Below the pieces are notes generated by a model. The model searched no databases, was not told the DNA's origin, and saw only the letters and a list, made by a program, of their open reading frames with translations. A stretch of DNA of 64,000 bases, taken from contig JBBSVN010000004.1 of NCBI GenBank assembly GCA_038046765.1, positions 96,001 through 160,000 on the forward strand, given 5' to 3'. Positions 1 through 64,000 of the stretch are shown here, piece after piece. Origin of the DNA: Candidatus Micrarchaeota archaeon (GTDB taxonomy: Archaea; Micrarchaeota; Micrarchaeia; Anstonellales; Bilamarchaeaceae). A program made the position numbers and the translations under genes. Each line of letters opens with the position of its first letter. Within the stretch, counting starts at the first letter, position 1.

Positions 1-21
1 ATATTACAAATAGGTGTTAAT

Positions 22-270
22 ATGGTAAACATGACATTATCTATTCCAGAAGAATTATACAAAGAAATGCAAATCCATTCTGAATTAAAATGGAGTGAAG
101 TAGCTAGAAAAGCTTTTGAAATGAAAATAAGGGAATTACACTGGATGGATAAATTAGTTGAAAAAAGTGAATTGACAGAAAAGGATGTAAACGAAATCGG
201 ACACAAAATAAAAGCTGGGATAAGAAAAAGAATAGAGGCGAAATTAGATGAAGCTAGTCTTGGACAGTAA
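22..270 (+). CDS. RHH/CopG-like antitoxin
   Basis: N-terminal MVNMTLSIPEELY RHH-like pattern; overlaps the PIN gene. Confidence 0.7.
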   Translation: MVNMTLSIPEELYKEMQIHSELKWSEVARKAFEMKIRELHWMDKLVEKSELTEKDVNEIGHKIKAGIRKRIEAKLDEASLGQ

Positions 271-655
271 CATACTTTTTGCAGCAGCGATTCGTGATTC
301 AGTAACACGAAAAATTATTTCTGATTCTACAGAAGAATTTTTTATAATTCCAATGAATTATGAGGAATTAGAGGAACATAAAGAAGAACTTATTAAGAAG
401 TCAAAAATAGGTAGAGTCGGATTCGAATTGATTTTAGAACAGATAACTAGAAAATGCATATTTATTGAGGACGGCTCACTCGCAGGATATTGGCAAAAAG
501 CCAAGAAAATTATGGACGAAATTGATCCGGATGACACACCATTTATAGCAGCAGCATTGGCAATTAAAGCAGATATCTGGAGTGATGACCCTCATTTTGA
601 TGAACAAAGAGTAGTAAAGATTTGGAAAACACACCAATTAATAAACAAAATTTAA
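248..655 (+). CDS. PIN-domain toxin (VapC-like)
   Basis: LVLDSNIL, DPDD..FIAAA and IWSDD motifs. Confidence 0.9.
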   Translation: MKLVLDSNILFAAAIRDSVTRKIISDSTEEFFIIPMNYEELEEHKEELIKKSKIGRVGFELILEQITRKCIFIEDGSLAGYWQKAKKIMDEIDPDDTPFIAAALAIKADIWSDDPHFDEQRVVKIWKTHQLINKI

Positions 656-677
656 ATATAAATTACCTCAAAGTTAG

Positions 678-1481
678 ATGGAGTGCATAAAAACTAAAAA
701 ACATTCAAATGATAATTTACCCGTGTCAAAAATGAAACTGTCAGATTTGAAACCAATTGATTTTGGTCCTGGAAGCGAAAAAGGTAGTGTTGAAGTAGAT
801 AAAATTGTTTACAGCAATAAGAACAACATTAAACTTCTAATTTTAAGCGACATTCACGATGAAGAGATAGTACTTGAAAAGGCAAAAACGATTTGTGAAA
901 AAGAAAAACCAGATTATATCTTTATTGCAGGAGACACAACGAACTGCTCGGTTTCGTTTGTTGAAGATACATTAGATATGTTCAAAACTTTTGCGCCAAC
1001 TTTTATTGTACCCGGAAATAATGAACCAGAAAATGTGCTAAAATTTCTTGAAAGTAGAAAAGAATACATTCATGAAAAAAGAATAGAACTCGCAGACAGT
1101 TTAAACATCGTTGGTTTTGGATTTTCAAATATTACTCCTTATGGAACGCCCGGAGAATTAAGCGAAGAAGAAATTTATGAGCGAATGAGTAGGTTAGATA
1201 TTGACCAAAACACGCTTTTACTTTGTCATTGCCCGCCTTATGGGATTTTCGACCAGGGTGCGGGAAGTAGCAGGGAAAAGCACATTGGAAGCGTAGCAAT
1301 AAGAAAGATAATAGAAGAGAAAAAACCTTTTTTAATGTTCTGCGGTCATGCTCACGAATGGTTTGGAACTAAAAAATTGGGTGAAACTACAATAGTCAAA
1401 GTACTAGCTGCTAAATTAGGCGGAGCTGTAATACTAACCATAACAAATAAAAGAATAAACGCTGAATTTATAAGAATATGA
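678..1481 (+). CDS. Calcineurin-like metallophosphoesterase
   Basis: SDIH, AGD, GNNE, HCPP and GHAHE motifs. Confidence 0.9.
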   Translation: MECIKTKKHSNDNLPVSKMKLSDLKPIDFGPGSEKGSVEVDKIVYSNKNNIKLLILSDIHDEEIVLEKAKTICEKEKPDYIFIAGDTTNCSVSFVEDTLDMFKTFAPTFIVPGNNEPENVLKFLESRKEYIHEKRIELADSLNIVGFGFSNITPYGTPGELSEEEIYERMSRLDIDQNTLLLCHCPPYGIFDQGAGSSREKHIGSVAIRKIIEEKKPFLMFCGHAHEWFGTKKLGETTIVKVLAAKLGGAVILTITNKRINAEFIRI

Positions 1482-1876
1482 ATGAAATTACAATAACCGA
1501 AGCGAAGGGAACAGAATCACCAGAATTAATAGAATTCATCAAAACGATTTTTCCAAAATCAAGAATTAAAATAAGTGAACAAGACATCGTTTTTATTGCA
1601 AAAGATAACGAAAAACTAGTTGGTTTTGTTCACTTTCGAGAGTTGAAGAAGAGACAAGTATTGCAAGGAATAGGCGTGAGCGAAAGCCATAGGAATAGAG
1701 GCATAGGAAACATGCTCGTAAAAAAAGCCTTGCAAAATAAAGGTTTACAAAATCAGGAAATTTTATTAAAGGTTAAATCAACGAACATTGCAGCAATAAA
1801 TTTATACCAGAAAAATGGATTTACACAAAAGACGTTTGGAAGCGTAATTACGATGACTAAGAAGGTGAATAATTAG
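1478..1876 (+). CDS. GNAT acetyltransferase (RimI-like)
   Basis: V..SHRNRGIG acetyl-CoA motif; N.AAINLYQKNGF. Confidence 0.85.
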   Translation: MNEITITEAKGTESPELIEFIKTIFPKSRIKISEQDIVFIAKDNEKLVGFVHFRELKKRQVLQGIGVSESHRNRGIGNMLVKKALQNKGLQNQEILLKVKSTNIAAINLYQKNGFTQKTFGSVITMTKKVNN

Positions 1877-2523
1877 CAGGTTTCTTTAATCTGCGCTTCT
1901 CCGCTCGTCTTCTCCCAAGTCTTTTTCCACTTCTTTATTTTTATTGCATGTTTGAAAAAAGGAGCATTTGATACGAAAGTTTCGCCTTCTCCGCCTTCCA
2001 AATAAATGTTAATTTCTTTTTCTTTTCCTTTAGCTTTTACTTGTTCGACAAGTTTCTTGTATGGTTTACCAAGCAAATCTTTTTCTAAACCATCTGCCGC
2101 AACAGCAGTAACGTAGATTTCGAAATATTCTAAAAGTTCACTTAGCATCTCTTCTTTCTTATGCCAAAGCGGGGCGTAGGTCGGAATTCCTAATTCTTCT
2201 CCTAATTTATCGATTCGTCTTCTTTGATATTCACTAGCTAGAGCACCCGCAGCGATTCCTTCAACTTTTAATTTCTTTAGTAATTTCTTTAAATTTTCGA
2301 ACCAGTGAGCATCATCAGTCTCTAGAAAGTACTGCTTTAGACCTAAGGCTTTCGCCTGCAATTTAGTTTTATCAATATTAGGATGATGGAACATCATTGA
2401 GTGTTTTTCTCCTTTAACGGTAATTAAAATAGGTTCAAATCCTTGCGTAAGCGCCCAGAATACTGCGAAATTACTATCTTTTCCACCCGAATATAAACAC
2501 GCTACACGCATAAGCAAAACCAA
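1873..2523 (-). CDS. dph6: Diphthine--ammonia ligase (start may be 2511)
   Basis: LYSGGKDS PP-loop, SMMFH, SEYQ and EGGEGETFV. Confidence 0.85.
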   Translation of the reverse strand: MVLLMRVACLYSGGKDSNFAVFWALTQGFEPILITVKGEKHSMMFHHPNIDKTKLQAKALGLKQYFLETDDAHWFENLKKLLKKLKVEGIAAGALASEYQRRRIDKLGEELGIPTYAPLWHKKEEMLSELLEYFEIYVTAVAADGLEKDLLGKPYKKLVEQVKAKGKEKEINIYLEGGEGETFVSNAPFFKHAIKIKKWKKTWEKTSGEAQIKETC

Positions 2524-2560
2524 TATTAGAATTTATATTATTTGACATTTAAGTATCTGT

Positions 2561-3355
2561 ATGTTAAAAGCAATCTTATTCGATTTAGATGGCACAATTT
2601 ACGCGGGTAAAAATCCAATAAAAGGAGCAAAGGAAACAATAACAAAACTTAGGAACTCTGGACTCCAGATTTTCTTTATTTCTAATGCGAGTATGCGAAC
2701 AAGAAAAGAAGTTGCAACTAGATTAAACGACATGAAAATTTTCTGCGATGAAAAAGAAATTTATAATTCTGCTTACGTATCCGCTCGCTACATTGCTAAA
2801 AATTTTCCAGATGCAAATGTTTATTGCATTAGTTTAGGTGGACTGCAACAAGAACTTAGAGAAGCTGGAGTTAAGACAACCGAAAAGGAAGACACCAACA
2901 TCGTTCTTGCAGGGCTTGATACTAATTTTACTTATGACAAACTAAAAATCGCCTTTCGTGCAATTTATTATAATAATGCAAAGTTCTTTGCAACAAATAA
3001 GGATCATGTTTATACTTTAGAAGAGGGATTAGTACCAGGAGGGGGGACTATAATTGCAGCACTAGAGTATGCGACAAGAAGGAAGGCAATAAACCTGGGA
3101 AAACCAGAAAAATATTTGCTTGACGCGATACTTGCGGATAATCACCTGAAAAAGAGCGAAGTAATCTTAATTGGTGATAATTACGAAACAGATATTTTAA
3201 TGGCTAAAAAAGAAGGAATACGAAGCGTTCTTGTTTTAAGCGGAGTAACAAAAAAGAACGAACTTAAAAAGCTAAAGAAAAAACAAATGCCTGATTTTGT
3301 GATTGAAAAAATGAAGGAACTTGAAACGATCGTACAAGGATTATTTTCTTTTTAA
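2561..3355 (+). CDS. HAD-IIA (NagD-like) phosphatase
   Basis: FDLDGT, SN, GKP and IGDNYETDI motifs. Confidence 0.9.
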   Translation: MLKAILFDLDGTIYAGKNPIKGAKETITKLRNSGLQIFFISNASMRTRKEVATRLNDMKIFCDEKEIYNSAYVSARYIAKNFPDANVYCISLGGLQQELREAGVKTTEKEDTNIVLAGLDTNFTYDKLKIAFRAIYYNNAKFFATNKDHVYTLEEGLVPGGGTIIAALEYATRRKAINLGKPEKYLLDAILADNHLKKSEVILIGDNYETDILMAKKEGIRSVLVLSGVTKKNELKKLKKKQMPDFVIEKMKELETIVQGLFSF

Positions 3356-4231
3356 TGTTTCTGAAAATCTGGCAAGAGCTTCTAATTGTTCTTTTGAACC
3401 ACGAAAGGTCAACTCTTCTGAATCGCCCCCTAAATTAATGATTCCTTGAGCCGTTGGATGTACAAGAGCAAGACGTTGGACAAACGCCGGAGAACTTAAT
3501 TCTATTAAGCTACCAAGAGCTGTGTCTGGATTTTGATTAAAACATACGGTAGAACCAAGTCCTTGTTGCTTCCGATTCATGCCGCGTATCATAAGTCCAA
3601 TTTTTGGAGAATCTGAAACTAGAAGAATTAAATCGTAAGGGCTACCCACACCACCTGTTGGCATATAATCTGCATACGCTATTTGATAACCAAATTCATG
3701 TTTATTATCATATCCAAAATCATTATAATTAAGGGAGCGAATTTTACCTTTTAACTCAATTAAAATTTCATCGGCTTCATGCATTTCTTGATCATTAACT
3801 ATAGGCCTTAGGGTTCGCATATCCCGTAGTAATAAAAAAGGCGCATTATCAGCTGCAAAACCATGGTCACAATTTAATAAAGTATGACTCATCCCGCGGT
3901 AAACTGGAGGAACAAGTGCACGAACCTTTTTTGTCCTGCCTTCAAAGTTACATGTTATGGATACTGTTTCTCTAAAAATGCCATCTTTGCTAGTAGACAT
4001 GCCAAAAGTACCGCTATACCACAGGTATTTCCCAAGAGCGGATTCATGTATCATCTTGCAAACTTCTGGAAACATACCCTTTCCTTTTTCATTCTGCCGG
4101 AACATAGCTTCCTGAAAAGCAAAAGATGACATAATAGTAGCATGCTTCATATTAGATCTATGAATTAGTTCAAGCCATGTACATGGAGGAACGATCTCAA
4201 ACCGTTTACCAGCAACTAAGGATGTACGCAT
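3341..4231 (-). CDS. Hypothetical protein, possibly related to the C-terminal domain of the kinase at 41322-43124
   Basis: 296-aa ORF; SGT and GLMIRG segments parallel TGT and GLLVR of the kinase C-terminus. Confidence 0.55.
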   Translation of the reverse strand: MRTSLVAGKRFEIVPPCTWLELIHRSNMKHATIMSSFAFQEAMFRQNEKGKGMFPEVCKMIHESALGKYLWYSGTFGMSTSKDGIFRETVSITCNFEGRTKKVRALVPPVYRGMSHTLLNCDHGFAADNAPFLLLRDMRTLRPIVNDQEMHEADEILIELKGKIRSLNYNDFGYDNKHEFGYQIAYADYMPTGGVGSPYDLILLVSDSPKIGLMIRGMNRKQQGLGSTVCFNQNPDTALGSLIELSSPAFVQRLALVHPTAQGIINLGGDSEELTFRGSKEQLEALARFSETLKRK

Positions 4232-4323
4232 AATTAATGATTGAGCAATTAAACTTTATATACCTTTCTTTTACATAAAAAGTAACTAAAATGATTATAT
4301 AATTAAGATTATGATGGCATCTT

Positions 4324-4369
4324 GTCCACTCCATTTACCAAAACCATACCGATTTCGTTCAATCAATTT
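4324..4369. repeat. Direct repeat A, left copy (upstream of AAA ATPase)
   Basis: 42/46 identical to 5634-5679, with a 31-bp identical core ATTTACCAAAACCATACCGATTTCGTTCAAT. Confidence 0.9.
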
Positions 4370-4413
4370 ACTAAAATAGGTAGATTTATAAATTCCTTTG
4401 AGCATATCTTGTT

Positions 4414-5610
4414 ATGGATGATCGACTTATTGCTGCAAACTTACGTGCTATTGAAGAAGGTAAACGATACGTTAGAAAAAGATTTCTTTATGATAAGATG
4501 AAAACTTACCTTGGCGAGAAAATTTATCTTGGACTTGTTGGGCCTAGAGGAGCAGGAAAAACAATCCTCTTAAAGCAATTGCTAAGTGAATCACAAACAA
4601 CTGCATTCTATATTTCACTTGAAGAAAATCCAATAACTTCACTTTTTGACTTAGTTAAGGAACTTGAAAGCAAAGAATACAAAATCCTTCTTTTAGACGA
4701 AGTGCAGTTTTATCCTCATTTTGACTTAGCATTGAAAACTATTTATGAATCGACCAAAATAAAAATCATTTTTACAAGTTCAATTGCACTAGAATTATAC
4801 AAACTTGGTGCAGATTTATCAAGAAGAGTACGCTTACAGGAAATTCCTCCTCTTTCTTATAGAGAGTATCTTTTCTTCTCCCAAAAGGCAGTGTTTAGGG
4901 AATTCATTTTGGAGGACTTAAAAAATATAAGAACATGCGAAGAATTTGAAGCTTTGATTAGGCCGTATAATTCACTATTTGAAGAATACCTTAAAGGCAG
5001 AAACCTTATATTTAGCCTTGATGTAGTTGAACCATTACCGCTTTATCGTAACATAATTGACAAAATAATAAATCATGATTTAGTAAAAGCACAAGTGATA
5101 ACTGCGAATGAAACGATAACTGTGCAAAAGGTTCTGGAATTTATTGGAGCTTCTCCAGCTGAAAGCATAAGTTTTTCTTCTGTTGCAAAGAATCTTCAGG
5201 TAACAAAATACCTTGCTGAAAAATACTTAAGAGCACTTGAAAAAAGTTTTATTATTAACCTTGTTTTCCCTAAGGGAACGAATGTTTTAAAGGAGCCAAA
5301 AGTAACGATGATGTTGCCATATCGATTGTTATACAATAATTTTGATTCTTGCTTAGGGGCATTGAAAGAAGATTTCTTTACAGGAATTTTAAGATTTTCT
5401 AATCATGAATTTTATTATCTAAAATCTACAGAAGGAACAAAAACTCCCGATTATTTAGTTGGATCAGATGTAATCGAGATTGGGGGAACTTCAAAAGGAA
5501 GGTCACAATTTAAAGGTTTTGAAAATAAAACAAAGTGGATTTTAACTTACCCTGCTACGCCAATTGATGACATCAGGCGTCCGCTTACGTTTGCTGGGTT
5601 TTTATATTGA
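4414..5610 (+). CDS. AAA_14-type ATPase with C-terminal HTH/nuclease-like region (DUF4143-like)
   Basis: GPRGAGKT Walker A, LLLDEVQ Walker B, C-terminal PDY...EIG. Confidence 0.85.
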   Translation: MDDRLIAANLRAIEEGKRYVRKRFLYDKMKTYLGEKIYLGLVGPRGAGKTILLKQLLSESQTTAFYISLEENPITSLFDLVKELESKEYKILLLDEVQFYPHFDLALKTIYESTKIKIIFTSSIALELYKLGADLSRRVRLQEIPPLSYREYLFFSQKAVFREFILEDLKNIRTCEEFEALIRPYNSLFEEYLKGRNLIFSLDVVEPLPLYRNIIDKIINHDLVKAQVITANETITVQKVLEFIGASPAESISFSSVAKNLQVTKYLAEKYLRALEKSFIINLVFPKGTNVLKEPKVTMMLPYRLLYNNFDSCLGALKEDFFTGILRFSNHEFYYLKSTEGTKTPDYLVGSDVIEIGGTSKGRSQFKGFENKTKWILTYPATPIDDIRRPLTFAGFLY

Positions 5611-5633
5611 GGATTAATTTAAAGTCCGATTTC

Positions 5634-5679
5634 GTCCACTTGATTTACCAAAACCATACCGATTTCGTTCAATTGATTT
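5634..5679. repeat. Direct repeat A, right copy (downstream of AAA ATPase)
   Basis: Matches 4324-4369; part of a degenerate 33-bp tandem. Confidence 0.9.
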
Positions 5680-5848
5680 GACAAGATTGGATAATGATAT
5701 ACTAACTCAAAGAACTTTAAGAATGACCAACACCGACTGAAGCAGATTGAAACTAGAACATGCAAAGACAATCTGCTTCCTAAGCCACATCTACCAGAAT
5801 GACATAAGAATAGTGGCGTTGACTTGCCAAAGAAACAGATATTCCAAG

Positions 5849-6631
5849 TCAGAAGACTTCATCATGCATTTCGTCAGTACTAGCTGGAAGAAATACATCC
5901 CATTCAAAGCATCTAAGCATATCACGATCAACTAAATCATGAATGTCTGATCCAAGTGAACTAGAAAGAATTGTTTTAAGCTCCTTAGCCTGCCGATTAA
6001 CTTTTGCAATAGCTTCTTCCCGAGTTAAACCAAATGAGGTAGTTGACGCAAATGCGATTAATTCAACTGGACGTTCACCATGAGTTATTTTGTCAAGAAG
6101 CCGATTATACATTGCAATTTCACGATCAAGCATAATAGATTCTGAAGAGCTATCTTTAGTGTATTTTGACTTTTTAGATTCAGCAGAGCTTCTTTTAGTT
6201 TTTATTTCTTCTATATGCTTTGACAAATCAATTGCAGAAATTAAAAGAGAAATTTTAACTACATATTTTAAGGAACTTATTGCACGCTCGAAAGCTTCTA
6301 GCATAGATGTTTTCTGACTTTCCCCTTTTTCAATCGCACTTTCATAGAATTTAATTTCTAAGAACTTGCTGGCATAGTAACCATTTTCATTTTTTTTAAT
6401 TATATAGTCTCGTGAAGAAGGAACTTCGTAACTACCCCGTATTTCTACAATATTTGTTGCCTTGCTAAGCATTGGAAAGATAACATAGCCATATTTCCAA
6501 AACATTAATGCAAGTAAAAAACAGATACTTGCGAATGCGCTAAAAATTACACTTCCAAAACTCATAGATAAGAGCAGGGTAATTAATCCCCCAATCAAAC
6601 ATGCAATTGTGATTATACGATTGTAAAACAT
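5849..6631 (-). CDS. Membrane-anchored protein (2 N-terminal TM + coiled coil), possibly T4SS/Ced-like accessory
   Basis: Start reassigned to ATG 6631 (MFYNRII) because the ORF-track extension runs through a repeat element. Confidence 0.6.
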   Translation of the reverse strand: MFYNRIITIACLIGGLITLLLSMSFGSVIFSAFASICFLLALMFWKYGYVIFPMLSKATNIVEIRGSYEVPSSRDYIIKKNENGYYASKFLEIKFYESAIEKGESQKTSMLEAFERAISSLKYVVKISLLISAIDLSKHIEEIKTKRSSAESKKSKYTKDSSSESIMLDREIAMYNRLLDKITHGERPVELIAFASTTSFGLTREEAIAKVNRQAKELKTILSSSLGSDIHDLVDRDMLRCFEWDVFLPASTDEMHDEVF

Positions 6632-6643
6632 AGGTATCAACTC

Positions 6644-6724
6644 TAGCAATGAGCAGTGCGCATTGGGCAGTGAGCTACTAACTAAACGTTGCTCACGGCA
6701 CAAGGCTCAAGGCACAATAGCCAA
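6644..6724. repeat. Heptamer-palindrome intergenic element, copy 1
   Basis: (TGNGCNN)4 - CTAACTAAACGT core - (NGCWCAN)4. Confidence 0.85.
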
Positions 6725-7768
6725 TTATATATTTTTCGTTATTGAAATACTTATCATTTCACCACTAAGAATATTCCCGAACTCTTTTATAAATATGATA
6801 CTAACTACTAAAGAAAATATAGGTGCAAGAACTGAATAAAGCAGCACTTTTGAAATTGCAGCATTCGTACTTTGTATCATTACGGTCAGGTCATTAGTTA
6901 AATCAGTAGTAACTTTAGGAACAATAGTAATATTTGAGGAATTATTATTTGTAGAATTATTTTGGAACAGACTTTCCCGTCCTGCCAAAAAATCTAATTT
7001 TTCCGCAACCGCATTGTTATTGTTAAGATCGATTATTGGCGAAGGCGCGTATTCAGGGCTTTTAGTTATAACAGATATTTTCTCAACTGCAGCGGAGATT
7101 TCTATTTCTGGAGAACTGAACATTAATATAAATACTGGATAGAGCAGGAATAATGAAAGTGAAAGGGCAACTAAGAATCCACCTAGTTTACGTGTTGCAA
7201 AAAATGACCTGAACAATAACCCTAAGGGAAACAAGACTTGTACTGCATTTTGAGAAATGAATAATAATATTTGTAATTGTAACATTAACATTACAAGGAG
7301 AAACTGCGAGGTAGTAAGTTGAGAAAAAATCACGTTACTTATACCTTGTAAATTAGCTAATGGAGTAATCGAAAACGCCCCGAAATTTAACACAAGCGAT
7401 TGGTAATACCCTAAAATGTTTGAGGCCTTTGCTAGTTCACTAAAGAGAGTAAAAAAATTAGTACTTAGTTTATCAAATATACAGTATAGAATAGAAACTC
7501 CGTTTGGATTTGATATGTCACCACAAGACTGTCCTTTTACTGCTTCGTGGCTAATTATAGATAATGTTTCGTTAATTGTTACAAAACCCCCAACTAATGC
7601 AGCATTAACTATTGCTTGTAAAAGTTCTTCGACACCAAAATTTTCTATGCGTTTGTAACCAAATGCACGTCCTAAACCGATTGCGATACCAGAAATGATA
7701 ATCGAAATGACAACTAATAGAACTGCAATGTGCTGTACGTTTGGGTCAAAAATTAAAGCTTCGCTCAT
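6725..7768 (-). CDS. Multi-pass membrane protein (CedA/VirB6-like)
   Basis: About 6 TM segments; PLGLLFRSFFATRKLGGFLVAL resembles CedA-like proteins. Confidence 0.5.
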   Translation of the reverse strand: MSEALIFDPNVQHIAVLLVVISIIISGIAIGLGRAFGYKRIENFGVEELLQAIVNAALVGGFVTINETLSIISHEAVKGQSCGDISNPNGVSILYCIFDKLSTNFFTLFSELAKASNILGYYQSLVLNFGAFSITPLANLQGISNVIFSQLTTSQFLLVMLMLQLQILLFISQNAVQVLFPLGLLFRSFFATRKLGGFLVALSLSLFLLYPVFILMFSSPEIEISAAVEKISVITKSPEYAPSPIIDLNNNNAVAEKLDFLAGRESLFQNNSTNNNSSNITIVPKVTTDLTNDLTVMIQSTNAAISKVLLYSVLAPIFSLVVSIIFIKEFGNILSGEMISISITKNI

Positions 7769-7817
7769 TTAATCACACTATAAGATTAGATGAAAATCTT
7801 AGGCAAGGAATATAAAT

Positions 7818-8068
7818 ATGAGCCGTGCGCCATCTGAGCCTTGAGCAGTTGAGCAACGTTTAGTTAAATATACCTTCCACTAATTAAACGCATCAAATAA
7901 GCACAAATAAAACTTACACGGTCAAACAAAATACCTCTTGTGCGTGCGCCTGAAAAAGAGCAGATAATTATTTTTTTTACCCTTGTAGCGCCGAGCTAAT
8001 TCGTAGCGAGCGAATAGCAGATGGTGTAGTTAATAGCTCAAAGCCCATTGCACAAGGCTCAATGCTAA
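7818..8068. repeat. Heptamer-palindrome element, copy 2, split by a 159-bp insert
   Basis: Arms at 7818-7867 and 8027-8068; TAGTTAA duplicated at 7861-7867 and 8027-8033. Confidence 0.75.
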
Positions 8069-9334
8069 CTACAACTTTATCGTCTGCCCGATTTCTGGCG
8101 CAATCGCATCATAACCAAAGTCTTCCTTAAGTTCTGTTTCAAAAGCTTTAGCACAGTCACTATGCACGATAATTACTTTCTCTGCATTGGCATGTTTTAT
8201 GAAATTTAGAATGTCGCTTCGACCAGCGTGTGCGCTTAGATCTACGTAGTCAACTGGAAGCCCAACTTCAAGATCATGTTCATCAATCGTAACATAACCA
8301 TCATGACGCAGTTTCCACCCATTTGTTCCTTCAACAGAATACCCTGTAAAAATGATCATTGATTCAGGTGGAAGCCTTGTAAGATAACCTAGCACAGGAC
8401 CACCTTCCATCATACCTGCACTTGAAATTATCACGCTAGGATGCTCTGTCGCAAATTTTCTATCGCGCTCTCCGCCAATCATGTTAATAGTTTTTATTTT
8501 TCTTGAAAAATCATCGGGATTTTGTATATATCCCCTGTGTTTTTGATAAATAGAACTCATTGCCCTGCCCATGCCGTCAAGAAATATCGGAACTTTTTTG
8601 TTATGTTCCCTGATTATACTTACTAATTCCTGGCTTCTGCCCAAGGCAAATGAAGGAAATAAAACGCACCCTCCTTTTTTTATCGTTTCGTTTACCTGAT
8701 CCATAATTTTCTTTTCGCTTTTTAAGCGGTCGGGATGTTCTTTTTGGGCATAAGTTGAATCAATAATTACGACTCCTGCATCTTCAACGTATCTTGCGCC
8801 TTTATGCATTCTTGTTTCCTGGACTTTGAGGTCTCCAGTATAAAATATCCGCTTATTATTAAAATTAACATCAATCATTGAGGACCCCGATATATGTCCA
8901 GCATCAAGATATTTTACTTTTGTTTCCCCAAATGAAATTTCTTTATTATAGTGAATTGGCTGGAACTGGGTTAATGCTTTTTTAAAGTGATGTTCACGAT
9001 AAGGCAAATCATCCCCCATGATTTTCATCGAATCTCGCCAGAGTAATTCGCACAAATCCTTCGTAGGGGGGGTTGAAACCCATTTGACGTCACAGAAGGT
9101 ATAAAGATGTGGAACAAATCCCGCATGATCCATATGTGCGTGACTTATTAACGCTATATCCAGAGATTCTTTAACTGGCAATGGGTACTCGGGTTTATCA
9201 TCCTTACCAAAAATCTTAATACCATAATCTAAAAGCATAGTTTTATCTGTTCTTAGGACAAACGCACTTCTGCCTACTTCCTGGCTTGCGCCCAAACAAT
9301 GTAATGAAATATCTTGCATACATAGTATTAGCAT
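8069..9334 (-). CDS. MBL-fold beta-CASP ribonuclease (aCPSF2-like; start may be 9319)
   Basis: GASQEVGRS, HAHMDH, AGHISG, DSTY and SAHA motifs. Confidence 0.9.
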   Translation of the reverse strand: MLILCMQDISLHCLGASQEVGRSAFVLRTDKTMLLDYGIKIFGKDDKPEYPLPVKESLDIALISHAHMDHAGFVPHLYTFCDVKWVSTPPTKDLCELLWRDSMKIMGDDLPYREHHFKKALTQFQPIHYNKEISFGETKVKYLDAGHISGSSMIDVNFNNKRIFYTGDLKVQETRMHKGARYVEDAGVVIIDSTYAQKEHPDRLKSEKKIMDQVNETIKKGGCVLFPSFALGRSQELVSIIREHNKKVPIFLDGMGRAMSSIYQKHRGYIQNPDDFSRKIKTINMIGGERDRKFATEHPSVIISSAGMMEGGPVLGYLTRLPPESMIIFTGYSVEGTNGWKLRHDGYVTIDEHDLEVGLPVDYVDLSAHAGRSDILNFIKHANAEKVIIVHSDCAKAFETELKEDFGYDAIAPEIGQTIKL

Positions 9335-9359
9335 ACTTCTACAATTAAATAGTTTTCGA

Positions 9360-9797
9360 ATGCTTTACTTATTGATTAATATGGATTATTTCATACTTGA
9401 TGAGAACGACCCGCTTTGGCCAATTAAGAAAAACTTACTTTTAGCAATATTTTTAATAACAATACTTTACGCGATAGGTATAATTGTATATACGAATTTA
9501 GAAGGCTGGACTATCTTAGATTCTGCACTTTTTTTAACTGCAACGTTCACTACGATAGGTTATGGCGAAGTTCTTCCTAAAACGACTTTAGGAAAACTAT
9601 TTACAATTGCAATCGCATGGATAGGTATATCTACAGGATTTTTCTTACTTTATAGTATAGCTGCATATCGGGAAAAAGTAGTTGACAAAAATTTATTGCA
9701 AAGACTAAAGGTACTTAGAAATATTATGAGTGGAGAAGAAGAAAAGATAATTAATTTAAAACAAGAAAAAGAAAAAACAGTTAAGAATAAGAGGTAA
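9360..9797 (+). CDS. 2-TM potassium channel
   Basis: TFTTIGYG selectivity filter between two TM helices. Confidence 0.9.
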   Translation: MLYLLINMDYFILDENDPLWPIKKNLLLAIFLITILYAIGIIVYTNLEGWTILDSALFLTATFTTIGYGEVLPKTTLGKLFTIAIAWIGISTGFFLLYSIAAYREKVVDKNLLQRLKVLRNIMSGEEEKIINLKQEKEKTVKNKR

Positions 9798-9805
9798 ATA
9801 TTCAG

Positions 9806-10513
9806 ATGGACATAATTTATCAAGAGAAATTTTTTCGAAACCTCGGCTTAGATGCACTAAGTAAAAAAGAACATGAAAAAATTGCTAAAACAAATTTTTG
9901 CATAATTGGTGTTGGCGGTACTGGATGTGCGGCTATAGAAATGCTTGCACGGATGGGGGCGCAAAACTTTACGATCTTTGATTATGACAGGGTCGAACTA
10001 AGTAATTTTAACAGACAAATATTTACAACAGATAATACGATTGACAGGAAGAAAACTGATGTTGCAAAAGAACGAATCCATTTGATTAATTCGAATGCTA
10101 AAGTCAAAACTTATTTTGAAAAATTCGAGTCAAAGGACATTAAAAAAATAAAAAACTGCGATATAATTATTGACTGTAGCGATAGCGTAACAACGCATAT
10201 AGAAATCGATAATGCGAGTAAAAAATTAAAAATTCCTTTTGTGTGTTGTTCCGCAAATAATTCAATCGGTTTAGTTAGCATATTTAGCGACAAAACAAAA
10301 TTTGAGACAGTTTTCCAGATAAACAAGAAAAACATGAGAGCTTATTTGACTTGTAGAAGTATCTTGGCTCCTGTTGCAAATATCTCAGGAAACCTTGCAG
10401 CAATGCAAGCAGTTAACAAAGTAATAGGAAAACAATTTGTCAAAGCACCCGATGTTTTATTTTTTGACTTGTTTAGAAACAAGGAAATGTTTTATGTGAA
10501 AAGGCTGGAATAA
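9806..10513 (+). CDS. ThiF/MoeB (E1-like) adenylyltransferase
   Basis: IIGVGGTG, DYDRVELSNFNRQ and IIDCSD motifs. Confidence 0.9.
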   Translation: MDIIYQEKFFRNLGLDALSKKEHEKIAKTNFCIIGVGGTGCAAIEMLARMGAQNFTIFDYDRVELSNFNRQIFTTDNTIDRKKTDVAKERIHLINSNAKVKTYFEKFESKDIKKIKNCDIIIDCSDSVTTHIEIDNASKKLKIPFVCCSANNSIGLVSIFSDKTKFETVFQINKKNMRAYLTCRSILAPVANISGNLAAMQAVNKVIGKQFVKAPDVLFFDLFRNKEMFYVKRLE

Positions 10514-10538
10514 AAACGTACAGAATGAAGAAGATTTT

Positions 10539-11318
10539 TCAATCGGATTTCTTTGTCAAAATTGAAACCTGTTCTTCAGAAAGTGAATAATTTGCATGGG
10601 GATTTGGATAATAAAAAAGGTTATATGTAACAAAAAATTTGACTGATTTTTTAAGCAAAATTCCTGATACCCATGGTATTTTGATTGGTCCGGGAGAACA
10701 TTTTAATTCGTCTCCTGATAATGCATATCTTACGCTTACTTCGTCTATTCCTGCATAATCACAATCTATAGCCAAAATAACGGGTAATTTGAATCCTTCA
10801 GAAATTCCATTTTTACTTAATTTTTCTGCGATATCCCCCCTTAGATTTTGTGTGATCTCTGCACTACCTATATAATTTGATTCTTTGTTTTTCAATCTCC
10901 TTACCCACGCCTCTAAAATAATTTTCTTATCGTTCAAAATAAGCATAAAATCGGCATTAGAGTTACCTGATGTTTTAGGTTCTACTTCAAAACCAATTCC
11001 ATTTTTAATCAAGAACAAAGCAATTTCTAACTCCCATTTTGTTGAGATCGGAGTTGAAATTATCTTGTCTCTTAATTTTTTCTTATTATTTTACCTGGAA
11101 ATTACAACCCCCAAAATTCCCTCGAATTCATTCAAAAAGTTTTTCCAATATGAATCTTGTTCATATGCGGTAATAATATGTTTAAGGTCAAATTCTCCTT
11201 GATTGGAAGTTTTGCAATTTAAAATATCTTTAGGATTTAAATTAACTGATGCTAGATTAGGATAATTAGATAAAAAAGTCTGGATAGTATTTTCACTTGG
11301 AATTTTTTCAGAATCCAT
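10539..11318 (-). pseudogene. Putative PD-(D/E)xK-like protein broken by one in-frame TAA at 11091-11093
   Basis: ORFs 11091-11318 and 10539-11018 share one frame and the intervening codons are open. Confidence 0.65.
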
Positions 11319-11321
11319 ATT

Positions 11322-12671
11322 CTAACCCCTCCCTTCAACTTCCCAATGTCCGGCAGTTGTTTTCCCTACCCTTCTTAATAACCCCTTACTTTTGAGTTTC
11401 TCTATGTATTCCTTGACCGTATCTAGACTTATATCTAGTTTTTGGGCAATTTGGTTTCTTGATATCTTTGGATTTGATTTTATTAGAGAAATCATCTTTC
11501 CTTCAAGCTCTGGAAGGGTAACTAGGGGGGTAACTAGGGGGGTAACTAGGGGGGTAGAAGGCCTTTTGAAAACTACAGTAAAGAAATTATTAAAGTCAAA
11601 TTTAGGCTCCGGCAATCCTGCATTTTTCATGCTCTTTTTCATCCTTACTATTCCGGATCCTACTTTTTCAACCAGATTAGCGGTTTTAAATAAGCTAAAC
11701 AAAAGTGGATTTCTAGAAATACTTTTAGTACCAAATTCCTCTTTTTTAATAGCCAAAACTAATCCGCCTGGATTAACGATTTCAACGCGATCATCGTAAA
11801 TGTCAATTTGAATGTTTGCTCCTTTTTCATTATAATCTCGATGAACTATCGCATTTACAACTGCTTCCCGCAATGCTTCTTCTGGAATCTCTAAAATTTC
11901 CATTCTTGGCCCGGCAGTTTCTATTTTATATTCTAATCTTAAGTTTCTAATTAGGAAAGTTAATGAGTTATTATAATTGGAAAGAGCGTCTTGCGTAAAA
12001 TCTTTTCTATCTATAATCTTGAATTTATCTGTTCCTTTGTACAAAACACAGGTAATAATTGCATGTCTAAAAAAATTCTCAATGTTATCACAAAAAAATA
12101 GAACACCCGCATTTCTAAATTTTCCAGATTCTGATAAAACCCCAAGATTCTTTAAAATATCCTTATCTGAAATAACTCGGCTTATTTTTGCTTTTTGTAA
12201 GAATGAGTCGAATTTATCTGAACTAAAACCATTTTTAAAATCAAAACCAGAATTTATGGTTTCATCAAATAATATTTGTCCTTCTTTATTAAAAAAATTA
12301 CGAATCTCATCTGTTGTTAATTTTTGAGAATTGCTTCCTTGTCGGATAAAGAAACCACTTGAGCAGCGATAAGGTTTATTTAATCCCGAATTAACCCTAA
12401 CAATCAAAACATTTTCCAAGGTTTCTATTTCAATAGTTATAGGTGGATCAGAATTCCTTGCAATGTCCTGAATTTCTGATTTTAGTTTATTTGTGATTTG
12501 AACGCCTACAACTTGCCAGTTATCATTAACTCCAATAAATATCAAGCCGCCTTCGGCATTGGCAAATGCAACTAGTTCTTTAGACAAGTTTTTTGAATCA
12601 AAATTTTCTTTAAATTCTAATTTTAGGCCTTCTCCTTGAGAAAGTAAAAAGTTAAATTCCTTTTTGTCCAT
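11322..12671 (-). CDS. Schlafen AlbA_2 + HATPase_c_4 + wHTH protein
   Basis: EGLKLEFKE, AFANAEGG, REAVVNAIVHRDY, NPGG and EKVGSGI motifs; C-terminal HTH. Confidence 0.9.
   Translation of the reverse strand: MDKKEFNFLLSQGEGLKLEFKENFDSKNLSKELVAFANAEGGLIFIGVNDNWQVVGVQITNKLKSEIQDIARNSDPPITIEIETLENVLIVRVNSGLNKPYRCSSGFFIRQGSNSQKLTTDEIRNFFNKEGQILFDETINSGFDFKNGFSSDKFDSFLQKAKISRVISDKDILKNLGVLSESGKFRNAGVLFFCDNIENFFRHAIITCVLYKGTDKFKIIDRKDFTQDALSNYNNSLTFLIRNLRLEYKIETAGPRMEILEIPEEALREAVVNAIVHRDYNEKGANIQIDIYDDRVEIVNPGGLVLAIKKEEFGTKSISRNPLLFSLFKTANLVEKVGSGIVRMKKSMKNAGLPEPKFDFNNFFTVVFKRPSTPLVTPLVTPLVTLPELEGKMISLIKSNPKISRNQIAQKLDISLDTVKEYIEKLKSKGLLRRVGKTTAGHWEVEGRG
11518..11553 (+). repeat. In-gene 12-bp tandem repeat (GTAACTAGGGGG)x3
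   Basis: Encodes TPLV repeats on the minus strand. Confidence 0.9.
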
Positions 12672-12871
12672 TAATTCGCCTCACAATAACGCCAATTTCC
12701 ATGCGAGTGTAATATAAAATTTATCATCTTATAGATTAATTGTCTTTTAGTTCTTTTAAATGTTGGTAAATAAAAGCACGGATCTCTTTAGGAACTTATG
12801 CGATTATAGCACATCAATTTAGGATACACTGCCTCCCAAATTCTTTTTTAAGTTTATTTACGCAAATAACT

Positions 12872-13135
12872 ATGAAAGGTACTTATATGCATTACATAAT
12901 CGAACCATGCGCAACTGCAAAAGCTTTTGAAATAAAGTTTGGCAAAACGCTGGATTTGGAAAAACTTGCAGGAAAATTTAAAGAAAACGAAGTATTTTCG
13001 TTAACAAAAGTAGTCTTACTAGTTAAAATTAACCAAGCACCAGTAAGCATTTACGCTAGCGGAAGAGCGATGGTAAAGGAAGCGACTAAAGAAGAAACGC
13101 AAAAGATTGCGGAGAAACTTGGGAAAATGGTATAA
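12872..13135 (+). CDS. Small hypothetical protein
   Basis: 87-aa ORF with VSIYASGRAMV beta-rich motif. Confidence 0.6.
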   Translation: MKGTYMHYIIEPCATAKAFEIKFGKTLDLEKLAGKFKENEVFSLTKVVLLVKINQAPVSIYASGRAMVKEATKEETQKIAEKLGKMV

Positions 13136-13154
13136 ATAAAAAACATAAGATTTA

Positions 13155-13168
13155 TAAGATATATCTTA
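13155..13168. promoter_or_regulatory. Putative operator of the AbrB-PIN pair
   Basis: Perfect palindrome TAAGATATATCTTA plus extra ATAAGAT copies just upstream of the antitoxin. Confidence 0.5.
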
Positions 13169-13191
13169 CTAATAAGATTAGGTGAAAACTA

Positions 13192-13440
13192 ATGACAGAG
13201 ATATTAGAAATGGGAAAAATAAGTTCAAGAGGACAAATAGCCATCCCTGCAGATATACGCAATCAAATGCACCTTGAAGAAGGCTCAAAAGTTATTTTCT
13301 TTTTGGAAGATGATACCTTACTTATAAAAAAAGTAAACACGCAAACTTGGGAAGATGTTACCCGTCCCTTACGATTAGCTAAAAAGAAAATAAATGAAAA
13401 TGATGTAGACGAACTTGTACACAGGTTACGAAAAAAATGA
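13192..13440 (+). CDS. AbrB/MazE-type antitoxin
   Basis: KISSRGQIAIPADIR motif. Confidence 0.9.
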   Translation: MTEILEMGKISSRGQIAIPADIRNQMHLEEGSKVIFFLEDDTLLIKKVNTQTWEDVTRPLRLAKKKINENDVDELVHRLRKK

Positions 13441-13859
13441 AAGTCGTTTTGGACACAAATGTTCTACTATCCGGAACATTTTGGACGGGTGATTCTTTTA
13501 GAGTCTTGCAATTAATTGAAAAAGGAAGCTTGAAATGCTTTATATCCGAAGCGATTCTATCCGAGTACCATAAAGTAGTCCACAGCCAAGAGATTGTTGA
13601 TAAGATTAATGAAAAGAATTTAGACATAAAGTCCACAGCATTAAAAGCAATGGAGTTTTTCATAATTATTGATCCGAAAAGAAAAATTGATTTCGTAAAA
13701 GATGACCCCGACGATAATAAAATAATAGAATGTGCAATAGAGGCACAAGCAGATTACATAATAACACAAGATCAAAGGCATCTTCTGAAACTAAAAGAAT
13801 TTGAAGGAATTAAAATTATTTCACCAACCGAATTTTTGAAAATATTTGGACAAAGGTAG
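13437..13859 (+). CDS. PIN-domain toxin
   Basis: VVLDTNV, DDPDDNKIIECA and IITQD motifs. Confidence 0.9.
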   Translation: MKVVLDTNVLLSGTFWTGDSFRVLQLIEKGSLKCFISEAILSEYHKVVHSQEIVDKINEKNLDIKSTALKAMEFFIIIDPKRKIDFVKDDPDDNKIIECAIEAQADYIITQDQRHLLKLKEFEGIKIISPTEFLKIFGQR

Positions 13860-13864
13860 ATGTT

Positions 13865-14530
13865 ATGAAGATCGATTTTCACGTACACACAAATAAATCA
13901 ATGGACTCTATTATTAAGCCGCGGGAGCTATCAACTAAAGCCAAAAAACTTGGAATTGTTCCATGTAGTACCGACCATAATGTTATGAGTGCACATGCCG
14001 AACTTAAAGAATTAGGTTTAGAATTTATCCCTGGTGAAGAGATAAGAACGGTTGAAGGAGACTTAATCGGGCTTTATTTAAACGAAGCAATACCAAAGAA
14101 AACACCTTTTTTAGAAGCGATCGATCAAATACGCGAACAAGGAGCGATTGCATATTTACCCCACCCTTTCGATTACTCAAGACACGCAGTACAGGAAAAA
14201 GAACTAGCTAGTAAAGTTGATGCAATAGAAATATTTAATGCAAGATGCCCATTTCAAATTTACAACCAAAAGGCAGATGAATTAGCAAACGAATTAGGAA
14301 AACTAAAATCAATTGGAAGCGACTCGCATTTCTTATTTGAGTTTGGACACAATTATATAGAAATTGATGGGGAATTTTCTGATTATTATGATAACCCAAA
14401 AGAGTTACTTAAGGCATTAAGAAGTAAGAACTTAAAGTTTGTAACAAAAAAAGCTCCGTTTTATGTACGGGGAACTACATTAGCAGTTAAGCATGTAAGA
14501 ACTATTTTTAGGAAGTTGAACTTGCATTAG
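13865..14530 (+). CDS. PHP-domain phosphoesterase
   Basis: DFHVHT, TDHN, GEE, PHPF and GSDSH motifs. Confidence 0.9.
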   Translation: MKIDFHVHTNKSMDSIIKPRELSTKAKKLGIVPCSTDHNVMSAHAELKELGLEFIPGEEIRTVEGDLIGLYLNEAIPKKTPFLEAIDQIREQGAIAYLPHPFDYSRHAVQEKELASKVDAIEIFNARCPFQIYNQKADELANELGKLKSIGSDSHFLFEFGHNYIEIDGEFSDYYDNPKELLKALRSKNLKFVTKKAPFYVRGTTLAVKHVRTIFRKLNLH

Positions 14531-14624
14531 AATAAAATAGAAAGAAGGATTAAGATCGAAAGTAATTCGCAGGTTTTATGAACCGCAAGGCCACGAAGAA
14601 ACATCTGGTCGTAAAGAAGTGTCT

Positions 14625-14752
14625 TGTAGAGAAGAAGCATCTTCTCTAACATGCTCGTGAACGCTGCTGCTGTTCACTACATCACGATCATGCTCAAGAA
14701 AGACATTTCCCTTCGACATCCATTAAAAGCTAGTGAACGATACAGTTCACTA
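14625..14752. repeat. Hairpin-array element, copy 1
   Basis: Three stem-loops; homologous to 61584-61666. Confidence 0.7.
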
Positions 14753-14768
14753 AATGGCATTTTTCAAA

Positions 14769-16028
14769 TTATATAGTTGGGCGACTATCTTCTTTTTTTG
14801 CAGTTTTGGTAGCTGGCTTTAGCAATGTTTCGAGAGTTTGTCGATCAGAAACATATTTAACTCCAACTTTAAAACCAGGTAAGTCAATAAAGTTGTTTTC
14901 AATTTCATCCGCATTTTCTGAACTCAGAATTGCAATTTTGTACTTTGCCCCCATACCATCAAACCATTTACTTACTTCTTGCCCTTGTGCAGCATCCGTT
15001 ACATAAGCAATTACCAATTGGCTTTCTTTTTCTTGTTTTTCAGGGACAGCCTTGGGCTTTTGTGCTTGTAAATACGCAGTTAATTTTTTAGGATTAAAAA
15101 CATATTCTCCGTTTTTATCTTTAAGAAGCATAGAATACAATTGAACTGCACGATCATAGATAGCATCTTGCATATTTGAAGGTTTTTCCTCCAATTCATT
15201 ATTTGCAATTGAAGAAGCAATCAGATATTGTCCAGCCAGACCTACTTCTTTAATTAATAATCTTTGAGTGCCTTCATCAAATGCAGCTGCACTTTTAACG
15301 GGTTTTGATACGACAGTAGGTTTTGGTTCTTCTACTTTTTTTGCAGTAACTCCCTTAAATTCGGGAATAACCGGATTAGATTCAGGAATTGTTTTATCAG
15401 CTTTTGCTACAGCAATAGTTTCTGAACCGATTACAGAACGATATGCAGCAATAGCATCTGAATTAAGGAATAGTTCGCCTTGTTTATTTTTCTTTAGAAG
15501 ATTGGCAATTTGTTCTGCTTGTTCATAAGTTTTATCATTTACACCTTTGAGTTGAGTAACATCTTCTCCTGATTTAGTTTCCATGAATAACCTTACTTGC
15601 TCTAGACCAGCTTCGCCAAGGTTTTTAGTAATCCATTGTTCAGATGCAGGACTAAATTCAGCTGCAACTTTTGTTTGTTCAACGCGGGATATTTTAAATG
15701 CCTTTACTCCTTCGCCTTTTGGAACGAAGTATTGCCCTCGATCATTAAGTTCAAGTGCAGAAATCATTTTTTCAGATTGCCCAGTTAATAACGCAATTAC
15801 CTGATTATAAGTTTTTTCACTTATATCGGAGGGTTTTTTTCCAAGTGCTTTTTTTGCTTCTTGTTCTGTTCCTACCTGACTAAATATATCTTTACCCATC
15901 TTCGCAAGAGAACGTTCTAGATAATTAAATCCATCTTCTCCCAAAGTTTTAGTTAGCCATTCTTTACTTTTTGAAGTAAATAAAACTTCTTCTTTTTCTA
16001 TTGCTTGTTTTACTGCCATGAACATCAC
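14769..16028 (-). CDS. Hypothetical protein with three internal ~70-aa repeats
   Basis: F..S..W(L/I)...LG..G repeats; paralog of 16029-17387. Confidence 0.75.
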   Translation of the reverse strand: MMFMAVKQAIEKEEVLFTSKSKEWLTKTLGEDGFNYLERSLAKMGKDIFSQVGTEQEAKKALGKKPSDISEKTYNQVIALLTGQSEKMISALELNDRGQYFVPKGEGVKAFKISRVEQTKVAAEFSPASEQWITKNLGEAGLEQVRLFMETKSGEDVTQLKGVNDKTYEQAEQIANLLKKNKQGELFLNSDAIAAYRSVIGSETIAVAKADKTIPESNPVIPEFKGVTAKKVEEPKPTVVSKPVKSAAAFDEGTQRLLIKEVGLAGQYLIASSIANNELEEKPSNMQDAIYDRAVQLYSMLLKDKNGEYVFNPKKLTAYLQAQKPKAVPEKQEKESQLVIAYVTDAAQGQEVSKWFDGMGAKYKIAILSSENADEIENNFIDLPGFKVGVKYVSDRQTLETLLKPATKTAKKEDSRPTI

Positions 16029-17387
16029 CTACATAGATGGTTCTCCAGATTTTTTACCTTTAAGGATTTCTTTCATTCGTTCATTTTCTTTTGCCAGCTC
16101 TTCTGCACTAACTCGACCAGAAGGAGTAACAACAGGATTTTCTGGTTTAGCGCCTTTTGAAACTAAGTATTCAACAATATCATACTTTCTGTTTTTTACT
16201 GCTTCGATTAAAGCAGTAGATGGTCCTTTTAAGCCATTATGAACTCCATTATGAACTTGATCCACAAGAGTTGAATCTACTTCAAGAACTTCTTTTACAA
16301 CAGCTAAATTACCAGCACCTGCGCTAAGAACTAATTTTGCAACTTGTTGATTCCTTGCTTTGATATCTGGTGATGGAGAATATAGTTCTGTTTCTTTTGG
16401 CTTCTCTTCTGCTAATTCTTTTGGCTTTGGTGCAGCAATTTCTCTTTCGCTTCTTTTAAAATCAGGCGCGCTACCTGATGAAACTTCTTCTACAGGTTTA
16501 GGTTTTTCTTCTTTAACTTCTTTTACAACTACTTTTTCTTTCGCTATTGAACGAACTGCAAATTCATCTTCCTCTTTTTTATCTGCCCGCTTACCAGATT
16601 TCCAATCAGGTTCAGTCCAATCTGGTTTTGCAGAAGCAAATTCTTCATCTTTTATTTCCTGCCATTGTGAATCTTGTGTTTTTTTTGCAGTAACTCCCTT
16701 AAATTCAGGAACATCCCAATCGTTATTAGAAGCTTTTGCATCAGCGGCTTTTTCCTCAGTTTTTTCTTTTTTATTTGCACTATATCCAAACTCATCTCTG
16801 TAAGCCATAATTATCGATTTATCAACAAAGAAACTTCCATCTTTTGCTTGTTTCATAGTTTCAGCTAAAAAATCTGCTTTTTCGGCTAGATCTTCATCTA
16901 AATCAGATAAATCAACATCTTCTTCTTCTGGTGTTTCTAAGAGTTTTCTTATTGCATTTACAGCATCTTCTCCAAGTTCATTTTGTAGCCATTCGCTAGT
17001 TCTTGCAGTAAATTCAGTATGTTGTTGCTGTTCTTTTCTTATTGGCCAATAAAGCGCAATATCCTGCTTTGTGATATAATATTGTCCTTTGGAATTTTTT
17101 CCAACGTAGTGTTCATATTCGCCATTTACTTCATGACCCGTTAGAAGAATCTTTATAGTGTTCCATTGTCTCTCAGAAATATCCTTTGGTTTTTTTCCCA
17201 TAACTTCTGCAACGTTTTCGCTTGTTATATCTGCGTCTTCAAATTTCCCTTGATTTCGCTTTACAAGTAAACTTGAAAATACTTCTAATGCACGTTCTCC
17301 CCCGAGCTTATCTAGTAGCCATTTTTTTGAGTTTTCAACAAATTTTACTTCTTCTTTTTCGACTGATTTTATCGCCATTAGGATCAC
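16029..17387 (-). CDS. Hypothetical repeat protein with C-terminal ankyrin repeat(s)
   Basis: GPSTALIEAVKNRKYDIVEYLVSKGA ankyrin pattern; two N-terminal repeats shared with its neighbour. Confidence 0.75.
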   Translation of the reverse strand: MILMAIKSVEKEEVKFVENSKKWLLDKLGGERALEVFSSLLVKRNQGKFEDADITSENVAEVMGKKPKDISERQWNTIKILLTGHEVNGEYEHYVGKNSKGQYYITKQDIALYWPIRKEQQQHTEFTARTSEWLQNELGEDAVNAIRKLLETPEEEDVDLSDLDEDLAEKADFLAETMKQAKDGSFFVDKSIIMAYRDEFGYSANKKEKTEEKAADAKASNNDWDVPEFKGVTAKKTQDSQWQEIKDEEFASAKPDWTEPDWKSGKRADKKEEDEFAVRSIAKEKVVVKEVKEEKPKPVEEVSSGSAPDFKRSEREIAAPKPKELAEEKPKETELYSPSPDIKARNQQVAKLVLSAGAGNLAVVKEVLEVDSTLVDQVHNGVHNGLKGPSTALIEAVKNRKYDIVEYLVSKGAKPENPVVTPSGRVSAEELAKENERMKEILKGKKSGEPSM

Positions 17388-17513
17388 CAGATTTCTTTTA
17401 TTTAAATGAACATGAGATTAATTTGCAAAGACAATTAAACGACCTTAAAAATTAATAAAAAATAAAAAAACAAATGGAAAAATAATAAATAAAAATAAAA
17501 GAAAAAAGAAAGA

Positions 17514-18092
17514 TTAGTTACCTTGTGTTCTTTCAAGTACAGTACCAGTAACTGTTGCACTAGCTTGTCTTACGACATTTCCACCAGTAACTTGTACTTC
17601 TGGATCAAAGTTGTACCAGATAACAAATATACCTTTGAAATCGCTGTTCTTAGATAATCTAAGTGGGTTACCTGTCGCATCCTTACATGCTACGTTAATA
17701 TCATAACTTCCGCCCGCAACAATAGTTGGATTATTTGAGACAGTATCCGCATTTGCAAGACTCGCCTGATCAATATTACCCTTAAGACAAACTGCTTTGC
17801 TTACTTTTATGTTCTGGCCTTGCTGATTGAAAACTCGTACTGCCATAGAAACATCATTAGTTGCTACAGTTGAAATGTATATACTTGGTTTTGGATCAGA
17901 ACAGCTAAATCCAGGTTGTGAGAACAAACATCCTTCAGGAGTTTTAATAAGCTGGGGTAAGTAGAACGCTAAAATAGTTATTACGATTACGATAACTAGA
18001 ATTGCCCATCCATAGGTCATCAAATATTCCATGGCGGCCTGCCCACGCTTAGTGCGCCCGAAATCTTTATTTTTTATTAATTTTTCAAACAT
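17514..18092 (-). CDS. Type IV pilin (class III signal peptide)
   Basis: KRG/QAAMEYLMTYGWAIL prepilin motif. Confidence 0.85.
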   Translation of the reverse strand: MFEKLIKNKDFGRTKRGQAAMEYLMTYGWAILVIVIVITILAFYLPQLIKTPEGCLFSQPGFSCSDPKPSIYISTVATNDVSMAVRVFNQQGQNIKVSKAVCLKGNIDQASLANADTVSNNPTIVAGGSYDINVACKDATGNPLRLSKNSDFKGIFVIWYNFDPEVQVTGGNVVRQASATVTGTVLERTQGN

Positions 18093-18116
18093 GATACTTT
18101 CACCTCATTTATTTAT

Positions 18117-18196
18117 CAGCAATGAGCAGTGAGCTTTTGAGCTATGAGCTACGAAACGAACTTTGCTCAGGGCACAATGCTCAATGCACATGGCCA
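18117..18196. repeat. Heptamer-palindrome element, copy 3
   Basis: TGAGC heptamers - CGAAACGAACT core - GCTCA/GCACA heptamers. Confidence 0.85.
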
Positions 18197-18198
18197 AA

Positions 18199-19260
18199 CT
18201 ATAATATACTAGCAAAAAAGCTAGATAAAACTATTCCGACAATTGCATAAACAAGAAATGAACCGATTAATATGAATGGGAAATATTTTACCCCCTCATT
18301 TCGTGAACCGGATCGAATAGTACTAATAATAAGTGAAGAAAACAAGGAAGTTATGAATATTGTCGCTAGTGAAAAATAATAAAAGTCATTTGCAGTAATA
18401 ACATTTGTTGGTATTGCAACACTGCCAAATGGCCCAAAGCTGGAACTTGTTGTTGGCAAAGCATTTCTTTGAAGTTCAAACACGCTAATTAGACGCGAGG
18501 AAACTGCGAATAAGAAAGGAGTCCCAAGTACGCTTGCAAAAAGCACAAATATTTCATATAATATAAGTGATGCACCTACTTCTTTTTTGACAATCGATGT
18601 ATTCCTTAAGTCTTGTGAAGTTTCTTCAAGTACTTTTGAAATCTCACCACCAGTTGCAAATGCCTGCTTTAGGAGAATAATCGTTCGAGTAAATACTTTT
18701 GAATCAAACCTAGCAGCGAGTTTATCTAGGGCAGATTCTAATGGTTCACCACTAAATGCACTTTTAATACCATTTTTTACTTCAATAGCAAGCAAACCAA
18801 ATTCAGGTTTAGCCGAATACCACATTGCCTGATCAATACTCATACCAGCTTTTATATTTGCACTAACTAACATAAGAAAATCAGGTAGTGCGTTTTCAAG
18901 GGCATTTCTGCGGATATCTGATTGTAAATTAAGGATACCACTTACGATTAAAAATACACCAAAGTAACAAATAAGAAAAGAGAGTATTGGAAATATTACG
19001 CCCATCACAAACCTAGAGATAGGAATTATTTTGTAAATAAAAAGATAAAATCCATTATAAATTGATGGAAATGCAAAGTAAGTTAAGCTTAGCAAAATTG
19101 TAAGACCAAGTATCGCAAACGCAAGATAACCTAAAAATGCCCCTGCAGGGATTAGATAACCTGAAGATGCAAGCACCCGTGAGAACTCTTTTACCTGTTT
19201 TTTAGGAAAAAGAAACCGTCCAAGATATTCAAAATTATTTGTAATTGCCATAAAAATCAC
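18199..19260 (-). CDS. T2SS-F / TadC-like pilus membrane platform protein
   Basis: LPDFL..VSANIKAGMSIDQA and GGEI..VL motifs; multiple TMs. Confidence 0.85.
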   Translation of the reverse strand: MIFMAITNNFEYLGRFLFPKKQVKEFSRVLASSGYLIPAGAFLGYLAFAILGLTILLSLTYFAFPSIYNGFYLFIYKIIPISRFVMGVIFPILSFLICYFGVFLIVSGILNLQSDIRRNALENALPDFLMLVSANIKAGMSIDQAMWYSAKPEFGLLAIEVKNGIKSAFSGEPLESALDKLAARFDSKVFTRTIILLKQAFATGGEISKVLEETSQDLRNTSIVKKEVGASLILYEIFVLFASVLGTPFLFAVSSRLISVFELQRNALPTTSSSFGPFGSVAIPTNVITANDFYYFSLATIFITSLFSSLIISTIRSGSRNEGVKYFPFILIGSFLVYAIVGIVLSSFFASIL

Positions 19261-20135
19261 AGTAGATATTTGGGCCTCGAAGTTTCAATGATTCCAAGGA
19301 ACAAAAATTGTACGATTGCTATTAAAACGAATATTGCAACTAAGATTGATGAGGTTAAACCAAGCTTACTCCCACTTATAACTGAAAATAAAACAGTCGC
19401 CAGAACAACCCCAATACTTGGTAAAATAATTCCAAAAATCATGAAGAACATTACTGCAGGAGTAAGTTTTTGCCCATATTCTTTTAACTGTATTAGCTGT
19501 TCTTTTGCAATTTGATCTAAAACGGAATCAACCGAACTAGCTACATCAGAACCACTTGCAACAGAATTTGCAATTTGTACAGATATACGAACAAAATATT
19601 TTGATGGATTGTTTTGTACGACTTCCCTTATTGCCTGAGTAGTTGGAACTCCTAGCATTACTTTTTCTACAATTTTCTCAAACTCTCTACTCACTTCCCC
19701 ATAACCAGTTCTAAGACCGACAATTGAATCAAATAAAGGCATACCAGATTTAAGTGCGATAACAAAATGTCTGCCCGCAAACAAGATTTCATAGTCAATT
19801 TCCCTTTGCCGTTTTAGCACCATTGCTTCAGGCTCTAGCATAAAGTAAAATAAAAATAATAGGACATAAAGGACAAACAGGGGCAAAATTAGAAGTAAGG
19901 ACAAATTATTAATAATAATAAATACCAAAGTCACAAAAGTCATAACAAAGGTAAGCATAATTGTTGCAAATGCTGCATTTTCCAAAAACTGAGTTGGAAC
20001 ATATTTCGAATTGGCAAGCAAAAGCTTCTTTTTAAGGTCTGGAAAATAGGGCAATAGTAACTCTGCGAGGGGTGTAAAAAATGACTTTCTTGACCTTTGC
20101 GTTCCAACACTATTTTGTCCATCCATGTTTATCAT
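19257..20135 (-). CDS. T2SS-F / TadC-like pilus membrane platform protein
   Basis: LKSGMPLFDS and YGEVSREF motifs; multiple TMs. Confidence 0.85.
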   Translation of the reverse strand: MINMDGQNSVGTQRSRKSFFTPLAELLLPYFPDLKKKLLLANSKYVPTQFLENAAFATIMLTFVMTFVTLVFIIINNLSLLLILPLFVLYVLLFLFYFMLEPEAMVLKRQREIDYEILFAGRHFVIALKSGMPLFDSIVGLRTGYGEVSREFEKIVEKVMLGVPTTQAIREVVQNNPSKYFVRISVQIANSVASGSDVASSVDSVLDQIAKEQLIQLKEYGQKLTPAVMFFMIFGIILPSIGVVLATVLFSVISGSKLGLTSSILVAIFVLIAIVQFLFLGIIETSRPKYLL

Positions 20136-21724
20136 TCACCTTCAAAGGAAGAAATATCCCCGAAATATTTTTTAATCTCATCAGCATTTAATCCTTTTTC
20201 TTTTGCCATAAGTATTTTAGAGTATTGTATTGCTTCGCTTTTTGTTAAGTGACCCCGTTCATATTTTTTGTAAAATGTCGGATTGTTAGAGTGTAAATAG
20301 TAAAGCATAGTTCCTTCATCAGTAGAATTTATTTCAGAAGTTATGGAGGATAATTCAGTTACAGCTGTTTCTTTGGAAGATATTTCACTAGATGTTGATT
20401 CAATAATAGACTCTATATATTTAGTAACTAATTGATCAGTAGAAGATAAATTCTTTAAGTATTCTAAAAATGCCTGCTTTCTAGCATCAGCTTTTTCCAA
20501 AGTAGCCTTATCAACAGATTTATTGGAGGCCAAAAAGGTATCTACTTCAGTTTTATGCTTTTCTAGCAAATACTCAGATGTTTTTGTTATTTCATCCTTT
20601 GCCTGTGAATTAAGATTTAGCAGGGCATTGACAAAATTTTCATAAAGCTTGGACTTTTGATCCATGTCATCTATTAATTTTATTTTATCATAAAACTGCA
20701 TTTTTAATGAATCAGCAGATTTTTTGTATTTAACAGTTAAATTATCAGCAGAATTTCTTAGTTCATAGGCCTGAGTATTTACAATTGTATCGAATAAACC
20801 AACGGTGTAATTTTGTTCCGTAGTCTTCTTACTTTTTGTTTTTTGTGTAAGCTGACTTATGTTTGAAAGCATATTTTTAAGAACTACAATTTCAAGCTTA
20901 ATCTGATCTCTTTTTTGCGAACTCTTTTCCTTAAAGAGTTCTTTTGTAAGGTCGAGCATTTTTCTTTTTATTTTAGTTTCATCAATTTGTCCGCCCCATT
21001 CCTGTGTAAAGTAAGATTCAACATCCCCATACTTGGCAGTTGCATGCTCCTGAGCCTTTAAAATATCCGGAACTCCAGATTCAGTTTTTACAGACTTTTC
21101 TATAATGGGAGATAACGGAGTAGGTATTTGAATAGATGGTTCAGATATTTTTACGGGTTTTGGAGTTGGAACGGAAGTAGATAAATTTTCTTGAACATGC
21201 TCGATTTCTAAATCTAAATTAGTTTTTTCTTCTTTTTGTTCGGATTCTTCTTTTTCAAATGAAAGAGATTCATCCTCTGTTTTTACCGTAGGAATTAGGC
21301 TGGGTTTAGGCTCTTCTTTTTGTGTCTCAAACTCCAAATCTACGTGTTCTTTAGATTTTATCTCTGAAACAACAACTGGAATTGCTTGAACAGGTTTTTG
21401 AATTTCTTTGACTTCTTCTACAGTAATGCGCCGAACCTTTTGTTCAATTTCTAAACTTCTTTTTACTACTAATCCTTCAGCTTTTGATGGCGCATAGAAA
21501 TCCGCTGTAGAAGTACGAATGATCTTTTGCACTCTTTCATAGATATTAATAGCATCAGCATAGCCTAGGTCAAGCATATCTTCCGGATAAAAATCGATAG
21601 TACTTTTAAGTTCAATTGGACCTTTAAACTGGGTTTTAGCTAATGCATTCTTTTCAATAGCTCTAGCAGATTCGCAAAGTATTGAAAAATCTCCCCCAGT
21701 TAATTCATCCATATTTACTCCCAT
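20132..21724 (-). CDS. Hypothetical coiled-coil protein within the pilus operon
   Basis: 530-aa ORF between the ATPase and platform genes, with overlapping junction. Confidence 0.7.
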   Translation of the reverse strand: MGVNMDELTGGDFSILCESARAIEKNALAKTQFKGPIELKSTIDFYPEDMLDLGYADAINIYERVQKIIRTSTADFYAPSKAEGLVVKRSLEIEQKVRRITVEEVKEIQKPVQAIPVVVSEIKSKEHVDLEFETQKEEPKPSLIPTVKTEDESLSFEKEESEQKEEKTNLDLEIEHVQENLSTSVPTPKPVKISEPSIQIPTPLSPIIEKSVKTESGVPDILKAQEHATAKYGDVESYFTQEWGGQIDETKIKRKMLDLTKELFKEKSSQKRDQIKLEIVVLKNMLSNISQLTQKTKSKKTTEQNYTVGLFDTIVNTQAYELRNSADNLTVKYKKSADSLKMQFYDKIKLIDDMDQKSKLYENFVNALLNLNSQAKDEITKTSEYLLEKHKTEVDTFLASNKSVDKATLEKADARKQAFLEYLKNLSSTDQLVTKYIESIIESTSSEISSKETAVTELSSITSEINSTDEGTMLYYLHSNNPTFYKKYERGHLTKSEAIQYSKILMAKEKGLNADEIKKYFGDISSFEGE

Positions 21725-21736
21725 GTATTTGCAAGC

Positions 21737-23470
21737 TTAAAATTGCCATTTTTCCTTTTTTCTTACAGACTCAAGCACCGCTTCAGGATCAAGATAGTAA
21801 CTAGATACGACTGCACCAACTTGATCAACATTATCGTAGTCATTTTTGACCATCCAATTAAGCACTTCGGTTTTTTCATTAATGTCATCACGTATTTCTT
21901 TTTCCTGCATACCCGCATAAAGCGATAAAAGATCTTTTAATCGAGACATTTGTCCGACCTGCTTTATTTTGTCGCTCTTAACATCCCATTTATATAAGAC
22001 ATTATAATCTCCTTTCTTTTCTACTTCCGAAAATTCTAGTACTCGCCTGATGTTAAATCTTCTGTGCCTAAAAGTTACAACTACCCCGCCTAGGGCATCA
22101 AGCATAACTTTCGGGATATTGATAGGTGGATTGGTTAATCGGGAGATTGTCTGATCAGTATCATCAGCGTGGAGCGTTGCATAGACACTGTGACCAGTGT
22201 GCATTGCTTCAAACAATACTTCAGCTTCCCTCTGCCTTCTGATTTCTCCAACTAGGATTCGATCAGGTCTTTGTCTTAATGCATTGACCATCAAATCAAG
22301 CATCGTTACTTCACCTTTTCCTTCAGGATTAGCTTCCCGAACTACCATCGGAACCCAGTGCAAAAATTTTGGCAATGTTAACTCTCGCGTATCTTCAATA
22401 CTAACTATACGTTGATTTGCTGGAATAAGTGCAGCCATGGCATTAAGGAAACTTGTCTTACCGCTACCAGTACCACCAGTTACAAGCAAACTTAGTTCGT
22501 TCTGAATACATAACCAGATTAATGCCGCTACTTCTGATGAAACAGTTTTTGATTTTATAAAAGTCGAGATAGTCCAAGGATTCCTCGAGAACTTTCTTAT
22601 TGTGAGCGTGTTTCCGAAATTTGAAATTGGAAATAATGTTGAATTAACACGGTCTCCGGTTGGTAACCTTGCATCTAAAGTCGCATTAAGAATATTAATC
22701 TGTTTACCGACTTTCCTTGCAATTGTACTTGCGTAATCATAGATCATTTGTTCATTCTTAACTTTTAAGTTTGTTTTACACCAGCCAAATTTTTTATGAT
22801 AAACCCATACTGGTTCTTGTGAATTATTTATTACTACTTCTTCCAATTTGTCATCGTGCAATAGACTTTCCAGCTCACCTAAGCCAATCGCATTTTGTAA
22901 AAGAAATACTGCCAGAATATTCTGCTTATCCGAGGGTAAAGAAGGGAAATTTCGCTCTAAAATTCTGTTTGCTGCTTCTAGTAATTTTGCCTTTACTTCT
23001 TCGTATTTCTTAGGATCTAATATTTCGCTAATATCTAGTTTAACTTCAGTTACAAGTTCTCCCCTTAGTTTTGTTTCTAATATTAATTTTGTTCCTTCAG
23101 CAATTCCAGGAATACTAAGTTCATACTTTGGTACAAAATCAGCTCTTTTTACAATTTGTACATTTACAGGTATACCTTCGCTTGCAAAAGAATAGGAATC
23201 TAAAACCCCTTGACCGGAAATAATCATTCTCTTTTCATGAGTTACGATTTCATTTTTAGTTTCATCTTCGTGCTCATTATCATTTTGATCGGCATTTGCA
23301 GTACCAACCGGAGTAGGAACTACTTGAGATAAAGGTTCTTCTGGTTGCTCTGGAATTTCAAGTTCTTCTTGAACAGGTTCTTTCTTAGTTTGTTCTTCCT
23401 TTTTAGATGAGTTTTGCTTTAGTTTTTCCTTTATTATGTCCTTAATTTCCCTTTCCTTATCTTTTGCCAT
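21737..23470 (-). CDS. Type II/IV secretion ATPase (TadA/ArlI-like)
   Basis: GGTGSGKT, IEDTREL, LRQRPDRILVGEIR and TGH..YATLHA motifs. Confidence 0.95.
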   Translation of the reverse strand: MAKDKEREIKDIIKEKLKQNSSKKEEQTKKEPVQEELEIPEQPEEPLSQVVPTPVGTANADQNDNEHEDETKNEIVTHEKRMIISGQGVLDSYSFASEGIPVNVQIVKRADFVPKYELSIPGIAEGTKLILETKLRGELVTEVKLDISEILDPKKYEEVKAKLLEAANRILERNFPSLPSDKQNILAVFLLQNAIGLGELESLLHDDKLEEVVINNSQEPVWVYHKKFGWCKTNLKVKNEQMIYDYASTIARKVGKQINILNATLDARLPTGDRVNSTLFPISNFGNTLTIRKFSRNPWTISTFIKSKTVSSEVAALIWLCIQNELSLLVTGGTGSGKTSFLNAMAALIPANQRIVSIEDTRELTLPKFLHWVPMVVREANPEGKGEVTMLDLMVNALRQRPDRILVGEIRRQREAEVLFEAMHTGHSVYATLHADDTDQTISRLTNPPINIPKVMLDALGGVVVTFRHRRFNIRRVLEFSEVEKKGDYNVLYKWDVKSDKIKQVGQMSRLKDLLSLYAGMQEKEIRDDINEKTEVLNWMVKNDYDNVDQVGAVVSSYYLDPEAVLESVRKKEKWQF

Positions 23471-23540
23471 AGAAACACCTTAAGATAACGTATAAGACTA
23501 TTGTCATTGCCTTTTTAAATATGTTATGTATGGAGCAAAA

Positions 23541-24515
23541 TCAGAAATAACGCAGTACAATCTCTTTTGAAACTGCAAATGAATCGCGTTTTTTGATTAG
23601 ATGGTGAAACTTTTCCTTAAATCGATTAATAAATGACCTAAATTCTTCTGCCGATGGAACTTCTATTTCTATTGAAAATGAGTAACTTCCAATTAAGTGA
23701 CTTGTCCAAAGAACATATTCATTAAAACTTAGAAAAGAGTAGACTATATCCCAGTCCTTTTTTGAAAGAGCATTTAACCTAAACCAAAGTTTATAATAAG
23801 AATAACCGCGCTCTGCAAAACTCGTGAAGACTCGATATCCTTGGATGATTTTTTCGTTTTCTAGTTTTTTTAACATTGAAATTGCTGTTGGAAGTGAAAC
23901 CGAAAGTTCTTTTGCAACATCTGTTATTGGCTTTCGTGCATTTGCTGCAATTAAATGTAGTAGTTTTTCTTCATTTTTAGTTAGTGAAATTTTTTCTTTA
24001 GTTTCACTCATTTGATAAATTGTACGTTCTTGCTTATCTATCCCAAAGTTTCGTTTGAAATAATTTACAGAATATGTATACATTAGCTCTTTTTCCGCAA
24101 TAAAATTACCAAATTTATTTTCAAAATCTTCAAAGAATTTTGTAAGTTCATAAGCACTTCTTATTCTTAGGGTCAGATTGACATCCCAAGATCCGCTTTC
24201 GCATACTGCCGCCCAAGAGACCGATTCACAATTCTTTATATATTCGTAAATTATATTTTCTTGTTCTTTTGGTATTTCATAGAATTTAATTAAAACAGAA
24301 TAAACTAGGTAACCTAATTTATAGATATCAACAGGAGTAATATATTTTCGTATTATGCCTATTTTTTCAAGATTTTTGATGCGATACAGAACTACTTCTT
24401 TACTTAGCCCAACCTTTTTGGCAATTTTCCCATAACTTTGTCTTGAATTATTTTCAAGTTCTACGAGAATCTTTAGGTCTTTGATATCTAACTTATCTGT
24501 TTTTTTTTCTAACAT
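23541..24515 (-). CDS. Tandem Lrp/AsnC transcriptional regulator
   Basis: Two HTH+RAM units (LDIKDLKIL..NSR and NARKPITDVAKEL). Confidence 0.85.
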   Translation of the reverse strand: MLEKKTDKLDIKDLKILVELENNSRQSYGKIAKKVGLSKEVVLYRIKNLEKIGIIRKYITPVDIYKLGYLVYSVLIKFYEIPKEQENIIYEYIKNCESVSWAAVCESGSWDVNLTLRIRSAYELTKFFEDFENKFGNFIAEKELMYTYSVNYFKRNFGIDKQERTIYQMSETKEKISLTKNEEKLLHLIAANARKPITDVAKELSVSLPTAISMLKKLENEKIIQGYRVFTSFAERGYSYYKLWFRLNALSKKDWDIVYSFLSFNEYVLWTSHLIGSYSFSIEIEVPSAEEFRSFINRFKEKFHHLIKKRDSFAVSKEIVLRYF

Positions 24516-24605
24516 ATCATCAAAACTTAAATTTTTTCTAATTATTTTTATATTTGATAAGATTTTTAAAAGAAACTTTTATTTAAAAGAAAATAATAGT
24601 TATAA

Positions 24606-25619
24606 TTGATGTCAATTATAGAAAAGAGAGATACCTCAATCGAAAAAATAGTTGCACGTACTTTGGAGGTTAGAGCGAACTTTCAAAAAGCAGAGTATGT
24701 GCATTTGTTGCAATTAAAAAGAAAAATTCAAAGAACTCTAGAAACTTCAAAATCGCTTCTTGAAGGAATACAAATTCCACCAACTCTTTCAATGCAATTA
24801 ATTTGGCCAAGCGGTGATTATTTAGGTGACCAAAGACAAGTAATAATCAGAAGGGCAAGCACACTCTTGTTTGATACGATTTGTGCGATAGATGTACTAC
24901 AAAAAGAAATCGAAGAAACGGAAAAAGAATCTGGTACAGGTTACTTAGGTGGATGGAAAAATGCCTTAAGATATATTAAATTGGCTGATCACTTGCTTAG
25001 TGAATATAAAGGATTAAGGGACGTAAAAGGTATCGAAAGAGAAACGATTTTATCCGAAGCAAAAATACTTGACCATAAGCCAGCAGTCCTTGATGTCGGA
25101 TGCGGAATCGGATCGGATATCAAATTTTTACGAGCAAGAATTGACGGATATTTTTATGGAATAGATAATAACTTACTTGCAATACACGAATGCAACGCTA
25201 AAATTAATGGAACATTCTTACATATGGATGCTAGAAAAATGTTTTTTGCTGATGATTATTTTGATATATCTTATGTAACGGTAAACACTCTTGGAAATTT
25301 AAATGCAGAAAATAGACTAGCTTGGATAAGGGAGATGTTGAGGGTTTCTAGTGGAGATATACTTGCAACATTTTACATAAATACGCAAGATTACCAAAAA
25401 ATGAGGATAGCTGATCGAATAGATTATTATACACGGGCAACAGAAGGCAGGAGAACAATTTTTGATGGCAAACAATTCCAAATCCCCAGCTTAGGGTGGA
25501 CTGGAAGATTGTTTACAATGCCAGAACTAAAAGAAATGTTCGAAAGATTTGGAATAAAAAATTACGAAATAAAATTTTTAAATGAGATTATGACAATTGT
25601 AAAGATACCAAAAACATGA
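24606..25619 (+). CDS. Class I SAM-dependent methyltransferase with helical N-terminal extension
   Basis: VLDVGCGIG, YGID and MDAR..FD motifs. Confidence 0.85.
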   Translation: MMSIIEKRDTSIEKIVARTLEVRANFQKAEYVHLLQLKRKIQRTLETSKSLLEGIQIPPTLSMQLIWPSGDYLGDQRQVIIRRASTLLFDTICAIDVLQKEIEETEKESGTGYLGGWKNALRYIKLADHLLSEYKGLRDVKGIERETILSEAKILDHKPAVLDVGCGIGSDIKFLRARIDGYFYGIDNNLLAIHECNAKINGTFLHMDARKMFFADDYFDISYVTVNTLGNLNAENRLAWIREMLRVSSGDILATFYINTQDYQKMRIADRIDYYTRATEGRRTIFDGKQFQIPSLGWTGRLFTMPELKEMFERFGIKNYEIKFLNEIMTIVKIPKT

Positions 25620-25621
25620 AA

Positions 25622-26014
25622 CTAAATCATCCCAAGTATTTCCTGCTTAGTTATCTGCATCCGTGGCAACTGGTCAACTTCTAGTTTTCGATAATAGTAA
25701 AAATATTCGTAGAGTTCGCCTTCGTCTTTTGCGAAAATAATTTTATGGTTGTGGATAACTTGCCATTTCATAAAAAGAGGTAACTCTTCAAAACAATGAA
25801 CATCGTAATTTTTTGCAGTCACATCTAGGTTTTGATAGACTTTTTTCATAATTATTTTAGAGCCTGATTTTGGTGCAACAATGCAAATATCAGTATCCCG
25901 ACCTTCGCTTGAAGTTGAAGAACCAAAAAGAAGTATTCCAAGAATAAAATCATTTTGCAAAAATGAAAAATCAGAATTTAATTTTTCGAGTCTTGAGGTT
26001 GTATTTTGAGCCAT
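25622..26014 (-). CDS. Minimal nucleotidyltransferase (MNT antitoxin)
   Basis: LLFGS...DTDICIV motif. Confidence 0.85.
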   Translation of the reverse strand: MAQNTTSRLEKLNSDFSFLQNDFILGILLFGSSTSSEGRDTDICIVAPKSGSKIIMKKVYQNLDVTAKNYDVHCFEELPLFMKWQVIHNHKIIFAKDEGELYEYFYYYRKLEVDQLPRMQITKQEILGMI

Positions 26015-26409
26015 TGGTCCACCATTTCTAAAAAGTCTTCTAAATCAGGCAATAACTCAACCATTGATTCGTAAGCGAGTTCGCTATCCAGGCCTTCGTA
26101 GTTTTGAACGATACGATTTCTTAAACCGCTAGCTACTTTTAAAGATTTAGAGATTGTATCGCTAATAATCTTTTTTTCTAATATGCATTCGATATTTGAA
26201 AAATTATCTTTTGGCAAAGAACTAGTGTCTTTACATATCATAGCAGTTAAATCCATTGAAAATTCAATTATCTGCTCAAACGCCATGTAACACGCAAGCC
26301 GGGATTTTTCATCATCTAAAAAATCGTCTTTCCATTCTTCAAACTCGCCCATACGTTTTTCGATTAACTTGAATTTGTCAGTGTAACGCTTTAATCGCTC
26401 GATTTCCAT
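25978..26409 (-). CDS. HEPN (DUF86) protein with degenerate RX4H
   Basis: IIE..MD and GLRNRIVQNY. Confidence 0.85.
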   Translation of the reverse strand: MEIERLKRYTDKFKLIEKRMGEFEEWKDDFLDDEKSRLACYMAFEQIIEFSMDLTAMICKDTSSLPKDNFSNIECILEKKIISDTISKSLKVASGLRNRIVQNYEGLDSELAYESMVELLPDLEDFLEMVDQWLKIQPQDSKN

Positions 26410-26456
26410 AAATTGCCCCTATTAGTTATTTCTAATACCTAACCCGCCAATAATAG

Positions 26457-26822
26457 TTATATTAGTTTAGCATCTTCAAAGTTTTTGAAATCTGGATCGC
26501 CAGTTAACACGATTACTTTTTTCGACCTTGCAGTGGCTAAAACGATGCAATCAGCCAAACCCATTTGATATTGAACTTTTAATTTTGAAGCGTCGGTTGC
26601 AATTTCTTTGCTAACGTCTACTAAAGTCGCTCTTGTTAACATAAATGCTCGTTTTTCTTCTGCTTGATCAGGACGTTCCCTCAAATATTTAGAGTATACT
26701 TCAACTAAATTTATCGATGAAGTAAAAATTTCCTGGTCAGAGTCAATGATTTCTTTTACAATTTTGCCTTTTTCTGAGCCAAAAAAATATTCAAACCATG
26801 CGAAAGAATCAAAAAGATACAT
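26457..26822 (-). CDS. VapC PIN toxin
   Basis: FDSFAWFEYF, LADCIVLATA and TGDPDF motifs. Confidence 0.9.
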   Translation of the reverse strand: MYLFDSFAWFEYFFGSEKGKIVKEIIDSDQEIFTSSINLVEVYSKYLRERPDQAEEKRAFMLTRATLVDVSKEIATDASKLKVQYQMGLADCIVLATARSKKVIVLTGDPDFKNFEDAKLI

Positions 26823-26831
26823 TTAAACACC

Positions 26832-27032
26832 CTAGAACCGGTCTTTTTCTTCTCGAACATCGTCTAAATTAAACCTTTTTGTCGAACCAAATAAATTTTT
26901 TTTCTTTGAGAAATGTTTGGCTAATATGACATTAACAAGTTCAGATAATTTTCTCATTGAACCGTACTCTTCTTTAGCTTCCCGCACGAGCAAACTATAA
27001 AGTTCATCTTTTATAAGAACAGTTGTCTTCAT
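26832..27032 (-). CDS. VapB-like antitoxin
   Basis: MKTTVLIKDELY RHH-like start upstream of PIN; ACCATA-N7-TATGGT palindrome at 27039-27057. Confidence 0.75.
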   Translation of the reverse strand: MKTTVLIKDELYSLLVREAKEEYGSMRKLSELVNVILAKHFSKKKNLFGSTKRFNLDDVREEKDRF

Positions 27033-27077
27033 GTTTTCACCATATAATTAGTATGGTATAAGGTTTTATAAACCTTC

Positions 27078-28247
27078 TTATTTTTTCATAAAAACTTCAA
27101 TCCGATCAAGTGCTTCGTCTAGTTTTTCCAAACTGGGTAAATAAACAATCCTAAAGAACATCCGGTCTGGCATTGTGCTAGTAAAGCCGCTACCTGGAAC
27201 GACTACGACTCCTTCCTTAAGTAAAGCGCGAACGAATTCCCAATCATTTTTGAATTTCTTTTTATCAGTAACTTCGACAAATGCGTAAAATGCCCCTTGG
27301 GGTTTAACCATCTTTAACCCTGGGATTTGTTTAATTCGTTTGTCCAAGAGGTCGCAGCGAATCTTTAACTCATGATTAAATGTTTTTACATGATCCTTTG
27401 GTCCACGTATCGCAGTAATTGCTGCTCGCTGCATTTCCCAATTAATACTAAGTCTTTGATTACAAAGTCTTTGAATTGCATCTTTTACGCTTTTCCATTC
27501 GTCGCCTTGCGAGCGAAACGCTAAGTAACCAACTCTTGCTCCAGGGTAAATATAATTTTTAGATAACGAGCTTCCGTTTACGATTGGAACATCTTTACAT
27601 AAATCTCTTAAATTCGCATGTTCACCATCGAATATAAGCATCTCATAAGCATCATCGCTAATTATGGGCAGTTTGAATTCACCAGCAATATTAACTATTT
27701 CCTGTAAAGTTTTCTTAGAATAAACTGCGCCTGTTGGATTATTTGGAGAAATCACCAGAATTGCTTTAGTATATTTATTGATCTTTTTTCGCATGTCATC
27801 GCAATCAGGTTCCCACTTTTCATCGCTTTCGTAAAAGAGTTCACTTCCAAAAGCAACTCTTTGTTTGGTTAAGTACAGTGGATAGGTTGGAGATGGTAAA
27901 ATAATATTTCTTCCTGGGTCAACCATTGCCTGGAATAAAAAATCAATTCCTTCGCTTAGGCCCGAACAAACAAAAACGTCAGATGGAGTTACTTTTTCAA
28001 AATCAGCTACTGCTTGTTTTAATTCCGGATCTCCCTCGCTTGGAGCGTAACCTGAATAATTTTTAGCGAGCGCTTCTTTAGCCGCATCTAATATATGCTT
28101 AGGGGGCCTAAATCCAAATGGGCCAGGATCCCCTATATTTAGGTAAATCATATTTTTTCCGGATTTTTCAAGGGCTTTTGCTTCCTGAACGATATCACGA
28201 ATTGGATAGCTAATTAGTTCGCTTTTTTTACTTGATTCGATTAACAT
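27078..28247 (-). CDS. PLP-dependent class I/II aminotransferase (AlaA-like)
   Basis: LNIGDP, PNNPTG, DDAY and SLSK..PGARVG motifs. Confidence 0.9.
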   Translation of the reverse strand: MLIESSKKSELISYPIRDIVQEAKALEKSGKNMIYLNIGDPGPFGFRPPKHILDAAKEALAKNYSGYAPSEGDPELKQAVADFEKVTPSDVFVCSGLSEGIDFLFQAMVDPGRNIILPSPTYPLYLTKQRVAFGSELFYESDEKWEPDCDDMRKKINKYTKAILVISPNNPTGAVYSKKTLQEIVNIAGEFKLPIISDDAYEMLIFDGEHANLRDLCKDVPIVNGSSLSKNYIYPGARVGYLAFRSQGDEWKSVKDAIQRLCNQRLSINWEMQRAAITAIRGPKDHVKTFNHELKIRCDLLDKRIKQIPGLKMVKPQGAFYAFVEVTDKKKFKNDWEFVRALLKEGVVVVPGSGFTSTMPDRMFFRIVYLPSLEKLDEALDRIEVFMKK

Positions 28248-28344
28248 AAGAGATCACCAATTAAAGAGAAATTAGATATTTAATATAGCTAATAAAACGA
28301 AAATGATAAAAAAGAATACGCGTAAATTTAATTTAGGTGAAAAC

Positions 28345-28827
28345 ATGAAAAATAAATTAATATTAGGATTATTAATATTAGGAATTCTTTTCGTTTTTGG
28401 TTGTACCAAGATAGGTCAAGGTTCAACTTACATGCCTACACAAGGCGGAGGAACAATCGATTTAGCTGCCTGCGTACTTAAATGCAATAGTACAACTGAA
28501 GGAGGCGCAGTTGGTCTAGGAAGAATGGGCTGTAAATTAAATTGTTACTCTAACAAAGCAGTTGAAACAAAGCAACCTGAAACTTGTGATCCATTATTAA
28601 CTGATCCGGATGCAGGAATAAATGCATACACTGTTTGTCTGCAAACTTTAGGCAAGGATATAAGGAGTGCTGAACCTTGTAAACGAGTAGCTAACGAACC
28701 AGTTCAATATAACATATGTGTAAGCAACATCGCACAAAAAATAAATGACCCATCAATGTGCGAATTAATTGTCCCAGCAAATGGATATCTTGGAGAAAAA
28801 GCAGACTGTACAAAAGGTTCTAGATAA
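28345..28827 (+). CDS. Cys-rich lipoprotein
   Basis: Start after GGTGA RBS; hydrophobic signal + FGC lipobox; multiple Cys. Confidence 0.7.
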   Translation: MKNKLILGLLILGILFVFGCTKIGQGSTYMPTQGGGTIDLAACVLKCNSTTEGGAVGLGRMGCKLNCYSNKAVETKQPETCDPLLTDPDAGINAYTVCLQTLGKDIRSAEPCKRVANEPVQYNICVSNIAQKINDPSMCELIVPANGYLGEKADCTKGSR

Positions 28828-28911
28828 GTTTTATAACTTTTTCTTTTTTTTTATTTTAATTTTGTTCGATAGGTATTTAATTGTGCAAGAGCTCATTAAA
28901 TTGGTGAACTT

Positions 28912-29822
28912 ATGGTATTTAGAGAAAAATTTGAAGAGAGAGAGAGAGTACTCCCAAGGCGAATATAACACCAGTTAAAGTAAACGATAATTATGTTCAA
29001 AACGTTGTCGCACTCCTTGCAAATAAAGATGATAAAATTCGGGAAAATGCCAGATCAGAACTAATTGAACTTGCTTCTAAAAATAAAGCTAATTTGGAAA
29101 AGATATGTAACTCGCTAGTTATGGTACTTGGTAAAGTTGGCTCAAGTGACAAGACAACTAAAGAACTTGACTCATTAGATAAAAAAATGAGTCTTATATC
29201 AGACCCAGTTAGTTTACAACTAGAGAAGATTGAGGGTAGAAAAGTGACTTATAACGAAACAATCAATTACCTAGAAAAAAATTCTCCCAAGCTTTTTGAA
29301 GAATGGCTAGGACTATCAACAAAAAGAAGGAAAATATTAGAGGGGAGTACTGAAGAAATAAAAATTTTGGAACATTTTGCAAAAGAGGGTATGATCCCAA
29401 AAGCAACGATTGGAAAGACAGTAGATCTGCTTATGAGTGATGGTCGTGCAACTGAAATGAGCTATGCTGCTTTGGCTATTTTTCAAAAATATAAAATGGA
29501 CATCTCCGAATTTATTCCAAGGATAATAAAAAGTGTTGAGAAGGCAGATAAATATAAAGACCCTGGAGTTTCTGTTTTATGGCTTGCTTTAAAAAATGGA
29601 GATTACTTTTATGACCAGGTAGCAAACCTAATGAAATTGCTAAAAAAACCGAATGCAGGCGAATTTGCAACAACTTTTCTTGCTGAAATAGCCAGTAAAA
29701 ATGAAAAATACTTGAACATGATAAAAAAAGAACTAATAAAAGTTAGAAAAACAGAAGATCTTGAAGACTTACAGGAAAAACGTATCGAATGGTTGGAAAG
29801 AAAGGTAGGTTTAAAGGAATAA
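28912..29822 (+). pseudogene. Helical (HEAT-like) protein frameshifted at an (AG)7 tract
   Basis: GGTGA RBS + ATG 28912; deleting one AG of 28935-28948 gives a 302-aa ORF. Confidence 0.65.
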
Positions 29823-29870
29823 GACATACCATTTTATAATCTGTATTTTTTTTATTTTCTTTTTCTGAAT

Positions 29871-30254
29871 TTATTGTTTTTTAGCAATGCTAATAGTAAC
29901 TTTTTGAGGAGTACCGTTTACGATCAAAACTTTTTCTGTTGAAATCAATGTAACAGAGTCATCTTGACGACAATTAGTCACATCAATGCCACGAATAAAG
30001 TAACAATTTCCAGTTAAAGCACCAATAGTTTTTAGGTCAACTTCAGCTTTATTTTTTGCGGCGTTCCCAGAAATGAGATTTAGATAATTAAAATCCCCTT
30101 TCAAATAAAGCACACGATAAACATCGTTAACTTGATAATATTTGTAAAGCGAAGTATTCAGTTGCAAATTTGGCACATAAAGTATAAACTGTACAATTGA
30201 AAGAAAAACCAATAAAGATAGAACTGCTTCCAAAGTTTGCATATTAACCCCCAC
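29871..30254 (-). CDS. Pilin-like membrane-anchored protein
   Basis: QTLEAVLSLL hydrophobic N-terminus; lies in a pilin-like cluster. Confidence 0.55.
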   Translation of the reverse strand: MGVNMQTLEAVLSLLVFLSIVQFILYVPNLQLNTSLYKYYQVNDVYRVLYLKGDFNYLNLISGNAAKNKAEVDLKTIGALTGNCYFIRGIDVTNCRQDDSVTLISTEKVLIVNGTPQKVTISIAKKQ

Positions 30255-30711
30255 ATATAAATAATTGTCTTATTTCTTGATTGCTACCAGAACTCTCTTC
30301 ATACAACACTAAACGATAGATGCAGAAACGATAATCTTTTTGAACCCAGTCAATCGAAAGATTATTTAGTCCAGCTTCCTTAGCTAATGGTCCAAGATTT
30401 GAATCGATTTTAAGAAGTTCAGATTGGTTAACTAGATTCGGATAAATAATATTATTTTCAGAAGTATCGGATATTTCTTTTTTAGCAACAAGATTTTGTA
30501 CAGCATACTCGCTTATTGTAGTTAATTTATCAAATAGGATTTGATCTTCTAGGGCATTTTGGGAAAAATTTGAAAGTGTAAATTGTATTGAAATTGTTTG
30601 AACAATAATGATAACAATAACAAGTATGCTAAGTAACGCATCAAAAGATGCGAAGGCAGAACGGCTTTTCAAACAGACAATTTTTTTATACTGGTTCGTA
30701 GTTTTTGTCAT
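30244..30711 (-). CDS. Pilin-like protein
   Basis: RSA/FASFDALLS class III-like signal. Confidence 0.6.
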   Translation of the reverse strand: MTKTTNQYKKIVCLKSRSAFASFDALLSILVIVIIIVQTISIQFTLSNFSQNALEDQILFDKLTTISEYAVQNLVAKKEISDTSENNIIYPNLVNQSELLKIDSNLGPLAKEAGLNNLSIDWVQKDYRFCIYRLVLYEESSGSNQEIRQLFICGG

Positions 30712-31015
30712 TTAAATACCCGATTGTAGATCTTTTTATAGTTTGATTTTCATAAACAATGTAAATTGTCCGATTTTGAAAAATAAAATTTGTTTTTGAT
30801 GTATCAATCCATTTGTTCTTTGAAAATGCTAAGATATCGTAGGTCGTAGCCATTTCTTCAAGTTTAACTTTTAATTTTACAAAATCGATAAACAAATTAT
30901 TTGATTTTGCATAATTAATAAGCCCCGTAGATAGAATAATTAAGATGGATAAGTAAATTAAAAAGTTCAGCAGTACTTCAAGAGTAATCTGTCCTTTGAA
31001 ACAATTTCTCTTCAT
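30686..31015 (-). CDS. Pilin-like protein
   Basis: KG/QITLEVLL class III signal. Confidence 0.7.
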   Translation of the reverse strand: MKRNCFKGQITLEVLLNFLIYLSILIILSTGLINYAKSNNLFIDFVKLKVKLEEMATTYDILAFSKNKWIDTSKTNFIFQNRTIYIVYENQTIKRSTIGYLNDKNYEPV

Positions 31016-31019
31016 AAAT

Positions 31020-31664
31020 TTAACCCGTTATTTTATAATTACTTGGAACGTATCCGATGCTAACGACGCGGTAAGCTTTGTCAAAAACCGAAATCCCAAT
31101 TATCCCTTGTCTGGTCGAATCAGTTAATTGAACGGATTCTAAAATAGGGTAACCTGTTGAAACATCGACTTTTGAAATAATCATATTAGAACAAAAATCC
31201 AGATTCGAGCATGATGAACAAATTAACGCAGAGTTAGAACGTAACATGCTATCTTTGAGAATAGAAAAACTAGATGGAACATAATTATTGCACCAGAATT
31301 TGACTTCTACACTGTCCGCAAAATTTACATTTTTAATTGACATTATTTTTAGATAAACTGCGAGATTTACTGCATCTTCTGCTTCTTTCTCTTTATAGTT
31401 AGGTTTTGTTGGTTTTCTAGTGGCAACGGTAATGGCAATAGCCTTCTCTTCTTGTTCTTGAATATATTTATTTAACCCATCCCGTGCTCCTTCCCGAGCG
31501 AGTTCAATTATCGCATCTTTTGCATTAAGGTCTATTTTAGATACTCGGGAAAAGGAGATCGCTTGACTAAGATTTGTTTTATCAGAATAGGTTAAAGCTT
31601 CAAGAGATAAGAGTAACAAAATAACTGCAAAGAAAACTAGGATAAATGTAACGTAACCGCGCAT
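31020..31664 (-). CDS. Pilin-like membrane-anchored protein
   Basis: MRG/YVTFILV N-terminus. Confidence 0.55.
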   Translation of the reverse strand: MRGYVTFILVFFAVILLLLSLEALTYSDKTNLSQAISFSRVSKIDLNAKDAIIELAREGARDGLNKYIQEQEEKAIAITVATRKPTKPNYKEKEAEDAVNLAVYLKIMSIKNVNFADSVEVKFWCNNYVPSSFSILKDSMLRSNSALICSSCSNLDFCSNMIISKVDVSTGYPILESVQLTDSTRQGIIGISVFDKAYRVVSIGYVPSNYKITG

Positions 31665-31700
31665 AAAAATATTAAAAAGAAGGAAAATATAAAACTAGGT

Positions 31701-31880
31701 TTATTTTACCTTAACAGCGTAGCTCCCAACAGTAGTTATTTCTGCTACCTTTGCTACTTCTGAGCGTTCTGGATCAAGAATAATTACCATACCAGAGAAT
31801 TTTTCTGATAAGTCACCCTGGCATTTGGGACATTGTTTTTCTGTTGAAACGATATAACGACAATTTCTGCAAGCTTTCAT
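31701..31880 (-). CDS. spt4: Transcription elongation factor Spt4 (RpoE'')
   Basis: KACRNC..CPKC, GMVIILDPERSEVAK and YAVKV; GGAGG RBS before ATG 31880. Confidence 0.95.
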   Translation of the reverse strand: MKACRNCRYIVSTEKQCPKCQGDLSEKFSGMVIILDPERSEVAKVAEITTVGSYAVKVK

Positions 31881-31896
31881 AGGAATGTACCTCCGT

Positions 31897-31981
31897 GTTA
31901 GCATTGAGCTTTGAGTAATGAGCATTGAGCAACGTATTAGTTTCGTGACTCATTGCCCATGATACAATAGCCCATGGCTAG
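31897..31981. repeat. Heptamer-palindrome element, copy 4
   Basis: TGAG heptamers x4, with the core inverted relative to copies 1 and 3. Confidence 0.85.
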
Positions 31982-31987
31982 TAATGA

Positions 31988-32599
31988 TTATTTCTCTTTC
32001 TTTTCTTTTTTAGATTCTTTCTTTTCTTCTTTCTTTGGAGTTTCTTCAACTTTTTCTTTCTTCTTTTCGTCTAACCATTCTACTTTACCTAGACCATCAG
32101 GTCGCATTGTAAGACCAATCTTTGTATCAGTTACAGCACCTTTAAGACTAACTGTTGAAACTTTTACAAGAACTTGGTCTCCTTTTTTAATTCCTTTTTT
32201 ATCCTTTGAAACCAAAGATTTTGATTTTTTATCAAAAAAGAATTTTTCCTTTCCGATTTGTGATATGTGCAATAACCCTTGTAAAGCACCCATGCTAACA
32301 AATGCACCAAATTCAACAGTTTCTTTTACTTCGCCAACATATACTTCATTTACGTATGGCATGAAACATAATGCATCTAATCGGACATTGTAATAAATCC
32401 CATTATCCCCTGGAATAACTAGACCATCACTTAATACCTGGACATTGTCAACAGATAGGATTAAACCAGTTTCCTTAAAGATTCTTCGTTCGAATTTATC
32501 TCTAAGCATACCTAGGACAGCCGAATTAAGTTCGCTACCTAGCAATTTTGGAAGTATTCGGATTCTTTCTTCAATGGTTTTTACATAATACATAAACAC
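31988..32599 (-). CDS. rpoE1: RNA polymerase subunit E' (Rpo7)
   Basis: IPGDNG..Y, EFGAFV, GLLHISQI and KIGLTMR..GLGK motifs. Confidence 0.95.
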   Translation of the reverse strand: MFMYYVKTIEERIRILPKLLGSELNSAVLGMLRDKFERRIFKETGLILSVDNVQVLSDGLVIPGDNGIYYNVRLDALCFMPYVNEVYVGEVKETVEFGAFVSMGALQGLLHISQIGKEKFFFDKKSKSLVSKDKKGIKKGDQVLVKVSTVSLKGAVTDTKIGLTMRPDGLGKVEWLDEKKKEKVEETPKKEEKKESKKEKKEK

Positions 32600-32727
32600 A
32601 CCTAAAATAAGAGAATAATTGCCTCTAGTGCAAAGCTTTTAATCATTAATATACCATATAATAGTCTAACGATTGGTTTTTAAAGATAAGGTTTATTAAA
32701 AAATTCTAATCTACTAGAGGTTATACT

Positions 32728-34233
32728 ATGACACAAAACGAATTGCATGAAAAAATACATGAAATATCCCTTGGCCGAAGTTTTTTCTTCCCTAGTAACG
32801 AGATATATAATAACGTTGCCGGTTTTTATGATTATGGACCAGTTGGAAGTTTACTTAAGAAAAAGGTTGAAAACTTATTTAGATCGTTATTTATCCGACA
32901 GGAAGGTTTCCACGAAATAGAAGCATCAATAATTACACCTGAAATCGTACTAAAAGCGAGTGGGCACGTTGATACGTTTGCCGACCCAGTCATGGAATGT
33001 GTAAACTGCAAAACGCGTGTGAGGGCAGATAGTTTTGTCGAAGGCGCCGTAGCTAATTTTAAATGGGATTCAAAAATTGAGAGCTTAGATAAGATGGTTT
33101 TGGAAAACCAACTAAAATGCCCCAAATGTAAAGGAGATTTTTCAAGCGTTTTGATGTTCAACCTTATGTTTAAAACAGGAATAAGTGCAGACCAAGCTGC
33201 TGCGTATTGCAGACCAGAAACTGCGCAGGGAACTTTTACGTCCTTCCAAAGAATTTTCAGAAATCACGGAGCAAAACTACCAATAGCCGTAGCACAAATC
33301 GGCAAAAGCTTTAGGAATGAAATTTCACCAAGAAAGGGGATTGTCAGGATGCGTGAATTTACCCAGATGGAACTAGAATATTTCTTTTCACCAGCAAATG
33401 ATAAATTTGAAAAATACAAACAGTATGCTAACTTGGAAATGAGATTTTTAGTTGATGATAAAACCGAAACTAAGACGGTACAAAAAGCATTAGATGATGG
33501 AACAATTGTAAACCAGATCATGGCATATTTTATGGCTCTTGAATGGGTTTATTATAAAAGATGCGGAATAGACGAGGATAGAACGTACTTTAGAGTAATA
33601 CCAAAAGAAGGTACACCACATTACTCAAAGAAAAATATTGATATGGAAGTTATTACATCAGTTGGAGCAATTGAAGTAAACGGAAACGCCTACAGAACTG
33701 ATTTTGACTTAAGCCAACATAAAAAATTTTCTGGAAAGGAAATTGAAGTTTTTATAGAAGAAGAAAAAGCAAAAATAATCCCACACGTTTTTGAAGCAGC
33801 GCTTGGAGTAGATCGATTAGTATTTTGTATACTTGAGCATTGTTTTAAATCAAAACAGGAAAAGAAAGAAGGAGAAAAGGAAGCAGTTAAGGAATGGGAA
33901 TGGTTCGATTTCCCACCTGAAATTGCGCCGTATAGTTGCGCAATATTCCCGTTAATGAAAAAAAATGGTATGAGCGAAAAAGCGCAAGAAATTTGCGCTA
34001 CTTTACGTGAGAATTACGATGTATTTTACCAGGAAAGCGGAAGTATTGGTAAAAGATATGCCCGTGCTGATGAGATTGGGGTTCCGTATGCAATTACTGT
34101 AGATTATCAAACATTTGAAGATGGAACAGTTACGATAAGGTACAGAAATGATGGACTACAAGAAAGAATAAAGGTAACGCAGTTAACTGCAACAATAAAA
34201 GAGAATATAGCTAAGGGCAGGGTAAAGTTATGA
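32728..34233 (+). CDS. glyS: Glycyl-tRNA synthetase (alpha2 type)
   Basis: GFYDYGP, ASGHVDTF, RPETAQG, FRNEISPR and SIGKRYARADEIG motifs. Confidence 0.97.
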   Translation: MTQNELHEKIHEISLGRSFFFPSNEIYNNVAGFYDYGPVGSLLKKKVENLFRSLFIRQEGFHEIEASIITPEIVLKASGHVDTFADPVMECVNCKTRVRADSFVEGAVANFKWDSKIESLDKMVLENQLKCPKCKGDFSSVLMFNLMFKTGISADQAAAYCRPETAQGTFTSFQRIFRNHGAKLPIAVAQIGKSFRNEISPRKGIVRMREFTQMELEYFFSPANDKFEKYKQYANLEMRFLVDDKTETKTVQKALDDGTIVNQIMAYFMALEWVYYKRCGIDEDRTYFRVIPKEGTPHYSKKNIDMEVITSVGAIEVNGNAYRTDFDLSQHKKFSGKEIEVFIEEEKAKIIPHVFEAALGVDRLVFCILEHCFKSKQEKKEGEKEAVKEWEWFDFPPEIAPYSCAIFPLMKKNGMSEKAQEICATLRENYDVFYQESGSIGKRYARADEIGVPYAITVDYQTFEDGTVTIRYRNDGLQERIKVTQLTATIKENIAKGRVKL

Positions 34234-34931
34234 AAAGATATTTTCTTTTAATTTTATTAATAATTTCGCTTTATTCTTTTGGTTGTTTTACAAGAACAAA
34301 TGCAGAACCAGCTAAAAACCAAGTCAATCAAAGTGCAAATACAACATTACCCGTAGGAGGGATGTCATTTACAGTTATTTCACCAAAAAATGAGCAAATA
34401 ATAAAAACAAATAGTGATTACACAGATGTAATTTTTTATCTTTCAACAATAAACTTAAACATCGTACCAGCTGGGCCAAAAAACACCCCTGGAAACGGAC
34501 ATTTTGATATTTATGTTGATGGCTTAATGCAAAAAAAAGTTTTTAGTAAAACATTTACATTAAAAAATCTTGAGCAGGGCAAACATAATATTACGATCGA
34601 ATTTGTGAACATAAATCATTCAAGTTATAACCCAAAAATAACACAAAACATTAGTCTGGAAATAACACAGGGAGGCACTAGAACAATAATCGAAGAAGTA
34701 ATTATTAGAGATTTTGAATATTTACCTTCCATAGCATATATCAAGGCAGGAGACGTGGTATCATGGATAAATAAAGGAAATTCCCCCAGATCAATAACAA
34801 GCACAAACAATTTTGACTCCGGAATTATTCCAAGTGATGCCGAATTTGCCAGGAAATTTGACGAAAAAGGAGAATATACGTACTTTTCAATCAATTATCC
34901 TTTAATGCAAGGAAAAATCGTAGTGGAATAA
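34230..34931 (+). CDS. Lipoprotein with C-terminal cupredoxin-like domain
   Basis: FGC lipobox; IKAGDVVSWIN, FDSG and GEYTYF...MQGKIVV. Confidence 0.75.
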   Translation: MKRYFLLILLIISLYSFGCFTRTNAEPAKNQVNQSANTTLPVGGMSFTVISPKNEQIIKTNSDYTDVIFYLSTINLNIVPAGPKNTPGNGHFDIYVDGLMQKKVFSKTFTLKNLEQGKHNITIEFVNINHSSYNPKITQNISLEITQGGTRTIIEEVIIRDFEYLPSIAYIKAGDVVSWINKGNSPRSITSTNNFDSGIIPSDAEFARKFDEKGEYTYFSINYPLMQGKIVVE

Positions 34932-35048
34932 CCAAATATTTATAAATTAACGCAAGGAGATCTAAGCGAAACAAAAGAACGTTTAAAAACATTAAACTAC
35001 ATAGTGGTACTACAAATTAATACGTACAATTTTTACTTAGGTGATGGA

Positions 35049-35306
35049 ATGGTCAAGTATTTAATAGCAAGACAACTTTCGGGTAAGAAAATTATTACCA
35101 ACGAAGGAGAAGACTTTGGAAGACTGGTTGATTTGAACATAAATGAACTAACAGGAAAAATAGAGAACTTAATAGTAGAACCAAACCCAGATTCAGTTCT
35201 AGCTTCGAAAATGAGAAAAGACGACAGCATGGTAATGGTTCAATACGAAAGCGTACTAGCAATTGGCGATTATATTATTGTCGAAAAGAGAAACATGACA
35301 TATTAA
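35049..35306 (+). CDS. PRC-barrel protein (CdpB-like)
   Basis: LSGKKIITNEG..FGRLVDL and VLAIGDYIIV; GGTGA RBS. Confidence 0.85.
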   Translation: MVKYLIARQLSGKKIITNEGEDFGRLVDLNINELTGKIENLIVEPNPDSVLASKMRKDDSMVMVQYESVLAIGDYIIVEKRNMTY

Positions 35307-35449
35307 TAATAAATTTTTAATTTTTTTATTTTATATTTTTATTTTATTCTTTTTATATTTTTATAGTTTTAATTTTATATCTCTTGTTTTAATCGTTTTT
35401 CTAGATTTTATTAACGCTATGGCAACTTTTTATTCTTATTCTAAACGAA

Positions 35450-35818
35450 CTACAATACTTGAACTGAAATTTCCTGTTGTATTCCTTCCCTTAACACCCA
35501 CTCGCGTTTAAAGTTACTATTTTCCGTTTGTTTTTCTTTTACTCTGCTAGAAATTTTATTTCTAAAATAAGATAGCAGGTTAGCTTCGAGAAGAATTTTT
35601 TCGGTCTTTTTTAAGACTTTTTTATTTTTTGTCGACCTTTTCCTCTTTAATTTAGAATAGATGTTACAAAGCTCCGCGATTGTACTTAATTTATCTTTTC
35701 TAATTAGTGTAATCTCTGGAAATTCCGATTTATCTAGTTCTAAATATGTGTTTGTTAATTCTTCTAAGGTCTGTGAAGGAAAATTTATTGATTTAAGCTT
35801 CTTAGAATCTAAATTCAT
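35450..35818 (-). CDS. Basic hypothetical protein
   Basis: 122-aa ORF, no recognised motif. Confidence 0.45.
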   Translation of the reverse strand: MNLDSKKLKSINFPSQTLEELTNTYLELDKSEFPEITLIRKDKLSTIAELCNIYSKLKRKRSTKNKKVLKKTEKILLEANLLSYFRNKISSRVKEKQTENSNFKREWVLREGIQQEISVQVL

Positions 35819-35903
35819 AGTAATAGTTAACCAGCATTTTTATTTAAATTCGCGTTTATTACAAATCCGCTAGGGATATATGCTTTATTGGATATATATT
35901 TAT

Positions 35904-36938
35904 ATGAAAAAACCTGAGTTATTTGAAAACTCTATTGCAGAACTTGCAGGTTTGTGGATAGCTGAAGGGGATGATAAAACTAAGTGGGAAATAACAATTA
36001 CAAACAATTCACTTGAACTAATAAAATTTTCATACAATGTCTTAAAGAGACTTTTCAGACCAAAAAATTTTAGAATTTACATTTATTTACCTGAAAAAAG
36101 TTGGGTAATAAAAGAACGCTTACCTAAAGCCATTTTAAAATATTATATGGATCAAAGAGCAAACAAACCGTATTTTATACTTAGATTCGCAAACGTAATT
36201 AAAGTCAAAGAATGGAAACAAATGGTTCAGAAAATATGCTCGAATGAAAGATATTACTCAGATATTTTAAGAGGATTCTTTGCAGGGGAAGGAAACATAA
36301 AAACAGGAACCCATTCTGATAGAACATTAAGAATGGCTCAGAAGGAGCCTATACCAGTAATAAACAAAATTTTAGAACATTTCCAAATCGAATGGAAATT
36401 TAGTAATAGAGAGCGTAGTTATGTAATAGTTGGAAGAAACAACTGGAAAAAACTTGCGGATATCAGAATAGCAGATATGCATCCAATTAAAAAGCAAAAA
36501 TTTTGGGAAGTTTACGATGGATATAAACAATGGCATTATAAGAAACACTACATACGAGATAACATTGAAACTTTATTGATTACACCTCTAACATCTAGTG
36601 AGCTTGCGATAAAGTTTAATCGAGATCATTCTAGGTTAACAGAAATATTATGTGAATTAAAGAAGAAGAATAAGGTGCAAATGTTTAAAGTTAGAAGCAA
36701 AATCTATTGGTTAAGCATTAACTCTAAGATAATTCCAATTTCAAAAAGAAAAAGATCGATTCTAGATACTATTAATGTAAAACCAAAAAGAACTTATGAA
36801 ATAGCACATGAGTTAGGAATAGATCAAAAAGGTGCTTTAAGAAGATTAAGAGAACTAGAAAAATTACAATTAGTATATCGTGAAGATTACTTTTGGAGCA
36901 AGCTTCCGATTCAAAAAGAGGTGTTAGTGTATGAGTAA
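35904..36938 (+). CDS. Free-standing double-motif LAGLIDADG endonuclease-like protein with C-terminal HTH domains
   Basis: AELAGLWIAEG and DILRGFFAGEG motifs; TSSELAIKF and TYEIAHELG HTHs; alternative start 35880. Confidence 0.85.
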   Translation: MKKPELFENSIAELAGLWIAEGDDKTKWEITITNNSLELIKFSYNVLKRLFRPKNFRIYIYLPEKSWVIKERLPKAILKYYMDQRANKPYFILRFANVIKVKEWKQMVQKICSNERYYSDILRGFFAGEGNIKTGTHSDRTLRMAQKEPIPVINKILEHFQIEWKFSNRERSYVIVGRNNWKKLADIRIADMHPIKKQKFWEVYDGYKQWHYKKHYIRDNIETLLITPLTSSELAIKFNRDHSRLTEILCELKKKNKVQMFKVRSKIYWLSINSKIIPISKRKRSILDTINVKPKRTYEIAHELGIDQKGALRRLRELEKLQLVYREDYFWSKLPIQKEVLVYE

Positions 36939-37606
36939 CTATCTTGTAGGTATTGATGAGACTGGCAGAGAAATTTAGTTTCTTGTATAAGAACTAGAGA
37001 ACTGTAAGTAGCCTCATTGGTCCATTAGTGATTTGCATGGCAACATGTAATCGAGCATATGAAAAGAAATTAGATATGTTGGGGAAAAAAGACTCCAAAC
37101 AACTATCAGCAAAACAACGCGAGGAAATACTAAAAGAACTGGAAAAAATTTGCAGTTTCAAATGGATCGCAGTTTCAGCAGTAGACTTAAACAAATTAAT
37201 GGACACAAAATCATTAAACGAAATTGAAGCAACAGTAATGGCGTCATTAATCAAACAGGTAAAAGAAGGAGATATAATGATAGATTTACCTGATCGTTAT
37301 TCGTACACGTTTAAAAGAAGAATGGACAAACTAGGAGTAAAGAAATTTGAAGCAGAACACAAGGCAGACGAAAATTATCCAATAGTAGCAGCTGCTTCAA
37401 TTTGTGCAAAGGTTACAAGAGATAAAATGGTTGCTGAGATTAGGGAAATTATAGGGGACTTTGGAAGCGGATATCCAAGCGACCCTAAAACGATAAAAAT
37501 GTTAAAAGAAAAGGGATGGATAGAGAAAGCAAAACTATACATAAGAAGTAAATGGAAAACTTTGGAAAATTTTAAACAAAAAAAGTTGTTTGAAGAAGGA
37601 ACTTAA
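36931..37606 (+). CDS. rnhB: Ribonuclease HII, two exons: 36931-36970 and 37008-37606 (212 aa spliced)
   Basis: Joined exons read MSNYLVGIDETGRGSLIGPLVIC; DSKQLS, EHKAD, AASICAKVTRD and GSGYPSDP motifs. Confidence 0.9.
36971..37007 (+). other. 37-nt BHB-type intron in rnhB mRNA
   Basis: Central helix GCAG/CTGT, bulges AG^A and AA^G, exon stem GATGAGACTG/TAGCCTCATT; removal restores frame and motif. Confidence 0.85.
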
Positions 37607-37647
37607 TGATACAAAAACTTTTAAAGAAGAAACGAAGTGAGTAAGCT

Positions 37648-37941
37648 ATGAAAGATATAAAGGAGATAGAAAAGGAATTAACAAAACACAAACATGAGTT
37701 ATTTGCAAAATTCAAAATAAAAAAGCTAGGATTGTTTGGTTCTTACGTAACAGGAGAACAAAAGAAGAATAGCGACTTAGATATATTAGTCGAATTTACT
37801 GAAACACCCGGAATGTTTAAATATTTGAATTTAGAAGAATCACTCGAAAATATTATAGGAATAAACGTAGACTTAGTGATGAAAACGTCACTTAAGCAAC
37901 ACATTGAAAAACAAATTTTAAGCGAGGTTGTTTACCTTTAG
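37648..37941 (+). CDS. Minimal nucleotidyltransferase (orphan MNT)
   Basis: LFGSYVTGE..SDLDILVEF motif. Confidence 0.9.
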   Translation: MKDIKEIEKELTKHKHELFAKFKIKKLGLFGSYVTGEQKKNSDLDILVEFTETPGMFKYLNLEESLENIIGINVDLVMKTSLKQHIEKQILSEVVYL

Positions 37942-37949
37942 TGAACCCC

Positions 37950-38231
37950 ATGGCAATAGTAAAAATAAAAAACGAAAACGTTGAATTTGAAGTTCCTGAC
38001 GGGGATTTGATCATCGAGTACTTGTGGAACAATAGTTCATTTCCCGCAGGATGCATTGATGGCAGCACAACGATTTGTGCGTGCGTAGTTTTACAAGGAA
38101 TAGAGAATATAAACCCGAGAACACATGCGGAAATAGTTACATTTACTAAAGCGAATATGCCTAACTCGGCACGTAATCGTTTAGCTTGTCAGATAAGGAT
38201 ATTTAAGGGAACACTTGTTATTGAATACTAA
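37950..38231 (+). CDS. 2Fe-2S ferredoxin-like protein
   Basis: PAGCIDG..IC and RLACQ motifs. Confidence 0.75.
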   Translation: MAIVKIKNENVEFEVPDGDLIIEYLWNNSSFPAGCIDGSTTICACVVLQGIENINPRTHAEIVTFTKANMPNSARNRLACQIRIFKGTLVIEY

Positions 38232-38272
38232 TCCTAAACAACTAATTCTAAAATGAAAAACAAAGAAAAGAA

Positions 38273-39028
38273 TTAGAAACCACTAGATGAATAGACATCT
38301 TGAACTTGTTCTGGTGGTTTAGGTAACGTGGCATTTAGAACGGGTTGTTCTTCTAAAATACGCTTGATCTGAGCTTGAACATCTCTTAGAAGATCTCTTA
38401 CGTTTTTTAATGTAATTGGAGTCATAGATGTCCCCCCACAATCATTATGACTTGTAGTAAGGCTTAGACTAACCAGCTCCTTCGCAAGCTTAGGTCGAAT
38501 TTTAATACCTGCAAGTTCAGATCGATTAGTTAGTAAAGCTAAATCAACTTCAGCTTTAAGCTGCTTTAAATTCAGTTTATCCATATCTGCAATGGTATCT
38601 CGAATATTTAGTACTTTAAAAAGTAGCAAATTCAAATTTTGTAATTGTTGCAGGTATTTCCTGCAATCATATAATGCTTCTAAGCCATTCATCTTTCCTG
38701 ATTCGTATACGTCAGCCGGAACTAATGAATAACGCTCAATAGTTAAATTTCTTGCAACTCCACAAACTGATGGTTGTCCAAGTAGTGCATTTGTACGATT
38801 TAGTAACTTATTTACATCTTCTTTTGCTTTAACTGAATCGAAATTTTTATTAGATATAGATTCACTTAAAGACCCGATTCTAGCAACTAAACCAAGTATC
38901 GCTCTTTCAGTTTGTCTTTCCATTTTTTCAATTTTGGTTAGTAATACTTTTTCTGCTTGGCCAACTCTGGCAGAACTACTAGCAATTGTTGCTTTTTGCG
39001 TTGCATTTAATAACATCAATATCACCAT
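38273..39028 (-). CDS. Hypothetical helical protein
   Basis: 251-aa ORF. Confidence 0.6.
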   Translation of the reverse strand: MVILMLLNATQKATIASSSARVGQAEKVLLTKIEKMERQTERAILGLVARIGSLSESISNKNFDSVKAKEDVNKLLNRTNALLGQPSVCGVARNLTIERYSLVPADVYESGKMNGLEALYDCRKYLQQLQNLNLLLFKVLNIRDTIADMDKLNLKQLKAEVDLALLTNRSELAGIKIRPKLAKELVSLSLTTSHNDCGGTSMTPITLKNVRDLLRDVQAQIKRILEEQPVLNATLPKPPEQVQDVYSSSGF

Positions 39029-39121
39029 TTTTGAGTTTTTTTAATTTTTTATACGGCGATTTGACAAGAAATAAATAGTTATGAAAATTTTAGTCCAGAT
39101 ATAAATTATAAAGTAAGTGGG

Positions 39122-39232
39122 CTAGAGCCCAAAATAAAAGAAGCAGTATTTTGCATAATTAGATACATTGCTTAAGCTAACGATCTTGGCATTTGCATTT
39201 CCTGCAATTTTGCTAGTTTCGCGATTGTTCAT
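39122..39232 (-). CDS. Possible 36-aa small protein
   Basis: ATG preceded by GTGAT RBS-like sequence; MNNRETSK...YCFFYFGL. Confidence 0.3.
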   Translation of the reverse strand: MNNRETSKIAGNANAKIVSLSNVSNYAKYCFFYFGL

Positions 39233-39351
39233 TTTGTATCACATTTAATGTATAATATTATTGTGCACGCAAGTATTTAAAAAGGTTCTGACAATGTTAT
39301 TATTAGTATATTTTTAAGTAAAATATGTGTTCTTTAAACAATGTGATTTTT

Positions 39352-39825
39352 ATGCAATTTTACAAACCAAGTTGGAAGAAGATAACTGAATTATGCAGTG
39401 ATGTTGCAGATAGAGTAGTTGAATCGAATTTTTCACCAGATTTGTTAATTGGAATTTCTCGAGGAGGATTAGTTCCTGTTCGACTACTTAGCGATTATTT
39501 AGGCGTAAAAAATGTTGCAATAATTCGAATAGAATTTTATACGAAAGTTGGCGAGACAAAAACGAACCCCGAGATTACGCAACCGTTAAGCGTAGATGTT
39601 TCTGGTAAGAAGGTTTTAATTGTTGATGACATTGCTGATAGCGGGAATAGTTTACTAACTGCCAAAAATTATCTAAAAGAAAAGGGCGCAAGCGAAATTA
39701 AAACTGCAACATTGCATTATAAGTCTAGTTCTTTGATTAAACCAGATTATTACTCAGAAGGGACTACTGCATGGGTAGTTTATCCTTGGGAAAAAGAGGA
39801 AACGGAACGGGAAATAAGGGAGTGA
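39352..39825 (+). CDS. Type I phosphoribosyltransferase (purine salvage-like)
   Basis: ISRGGLVP, VLIVDDIADSGNSL and WVVYPWE motifs. Confidence 0.9.
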   Translation: MQFYKPSWKKITELCSDVADRVVESNFSPDLLIGISRGGLVPVRLLSDYLGVKNVAIIRIEFYTKVGETKTNPEITQPLSVDVSGKKVLIVDDIADSGNSLLTAKNYLKEKGASEIKTATLHYKSSSLIKPDYYSEGTTAWVVYPWEKEETEREIRE

Positions 39826-39861
39826 CAACGTTATTTAATCACGTTTATACATTTACTTTTT

Positions 39862-40641
39862 ATGGATTTAAGATTAAAGCGCGCGATGGTAGAAGTTGCG
39901 CAGGCTGCTGGAAAGAATGCAAAAAATACTACTTTTAGGAAAGCGGAATTTAAAGGAAAAAAAGACGTAGTTACGGTAGTCGATCGCGAGAATGAAGAAT
40001 TAATTGTTAGATCCTTAAAAGCAGTTGAACCTAAAATAAGCATCTGGGCAGAAGAAAGCGGAAAACAAATAATTGACTTAGCTAAACTTGCAGTAATAGA
40101 CCCACTAGACGCTACAAGAAATTTTCTTGGGGATTTACCATATAGCGTAATGATCGCTTATTATGAGGAAAAAATCGCTAAATTTGCAGTTATTTACGCA
40201 CCACAAACAGATGAAACATTTACAGCTGAACTTGGGAAAGGGGCTTTTGTTAATGGAGAAAGAATTTATACAAGCACAAAAATTTCTTTAGGCGATGCGT
40301 TAATTTCAGTAAATCGGAGCAACTATCCTAGATCATTAAAACCCTTGGGACTAAAATTATTAGATCTTTTAATGGACTATGCACAAAGCTGGAGGAATTT
40401 TGGAACTGCTGGAATAGAATACTCTCTTGTAGCACGCGGGAATCTTGATGGAGTTATTACACCCATGGCAGAAGCAGTGCATGCTGCTGGATATTTGATA
40501 ATGCAAGAAGCTGGCGTAAAAGTAACGGATTTTGATGGAAGCGTTATAAATTTAGACTCAAAGATGGTCGTAGTTGCAAACGAGAACATTCATTCTCAAT
40601 TATTGGAGTTAGTTCAGGATGCACGAAAATTTGCATTATAA
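39862..40641 (+). CDS. Inositol monophosphatase-family protein (atypical motifs)
   Basis: VTVVDRENE, AEE, IDPLDATRNF and AAGYLIMQEAG motifs. Confidence 0.85.
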   Translation: MDLRLKRAMVEVAQAAGKNAKNTTFRKAEFKGKKDVVTVVDRENEELIVRSLKAVEPKISIWAEESGKQIIDLAKLAVIDPLDATRNFLGDLPYSVMIAYYEEKIAKFAVIYAPQTDETFTAELGKGAFVNGERIYTSTKISLGDALISVNRSNYPRSLKPLGLKLLDLLMDYAQSWRNFGTAGIEYSLVARGNLDGVITPMAEAVHAAGYLIMQEAGVKVTDFDGSVINLDSKMVVVANENIHSQLLELVQDARKFAL

Positions 40642-40777
40642 TACCTAGTGAAATATATTACAAACGTATTTCTCTAGGAGAATTCACTGAATTTAAACGA
40701 TTACTTCGTTAATAATTTATCATAAGTTTCGCGCTTTATGCGCGCCACTTAGTAAAAATAGAAAGTTCGAAGCAATA

Positions 40778-41074
40778 TTAAAGAGATGCAAGCTTGCTCT
40801 GCAGAGTGTATAATCTTTTTACGTACTCTTCATAAACTGATTTTCGATTTTCCAGAATTAAAAACCAGAGATTAACTTTATCAAAGTAATATACTAAACG
40901 CATACCCTCTATTATTATTGAATAACAATTATTTTTGCCTTTTAAGTGTTTAAATTGGTCTGGGCTTTGTTTAATAATTTCCAGTTTTTTATTTACGATA
41001 TCCAACTGATTAGAGTTGAGGGTCTCCAAATCCCTAAAAAATTTAGGGTGGTACTGGATTTGAAAATCAGACAT
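40778..41074 (-). CDS. RelE/ParE-like toxin
   Basis: YHPKFFRDL, FKHLKG, MRLVY and RKSVY. Confidence 0.75.
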   Translation of the reverse strand: MSDFQIQYHPKFFRDLETLNSNQLDIVNKKLEIIKQSPDQFKHLKGKNNCYSIIIEGMRLVYYFDKVNLWFLILENRKSVYEEYVKRLYTLQSKLASL

Positions 41075-41285
41075 TTTTTACGCCTTTAGCCTTCATGAAT
41101 TTTTTATAGTCGTTTTCATTCAACATTTGAACCTGACTGGTTTTAGCTTCAGATAGCCTTTTTTCTGATTCAATAGTTAAAGCAGTGTCAAGAATTTTTT
41201 CATAATCAACTAAAAGTTTTTCAAAATCAAAAATAAAATTTTCAAAGACTTGCTTTTGAACAGTTATTGTTTCCATTTTCATCAC
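41067..41285 (-). CDS. Putative antitoxin
   Basis: Small ORF overlapping the RelE-like gene upstream. Confidence 0.6.
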   Translation of the reverse strand: MMKMETITVQKQVFENFIFDFEKLLVDYEKILDTALTIESEKRLSEAKTSQVQMLNENDYKKFMKAKGVKNV

Positions 41286-41321
41286 ATAAGTATTATTCTT
41301 TAAGAATATTTAATAGTTTGT

Positions 41322-43124
41322 TTACTTCATTAACAATTTCTCGTAAGTTTGACGAGTTACACACGCCACCCCGTAACCGACGCCGTGCCCCCTGTTGGCA
41401 CCGACATCCTGCCCGACGAAGTCGTTCCCGTAGAAGTAACGGACCAAAAGACCGGAATATTTTTCAATTCTCCATAAACGTCTTGCGTCTTGATCATATT
41501 CATTTGTAGATTTACCAGAAGGAATACCAAATTCATCTTGCTTATACCAACCATTTTTTGTGTGTAATTTTATTTCCTTAGTTTTTCCATCCTGTGTTAT
41601 TACGCATTTTTCTCCATCAAGGTCTACCAATGTTCCAGTCCTGCAGGGAAATAATCCTAACTTCTGGTATTTCTCCCTTAATTTTGGATTTTGTAAAATC
41701 GTATCAATAACTGTGTTTGGTAAGATAACTAAACCTTGTTTTTCTAATGCAAGAGTTTGTTCTAAGTTTAGGTTTTTATGGACTTGGATTTCTTTACTTG
41801 TAAGGTCAAGTTTTGACCAGTCGGCAACTCCAACAGGAGTTGACGAACCAAGAACTCCTTGCCAATGATGGGGGTCTAGCATTCCTTTGAATTTACCATT
41901 CTCACCATCTTGGAGGAATTTTCTTTCTTCTTGAAGTTGTTTGAGTTTTGTCTTGTATCTTCTCCTAAAAAGGTTCAAACTAGTTAGAATAACAGAAACA
42001 ATAAACAGCGTAGTTAATTCTATAGTCGTTATAGGGAGATTTTTGGCAACTGATACAATAAAAATTATGACAGAATTTAAACTTACATATCCTAAAAGCA
42101 AAGGTGCAAAACCAGTTTTTCTAATCCATATTTCTAAATCTTTAATCTCCTTATCAAGTTTTTCAATTCGTGCCAAAGCAGTTTCCTGTTCTTTTTGAAC
42201 TGGTTCTAAAGCAACATTTTCATTTACCAAAATGGCTAAAACTTCTCTTACTTGTGCAGCATTTTGATACCTATTTTTAGGATCAACTTCTAGGCATTTA
42301 CCAATAATTTTTTCAAACCCCCTAACGGATGCAGGAGCATTACCAGAATCAATTGCCTCTTTTAAATCTTCTTTATCCATGCCAGCTAAGAATATTCCAA
42401 GTAGTGCGCCAAATGAATAAAGGTCAGCAGATGCTGATACTCTTTTTGAACCACTAGCTACTTCAGGAGGAGTGCATTCATAATTATTAACTGCCCAAAT
42501 AGTTGTCCCAGTACTGTTTCTAACCTGAACAAAAGCAAAATCAATTAGATAAAGCTTGCCATCTGGAGTTACAATTAAATTTTCTGGTTTGACATCCTTA
42601 TGAACTATTGGGGGATTTTTACTATGCAAATATTCTAAAATATCAAGTAGCTGATTAGCTAAAGAAAGCACCTGATTTTTATCTAAATGAACATTTTCAT
42701 CTATTAAATGTTTTAATGTTTTACCTTCAACAAAGTCCATCACAATATATTGTTCCTGTTCAGTTTGATTTCGATAAGAATCGATTAATTTTGGAATGCC
42801 TACGTGATCTGCTTGAGACAAGATATTTATTTCACGCTCGGCTAGAGCAAAAATTCGATGGTCTTTTACAACGCTTAAACTCATGTCTTTTACTACAACT
42901 AATTTTTGATGTGTAATAGAATAAGCAAGATAAACTTCTGCATTAACTGATTGTGTTGGGGAATCTTCTTTTTTATCCCTTGAAAGTAGTTTAAGTAAAG
43001 AATATTTATTCCCATTAATTATTTTTGTACCAAGAATATGCTCTGGAACTGGAAGAGGTAGAACTATTTTTGCCTGATCAATAGCAACTAAAGACCTAGT
43101 AATAGCTAATCTTGGTTCTGCCAT
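41322..43124 (-). CDS. Hanks-type Ser/Thr kinase - 2 TM - C-terminal putative CLec-like domain
   Basis: VVVK, E, HKDVKPEN, DFA, PPE and DLYSFG motifs; two TM helices; C-terminal domain. Confidence 0.85.
   Translation of the reverse strand: MAEPRLAITRSLVAIDQAKIVLPLPVPEHILGTKIINGNKYSLLKLLSRDKKEDSPTQSVNAEVYLAYSITHQKLVVVKDMSLSVVKDHRIFALAEREINILSQADHVGIPKLIDSYRNQTEQEQYIVMDFVEGKTLKHLIDENVHLDKNQVLSLANQLLDILEYLHSKNPPIVHKDVKPENLIVTPDGKLYLIDFAFVQVRNSTGTTIWAVNNYECTPPEVASGSKRVSASADLYSFGALLGIFLAGMDKEDLKEAIDSGNAPASVRGFEKIIGKCLEVDPKNRYQNAAQVREVLAILVNENVALEPVQKEQETALARIEKLDKEIKDLEIWIRKTGFAPLLLGYVSLNSVIIFIVSVAKNLPITTIELTTLFIVSVILTSLNLFRRRYKTKLKQLQEERKFLQDGENGKFKGMLDPHHWQGVLGSSTPVGVADWSKLDLTSKEIQVHKNLNLEQTLALEKQGLVILPNTVIDTILQNPKLREKYQKLGLFPCRTGTLVDLDGEKCVITQDGKTKEIKLHTKNGWYKQDEFGIPSGKSTNEYDQDARRLWRIEKYSGLLVRYFYGNDFVGQDVGANRGHGVGYGVACVTRQTYEKLLMK
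41361..41450 (-). other. Candidate DGR variable region
   Basis: 56/90 nt G+C in an AT-rich gene; 15 of 27 codons are NNC and none end in A. Confidence 0.65.
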
Positions 43125-43189
43125 ATTCTAATATGTGTCAAAAAGTGTTTAAAAGGCTATGCTTTTCTGGTAATGCTTGATAAAAGAAT

Positions 43190-43244
43190 ACATCGGCAGA
43201 ACATCGGCACTACTTAATTATGCCGCTATCTTGCCGATGTTTTT
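43190..43244. repeat. Direct repeat B, left copy (palindromic)
   Basis: 50/55 identical to 44587-44641; ACATCGGCA...TGCCGATGT. Confidence 0.9.
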
Positions 43245-44555
43245 CTAAGAAGAAAGCGAATAATAAACAGACTTTCCCCGCCTGTGCATAAACAAATAAC
43301 CCATTTTAACAAGACCAGACAAATCATCCCGAGCCGTTCTTTCCTTTACCTTAAATTCCTTCTTATAGTAAGAGGTACTTAATTCCTTTTTGTTCGCTAG
43401 CTCTAGTGCCTTTTGCTGACGGGAATTTAGTTCAGGTTTGGTGTTAAAAATCCTTAGGATAGTAAACTCTCCCTGCTCTGTATATTCAGGCTCTTTTAGC
43501 CCCCACTCTTTGCACTGATTAAATATCTTAGTTGTACCAGTACCAAATTGCTCAACATATCCGCATTTATACGCAGTCTTTGCAATAAGCTCATTTCGCG
43601 GTTTTGACGCATGTTCTGGTTTTTTTAATTCCTCAACAGTAACACCTTGCGGAAGTAGACCTGGATTTTTTATCTCTATATAATTTTCCTTAATTGAAAG
43701 ATAGCAGGCACTTGAGGAAAAAAAATCCCGATGAATTATCGAATTTATTATAGCCTCGCGAATTGCTTCAACAGGATATTCATATGTTAATTCTCTTCGT
43801 GTGCCGATTATTTTAGAAGAAGCGCGAATATTAGATAATAAGTAAGAATAGACATAATCAATCATATCAAACAGATTACCTTCTATTAGTTTAAGATCTA
43901 AAAATTCCGAACCTTTTAAGACCGCGCAGCGAAAGGAAAAATTAGTAAAGTATTTCTGTGGATTTTTTCCAAAACATATTACAGCCGCATTCTTTAATTT
44001 GCCGTTTAGCATTTCAAGATTTTTAAGCACGGATTCTGCGCTACCATTTATCTGCATATTTCTCTGTTTCCTTGCTCTATCAATAAAAGTTAGGATTGCA
44101 TTATCATCTATTTCCGATATTTGTGCGACAGAAGATTGCTTATCAAAGGCAATTCTTTCCCAGTTTCTTTTTATAACCAAAGTATCAATTTCACTTCTAC
44201 TTAGTTTCATATTAGACTTTCCAACCCGCCTGTATGCAATGCCTTTAGCAAGGTATGGTTTATCAAACCCTTCCTTAACAGATATTTTTATTATGCCCTT
44301 ATCTAGTTCAATGTATTCGGATATAATATCTGGAAAAATTTTTGGGTCGGTATTCTCCACGATTATTTTTGTCAGGTTTTCAATCGTATTTTTTCCTATT
44401 GAAAGCGGCTTAAGTTTGCCCTCATCACTTACTCCTATAAATATTTCTCCACCTTTATGATTTGAAAAAGCAGCAACACACTGGATTATCGCATCCTGGT
44501 CGCTAAGACTTTCCTTAAATTCGACAGTTTCACTTTCATTTTTAGGTATATCCAT
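43245..44555 (-). CDS. Schlafen AlbA_2 + HATPase_c_4 + wHTH protein (second paralog)
   Basis: ESETVEFKES, AFSNHKGG, REAIINSIIHRDF, NPG, EQFGTG and RTARDDL motifs. Confidence 0.9.
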   Translation of the reverse strand: MDIPKNESETVEFKESLSDQDAIIQCVAAFSNHKGGEIFIGVSDEGKLKPLSIGKNTIENLTKIIVENTDPKIFPDIISEYIELDKGIIKISVKEGFDKPYLAKGIAYRRVGKSNMKLSRSEIDTLVIKRNWERIAFDKQSSVAQISEIDDNAILTFIDRARKQRNMQINGSAESVLKNLEMLNGKLKNAAVICFGKNPQKYFTNFSFRCAVLKGSEFLDLKLIEGNLFDMIDYVYSYLLSNIRASSKIIGTRRELTYEYPVEAIREAIINSIIHRDFFSSSACYLSIKENYIEIKNPGLLPQGVTVEELKKPEHASKPRNELIAKTAYKCGYVEQFGTGTTKIFNQCKEWGLKEPEYTEQGEFTILRIFNTKPELNSRQQKALELANKKELSTSYYKKEFKVKERTARDDLSGLVKMGYLFMHRRGKSVYYSLSS

Positions 44556-44586
44556 AGTATTAATTTGATAAAAAGAATTTATAAAG

Positions 44587-44641
44587 ATATCGGCAGAACA
44601 TCGGCACGACCTAATTCTGCCGCTATGTTGCCGATGTTTTT
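44587..44641. repeat. Direct repeat B, right copy
   Basis: Matches 43190-43244. Confidence 0.9.
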
Positions 44642-44649
44642 TATAAGAT

Positions 44650-46545
44650 TTATCGTAGCCTTAGTGATTCCAAATTCTGCATCGCTAAACCATTTCGTCT
44701 TAACATCATCGCAGCAGCATTGGCTAATTCTTCAGTCTTACTCCAGTCCCCGTGCATTGTTAAAACATTATCCGGAGTTGGTCTTAAATTTCTTAAATAT
44801 GCCATTAACTGCGGTCGATCAGAATGACCAGAATATCCTTCAGCAGTCTTAACCTGCATCTTGATATTAAGAACTTTCATACGCCCGTCATCTCCCATTA
44901 CAGGAATTTCTTTCATACCCTGCTGCAACTTGTTTCCTAAAGATAATGCGCTTTGATAACCAACAAAAATAATCGTATTCTTTTCATCTTCAGCCATTAA
45001 TTGGAAATATTCGTAACTTGGCCCCCCATTAAGCATACCAGATGGAGCTAAAATGATGCAAGGATCACCGTTTACGATAGTTTCCTTATCTGTTCCTTTT
45101 GCAACTTTTACCATCGGAGATTCAAAAGGCGAATTATTGCTTAGTATTCTTCTTTGTAATTGTTCTCGCATATATTCTGGGTAAGCAGTATGGATGGCAC
45201 TAGCTTCAAGTACCATTCCGTCAATGTATACGGGAATATTAAAGTCTGGATTTCTTCGATAAAATTCTTCTAAAACAAGTAAAATTTCCTGAGCTCTTCC
45301 AACTGCAAAAACAGGAATAAGAACTTTTCCTTTTCTTTTTATTGTTTCGTTAATCATATCAAAGAGCCTGCTTTCGGCATCGACCCGATTAAGACTTACG
45401 TCGTTTCGTCCACCATAAGTACTTTCCATTAAGATAGTTTCTACTCTTGGGAAGTTTGTATTTGCTGGCTCGAATAATTTTGTAAACCCATATTTTATAT
45501 CTCCAGTAAACACAAAATTATGCATCCCCTCCCCAATGTGAAGGTGAACACTTGCGCTTCCTAAAATGTGACCCGCATTATAAAAGGTCATTTTTACTTC
45601 AGGAGTAATATCGACAACTTCTTCATAGTCAACAGTTACAACATGCCTTAATTCTTTTTGTATGTCTTTTTTATTATAAGGCGGCTCGACACCAAATGTG
45701 CGCTTTGTTAAATTAACGTAATCTTGTTGTAATAAAACCATTATGTCACGGGTTGGCGGAGTACAATACACAGGACCCTCGTAACCATACTCATAAAGAT
45801 ATGGGACAAACCCCATATGATCAATGTGCCCATGACTAACAACTACTGCGTCAAGTTCTTCAAACGGGAATCCCATCATGTTTAGATAAGGGTATGCTCT
45901 TGATGCATCTCCCGTTGCAGCATTAACACCGCAATCTAAAAGTATTTTACTATTTGGAGTTTGAACTAGAATACAACTTCTTCCTACTTCTCTAAATCCA
46001 CCTAAACCAACAATTCTTAGCCAATCGCTTGATGGATTAGGCTGGCAGATTTTTTTACCAATATTAAGGAGCATTTTCTTTCTTGCTTCACCATCTGCGA
46101 TGATACTTTTTCGTATACCATCTAGAGTCGTACTAGGCATTGTTGGGGCTCTAACAGCTATAGGTGCCCATCCCGTTTTAAGAGTAATTTCTTTTAAGAG
46201 CATCCCGCCTTTTCCAATTACAAGACCAGGCTTTAAAGATTCTATATGAACCTCGCTAAATTCAGGAGAAAAAAGTATACTTTTTATTTCAGCTTCCTTT
46301 GGAACAATCTGTTCAATAAATTGTTTAGCTTTTTCAACTTCCATGAGTGAACCGGCTTCAACCCGGACAAGTACTTTCTTTTTTAACGAACTTGCCAATT
46401 CCTTAATTAGTGAATCATTAGCATAAAATGCTTGAATATTTTTTACGTAAATGACTGTAGATAAACCTTCAGGTTCTACTTTTGTAACACCGCATTCGCT
46501 TGGCATTATGTGCATAACTGTTTTTTCAATTTCTTTAAAGTGCAT
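44650..46545 (-). CDS. fttA: KH-MBL-beta-CASP ribonuclease aCPSF1 / termination factor FttA
   Basis: KPGLVIGKGG KH domain, GFREVGRS, HGHIDH, MESTYG and SGHSD; adjacent to psmB. Confidence 0.95.
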   Translation of the reverse strand: MHFKEIEKTVMHIMPSECGVTKVEPEGLSTVIYVKNIQAFYANDSLIKELASSLKKKVLVRVEAGSLMEVEKAKQFIEQIVPKEAEIKSILFSPEFSEVHIESLKPGLVIGKGGMLLKEITLKTGWAPIAVRAPTMPSTTLDGIRKSIIADGEARKKMLLNIGKKICQPNPSSDWLRIVGLGGFREVGRSCILVQTPNSKILLDCGVNAATGDASRAYPYLNMMGFPFEELDAVVVSHGHIDHMGFVPYLYEYGYEGPVYCTPPTRDIMVLLQQDYVNLTKRTFGVEPPYNKKDIQKELRHVVTVDYEEVVDITPEVKMTFYNAGHILGSASVHLHIGEGMHNFVFTGDIKYGFTKLFEPANTNFPRVETILMESTYGGRNDVSLNRVDAESRLFDMINETIKRKGKVLIPVFAVGRAQEILLVLEEFYRRNPDFNIPVYIDGMVLEASAIHTAYPEYMREQLQRRILSNNSPFESPMVKVAKGTDKETIVNGDPCIILAPSGMLNGGPSYEYFQLMAEDEKNTIIFVGYQSALSLGNKLQQGMKEIPVMGDDGRMKVLNIKMQVKTAEGYSGHSDRPQLMAYLRNLRPTPDNVLTMHGDWSKTEELANAAAMMLRRNGLAMQNLESLRLR

Positions 46546-46668
46546 AAAACAACCTTTTTATTTGTATATTAATTTTTTATAGTGTGTAGTAATTTCTAAA
46601 TTTCATAAGAAAAATAAAATAGAAAAAAAGTTTTGAAATAAAATCAAAATAAAAAATAAATTATAGAT

Positions 46669-47322
46669 TTAGTTAGTATATTTAACTGCGATAAATAATT
46701 TTACATCCTCTTTTGAAAATCTTTTAAATCCCTGTTTTGTTACAGTTATTAAATCTACCCTTTCACCGCTGGCAGCGTCTCTTCGCATTGCTGCGCTTAC
46801 TGCCTTTGCTGCAACAGGTAAATTATCTTCAATCATTGCGTCTTCTTTTACGAGTTCTTCAAGAACACCGTATGCAATTGGAGATCCGCTTCCGGTCGAA
46901 GTGAATTTCTCTTCAGTAATCCCACCAAGCATATCAACACTGTATAGCTTTGATTTTTCATCAAAACCCCCTATTAAGAGTTGTACATAAAATGGATAAA
47001 ATTTATATTGAGCTAAAATATTTGCGAGCATGTTTGTTGCAGCTTCAACGGAAATTTTCTTGCTGTGCTTTAATTTGTAAAGCCTGCATTCGGCCTGCAT
47101 CCACCTTATTAATTGTTGTGCATCGCCTACACCGCCAGCAATTGTCATTGAAATATGATCATCAATCGGATATATTTTATCAATATCCTTGCTTGCAATT
47201 AAGTAACCCATGGTAGCTCTTTTATCGCTTGCCATAATGATTCCATCCTTGCAGGATATGCCTACCGTAGTAGTTCCAGTCTTCATTGCTTTTTTCGTAT
47301 CTATTTCATTTACGTTCTCCAT
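46669..47322 (-). CDS. psmB: Proteasome beta subunit
   Basis: KTG/TTTVG propeptide junction, DKRAT, GSGSPIAYGVLE and RDAASG. Confidence 0.97.
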   Translation of the reverse strand: MENVNEIDTKKAMKTGTTTVGISCKDGIIMASDKRATMGYLIASKDIDKIYPIDDHISMTIAGGVGDAQQLIRWMQAECRLYKLKHSKKISVEAATNMLANILAQYKFYPFYVQLLIGGFDEKSKLYSVDMLGGITEEKFTSTGSGSPIAYGVLEELVKEDAMIEDNLPVAAKAVSAAMRRDAASGERVDLITVTKQGFKRFSKEDVKLFIAVKYTN

Positions 47323-47431
47323 AAATAAAACCAGTGCTTTGGGATTTTTATATAATAACTTCTTAAAGTAAGATATTAAATGTAAAGTTTATAAATGGCT
47401 ATGATAAGAAAGAAAAATCCTTTGCAAATTA

Positions 47432-47779
47432 TTAATAACTCCCTAAATAAGGAACTCTTTCAACTAACGGCATAAAGATATATTTTCCACTTCGTTTAAT
47501 TTCGCGCGCTAGTTTAGTTGCAGTTTCTTTATCTTCATCTTTCTTATATCTTACTTCTGGTTTTCCCATGCCAAATTCACGAACTACAACTTGGCACAAA
47601 ATCTTGTCAGCGGTCAGTATATCAATATTAGCAAATTCAGATCCGCCCAAATCACTATTGAAAATAAATGGACTCCATTTCTTAATTGTTATATGGGTAG
47701 CTCCACTTGGTAAATGACTCTCGATTACTTTTGCAGTTGCAATAACTCTTTTGTCAAAATTTAATGATCGTAATCCCAT
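47432..47779 (-). CDS. Hypothetical protein
   Basis: 115-aa ORF with GGTGA RBS. Confidence 0.6.
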   Translation of the reverse strand: MGLRSLNFDKRVIATAKVIESHLPSGATHITIKKWSPFIFNSDLGGSEFANIDILTADKILCQVVVREFGMGKPEVRYKKDEDKETATKLAREIKRSGKYIFMPLVERVPYLGSY

Positions 47780-47923
47780 AATTATTTCACCATAAATAGA
47801 TAGGATAACTAAGCTTGGAACTCTTTTTAAATGTTTGTTTTAGTGTTTATGTTTGGTTACATGTTTATAAACTCTCCCACACATAATATATTTAGGTAGT
47901 ACTGAAAATAAATTGGTGTTTTT

Positions 47924-48106
47924 ATGCTTGTTCAAAAAAGAGTAATTGCACATAATAACAATGTTGCGACTGTTAGGTTTAGATTGGCTAATGATAGAGA
48001 TTACGAACTGACATATTTACAAGTAGACACGCTTAGTAGCGCAGATAGAAAAAGAATGATTCTACCACATAACTTAAAGGAGTTGTTTGCTGCCTTAGAG
48101 GTTTAA
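47924..48106 (+). CDS. Small hypothetical protein
   Basis: 60-aa ORF with GGTG RBS, first gene of a putative operon. Confidence 0.45.
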   Translation: MLVQKRVIAHNNNVATVRFRLANDRDYELTYLQVDTLSSADRKRMILPHNLKELFAALEV

Positions 48107-48112
48107 CGATTT

Positions 48113-49099
48113 ATGAGTACAGTAACTGAAAAAATAAGAGAAACTGCAGGACAAAGATTTCAAAGAATAATTAGGACTAATCCTCGTGCATTTGAGAAAA
48201 AAGCTTACCTAAAGTTAGAAGGACTGCACGTACTAGTTACTTCTCCTTTAAGATTAACACATGATGTTGCAATCCCATTAGCAATAAAAAAAGCAGAAGG
48301 AACGATCTTACTAATCGCTTACATGTCAGAATCACATGGATGCTGGAGAAGATTTGGTGGTTCTATTGGTTCATGGTACAATAAAGGAATAGATGAAAAT
48401 TATCAGACTCTCGATTATAGGGTACAAAAACTTTTAGATAGAGTAAATCGGGAAAACGAACCAACAGAAATTAGTCTTGATGGAATACCTGTTGATCTAA
48501 CTGATTTTGAAGTTGCAGCATTTATTGAAAGAAAACATAAGGACAGAGTTAAAGAAGTAGAATTATTGCCTCTTGAAGCACAAACCCAAACTCAAATGAA
48601 GTTAGAAAAAATCGATATAGCAAGGCAATCAAATGAACCAACTAAATTTTTAGATCACTGGAAAAGCGGAAGAGATGATGATTACAAATATGCAGAACAT
48701 TTAACTTTGGTGCTGGAATCAAAAGATGAACAAGTGTTATACATCCTTGGTTTGACAAAAAGCGGAATGTTCGTAAAGAGCATTCAAAAGAAATCCGATG
48801 AAATAACGCTTTGTGGTTCACCTGCTACTTGCCTGGTTCCGGATAAAAGTTGGATCCACAGCCCGATAATAGATTATGAAGGGCAGGAATACGAAGTAAG
48901 GGCAGCAGGACATAGCAAGGTAGAAATAAATGAAACTATTTTTGGAATGCGTAGAGCAAGAAGAGTTAGGATAAAGGGTATACACAGTTCAGAAGAAAGT
49001 CCATTTTATAGAATCGACCAGAGAATTACTCCAGTTTATAGATTAATCGAAGAAGGAAAACTTGAAGAAGCGCAGATGTTTCTTGATAAGTTAGTTTAG
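48113..49099 (+). CDS. Hypothetical protein, paralog of 49115-50236
   Basis: Shared AYxSES..WRRFGG, QT.DYR and GIHSS..SPFY motifs. Confidence 0.75.
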   Translation: MSTVTEKIRETAGQRFQRIIRTNPRAFEKKAYLKLEGLHVLVTSPLRLTHDVAIPLAIKKAEGTILLIAYMSESHGCWRRFGGSIGSWYNKGIDENYQTLDYRVQKLLDRVNRENEPTEISLDGIPVDLTDFEVAAFIERKHKDRVKEVELLPLEAQTQTQMKLEKIDIARQSNEPTKFLDHWKSGRDDDYKYAEHLTLVLESKDEQVLYILGLTKSGMFVKSIQKKSDEITLCGSPATCLVPDKSWIHSPIIDYEGQEYEVRAAGHSKVEINETIFGMRRARRVRIKGIHSSEESPFYRIDQRITPVYRLIEEGKLEEAQMFLDKLV

Positions 49100-49114
49100 A
49101 AAAAGTGATAACTC

Positions 49115-50236
49115 ATGACAATTGAAATTAAACTAAGAGATACACCTTTGATAAAACCAATTTCTCCAGACCTTAGATTAGGAAGATTTTCACAGGCAAG
49201 AATCCTTGAAGAAAGAAGAATTTTTAAGAGCGAAGCAGATGAAGTAGAATACGTAAGAGCTAGAATAGCTAAGATTGCAAAACAAAACCCGAAAGCATTT
49301 CGTAAAATAGCTTCGATTAAAATGGGTCAAACAAAAATTCAGGCAGGATCCCTCCTAAGATTATGTAGGGATATTGGAATTCCTTTAGTAATTACTCAAA
49401 ATAATAGAACAATAACCGTAATGGCATATTTATCAGAATCCCAAGCCAGTTGGAGAAGATTTGGTGGGATTTATCTAGGAAAATATTATAAAGGCAGAAA
49501 TGAACACTTTCAAACTTTTGATTATAGAATACAGAGATTTTTAGATGAACTTGCTAGCACTCGTCCGCATTTAGATATCCAATTAGATACAGAACCAGTT
49601 AGACTTAGCGAATTTCGAGTAACTACAATTAGACGCAAGGGATCAACTAAAGACTCGATTTCTTGCATTTTATCAATAGAAATGGAAAATGATATTCAAA
49701 GGCCAATAAAATCAGAACAAATAAATTTGGATGATAGTGAAAATTTACCTAAGAAAATTTCTGACTATTGGTGGAGTGGTGAAGAAGAAGGAATTTATGG
49801 TAAACATGTATCACTAGTTGTAGAATCAGAAAATGGAAAACAAATATTTTTAGTTGCTGCAACCAGAGATGGTATGTTTGTTAAATCAATTGCGAAAAAA
49901 GAAACTCTAGAGGTTAATGAAGGCGGTTTGGTGATACCAGCAGTAGTACCTAAGCAAGAATGGATACTCACACCAATAATCGAATATGATGGTCAAGAAG
50001 CAGCAGTAGAAGCAGCCGGATTATCTAAAATAGATGTGAAAGATACGCACGCAAGAATTCGAGCAAATAGGGTACGAATAAATGGTATCCACAGTTCCTC
50101 TAAAAGTCCATTTTATCAACTAGACAAAATTCTAACACCAATTTATTACCTTTTAGCAGAAGGCAAATACGAAGATGCCGAACTAGGATTAAGAAAAATA
50201 ATGGGACTAGAAAAAAGAGATACGCTAATCGACTAA
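49115..50236 (+). CDS. Hypothetical protein, paralog of 48113-49099
   Basis: Same shared motifs. Confidence 0.75.
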   Translation: MTIEIKLRDTPLIKPISPDLRLGRFSQARILEERRIFKSEADEVEYVRARIAKIAKQNPKAFRKIASIKMGQTKIQAGSLLRLCRDIGIPLVITQNNRTITVMAYLSESQASWRRFGGIYLGKYYKGRNEHFQTFDYRIQRFLDELASTRPHLDIQLDTEPVRLSEFRVTTIRRKGSTKDSISCILSIEMENDIQRPIKSEQINLDDSENLPKKISDYWWSGEEEGIYGKHVSLVVESENGKQIFLVAATRDGMFVKSIAKKETLEVNEGGLVIPAVVPKQEWILTPIIEYDGQEAAVEAAGLSKIDVKDTHARIRANRVRINGIHSSSKSPFYQLDKILTPIYYLLAEGKYEDAELGLRKIMGLEKRDTLID

Positions 50237-50263
50237 CAAAATAAAATAAACAAAAAAAGTAAA

Positions 50264-50746
50264 TTAGTTCGTGCCAGATTTTATCTGACAAATCCTAATT
50301 CTTAAATCGCATCTTTGATTAACCATACATTGCGCATCAGTTGAACACGAATTTAATGCAAGTTTTTGATTATCTACCTGATTAGGATCAAACGGAGGAA
50401 CGAACTGCGACTCGTTCGAACTAACAATATTGTAAATTGTTGAATTTTGATTTGGAATTTGCAACGATGTATTTGTAGAATTCGATTGAACTATCGATCC
50501 GTTTGTAGTGGAATTAATCGAATTTGTTTTAGGAGCAGATATTTTTGAAGTAGTAGATGAAGGAACAGGTATTATCGTAGCCCCATTTGATATATTAGAT
50601 GAATAGGTATTTTGTTTAGTCTGTTTTAAACCAGAAATAAGATTAGTAATTATTCCCTTAAGTGTTCCTTCCTTAGCAGTAAACAGAATAAAAAATATCG
50701 CAAATAGAATAAATATTATTCCAAATGTGAGAATTACGGGTCTCAT
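50264..50746 (-). CDS. Membrane-anchored S/T/N-rich protein with C-terminal Cys motif
   Basis: N-terminal TM, low-complexity stalk, CSTDAQC...C...C. Confidence 0.7.
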   Translation of the reverse strand: MRPVILTFGIIFILFAIFFILFTAKEGTLKGIITNLISGLKQTKQNTYSSNISNGATIIPVPSSTTSKISAPKTNSINSTTNGSIVQSNSTNTSLQIPNQNSTIYNIVSSNESQFVPPFDPNQVDNQKLALNSCSTDAQCMVNQRCDLRIRICQIKSGTN

Positions 50747-50829
50747 AGTAATTATATATTATAATAAGAAGAATAAATAAAGGGAACAGATACTCTAAAT
50801 TTTTCTAAATCAGAACGTAAATCAGCAAA

Positions 50830-51924
50830 TTACATCGAACTAGTATCAGAACCCGGCGGTGATTTTTGATCTGATTTATCCTTTTTATCAGCACCTAGTG
50901 CAGACTTAATTTCCGATTTTTGATCATGCGAAAACGGTTTTCCATCAATTAGAATTACCAGAGTATATTTCTGATCAAATACAATGTCAGGAATATCTGT
51001 GGTTTTATCCATATTAAAACTAAGGGGTAAAATACTATAACTTTTAATCAATTGTTCTGCTTCAATCTTCTTTTTTTCATCAACTGTGAAATAGTAGATA
51101 GCCACAGTGTGTTTTACAGCAGGAGCTTTTACTTGAATTGGATTAGGGAATAGACGTTTATATTCTTGGGACACGTTGGCAAGTATTAAACGTCCACCAA
51201 CACCAGCAGTAAAATTACCAGTAGAGAATTTTTCATACAAGAAAGCAACCCTTCTGTAGACGTCATTTGAAACAGAATCATTTTTAGGTAACAGTTTAGC
51301 TTGTTCAATTGACTTGACAAAAAGTTCTCTGCCAGAGTCGCCAAGTTCACTTCTTAAAAATGTTTCAGTGGCATCACCAAAACTGATTTTCATTTTAAGT
51401 TTGGTAAGAATTTTCTTTTCATCTTTTTTATCTGCAACTGCAGGTGTGGTACTTCCATCTTTTTCTGCAGCAGAATCAAGTGAGTATAGTCTAATGCGAG
51501 ACAATATTTTATCTAAATTTTCTGCAACGATTATTCTTGCAATATTCAACCTTCCTGCCTCTGTTACTTCAAGACCAGTTACTTTGGCTAATTCCTCAGC
51601 AACAATTTTGGAAACCTCCTCGGCAATATCAGTATTCCTTTTAAACTTTAATAAAGAGTTTATTTTATCATTGGGAATCGTAACGTTCAATGAAACAAGT
51701 TTTATTACTGTTTTCTCTGGTCTTTTTGCGTCAGCAATTTTAGCATCGATAGATACATTAAAAGTAAGAATAAGATGAGTTGATTTTTGAGATACAACTA
51801 CCTTGTTTGGATCAAACTCGGCTCGAGCATATTTTGAATGGAATGTACCAAATGCAACAGTGGCAGCGATTAATGCGCTTGTAGCGACAGTTTTTAATCC
51901 AGAAGAATAAGATGTATGTTTCAT
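50830..51924 (-). CDS. Putative secreted protein with one copy of the repeat found in 14769-17387
   Basis: Signal-like N-terminus (ARA); FGDATETFLRSELGDSG. Confidence 0.7.
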   Translation of the reverse strand: MKHTSYSSGLKTVATSALIAATVAFGTFHSKYARAEFDPNKVVVSQKSTHLILTFNVSIDAKIADAKRPEKTVIKLVSLNVTIPNDKINSLLKFKRNTDIAEEVSKIVAEELAKVTGLEVTEAGRLNIARIIVAENLDKILSRIRLYSLDSAAEKDGSTTPAVADKKDEKKILTKLKMKISFGDATETFLRSELGDSGRELFVKSIEQAKLLPKNDSVSNDVYRRVAFLYEKFSTGNFTAGVGGRLILANVSQEYKRLFPNPIQVKAPAVKHTVAIYYFTVDEKKKIEAEQLIKSYSILPLSFNMDKTTDIPDIVFDQKYTLVILIDGKPFSHDQKSEIKSALGADKKDKSDQKSPPGSDTSSM

Positions 51925-52097
51925 AATAATACATATACCGAAACAGTTTATAAATGTTGCTTTTACTGCTCTTTACTAGTTATGCCATTTATAGAAACAT
52001 TTAAATATTAGTTTTACACAAATAAACATTTAGAATAAGACTTTTTGATGATTTTGGTGAGTGTATAAGTACAGTAAAAGCAATTGCAGACCCGGCT

Positions 52098-53918
52098 TTG
52101 ATTCAAAGAAAAACAGGAAGACCCCCTGAAGAACATCCGACAAGTATAGTAGTTACTTTGGCTATTGAAGGCATAAGTGTAATTCCTAATTTAAAGACAG
52201 AGGATAAATTAAGAGTATTATTAGAAGAAGAATTAGCCTCAAAAGAATTTCAAAATGTTTTTACTCAAAACCAAAAAAGATTTGAAATTTTAGATCAGGA
52301 AATTAAAGATGGTAATAACGATAATGTTGCAGAGCACGGCCAGGTATTATCAGATAAACTAGATTTAGAAAGAACGATCGCATCCGCTTATGAAGATTTT
52401 AAAAAAAAGAAAGCAAATATTTTACCAAAAATAGAATCTCTTCTAGAATGTGCTAGAAAAATAGAACATAAGGACAGTGTAGAAATCATTTATGATTTGG
52501 AATTTTTGGAAAAAAACTTAGATGGAACAATAAAAGATTTGGAAGAAGAACTAGATGGTATTGAAAAAAGGCTAGCTAGTTTAGCGTGCATTGACCAAGA
52601 ACCAGCAGTAGAACCATGTGCCAAAGACAGCTTAAGTTTTATGCGAGATATGAGTGTATTTCCATTAGTCAAAGAAGCTAGAGAAAAGCTCTTTGGTCTT
52701 ATTACAGAAAAACCAGAGTTAGAGGAAGATATAGAAACAATTGATAGAGAAATTACAAAAGACTTTTCAAAAGTAGAAGCAATCAAATTATTATCACGAA
52801 ATTCTAAAAGAGAACACAAAAATGGTCACCTAACTGCAGAGAACTGGCAAAATTTATTAATTGTAAAACAAGTTTTTGAGAATTTTATTAAGAAAAATCC
52901 AGACCATTATTTAGTTCAAGAATGTAAGGAATGTTTGGAGCTTAAACCATTTAGAGAAGCTGAAGATAAACTTAAAGAAGAAATAAATATGGTAATAGGG
53001 GAAATAGGACGATTAGCAACCCAAAGCCAGTACAGCTTATTTTTTCAAAAACAAAAAACAAAAGTAGTAGAAGAAGGAATAAGATTAGATGGCCCCACGA
53101 AAAGTTACATTGTAGCTTTAGTTAAACTTTACTTTGAATTTACACCTGCAGGAGTATATACGAGCAAAGTTTTAGAAAAACTTTCCAGTTTAGAAAAAAT
53201 AGGAGGGTTATTAGATAAATTTAATGTAGAAGAACAGATAAGTCAACAATTTTACGAAAGACAAAAACAAAGACTTGCGAAGGGAATTATGGTAGTACAA
53301 ACGGCAAATAAACCGATTGTAGAAGCGAATAAACTTGAACTCGAATTCAAAACGCTTTGTGAGAGTATTGAACTAATCTGGCAAAAAATATCTAATTTTA
53401 AAGTAAGTTTTAGAAGTTTTCAAAACAATGGAATTTTATCAGAACAGGCATACCAGATAGTAGTAGCTTCAATTAAAAGGATGGAAATTTTAACAAAGCA
53501 GGATAAAATGGAGGAAAGAGAAGTAGTAATGGCTAGCTTAGATACTAATTTAACTGACTTGAAAGAAAAAGAAACAACATTTATCCAGTTAAGAAAAAGT
53601 TTGGATTACGTTTTAACAAAAGGGGAAGAACCCGGTTTGTTGCAAGGAATTTTAAAAATAACAGAAGTTGCAGATGCATACGAGGATGAAGCGATATCAA
53701 TAATCGTCCAAAAAGTTGATGCAATACTAGACCGTAAATCAAAAATACCTAAACCATCTTCTAGGGCAATTTCAGAAACACTGCAAAAATTTATTGAAAA
53801 TAGAAAACGTAGCAGATTTACAAATGATGAACTATATTTGCAGGCAAAAAGAACATTAGATAGAATTTTGAAAGAAAGGAACGACGGTTTCTGGAGTATT
53901 TTTAGAAGATCAGAATAA
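52098..53918 (+). CDS. Coiled-coil hypothetical protein
   Basis: 606-aa E/K/L-rich ORF. Confidence 0.7.
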   Translation: MIQRKTGRPPEEHPTSIVVTLAIEGISVIPNLKTEDKLRVLLEEELASKEFQNVFTQNQKRFEILDQEIKDGNNDNVAEHGQVLSDKLDLERTIASAYEDFKKKKANILPKIESLLECARKIEHKDSVEIIYDLEFLEKNLDGTIKDLEEELDGIEKRLASLACIDQEPAVEPCAKDSLSFMRDMSVFPLVKEAREKLFGLITEKPELEEDIETIDREITKDFSKVEAIKLLSRNSKREHKNGHLTAENWQNLLIVKQVFENFIKKNPDHYLVQECKECLELKPFREAEDKLKEEINMVIGEIGRLATQSQYSLFFQKQKTKVVEEGIRLDGPTKSYIVALVKLYFEFTPAGVYTSKVLEKLSSLEKIGGLLDKFNVEEQISQQFYERQKQRLAKGIMVVQTANKPIVEANKLELEFKTLCESIELIWQKISNFKVSFRSFQNNGILSEQAYQIVVASIKRMEILTKQDKMEEREVVMASLDTNLTDLKEKETTFIQLRKSLDYVLTKGEEPGLLQGILKITEVADAYEDEAISIIVQKVDAILDRKSKIPKPSSRAISETLQKFIENRKRSRFTNDELYLQAKRTLDRILKERNDGFWSIFRRSE

Positions 53919-54003
53919 CAAAGCACAAATAAACCTAAATACAAACATTTATATAGGGTTTTACACAAATATACATTTAAAGTAATATTTATGGTGATTC
54001 ATC

Positions 54004-57000
54004 ATGATAATAACAACTAATGACAGAGATACAACTGCATTTTCTAGAAAAGACGCAAAAAACAGGAAGACACAATCAGATGAAATTATAAAAAAATTAC
54101 AGCTGCTTAAAAAAGAAGAGGTAATTGATGATGCACAGGCAGAAAAATTCATAGAACAATTGCTAGGGAACGTAGATACAAGAACAGCGTTGCCAGGAGA
54201 TTTATTTAAACCTAAGGCTTTTAGAACTGCAGAGGAAGTAGAAGAGCACATTGAAAAACTGGAAGAAGGGCATACTTCGTATAGAAAAACAATTGAAAAA
54301 CTTGACGAAACAATACGAGCAGTAGATAGTTGTATATCTAGCCTAGTATACGCGGGAATTACAGATAGGTTAGTCGAAATAAAAGAACAAGCAGAACAGA
54401 TAAGAAAAGATTCAAGCTTTTACTTTGAAAAATGGATACTAAACGGAGTAAAAATATGGGATGGACTATATGGAACTTCTGTAGAGGAATTGCATGAAGT
54501 AGAAAAGAGGATAACAAAAAAGTTCGCAAGCTTAGAAGAGGCACTTAAAAATACAGTAATTCGTGCAAAGAGATTGCAGGACATAGACGTAAGTAGGGGG
54601 GAAATTAATCAGTGTATGATAAATATGCAGATAAGTATTCAGGCATACGCTGAAGAATCTGAGAATTTAAGTGACAGACTAGAAAAACTGAAAAAAGAAG
54701 CAGAAGAAAAAGAAGAAGAAAAAAGAAAAATGGTGGCGACACGCTATGAGGAAATGGCCGCACAATATATTGAATCAGAAGAAACAAAATTAAGAGCAGG
54801 TGCAGGAACATTAACACTTGGAACAATTGAACAGATAAAAAAGGCAGCAGCTTTAGCAAGACTTTTTTATGCACAAGGATATTATGATAATGCACTGCAA
54901 ACACTTTCCCAGGTACAAATAGTAGGGCGACGAAATGAACGAAGAAAACAGATCGAAACAGTACAAGACGCAATAGGAAGCTGGATGACTTCACCTGGAG
55001 ATGAAAACCTCAAGGAAAACGCAGCAAAGTTACTTAATGAAAATGCTTATGCAGAACAGGCAATTGTAGAGATGGCATTTAACAGGGACTTTGAACTAGC
55101 GACACCAGTAATAAGAGCAACTATGGTCGATGTTTTAAGAAGTTATATTGAAGAAGAAAAAGGAAGAACAGATAAATTTTACAATTTAGTAAGATATGTA
55201 CTAAGAACTTATCTTGGGGACACATTTGAAAGAGTAAGTTTCTTGAGCGAAACGCCTTCAAGCATAAGCGAACCATCTTCACGAGTAGCACATCCTCTTA
55301 CTAGGATTCAAAGGGAAGCGTTCGAAAGAAGAGTTGCGCAAAGAATAGCACAAGAGAGTATTAGCGCAAGAACACCCCCACCAATTCCTGAAAATGCAAA
55401 GGCAGTAGCAGAAATAAAACTAACAGAAGCAGATATTCAAGACATTACAGATGAACAAAGAGAACTAAGTGAAAGGATTGTCAGACTAACAAGCCTAGCA
55501 GAAATGTCCCCAGAAGGACGAGATAAGGAATTCGTATTTCAAATGATTGAAGAGGCAAGGCAATTAAGAGATGTAGAAGATGTGCATGCCACAGTAATTT
55601 TAGATTGGGTAGAACAAAGAGTAAACCAGGAATCAAGAGAACAAGTAACCGTAGCTGCCGCTTTAGAACCCGCTGTTGCAGCAGATCCTTCTGTTGAATC
55701 AGTTCGCGCTCCAGTTGAAGTAGCAGAACCAGCCGCATCAGTTAGCGCATCAGCTCCAGCAACAGAACCAGTAGTCCAAGCGTTAGTACAACCTTTGGCA
55801 CTTGCTCCGGCAGCAGTTGTTGAACCTCCGAAAGTTACAGACGAATTAGATTTTGAAGTAACTTGGGAAGATACTCCAGACGCAGCACCTGTAAGAAGAG
55901 AAGGTACACTCATTGGTTTTACTCCAGTTCCTAGAATAACCGTAGCACCTGCACCAGATGAAACACGAACAGCCTTAGAAACAAGCAGAGCATTAGGTTT
56001 AGCAGTTATGCCTTCACCAGGTACTCTTTTAGCGCAAGTACGAGCAGCAGCGACACCATTAGATTTAAGAGCAGAAGAAGTAACTCGAAGAGTAATTGAT
56101 TTTGCACAAGAAACTACGCAAGCATTAGAAAGACGAGAAGAACCTAGACCAATAGTTGATATCACAGATTTAGGCATAACACTTCCGTTAGATGTAGAAT
56201 CAGGCAGACGTACACCGGCACGAACAACACGCGATTTATTAGCACCGGCTCCAGAACCTAGCGAAAGGGAACCTGAATTAGATCTATCAGAATTTGCGTT
56301 TGAAGAACCTCGAGCTGTTCGAATAATAGCACGACCGCCACCAATCCCATCAGAAACAGAAGGAAAAATATCAGAAAATCCAAATTATATTTGGAGTACT
56401 GAAGGTAGACGAGTTGGTTTAAGAAGACTACAAGCTTTATCAAAAAACGACACTGCAGTAGAGCACATTGTAGGTTATTATGATGGGGGAACAAAGGAAA
56501 GTGAATTAGCATCAATACCTGCAGTAGACCAAAACAGAATTTGGGAGTTTTATAGAAACGTACTATTCGATTTTGAAGTAATAACACTTAACGCAATGAA
56601 TAAAAGAGAAAAAAATGAACCTATCAAAAGATACATCGATTGTCTTAAAATGCCAATTTTCGCTCGGGCAAGAGATGAGTTTAAAGCGCATGTTGAAGGT
56701 TACAAAACTGGTTTCACACAACTTTTAAACAACGAAATTTTAGATAGAGGAGCGTACGCAAATGAAGTAGGGTACTTCGAATCTGAATTAATTGCGCTAA
56801 TTAATCATAGCAGATTCTATGAAGCAATACACACATTTGAAAATGAAATTGCACCAAAACTAGATAGAGTTACCGAACTTGCAGATAGGCAAAAGAGATT
56901 GAAGGATACGATTACGGGAATGTATTTACTAAGTGTAAAAGAAAAAGGAGATTTATTACGAGAATATGGTGTAACTGCTAATCATTTAAAAGAAAATAGA

Positions 57001-59091
57001 CTATCCTTTGCAGATGGAATGACTAATGAACTTGAAGGAGCAATTAATAGAGCAATAGCAAAATGTGATATAAAGAAAAAACTTAGAGCGGAATTAAAAC
57101 TTGTAGAGTTAGAACTTGCACCTGTCAGAAGAAGTGAAACTGCAAAACGAATTATTAAAGATAACACCGCGAATAATCCTGTTTTAACATGCCAAATATT
57201 AGTTGAAGAAGTAGAGGCAACGGATGGAGCATTTGGAGAAACTGCCCCACATAGAGCTAAAATTATTGCAAGAGACGCATTAGTAGATATTTCAAAAGTA
57301 GCAGTAATTAGAGCGGAACGAGAACTATTTAGTAGATGCATAGCAGCAGCAAGAAAATGCGGTGCACCAGCATTCACTGGATGGACAAGACTTGGACCAA
57401 GGATTGCAGAAGCATGGATAAGCCGCATGGCTAAAGCAGCAGCAGATGTTTTATCAGAGGATAGACCAACAGTTAAACTCCAAAAGGCTGGACAGGTACA
57501 GGTATCAACAGTAGCAGGACAAATTTTGGGAATAGAAACTTTCGAACTCTTAAAAAATCTTGGAAGTAGATATGATGCACAATCAGACTTAGTTGTAGAT
57601 TTTGTAGCTAGATCATCCCAGATAGAACCTTCAATAGAAAGATTACAAGAACAGATAAAATGGTCTAGAGCTGAATTTGATAACAAGGCAAAATCAGAAG
57701 ATATTGAAAATGCACTCGCGCTTGGAGCAATTTGCAAGTTATATATGCAAAATGCAAAAGATAAAAGTAGTGAAACTTATAGAAAAGCAGAATCTTTTGT
57801 AGATGGAAAAGTATTCAAAAATGCATTTGATTTAATAAGAAGAAGAATAACTGCAGCAGCCACATCTCTTGATCAGTTAGAGAATGTAGAAATATTTAGA
57901 CTTAGTGATGATGTCCACAGTGAGTTTATAGATAGATTAAAGATTGCAGATGAAATGCTTAAAGGAGAACGGAGTGCAGAAGCAGTTAGATACATTGAAG
58001 AAAAACTAACAACTCCGGCAAAGCAATTGCATGAGTGTGTAACACGAATTAACGAGCTAAATACGAATATAGGAATTTGTGAAAGAAGCGTTATTCTGGG
58101 GGGAAATGAAAGCACAACCGAAACAAAGGAAGTATATGCCAGGTTTGCCAAACATGCAATAGAAAAAGACATGAAAGAAACAATTGAATTGATTGAAGCT
58201 GGAAAAATCAAAGAAGCAATTGGTAAATTAGAAAATTTAGAAGAAAAAATTTCTACGATTTATGAGGATGCAATAACTCAGGCGATAGAACTTTTAGCTA
58301 CTGATGAATCAAAAAAGATAAAGAAAGCCCGTGAATACCTAGCGCTTTGTTATCAAGAAAACCCGCACGAAACAGCGAGCACACTTCTTGATGTACTTTC
58401 AAATTGGAAGGATTTAACTAAAATAAGCGGAGAAGGTAGAGAAGAACTTTTACATATCTTGAATGTGCTACAAGGATGGTACAGTTCAATGGAAGAGGTT
58501 GAATTAGCACAAGGAACAACAGAGATTATTGCAAAGATGACACTGGAAACAGAAAAAAATGAAGAAGAACTAGAAGCAGAAACAAAAATAACTGCACCAG
58601 TAACCAAAGCAGATGTAATTCCAAAGGATGGGAAAGAAGAAACCCCTGAACTAAATGGATTCAAAGCGCGAGCACTCAAATTTTATGTAGAAGCAGAACA
58701 AAGATTAGCTAAAGTATTAGCCATATTACCTAAAAGAGATACTGCCACTGCAGAAGCAGAACTGGATAAAAGAGCAGACAGGGTACAATTAGACCAAAAT
58801 CCAACAAACGGAACTGTTAGAAACATGAGAGTAGATCGTATTTTCGAGGAATCCGAAAGAATAATAGTTAAACCAGATCCAGAACCCGCAGATATTGCAA
58901 AGGAATTGGAAACACTGGAAACAGAAGGAGAAATAAATGACCTGGCAAAAGATGAACGAGGATTCCTAAATCCAGAAATGATTGAAGAAGCACGAAGACT
59001 AACAAGGTCTGGAAAAATTCTAGAGGCAAGAGCAGCCATGGCAAAGATAAGAGAAATTCCAACTGGACTTGAAATGGAGGAGGAAACCTAG
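54004..59091 (+). CDS. Very large helical protein with central Ala/Pro/Glu-rich region
   Basis: 1695-aa ORF; GGTGA RBS. Confidence 0.8.
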   Translation: MIITTNDRDTTAFSRKDAKNRKTQSDEIIKKLQLLKKEEVIDDAQAEKFIEQLLGNVDTRTALPGDLFKPKAFRTAEEVEEHIEKLEEGHTSYRKTIEKLDETIRAVDSCISSLVYAGITDRLVEIKEQAEQIRKDSSFYFEKWILNGVKIWDGLYGTSVEELHEVEKRITKKFASLEEALKNTVIRAKRLQDIDVSRGEINQCMINMQISIQAYAEESENLSDRLEKLKKEAEEKEEEKRKMVATRYEEMAAQYIESEETKLRAGAGTLTLGTIEQIKKAAALARLFYAQGYYDNALQTLSQVQIVGRRNERRKQIETVQDAIGSWMTSPGDENLKENAAKLLNENAYAEQAIVEMAFNRDFELATPVIRATMVDVLRSYIEEEKGRTDKFYNLVRYVLRTYLGDTFERVSFLSETPSSISEPSSRVAHPLTRIQREAFERRVAQRIAQESISARTPPPIPENAKAVAEIKLTEADIQDITDEQRELSERIVRLTSLAEMSPEGRDKEFVFQMIEEARQLRDVEDVHATVILDWVEQRVNQESREQVTVAAALEPAVAADPSVESVRAPVEVAEPAASVSASAPATEPVVQALVQPLALAPAAVVEPPKVTDELDFEVTWEDTPDAAPVRREGTLIGFTPVPRITVAPAPDETRTALETSRALGLAVMPSPGTLLAQVRAAATPLDLRAEEVTRRVIDFAQETTQALERREEPRPIVDITDLGITLPLDVESGRRTPARTTRDLLAPAPEPSEREPELDLSEFAFEEPRAVRIIARPPPIPSETEGKISENPNYIWSTEGRRVGLRRLQALSKNDTAVEHIVGYYDGGTKESELASIPAVDQNRIWEFYRNVLFDFEVITLNAMNKREKNEPIKRYIDCLKMPIFARARDEFKAHVEGYKTGFTQLLNNEILDRGAYANEVGYFESELIALINHSRFYEAIHTFENEIAPKLDRVTELADRQKRLKDTITGMYLLSVKEKGDLLREYGVTANHLKENRLSFADGMTNELEGAINRAIAKCDIKKKLRAELKLVELELAPVRRSETAKRIIKDNTANNPVLTCQILVEEVEATDGAFGETAPHRAKIIARDALVDISKVAVIRAERELFSRCIAAARKCGAPAFTGWTRLGPRIAEAWISRMAKAAADVLSEDRPTVKLQKAGQVQVSTVAGQILGIETFELLKNLGSRYDAQSDLVVDFVARSSQIEPSIERLQEQIKWSRAEFDNKAKSEDIENALALGAICKLYMQNAKDKSSETYRKAESFVDGKVFKNAFDLIRRRITAAATSLDQLENVEIFRLSDDVHSEFIDRLKIADEMLKGERSAEAVRYIEEKLTTPAKQLHECVTRINELNTNIGICERSVILGGNESTTETKEVYARFAKHAIEKDMKETIELIEAGKIKEAIGKLENLEEKISTIYEDAITQAIELLATDESKKIKKAREYLALCYQENPHETASTLLDVLSNWKDLTKISGEGREELLHILNVLQGWYSSMEEVELAQGTTEIIAKMTLETEKNEEELEAETKITAPVTKADVIPKDGKEETPELNGFKARALKFYVEAEQRLAKVLAILPKRDTATAEAELDKRADRVQLDQNPTNGTVRNMRVDRIFEESERIIVKPDPEPADIAKELETLETEGEINDLAKDERGFLNPEMIEEARRLTRSGKILEARAAMAKIREIPTGLEMEEET

Positions 59092-59110
59092 TTATTTTGG
59101 GGTAGTAAAT

Positions 59111-61507
59111 ATGCTAACAAGAATGCTAACTAAAGGAAAACCACGACAAACTTTTACAAGCGTAGTTTCCGGATTAGCTAATGCAAATATTTTAGACTCT
59201 ACAACTAATTTAGTACAAGTAAAGAGTAGAATAAATGAAGAATATATGTTTCTAAGCAGGAGTACAATAATTAAAGAGCTAGAAACCAAATATGAAAAAC
59301 TAAGAAAATTACTTGAATTAGCAAGAAAAAAAGAAGAAACCCCAAGTGAGAAAAAAGAAATAGGAGGAATGCAACTTATTGAGCAAATAAGAGATGAAAA
59401 AAGAAAAAGAGTAGAAATTTTGGAAGGCAAATTAACTTTAATTAAGCAACCATATCAAATTGCCAGAAATCAAAAAGAAGAAACGACCAACCATCCAATG
59501 ACCCAGATACTATATCGGGCAATAGCAGAATTAGATTGTGTATGTGAAGATGCAGAAAAAAGCAGAACTAAATTTTTTGAAAGGCTGGGAACTCTTTACA
59601 GACTAATAAAAGATGTTGACGACAAATATGTAGAGTATATTGGAAACGGGATAAATCACAACACCAAAAGCAGAGAAATAGAAAGTGAATTTGATACTTT
59701 GCTCTCAGAATTACTTGAAAAAAAGTTTATAAATTTGGAACAGAAACAGAACGCGATGGGAGAAATAAAACAATTCGCAGCAGTTCTTGAATTTTGCACT
59801 TATTTTGACCACGCATTGTTTAACAAGATACGAAATAAAATGCAAAAAGAAATAGAAGGCAGAAGAAAAGGCATAGCACAGATAAATAAGCCTATAAGAA
59901 CAGAAGATAGCGTTGCTGAATTTTTACCAAAAGCGGAAATTAAAAAAAGTGAAACTGAAGATAAAGGCAATGAAAAAAACAAAACAATAGAGAATAATGA
60001 AGATGGTGCAACAGTATTTGATTTATTAAGTAAGTTACTAGGTACAAGAGAAAGCGAAGGTCTGCATTTAGGTATATTGGAACGTGAGAAGGAGGAAAAA
60101 CTTGAATATTCTTGGCTTGGTAAAACCAAGAAATTATTATCTGGATTAATTAAAAAAGGATTTAGAATATTAATAGCCAGAATACCAGAATTTCGAAAAG
60201 GAGCGACATTTCTTATAATCGATGTAAATGATGAATTTGATAAGACAAAATTATCCCACATCACACCTAAAGTGAAACCATTTGTCTTAATCGCAAGTAT
60301 AATTAGGAGAGAGCACGAGAATTACGACGATATTGAAGAGGAGGTATTTCATTTAAAAACTTCAGAAATTTTCTTTAAGAAAGATTTAGGACTAGATATA
60401 GAAAAAATGATTTTAAAACTAGGTTCTTCAAGAGCCCTTGCTCAGTCGATTGTTGACATGTTCAAAAATCAGTACGCACTAAATTACAAGGAACTTTTTT
60501 TATTAAGACAGATTTTAGATAGTTATAGAAATAGCATAAAGAACAGAGACTTAAATCAGAAAGAAATAGCTACACGTGGTGAAGTCCTAGAACTTTTAGA
60601 ATCTGCAATTTTTGACAATGCACACATGGAATTTATAAGAAAATACGACGAACAAAATGAAGTATGTTTAGAACTTTACCAAAGAGGAACAATCTGCGAG
60701 CAAAAATTCTTAGACCAGGACGAAAAATTGAGAACTGTCAACAGATTATTTGACAATGGAAAATATGTACAGGCAGTAATTATGCTAGAAGAAATTGAAA
60801 TTGAATTGAAACAAATAAAAATAGTTGAAGAAAAACTTGCAGACAATTTAATAAAACTAGAATCAAAAGTAAGGTTTTCAACTAAGCAAGATGAGAATAA
60901 TAAGTTAATTAGAATTTTAGCTGATGCAGAGGAAGATTTATACGAAGAAAGATTAAACAGTGCACTAGAAATAATTGCAGAAGTAGAAGAGATGTCTTTC
61001 GACAGTATATATATGGATGCAAAATCACCTCAAACGCAAGTACTTGGAGGCCGAAGCATTGTTGATATCGATCCGTTAGTTTATGTAGAAAAAGCCCTAG
61101 AAGAAAGACAAAATTCTTTTGCAAAAAACACAGTAGATACAATTTATGATGTGCTATCTGAACTTACCGAATCGGAATTTTATTGTAAAAGAATGCTTAG
61201 AGCTTACAATCAAAGCAGTAGATTAAGTGACAGAGAGAAATTTGTTATTTTGGCATTTTCTAAAGTTTATATAGACAATAATAAAGATAAGACAATATCT
61301 GGATCAGCAGTAGATACATTTGGACAATTTAAGGGAATTATAGATAATAAAAATCTTAAGGGTTGGTTAGGCCATAACCTTTATATGAAGCTTATTGAAA
61401 GAAAAAAAGCAGCAGGAGACGAGCTTGCAGGACTAAGCGTTTTTGATTCAAACGAAAATGATGTAGAAATTACTGCAAAAAGACTCGTTGAATGCGCGAT
61501 AAACTAA
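59111..61507 (+). CDS. Large helical hypothetical protein
   Basis: Long ORF; start placed at ATG 59111 to avoid overlap. Confidence 0.75.
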   Translation: MLTRMLTKGKPRQTFTSVVSGLANANILDSTTNLVQVKSRINEEYMFLSRSTIIKELETKYEKLRKLLELARKKEETPSEKKEIGGMQLIEQIRDEKRKRVEILEGKLTLIKQPYQIARNQKEETTNHPMTQILYRAIAELDCVCEDAEKSRTKFFERLGTLYRLIKDVDDKYVEYIGNGINHNTKSREIESEFDTLLSELLEKKFINLEQKQNAMGEIKQFAAVLEFCTYFDHALFNKIRNKMQKEIEGRRKGIAQINKPIRTEDSVAEFLPKAEIKKSETEDKGNEKNKTIENNEDGATVFDLLSKLLGTRESEGLHLGILEREKEEKLEYSWLGKTKKLLSGLIKKGFRILIARIPEFRKGATFLIIDVNDEFDKTKLSHITPKVKPFVLIASIIRREHENYDDIEEEVFHLKTSEIFFKKDLGLDIEKMILKLGSSRALAQSIVDMFKNQYALNYKELFLLRQILDSYRNSIKNRDLNQKEIATRGEVLELLESAIFDNAHMEFIRKYDEQNEVCLELYQRGTICEQKFLDQDEKLRTVNRLFDNGKYVQAVIMLEEIEIELKQIKIVEEKLADNLIKLESKVRFSTKQDENNKLIRILADAEEDLYEERLNSALEIIAEVEEMSFDSIYMDAKSPQTQVLGGRSIVDIDPLVYVEKALEERQNSFAKNTVDTIYDVLSELTESEFYCKRMLRAYNQSSRLSDREKFVILAFSKVYIDNNKDKTISGSAVDTFGQFKGIIDNKNLKGWLGHNLYMKLIERKKAAGDELAGLSVFDSNENDVEITAKRLVECAIN

Positions 61508-61525
61508 ATGATATTGGAGAATGAG

Positions 61526-61666
61526 AATAAAAATCCAGTGAACTGCGGTTCTCTAGCCTTTATTTTTGCGAAAATAAAAATCCAGTGAACTGTATCGTTG
61601 TCGAGAAGCAGTTAAAGCTTCTCGAGCATGATCGTGAAGGGTGTTCCTCTTCACGACATCACGATC
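61526..61666. repeat. Hairpin-array element, copy 2, with a 20-bp direct repeat
   Basis: AATAAAAATCCAGTGAACTG at 61526-61545 and 61573-61592; hairpins homologous to 14625-14689. Confidence 0.7.
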
Positions 61667-61692
61667 TTTTTTACTTCTAATTAAGTAAAAAA

Positions 61693-61919
61693 TGGGGTCA
61701 TAGGGAAAGTCAGTTTTCTGTTTTCAGTTCTATGTTTTGCCGTAAATTAGGCAAGACTCGAAACTCTGAACCCAAAACTCTTTTGAACCCCAACCAACTG
61801 ATAGCCCGACTTTAGTGCGCATAATGATAAAACAATACGCGCTAGATCTGGAGCTTTGGCAATCGATTTTAATAATTAAAAAAGATTTCAGCCACGCTAC
61901 CGAGTTACGCCATAACCCC
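61693..61919 (-). tRNA. trnW: tRNA-Trp(CCA) with three introns (61855-61888, 61803-61847, 61707-61781)
   Basis: Spliced 73-nt cloverleaf: acceptor GGGGTTA/TGACCCC, D-stem GCGT/GCGT, anticodon loop CTCCAGA, T-arm TGGGG-TTCAAAT-CCCTA. Confidence 0.9.
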
Positions 61920-61993
61920 ATTAGATTAACTAACCTAATTAGACTAGCATTATACTAGTTATATCTTATATATAGGTAAAAATAGTTTAAAAG

Positions 61994-62572
61994 CTATGTT
62001 ACAAAGCTGAATTTACCTGCGCCTGCTCTTATGACCTTATTTTCAACAAGGTCAACTATAGTAGATGCTTGCTTGTGCCTTACCTTGCCCTTGATGATTA
62101 AATCAACTTTTTCTATAATAGACTTATCAACATCAGCTAGTTTAGTTGCTGACGCCTTACCGCTAAGATTAGCACTCGTAGTTATTATCGGTTTTTTTAG
62201 AAGCTTGCAGAACTCAACAATTGATTTGGAAGACGGAATCCTAACCCCTATTTTTCTGTTTGAACTAGCAGGTAATTTCTTTTTTAGTTTTAGAAGAAAA
62301 GTAAACGGACCAGGAAGATATTTTTTTAATATTGACTCTTGACTAGCAGACACCAGACAGTATTTTTTAATCATTTTCAGATCTGCCATAATAACGCTTA
62401 GGGATTTGGCTTTTTCCCGTTTTTTTATTTTATAAATTTTAGAAACAACTTTTTTATCTGTTGCATCCCCGCCAATTCCAAAAATAGTATCTGTTGGATA
62501 AAGTAATATGCCAGAATGCATTAGCACATATAGTGCTTTAGCTGCAGATTCATTTAAAGCAGGCATTAGCAC
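61994..62572 (-). CDS. tsaC: Threonylcarbamoyl-AMP synthase (YrdC domain only)
   Basis: YPTDTIFG, IKKR, LPGPFT, IGVRIP, TTSANLSG and STIVDL motifs. Confidence 0.92.
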   Translation of the reverse strand: MLMPALNESAAKALYVLMHSGILLYPTDTIFGIGGDATDKKVVSKIYKIKKREKAKSLSVIMADLKMIKKYCLVSASQESILKKYLPGPFTFLLKLKKKLPASSNRKIGVRIPSSKSIVEFCKLLKKPIITTSANLSGKASATKLADVDKSIIEKVDLIIKGKVRHKQASTIVDLVENKVIRAGAGKFSFVT

Positions 62573-62573
62573 T

Positions 62574-63461
62574 TCACTTGGCAGATTTCACAACTACTTT
62601 AGTACTTAATTTTTTCCACAAAATGTAAAGTGCTGAAAATAGGAAAATGTAAAATAACAGTAAAACCATGAAATAAACTAAATAGAACACAAGTATTATT
62701 GGAATAGATAGAATACCTCCACTAACTGCACCAACTAGGAATGCAGGAATAAACAAGAAGTATAAAATAGTAACTACTGCCATTAGTAGAATATATACTA
62801 AAAAATCAAGTCCCAAAACTGCCCAGAAATTACTTTTTACCATTGCAATTGAAGATTTAATGCTTTCAACTGGGCCTTTTTTGTTTAGTACAACATCCCA
62901 TACTGCAAATTGTGTGAAGAATGAAAATATAAATATCAGAATTAATTCGATAATATATAATCCTAAAAATATAAATATATTTGAAAACGCATTTGTAAGA
63001 GCAGCAGGATTACTACTACCATAACCGTATGCTGCAGATGAAGATAATTGATTAGAAGCAGAATACATAAACCATGCAATTAGTGGCAAAAACATTACAA
63101 ACATTGCAGCAGATAACACTACAATAAACTTCGTATACGGCACGAAATTGGCTTTTATTGTTTTTATCAGTTCAAGTTTTTTGCAATTATAGGTTGCATC
63201 AATTGAATTAAAGAATGCAGAAAATGAAACGCCAGATATCAAGTAACCTAGTATCAGGAAAGGAAGTGCTAACCATATTATCCAAGTTGAGATAGACGCA
63301 GCTAAGAATATTGCACCAAAATAGATTAAAAATCCAGCAATCAGTGCAATAATAGAAACAACAGATATTTTAAACGAGTTAACAAACAATGTTTTCCAAT
63401 TGGATTTTACAAAAGAAAATGTTTCCTTTAATGTTTCTGAAATTAAATCAATGCTAGACAT
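62574..63461 (-). CDS. Multi-pass membrane protein
   Basis: About 6 TM segments; ESIKSS..MVKSN motif shared with the next gene. Confidence 0.7.
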   Translation of the reverse strand: MSSIDLISETLKETFSFVKSNWKTLFVNSFKISVVSIIALIAGFLIYFGAIFLAASISTWIIWLALPFLILGYLISGVSFSAFFNSIDATYNCKKLELIKTIKANFVPYTKFIVVLSAAMFVMFLPLIAWFMYSASNQLSSSAAYGYGSSNPAALTNAFSNIFIFLGLYIIELILIFIFSFFTQFAVWDVVLNKKGPVESIKSSIAMVKSNFWAVLGLDFLVYILLMAVVTILYFLFIPAFLVGAVSGGILSIPIILVFYLVYFMVLLLFYIFLFSALYILWKKLSTKVVVKSAK

Positions 63462-63493
63462 AGCATAATAGTAAAATGAGAAGTTAAAAAAGG

Positions 63494-64000
63494 TTATGCT
63501 TTTGATGACCTGTTGATTTTCATATAGAAAAAGTAGACTAATGTCGTAAGTAAAATATGAGAAGTTAAGCCAAGAGCAAATGATAATATTAGATAGATCA
63601 CAACGCCAATTGGCCCTGCACTAGATAAAACTGAAGAAATACTTGCAATAACCTGAATAACAATGAAAATAAATATCAGCATTAGGTCAAACACAAATAC
63701 TTTGGACAGGTTATTTTTAGCAATTTCAAACGAACCTTTGAAGCTTTCAATTACGTCTTTCTTACTTAGTAAAAGTTCGTAGAGCCCGAATTGAACGAAA
63801 AACGCGAGTATTGCAGCTAAGATAATTAAAACGAGCCAGACAAGGAGATTTGGTTCGGGTAAAGCAGTAGGATTAGCAGTAGCCGAAGAGGATATAACAT
63901 ACATAATAATTGGATAGAGTAAAATAAACAAAACAGGCAGCGCAATTAGATAGTACTTAATAACTGGAAAAGAATTTTCCTTCATCTGGCCTAAAATCGC
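63494..64000 (-). CDS. Multi-pass membrane protein, probably 5'-truncated by the window edge
   Basis: Frame open to position 64000; paralog-like to 62574-63461. Confidence 0.65.
   Translation of the reverse strand, partial: AILGQMKENSFPVIKYYLIALPVLFILLYPIIMYVISSSATANPTALPEPNLLVWLVLIILAAILAFFVQFGLYELLLSKKDVIESFKGSFEIAKNNLSKVFVFDLMLIFIFIVIQVIASISSVLSSAGPIGVVIYLILSFALGLTSHILLTTLVYFFYMKINRSSKA

What the first reader, a model, noticed from the sequence alone, without database searches (positions are those of the whole stretch)
41340..41455. DGR-like variable region at the C-terminus of a membrane Ser/Thr kinase
Seen in sequence: G+C jumps to 62% (56/90 nt, 41361-41450) at the end of an AT-rich gene. 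Codons read GTC CGT TAC TTC TAC GGG AAC GAC TTC GTC GGG CAG GAT GTC GGT GCC AAC AGG GGG CAC GGC GTC GGT TAC GGG GTG GCG (15/27 NNC, none ending in A). A short inverted repeat CTCGT-N7-ACGAG follows (41340-41356). Established: DGR variable regions derive from AAC-rich template repeats by adenine mutagenesis, end CLec-fold domains and occur in DPANN. Inference: this is a remote (trans) DGR target that gives a kinase a hypervariable binding domain. Two TMs would place the kinase and this domain on the same side of the membrane. No RT or template repeat is visible in this window.
Basis: partly seen in the sequence, partly recalled or inferred. Interest (0 to 1): 0.85.

Follow-up and report, generated by a model that had tools for sequence, protein, structure and literature searches.

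The report
Retroelement-diversified archaeal membrane sensor kinase
The tail of this archaeal kinase gene matches a template 65 kb away and differs from it only where the template has adenines, the mark of a targeted-mutation retroelement (DGR), so the kinase likely carries a rewritable, lectin-like sensor tip inside the cell, while the rewriting enzyme is out of frame at a slippery repeat and is likely switched off.

Summary
Confirmed and extended. Window 41365-41448 (-) is a DGR variable region (VR). It matches a template repeat (TR1) 65 kb away on the same contig, with 20 mismatches in 84 nt, all at template adenines. TR1 lies in a cassette with its own target, an RT-16 RNA and a reverse transcriptase (RT). 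The last 175 aa are predicted to fold as a C-type lectin, closest to Nanoarchaeota AvpA (Z 8.6). A second kinase uses the same template, and both were rewritten independently. Both RTs of this Micrarchaeota genome are frameshifted at an (AG)7 tract. 24 of 28 related RTs carry such repeats at the same site, so this is likely an on/off switch. No VR variants appeared in contigs of 4 runs. The flagged inverted repeat is weak. Kinase-lectin remote targets are known in cyanobacteria; I found none described for DPANN archaea, but Paul 2017 was unavailable. The scan earlier noted the paralogous kinase (without finding the machinery) and the repeat switch in other genomes. New variant of a known kind; interest 0.6.

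The parts
41322..43124 (-). Gene for a 600-aa Ser/Thr kinase - two TM segments - C-type-lectin-fold protein; remote DGR target
   Evidence: ORF; Pfam; TR match
42210..43007 (-). Hanks-type kinase domain (about aa 40-305): K79, HKD-K-N (D177), DFA (D195), PPE; no canonical Gly-rich loop
   Evidence: motif roles from established kinase knowledge (recalled)
42045..42101 (-). Predicted TM1 (aa 342-360)
   Evidence: Kyte-Doolittle mean 2.24
41967..42023 (-). Predicted TM2 (aa 368-386), followed by RRRYKTKLK (8 K/R in 17 aa)
   Evidence: mean 1.88; charges
41349..41807 (-). Predicted C-type lectin (CLec) domain, aa 440-592
   Evidence: AlphaFold2 pLDDT 93.7; top structural match 5IOO AvpA, Z 8.6, rmsd 3.5, 135 aligned
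41365..41448 (-). Variable region (84 nt, aa 560-587), homologous to TR1 at G000:C4:71857-71947 (-), which lies outside the window beside RT1 (C4:70753-71830)
   Evidence: 20 mismatches, all at TR adenines (15 A>G, 5 A>T), 0 of 52 at other bases
41365..41371 (-). IMH-like end of the VR (GGGTGGC against TR AAATGAC); these four A>G differences are shared by all five VRs of the genome
   Evidence: compare TGGGGT/TGGAAT in PMC4372165 (passage)
41340..41356 (-). Weak 5-bp/7-nt-loop inverted repeat at the position of the DGR recognition hairpin; not the canonical GRA-loop type
41318..41336 (-). Second weak 5-bp hairpin across the stop codon; a two-hairpin layout is also predicted behind the paralogous kinase's VR and the cassette's own VR

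Best explanation
The 3' end of this kinase gene is a DGR variable region that differs from a template 65 kb away only at template adenines, and the protein likely works as a membrane-tethered sensor kinase whose rewritable lectin-fold tip is predicted to sit in the cytoplasm, with rewriting likely paused because the reverse transcriptase is out of frame at a slippery (AG)7 repeat. Steps: (1) SHOWN: the VR matches TR1 with adenine-only mismatches, and TR1 sits in a target-RT16 RNA-TR-RT cassette (0.97). (2) SHOWN by comparison: two diverged kinases each took a separate mutagenised copy of the current TR1, so homing acted in trans (0.9). (3) PREDICTED: the VR forms the last loops and strand of an AvpA-like CLec domain, a ligand pocket with 28 variable adenines in 19 codons and about 10^16 protein variants (0.9). 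(4) INFERRED: a two-helix membrane hairpin keeps kinase and CLec on the cytoplasmic side (0.75). (5) INFERRED: binding of a foreign protein (viral, or host-derived in this likely symbiont) clusters or releases the kinase, which then phosphorylates cell targets (0.5). (6) INFERRED: slippage of the repeat occasionally restores the RT frame in a few cells, giving a burst of new sensor variants that are then frozen (0.7).
For: TR1 match: hypergeometric P=2e-11; 2e-9 without the four IMH positions. In a genome-wide scan with the TR1 core, the template and its three VRs score 34/34 at non-A positions; the next hit is 22/34. The two kinases differ at 65 of 330 nt upstream, but at 0 of 52 non-A and 13 of 32 A positions in the VR. 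Their CLec scaffolds form a clade (98/96) apart from TR1's own target. RT-16 RNA scores above its cut-off in both cassettes. CLec fold. Hydropathy and charge. RT linker repeats in 26 of 30 RT loci, and none as long in the rest of those genes; all 21 shifted copies have a repeat and all 4 repeat-free copies are in frame. Both own RT halves are otherwise open and keep GKGTH and YVDD. Contigs of 3 runs bridge the RT1 tract without a gap. Only three (AG)6+ tracts exist in 1.5 Mb, two of them in the RTs.
Against: No ligand, substrate or activity is known. The kinase lacks the Gly-rich loop and has HKD and DFA in place of HRD and DFG. No VR variant and no tract-length variant was seen in contigs, so neither ongoing mutagenesis nor switching is shown in this population. 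No Avd gene was found. The hairpin is weak. Foldseek gave no match at E<=0.001, and Z 8.6 is only 1.0 above the next row, though that row and the rest are also C-type lectins. Relatives are not independent, and short-read assemblies can miscall homopolymers.
Confidence: 0.6

Rival explanations
1. Same DGR target, but the CLec domain picks the substrate instead of sensing a trigger: each VR variant redirects phosphorylation to different proteins.
For: Kinase and CLec are predicted to be on the same side of the membrane. PMC7517822 (section 7 read) offers this and autoinhibition as alternatives for cyanobacterial kinase-CLec targets.
Against: A long helical spacer and a membrane hairpin separate the two domains. 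Stand-alone copies of the same domain without a kinase exist (C4:193285-193926 and C1:2147-2791), which fits a general binding module.
Confidence: 0.25
2. Recent fossil: both RTs are dead pseudogenes and the kinase VR is frozen for good.
For: Both RTs are out of frame. No Avd was found. The VR is identical in contigs of 4 runs from 2 studies. Several paralogues carry orphan or decayed VRs, and one kinase copy is broken.
Against: Each RT has only this one break, at the same repeat site. 19 of 28 related RTs are shifted at that site, always at a repeat, with three repeat types. TR1 and its three VRs have no non-adenine mismatch, so there is no sign of decay.
Confidence: 0.2
3. The tract is not a heritable switch but a leak: transcript slippage or ribosomal frameshifting gives a constant low dose of full-length RT.
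For: All three (AG)7 tracts of the genome have the same length and the same -1 offset. Only 5 of 26 repeat-bearing RTs are in frame (binomial P=0.09 against one third).
Against: Relatives show all three frames, many tract lengths and three repeat types. A programmed shift would be expected to keep one offset.
Confidence: 0.2
4. Receptor-kinase topology: only one segment crosses the membrane, and the CLec domain faces outward to sense a host surface.
For: TM2 is only moderately hydrophobic (1.88; 1.6-1.7 for segments in paralogues). Most cellular DGR targets are reported as surface or adhesion proteins (PMC8144416 and its preprint, passages).
Against: Two hydrophobic segments with a short loop recur in 4 of 4 kinase paralogues examined. 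The segment after TM2 is strongly basic (8 K/R), which is the cytoplasmic signature.
Confidence: 0.15
5. The VR was copied by ordinary gene conversion or duplication from the cassette's own target gene, without retrohoming.
For: The three VRs are identical at all non-adenine positions.
Against: They differ from each other at 13-16 of 32 template-adenine positions and nowhere else. Similarity stops at the TR boundaries. The scaffolds are only distantly related.
Confidence: 0.03

Closest known systems
Cyanobacterial DGR variable proteins of the Ser/Thr kinase-CLec type, including remote targets (Vallota-Eastman et al. 2020, PMC7517822; passages and section 7 read)
   Same: N-terminal Hanks kinase, C-terminal CLec with the VR near the 3' end, dispersed paralogues served in trans, mostly predicted cytosolic.
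   Different: Here the host is a DPANN archaeon (Micrarchaeota). The CLec is closest to the AvpA subclass and has no Pfam match. A two-helix membrane hairpin lies between the domains. The RT is out of frame at a repeat.
Nanoarchaeota (DUSEL4) DGRs and AvpA (Paul et al. 2015, PMC4372165, passages and section 6; Handa et al. 2016, PMC5006420, abstract and part 1 of Results)
   Same: Several cassettes per genome; TGGGGT/TGGAAT-like IMH/IMH*; GRA-loop hairpins inside the target gene; VR-only partial DGRs; AvpA-like fold with the IMH encoding the last strand.
   Different: AvpA is a single-domain protein; the word kinase does not occur in the main text of PMC4372165. That paper left open whether VR-only genes are fossils or remote targets; here the cognate TR is identified. 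It shows Avd-like ORFs between target and RT, which these cassettes lack.
DGR-diversified putative antigen sensors of multicellular bacteria (Dore et al. 2024, PMC10907252; passages read)
   Same: CLec sensors tied to signalling domains, trans targets, cytoplasmic or membrane-bound location.
   Different: [quoted passage not shown] This kinase fusion looks like an exception, although I did not place the RT in their tree.
Simple-sequence-repeat contingency loci (phase variation by slipped-strand mispairing; seen as search listings, otherwise recalled)
   Same: An in-gene dinucleotide or homopolymer tract whose length sets the reading frame.
   Different: The gated gene is a mutator enzyme (DGR RT) in an archaeon. 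Switching within a population was not observed here.

Membership tests
DGR variable protein (remote target) | A template repeat that differs from the VR only at adenines | tested here: met
   20 of 20 mismatches at TR1 adenines over 84 nt
DGR variable protein (remote target) | An RT gene beside the template repeat | tested here: met
   RVT_1 over cut-off, E=3e-17, directly after TR1; RT-16 RNA upstream. The ORF is split by one frameshift.
DGR variable protein (remote target) | RT belongs to the DGR clade of RTs | not tested
   No RT tree was built. Close relatives sit beside TR/VR pairs, which is indirect support.
DGR variable protein (remote target) | IMH at the VR 3' end and a differing IMH* in the TR | tested here: met
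   GGGGTGG against GAAATGA in all five VRs of the genome and in relatives
DGR variable protein (remote target) | Hairpin downstream of the VR (GRA loop in DPANN) | tested here: inconclusive
   GAA-loop hairpins follow both cassette targets; the kinase has a weak 7-nt-loop stem at the same offset
DGR variable protein (remote target) | VR at the end of a CLec (or Ig) fold | tested here: met
   Predicted model pLDDT 93.7; top match AvpA 5IOO Z 8.6, following rows C-type lectins
DGR variable protein (remote target) | Accessory factor Avd | tested here: inconclusive
   PF22296 not found in an 89.7% complete genome; no shared small ORF family in 31 loci with about 1.5-kb flanks
DGR variable protein (remote target) | Ongoing adenine mutagenesis in the population | tested here: inconclusive
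   Same VR in contigs of 4 runs; contigs drop rare variants and no raw reads were offered
Hanks-type Ser/Thr kinase | Catalytic residues: beta-3 Lys, alpha-C Glu, HxD-x-K-x-x-N, DFx | tested here: met
   VVVK76-79, AERE95-98, HKDVKPEN175-182, DFA195-197, PPE219-221; Pkinase E=8e-32
Hanks-type Ser/Thr kinase | Gly-rich ATP-binding loop (GxGxxG) | tested here: not met
   Absent by reading the sequence; also degenerate in most relatives. This lowers confidence in activity, not in homology.
Hanks-type Ser/Thr kinase | Phosphotransfer activity | not testable with these tools
   Needs an assay
SSR contingency locus (RT gene) | In-gene repeat whose length sets the frame and varies among relatives | tested here: met
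   26 of 30 loci with a repeat; frames 0, 1 and 2 all seen
SSR contingency locus (RT gene) | Reversible switching within one population | tested here: inconclusive
   One tract length in contigs of 3 runs of one study
PADLOC kinase defence systems (PD-T4-6, MADS, Mokosh) | Match beyond the generic kinase domain and cognate partner genes | tested here: not met
   Hits cover only aa 32-330; neighbours match no partner

The most novel reading that the evidence does not exclude
A DPANN archaeon has built an adaptive intracellular surveillance receptor. Membrane-tethered kinases captured a lectin module, were retargeted from an older template to the resident TR1, and get their sensor repertoire rewritten in bursts whenever a slippery repeat flips the reverse transcriptase on. 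One phase-variable switch would thus gate hypermutation of a dispersed kinase signalling family.
Probability: 0.3. Interest if true: 0.82.

Novelty: new variant of a known kind. Interest (0 to 1): 0.6.

Why it matters
DPANN DGRs are usually read as tools for host attachment, and one survey states that they lack conflict-system domains (PMC10907252). Here an archaeal DGR has rewritten the binding tip of two signalling kinases from a distance, which points to intracellular sensing or defence. The genome also answers, for one case, the fossil-or-remote question left open for VR-only genes in Nanoarchaeota: the cognate templates are present. It shows one protein scaffold carrying VRs from different templates, so targets can apparently be handed from one DGR to another. 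The repeat in the RT offers a simple, testable answer to how a cell limits DGR mutagenesis. The set is compact enough to reconstitute: one RT, one TR and three targets with different hairpins.

Tried and rejected
Sequence searches of the CLec domain against PDB and Pfam found nothing useful. Foldseek gave no match at E<=0.001, although C-type lectins had the best TM-scores among its weak rows. TR2 is not the kinase's template: only the last 14 nt match cleanly. No third AAC-rich template was found in the assembly (that crude scan also missed TR2, so it is a weak test). The inverted repeat was rejected as stand-alone evidence. Assembly error at the RT1 tract was rejected, because contigs of X1, X2 and X3 bridge it without gaps (X1 may be the source, all three are one study). 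The RT2 tract was not checked with reads. 'Other letters' over the VR come from paralogues (the cassette target and the C1 kinase), not from alleles. No RNA holder was listed. Other kinase-CLec fusions: two protein searches returned only the two proteins of this genome. Among 150 listed matches in 401 phylum genomes (5 more were not listed), only G000 had frames of 500 aa or more, and the four frames of 440-492 aa were not kinases. A full-length structure job had not finished and is not used. Literature searches listed no paper on kinase DGR targets in DPANN or on repeat tracts in DGR RTs. Paul et al. 2017 (Nat Microbiol, the main CPR/DPANN DGR survey) is not held and may bear on both points, as may supplementary tables that I did not open.

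Full report
OBSERVATION. The ORF at 41322-43124 (-) encodes 600 aa with a Pkinase domain (E=8e-32). The stretch 41361-41450 has 56 G+C in 90 nt, a level reached by 0.025% of 90-nt windows in the 1.52-Mb genome. The 27 quoted codons are exact: 15 end in C and none in A, against 11% and 38% over the gene. The inverted repeat is at 41340-41356. The window is G000:C4:96001-160000. The nearest relatives of the neighbouring aCPSF1 gene are nearly all labelled Micrarchaeota, the rest unclassified archaea or one 'Candidatus ainarchaeum' (40 records). An earlier scan note had already used that label.

THE TEMPLATE EXISTS. Sliding the segment over the whole genome gave three hits far above background: C4:71.9 kb, C4:72.4 kb and C1:24.8 kb. 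C4:71857-71947 (TR1) is AAC-rich and sits between a 330-aa gene (C4:72205-73197) and an RT (RVT_1, E=3e-17). An Rfam RT-16 RNA above its cut-off lies just upstream of TR1. Over 84 nt (window 41365-41448) the kinase differs from TR1 at 20 positions, all template adenines (15 A>G, 5 A>T; P=2e-11). Four of these are the fixed IMH/IMH* difference shared by all VRs here and in relatives, like TGGGGT/TGGAAT in Nanoarchaeota (PMC4372165, passage). Without them, 16 of 28 adenines are changed (P=2e-9). TR1 is 65 kb from the kinase on the same contig. A second cassette (target, RT-16, TR2, RT2) lies at C4:12214-14492; TR2 matches the kinase only in the last 14 nt.

HOMING IN TRANS, TWICE. TR1 has three VRs: its own target (17 adenine-only mismatches in 91 nt), this kinase, and a 644-aa kinase at C1:23004-24938 (19 in 88 nt). 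The two kinases differ at 65 of 330 nt upstream of the VR. Inside it they differ at 0 of 52 non-adenine positions (P=1e-5 at the upstream rate) and 13 of 32 adenine positions; each differs from the cassette target at 15-16. So each was overwritten separately from the current TR1 after they diverged. In a tree of 35 domains, the two kinase domains group with two stand-alone paralogues (support 98/96), far from TR1's own target (VR residues were left in, which would pull the other way). Those paralogues carry VR-like ends that match neither template. The simplest reading is that this scaffold once served another template and was retargeted to TR1 (inference).

THE PROTEIN. The last 175 aa have no Pfam or PDB sequence match, but 88 relatives among the 50%-cluster representatives. 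With a 61-row alignment, AlphaFold2 gave pLDDT 93.7 and pTM 0.89. Foldseek found nothing at E<=0.001. The wide VIA-align search ranked Nanoarchaeota AvpA first (5IOO, Z 8.6, rmsd 3.5, 135 aligned), followed by C-type lectin domains, with the DGR protein TaqVP at rank 50. The VR (aa 560-587) covers the last loops, and the IMH encodes the final strand, as in AvpA (PMC5006420, part 1 of Results). TR1 offers 28 variable adenines in 19 codons, about 3x10^16 protein variants, with one codon able to become a stop. Hydrophobic segments lie at aa 342-360 and 368-386, with a 7-residue loop and a strongly basic stretch after the second. The same pair occurs in 4 of 4 kinases examined. This predicts kinase and CLec both in the cytoplasm. 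The kinase keeps K79, HKDVKPEN, DFA and PPE but has no Gly-rich loop, so activity is likely but untested. PADLOC and NCBIfam hits are confined to the generic kinase domain.

DISTRIBUTION. The CLec family occurs in 71 of 401 genomes of the phylum, almost always as stand-alone proteins of about 200-350 aa. Among the 150 matches listed, only this genome has it in frames of 500 aa or more, and the four frames of 440-492 aa are not kinases. Two protein searches found only the two kinases of this genome. Five of 175 other genomes of the order have a related kinase at E<=1e-25; one (G014) has a diverged version of the same C-terminal domain without an obvious VR. The VR-bearing fusion is therefore narrow in the genomes searched.

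THE HAIRPIN. Both cassette targets have GAA-loop hairpins after the VR. The kinase has a 5-bp stem with a 7-nt loop at the same offset (-5.4 kcal/mol with a second weak stem; 17 of 200 shuffles as good). The C1 kinase has a 10-bp stem (1 of 200). Some 5-bp stem starts in such a window at 5.5% of random sites. The position is suggestive; the stem itself is not evidence.

IS IT ACTIVE? Eleven runs hold part of the region, three nearly all of it, and none is RNA. Contigs of X1, X2, X3 (one study; X1 may be the source) and a 193-nt contig of X4 (another study) carry the identical kinase VR. The cassette VR is also unchanged in X1-X3. Contigs hide rare alleles, so this shows a fixed majority allele only. 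Both RTs are split by one -1 frameshift at an (AG)7 tract between GKGTH and GYVLKAD, and both halves are otherwise open. Contigs of three runs bridge the RT1 tract without a gap. I searched 176 genomes of the order; 35 had this RT. I examined the two own RTs and 29 of the 39 other matches, dropping one cut by a contig end. Of these 30, 26 have an (AG)n, poly-G or poly-C tract in that linker and none as long elsewhere in the gene. 21 are shifted, all with a tract; 5 are in frame with a tract; and all 4 tract-free copies are in frame (Fisher P=0.005). Caveats: kin are not independent, L043 has Ns in the linker, L026 has a further stop downstream, and homopolymers can be misassembled. Only three (AG)6+ tracts exist in this genome, two of them in the RTs. 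This fits a slipped-strand on/off switch now resting off. Other scan reports reached the same idea on other genomes; I saw them after forming it, and they are not independent proof. No Avd was found (genome 89.7% complete).

MECHANISM. Shown: template, adenine-specific divergence, separate rewriting of two kinases, split RTs. Predicted: CLec fold with a variable pocket; membrane hairpin. Inferred: the protein is a membrane-tethered cytoplasmic sensor. A foreign ligand bound by the variable pocket would cluster or release the kinase, and the pocket is rewritten in rare bursts when tract slippage restores the RT. The flanking Schlafen-domain and ParE-like genes fit defence only weakly. Rivals are substrate selection by the CLec (0.25), a recent fossil (0.2), a constant leak instead of a switch (0.2), an outward-facing CLec (0.15) and gene conversion (0.03); these address different steps and are not all exclusive.

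COMPARISON AND NOVELTY. It works like the kinase-CLec remote targets of cyanobacteria (PMC7517822), and its cis elements and fold are those of Nanoarchaeota DGRs. Remote targets are well known (PMC5758913, passages). It passes the core DGR-target tests; hairpin, Avd and present activity are inconclusive. What differs is a signalling kinase as target in a DPANN archaeon, against the statement that CPR/DPANN clade 5F DGRs lack conflict-system domains (PMC10907252, passage), together with apparent template switching and the repeat-gated RT. Eight literature searches listed no report of these, but Paul et al. 2017 was not available and no supplements were read. The scan had flagged the C1 kinase and the C1 stand-alone target without finding the machinery; this report supplies both templates and RTs.

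VERDICT. Observation confirmed, interpretation supported. A real remote DGR target, probably dormant. New variant of a known kind; interest 0.6.

Noticed in passing
window 28913-29822 (+), tract 28935-28948: The genome's third and only other (AG)6+ tract, also (AG)7, lies just after an ATG and puts a 290-codon open frame out of register by the same -1 offset as in the RTs; a candidate third phase-variable gene. No homologue in 175 other genomes of the order.
   Followed up: partly
L025, L026, L027, L040 (template repeats of G102, G120, G010, G004): In 4 related DGRs the TR carries a conserved insert of about 48 nt that is absent from the cognate VR. It could be skipped or removed during cDNA synthesis, or inserted later. 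TR1 and TR2 of this genome lack it.
   Followed up: no
G000:C4:12214-14492 and C1:53204-54121: Second complete DGR (target, RT-16 RNA, TR2, frameshifted RT2; 19 adenine-only mismatches in 93 nt) with a remote target whose VR is 9 nt longer and has two non-adenine changes.
   Followed up: partly
G000:C4:193285-193926 and C1:2147-2791: Stand-alone copies of the kinase's CLec domain (65-66% identical) with G+C-rich VR-like ends that match neither TR1 nor TR2. Their 3' ends resemble by eye the TR type of L045/L040, which suggests a lost or unassembled third template.
   Followed up: partly
G000:C8:49751-51937: A third kinase-2TM-CLec gene with an internal deletion in the CLec domain and a stop codon inside its decayed VR-like stretch.
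   Followed up: partly
L056 (G014:C1), L055, L057, L058: Related Micrarchaeota kinases share the kinase-membrane layout but carry different C-terminal parts; G014 has a diverged version of the same domain without a G+C-marked VR.
   Followed up: partly
window 40778-41276 (-) and 43245-44555 (-): The kinase is flanked by a small ORF plus a weak ParE-like ORF (E=0.037) downstream and a Schlafen AlbA_2-HATPase_c_4 gene upstream, a defence-like neighbourhood.
   Followed up: partly
31 RT loci (L001, L023-L052): No shared Avd-like small ORF in any of these cassettes within about 1.5 kb of the RT match; these DGRs may use another accessory factor or none.
   Followed up: partly
L002:1659, 2471, 2493 in run X2: One contig differs at three single bases in cassette 1, one of them inside TR1; strain difference or error.
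   Followed up: no
G035; L106 (G100:C63): G035 has 38 matches to the CLec family. G100 has a CLec target followed by ankyrin-like repeats, recognised by eye.
   Followed up: no
G000:C3:85430-85438, C8:19798-19807, C1:11169-11179: G9-G11 tracts at or just outside gene ends; two share the same flanking sequence at gene starts.
   Followed up: no
window 35880-36938 (+): 352-aa ORF with LAGLIDADG-like and TrmB-like helix-turn-helix matches.
   Followed up: no
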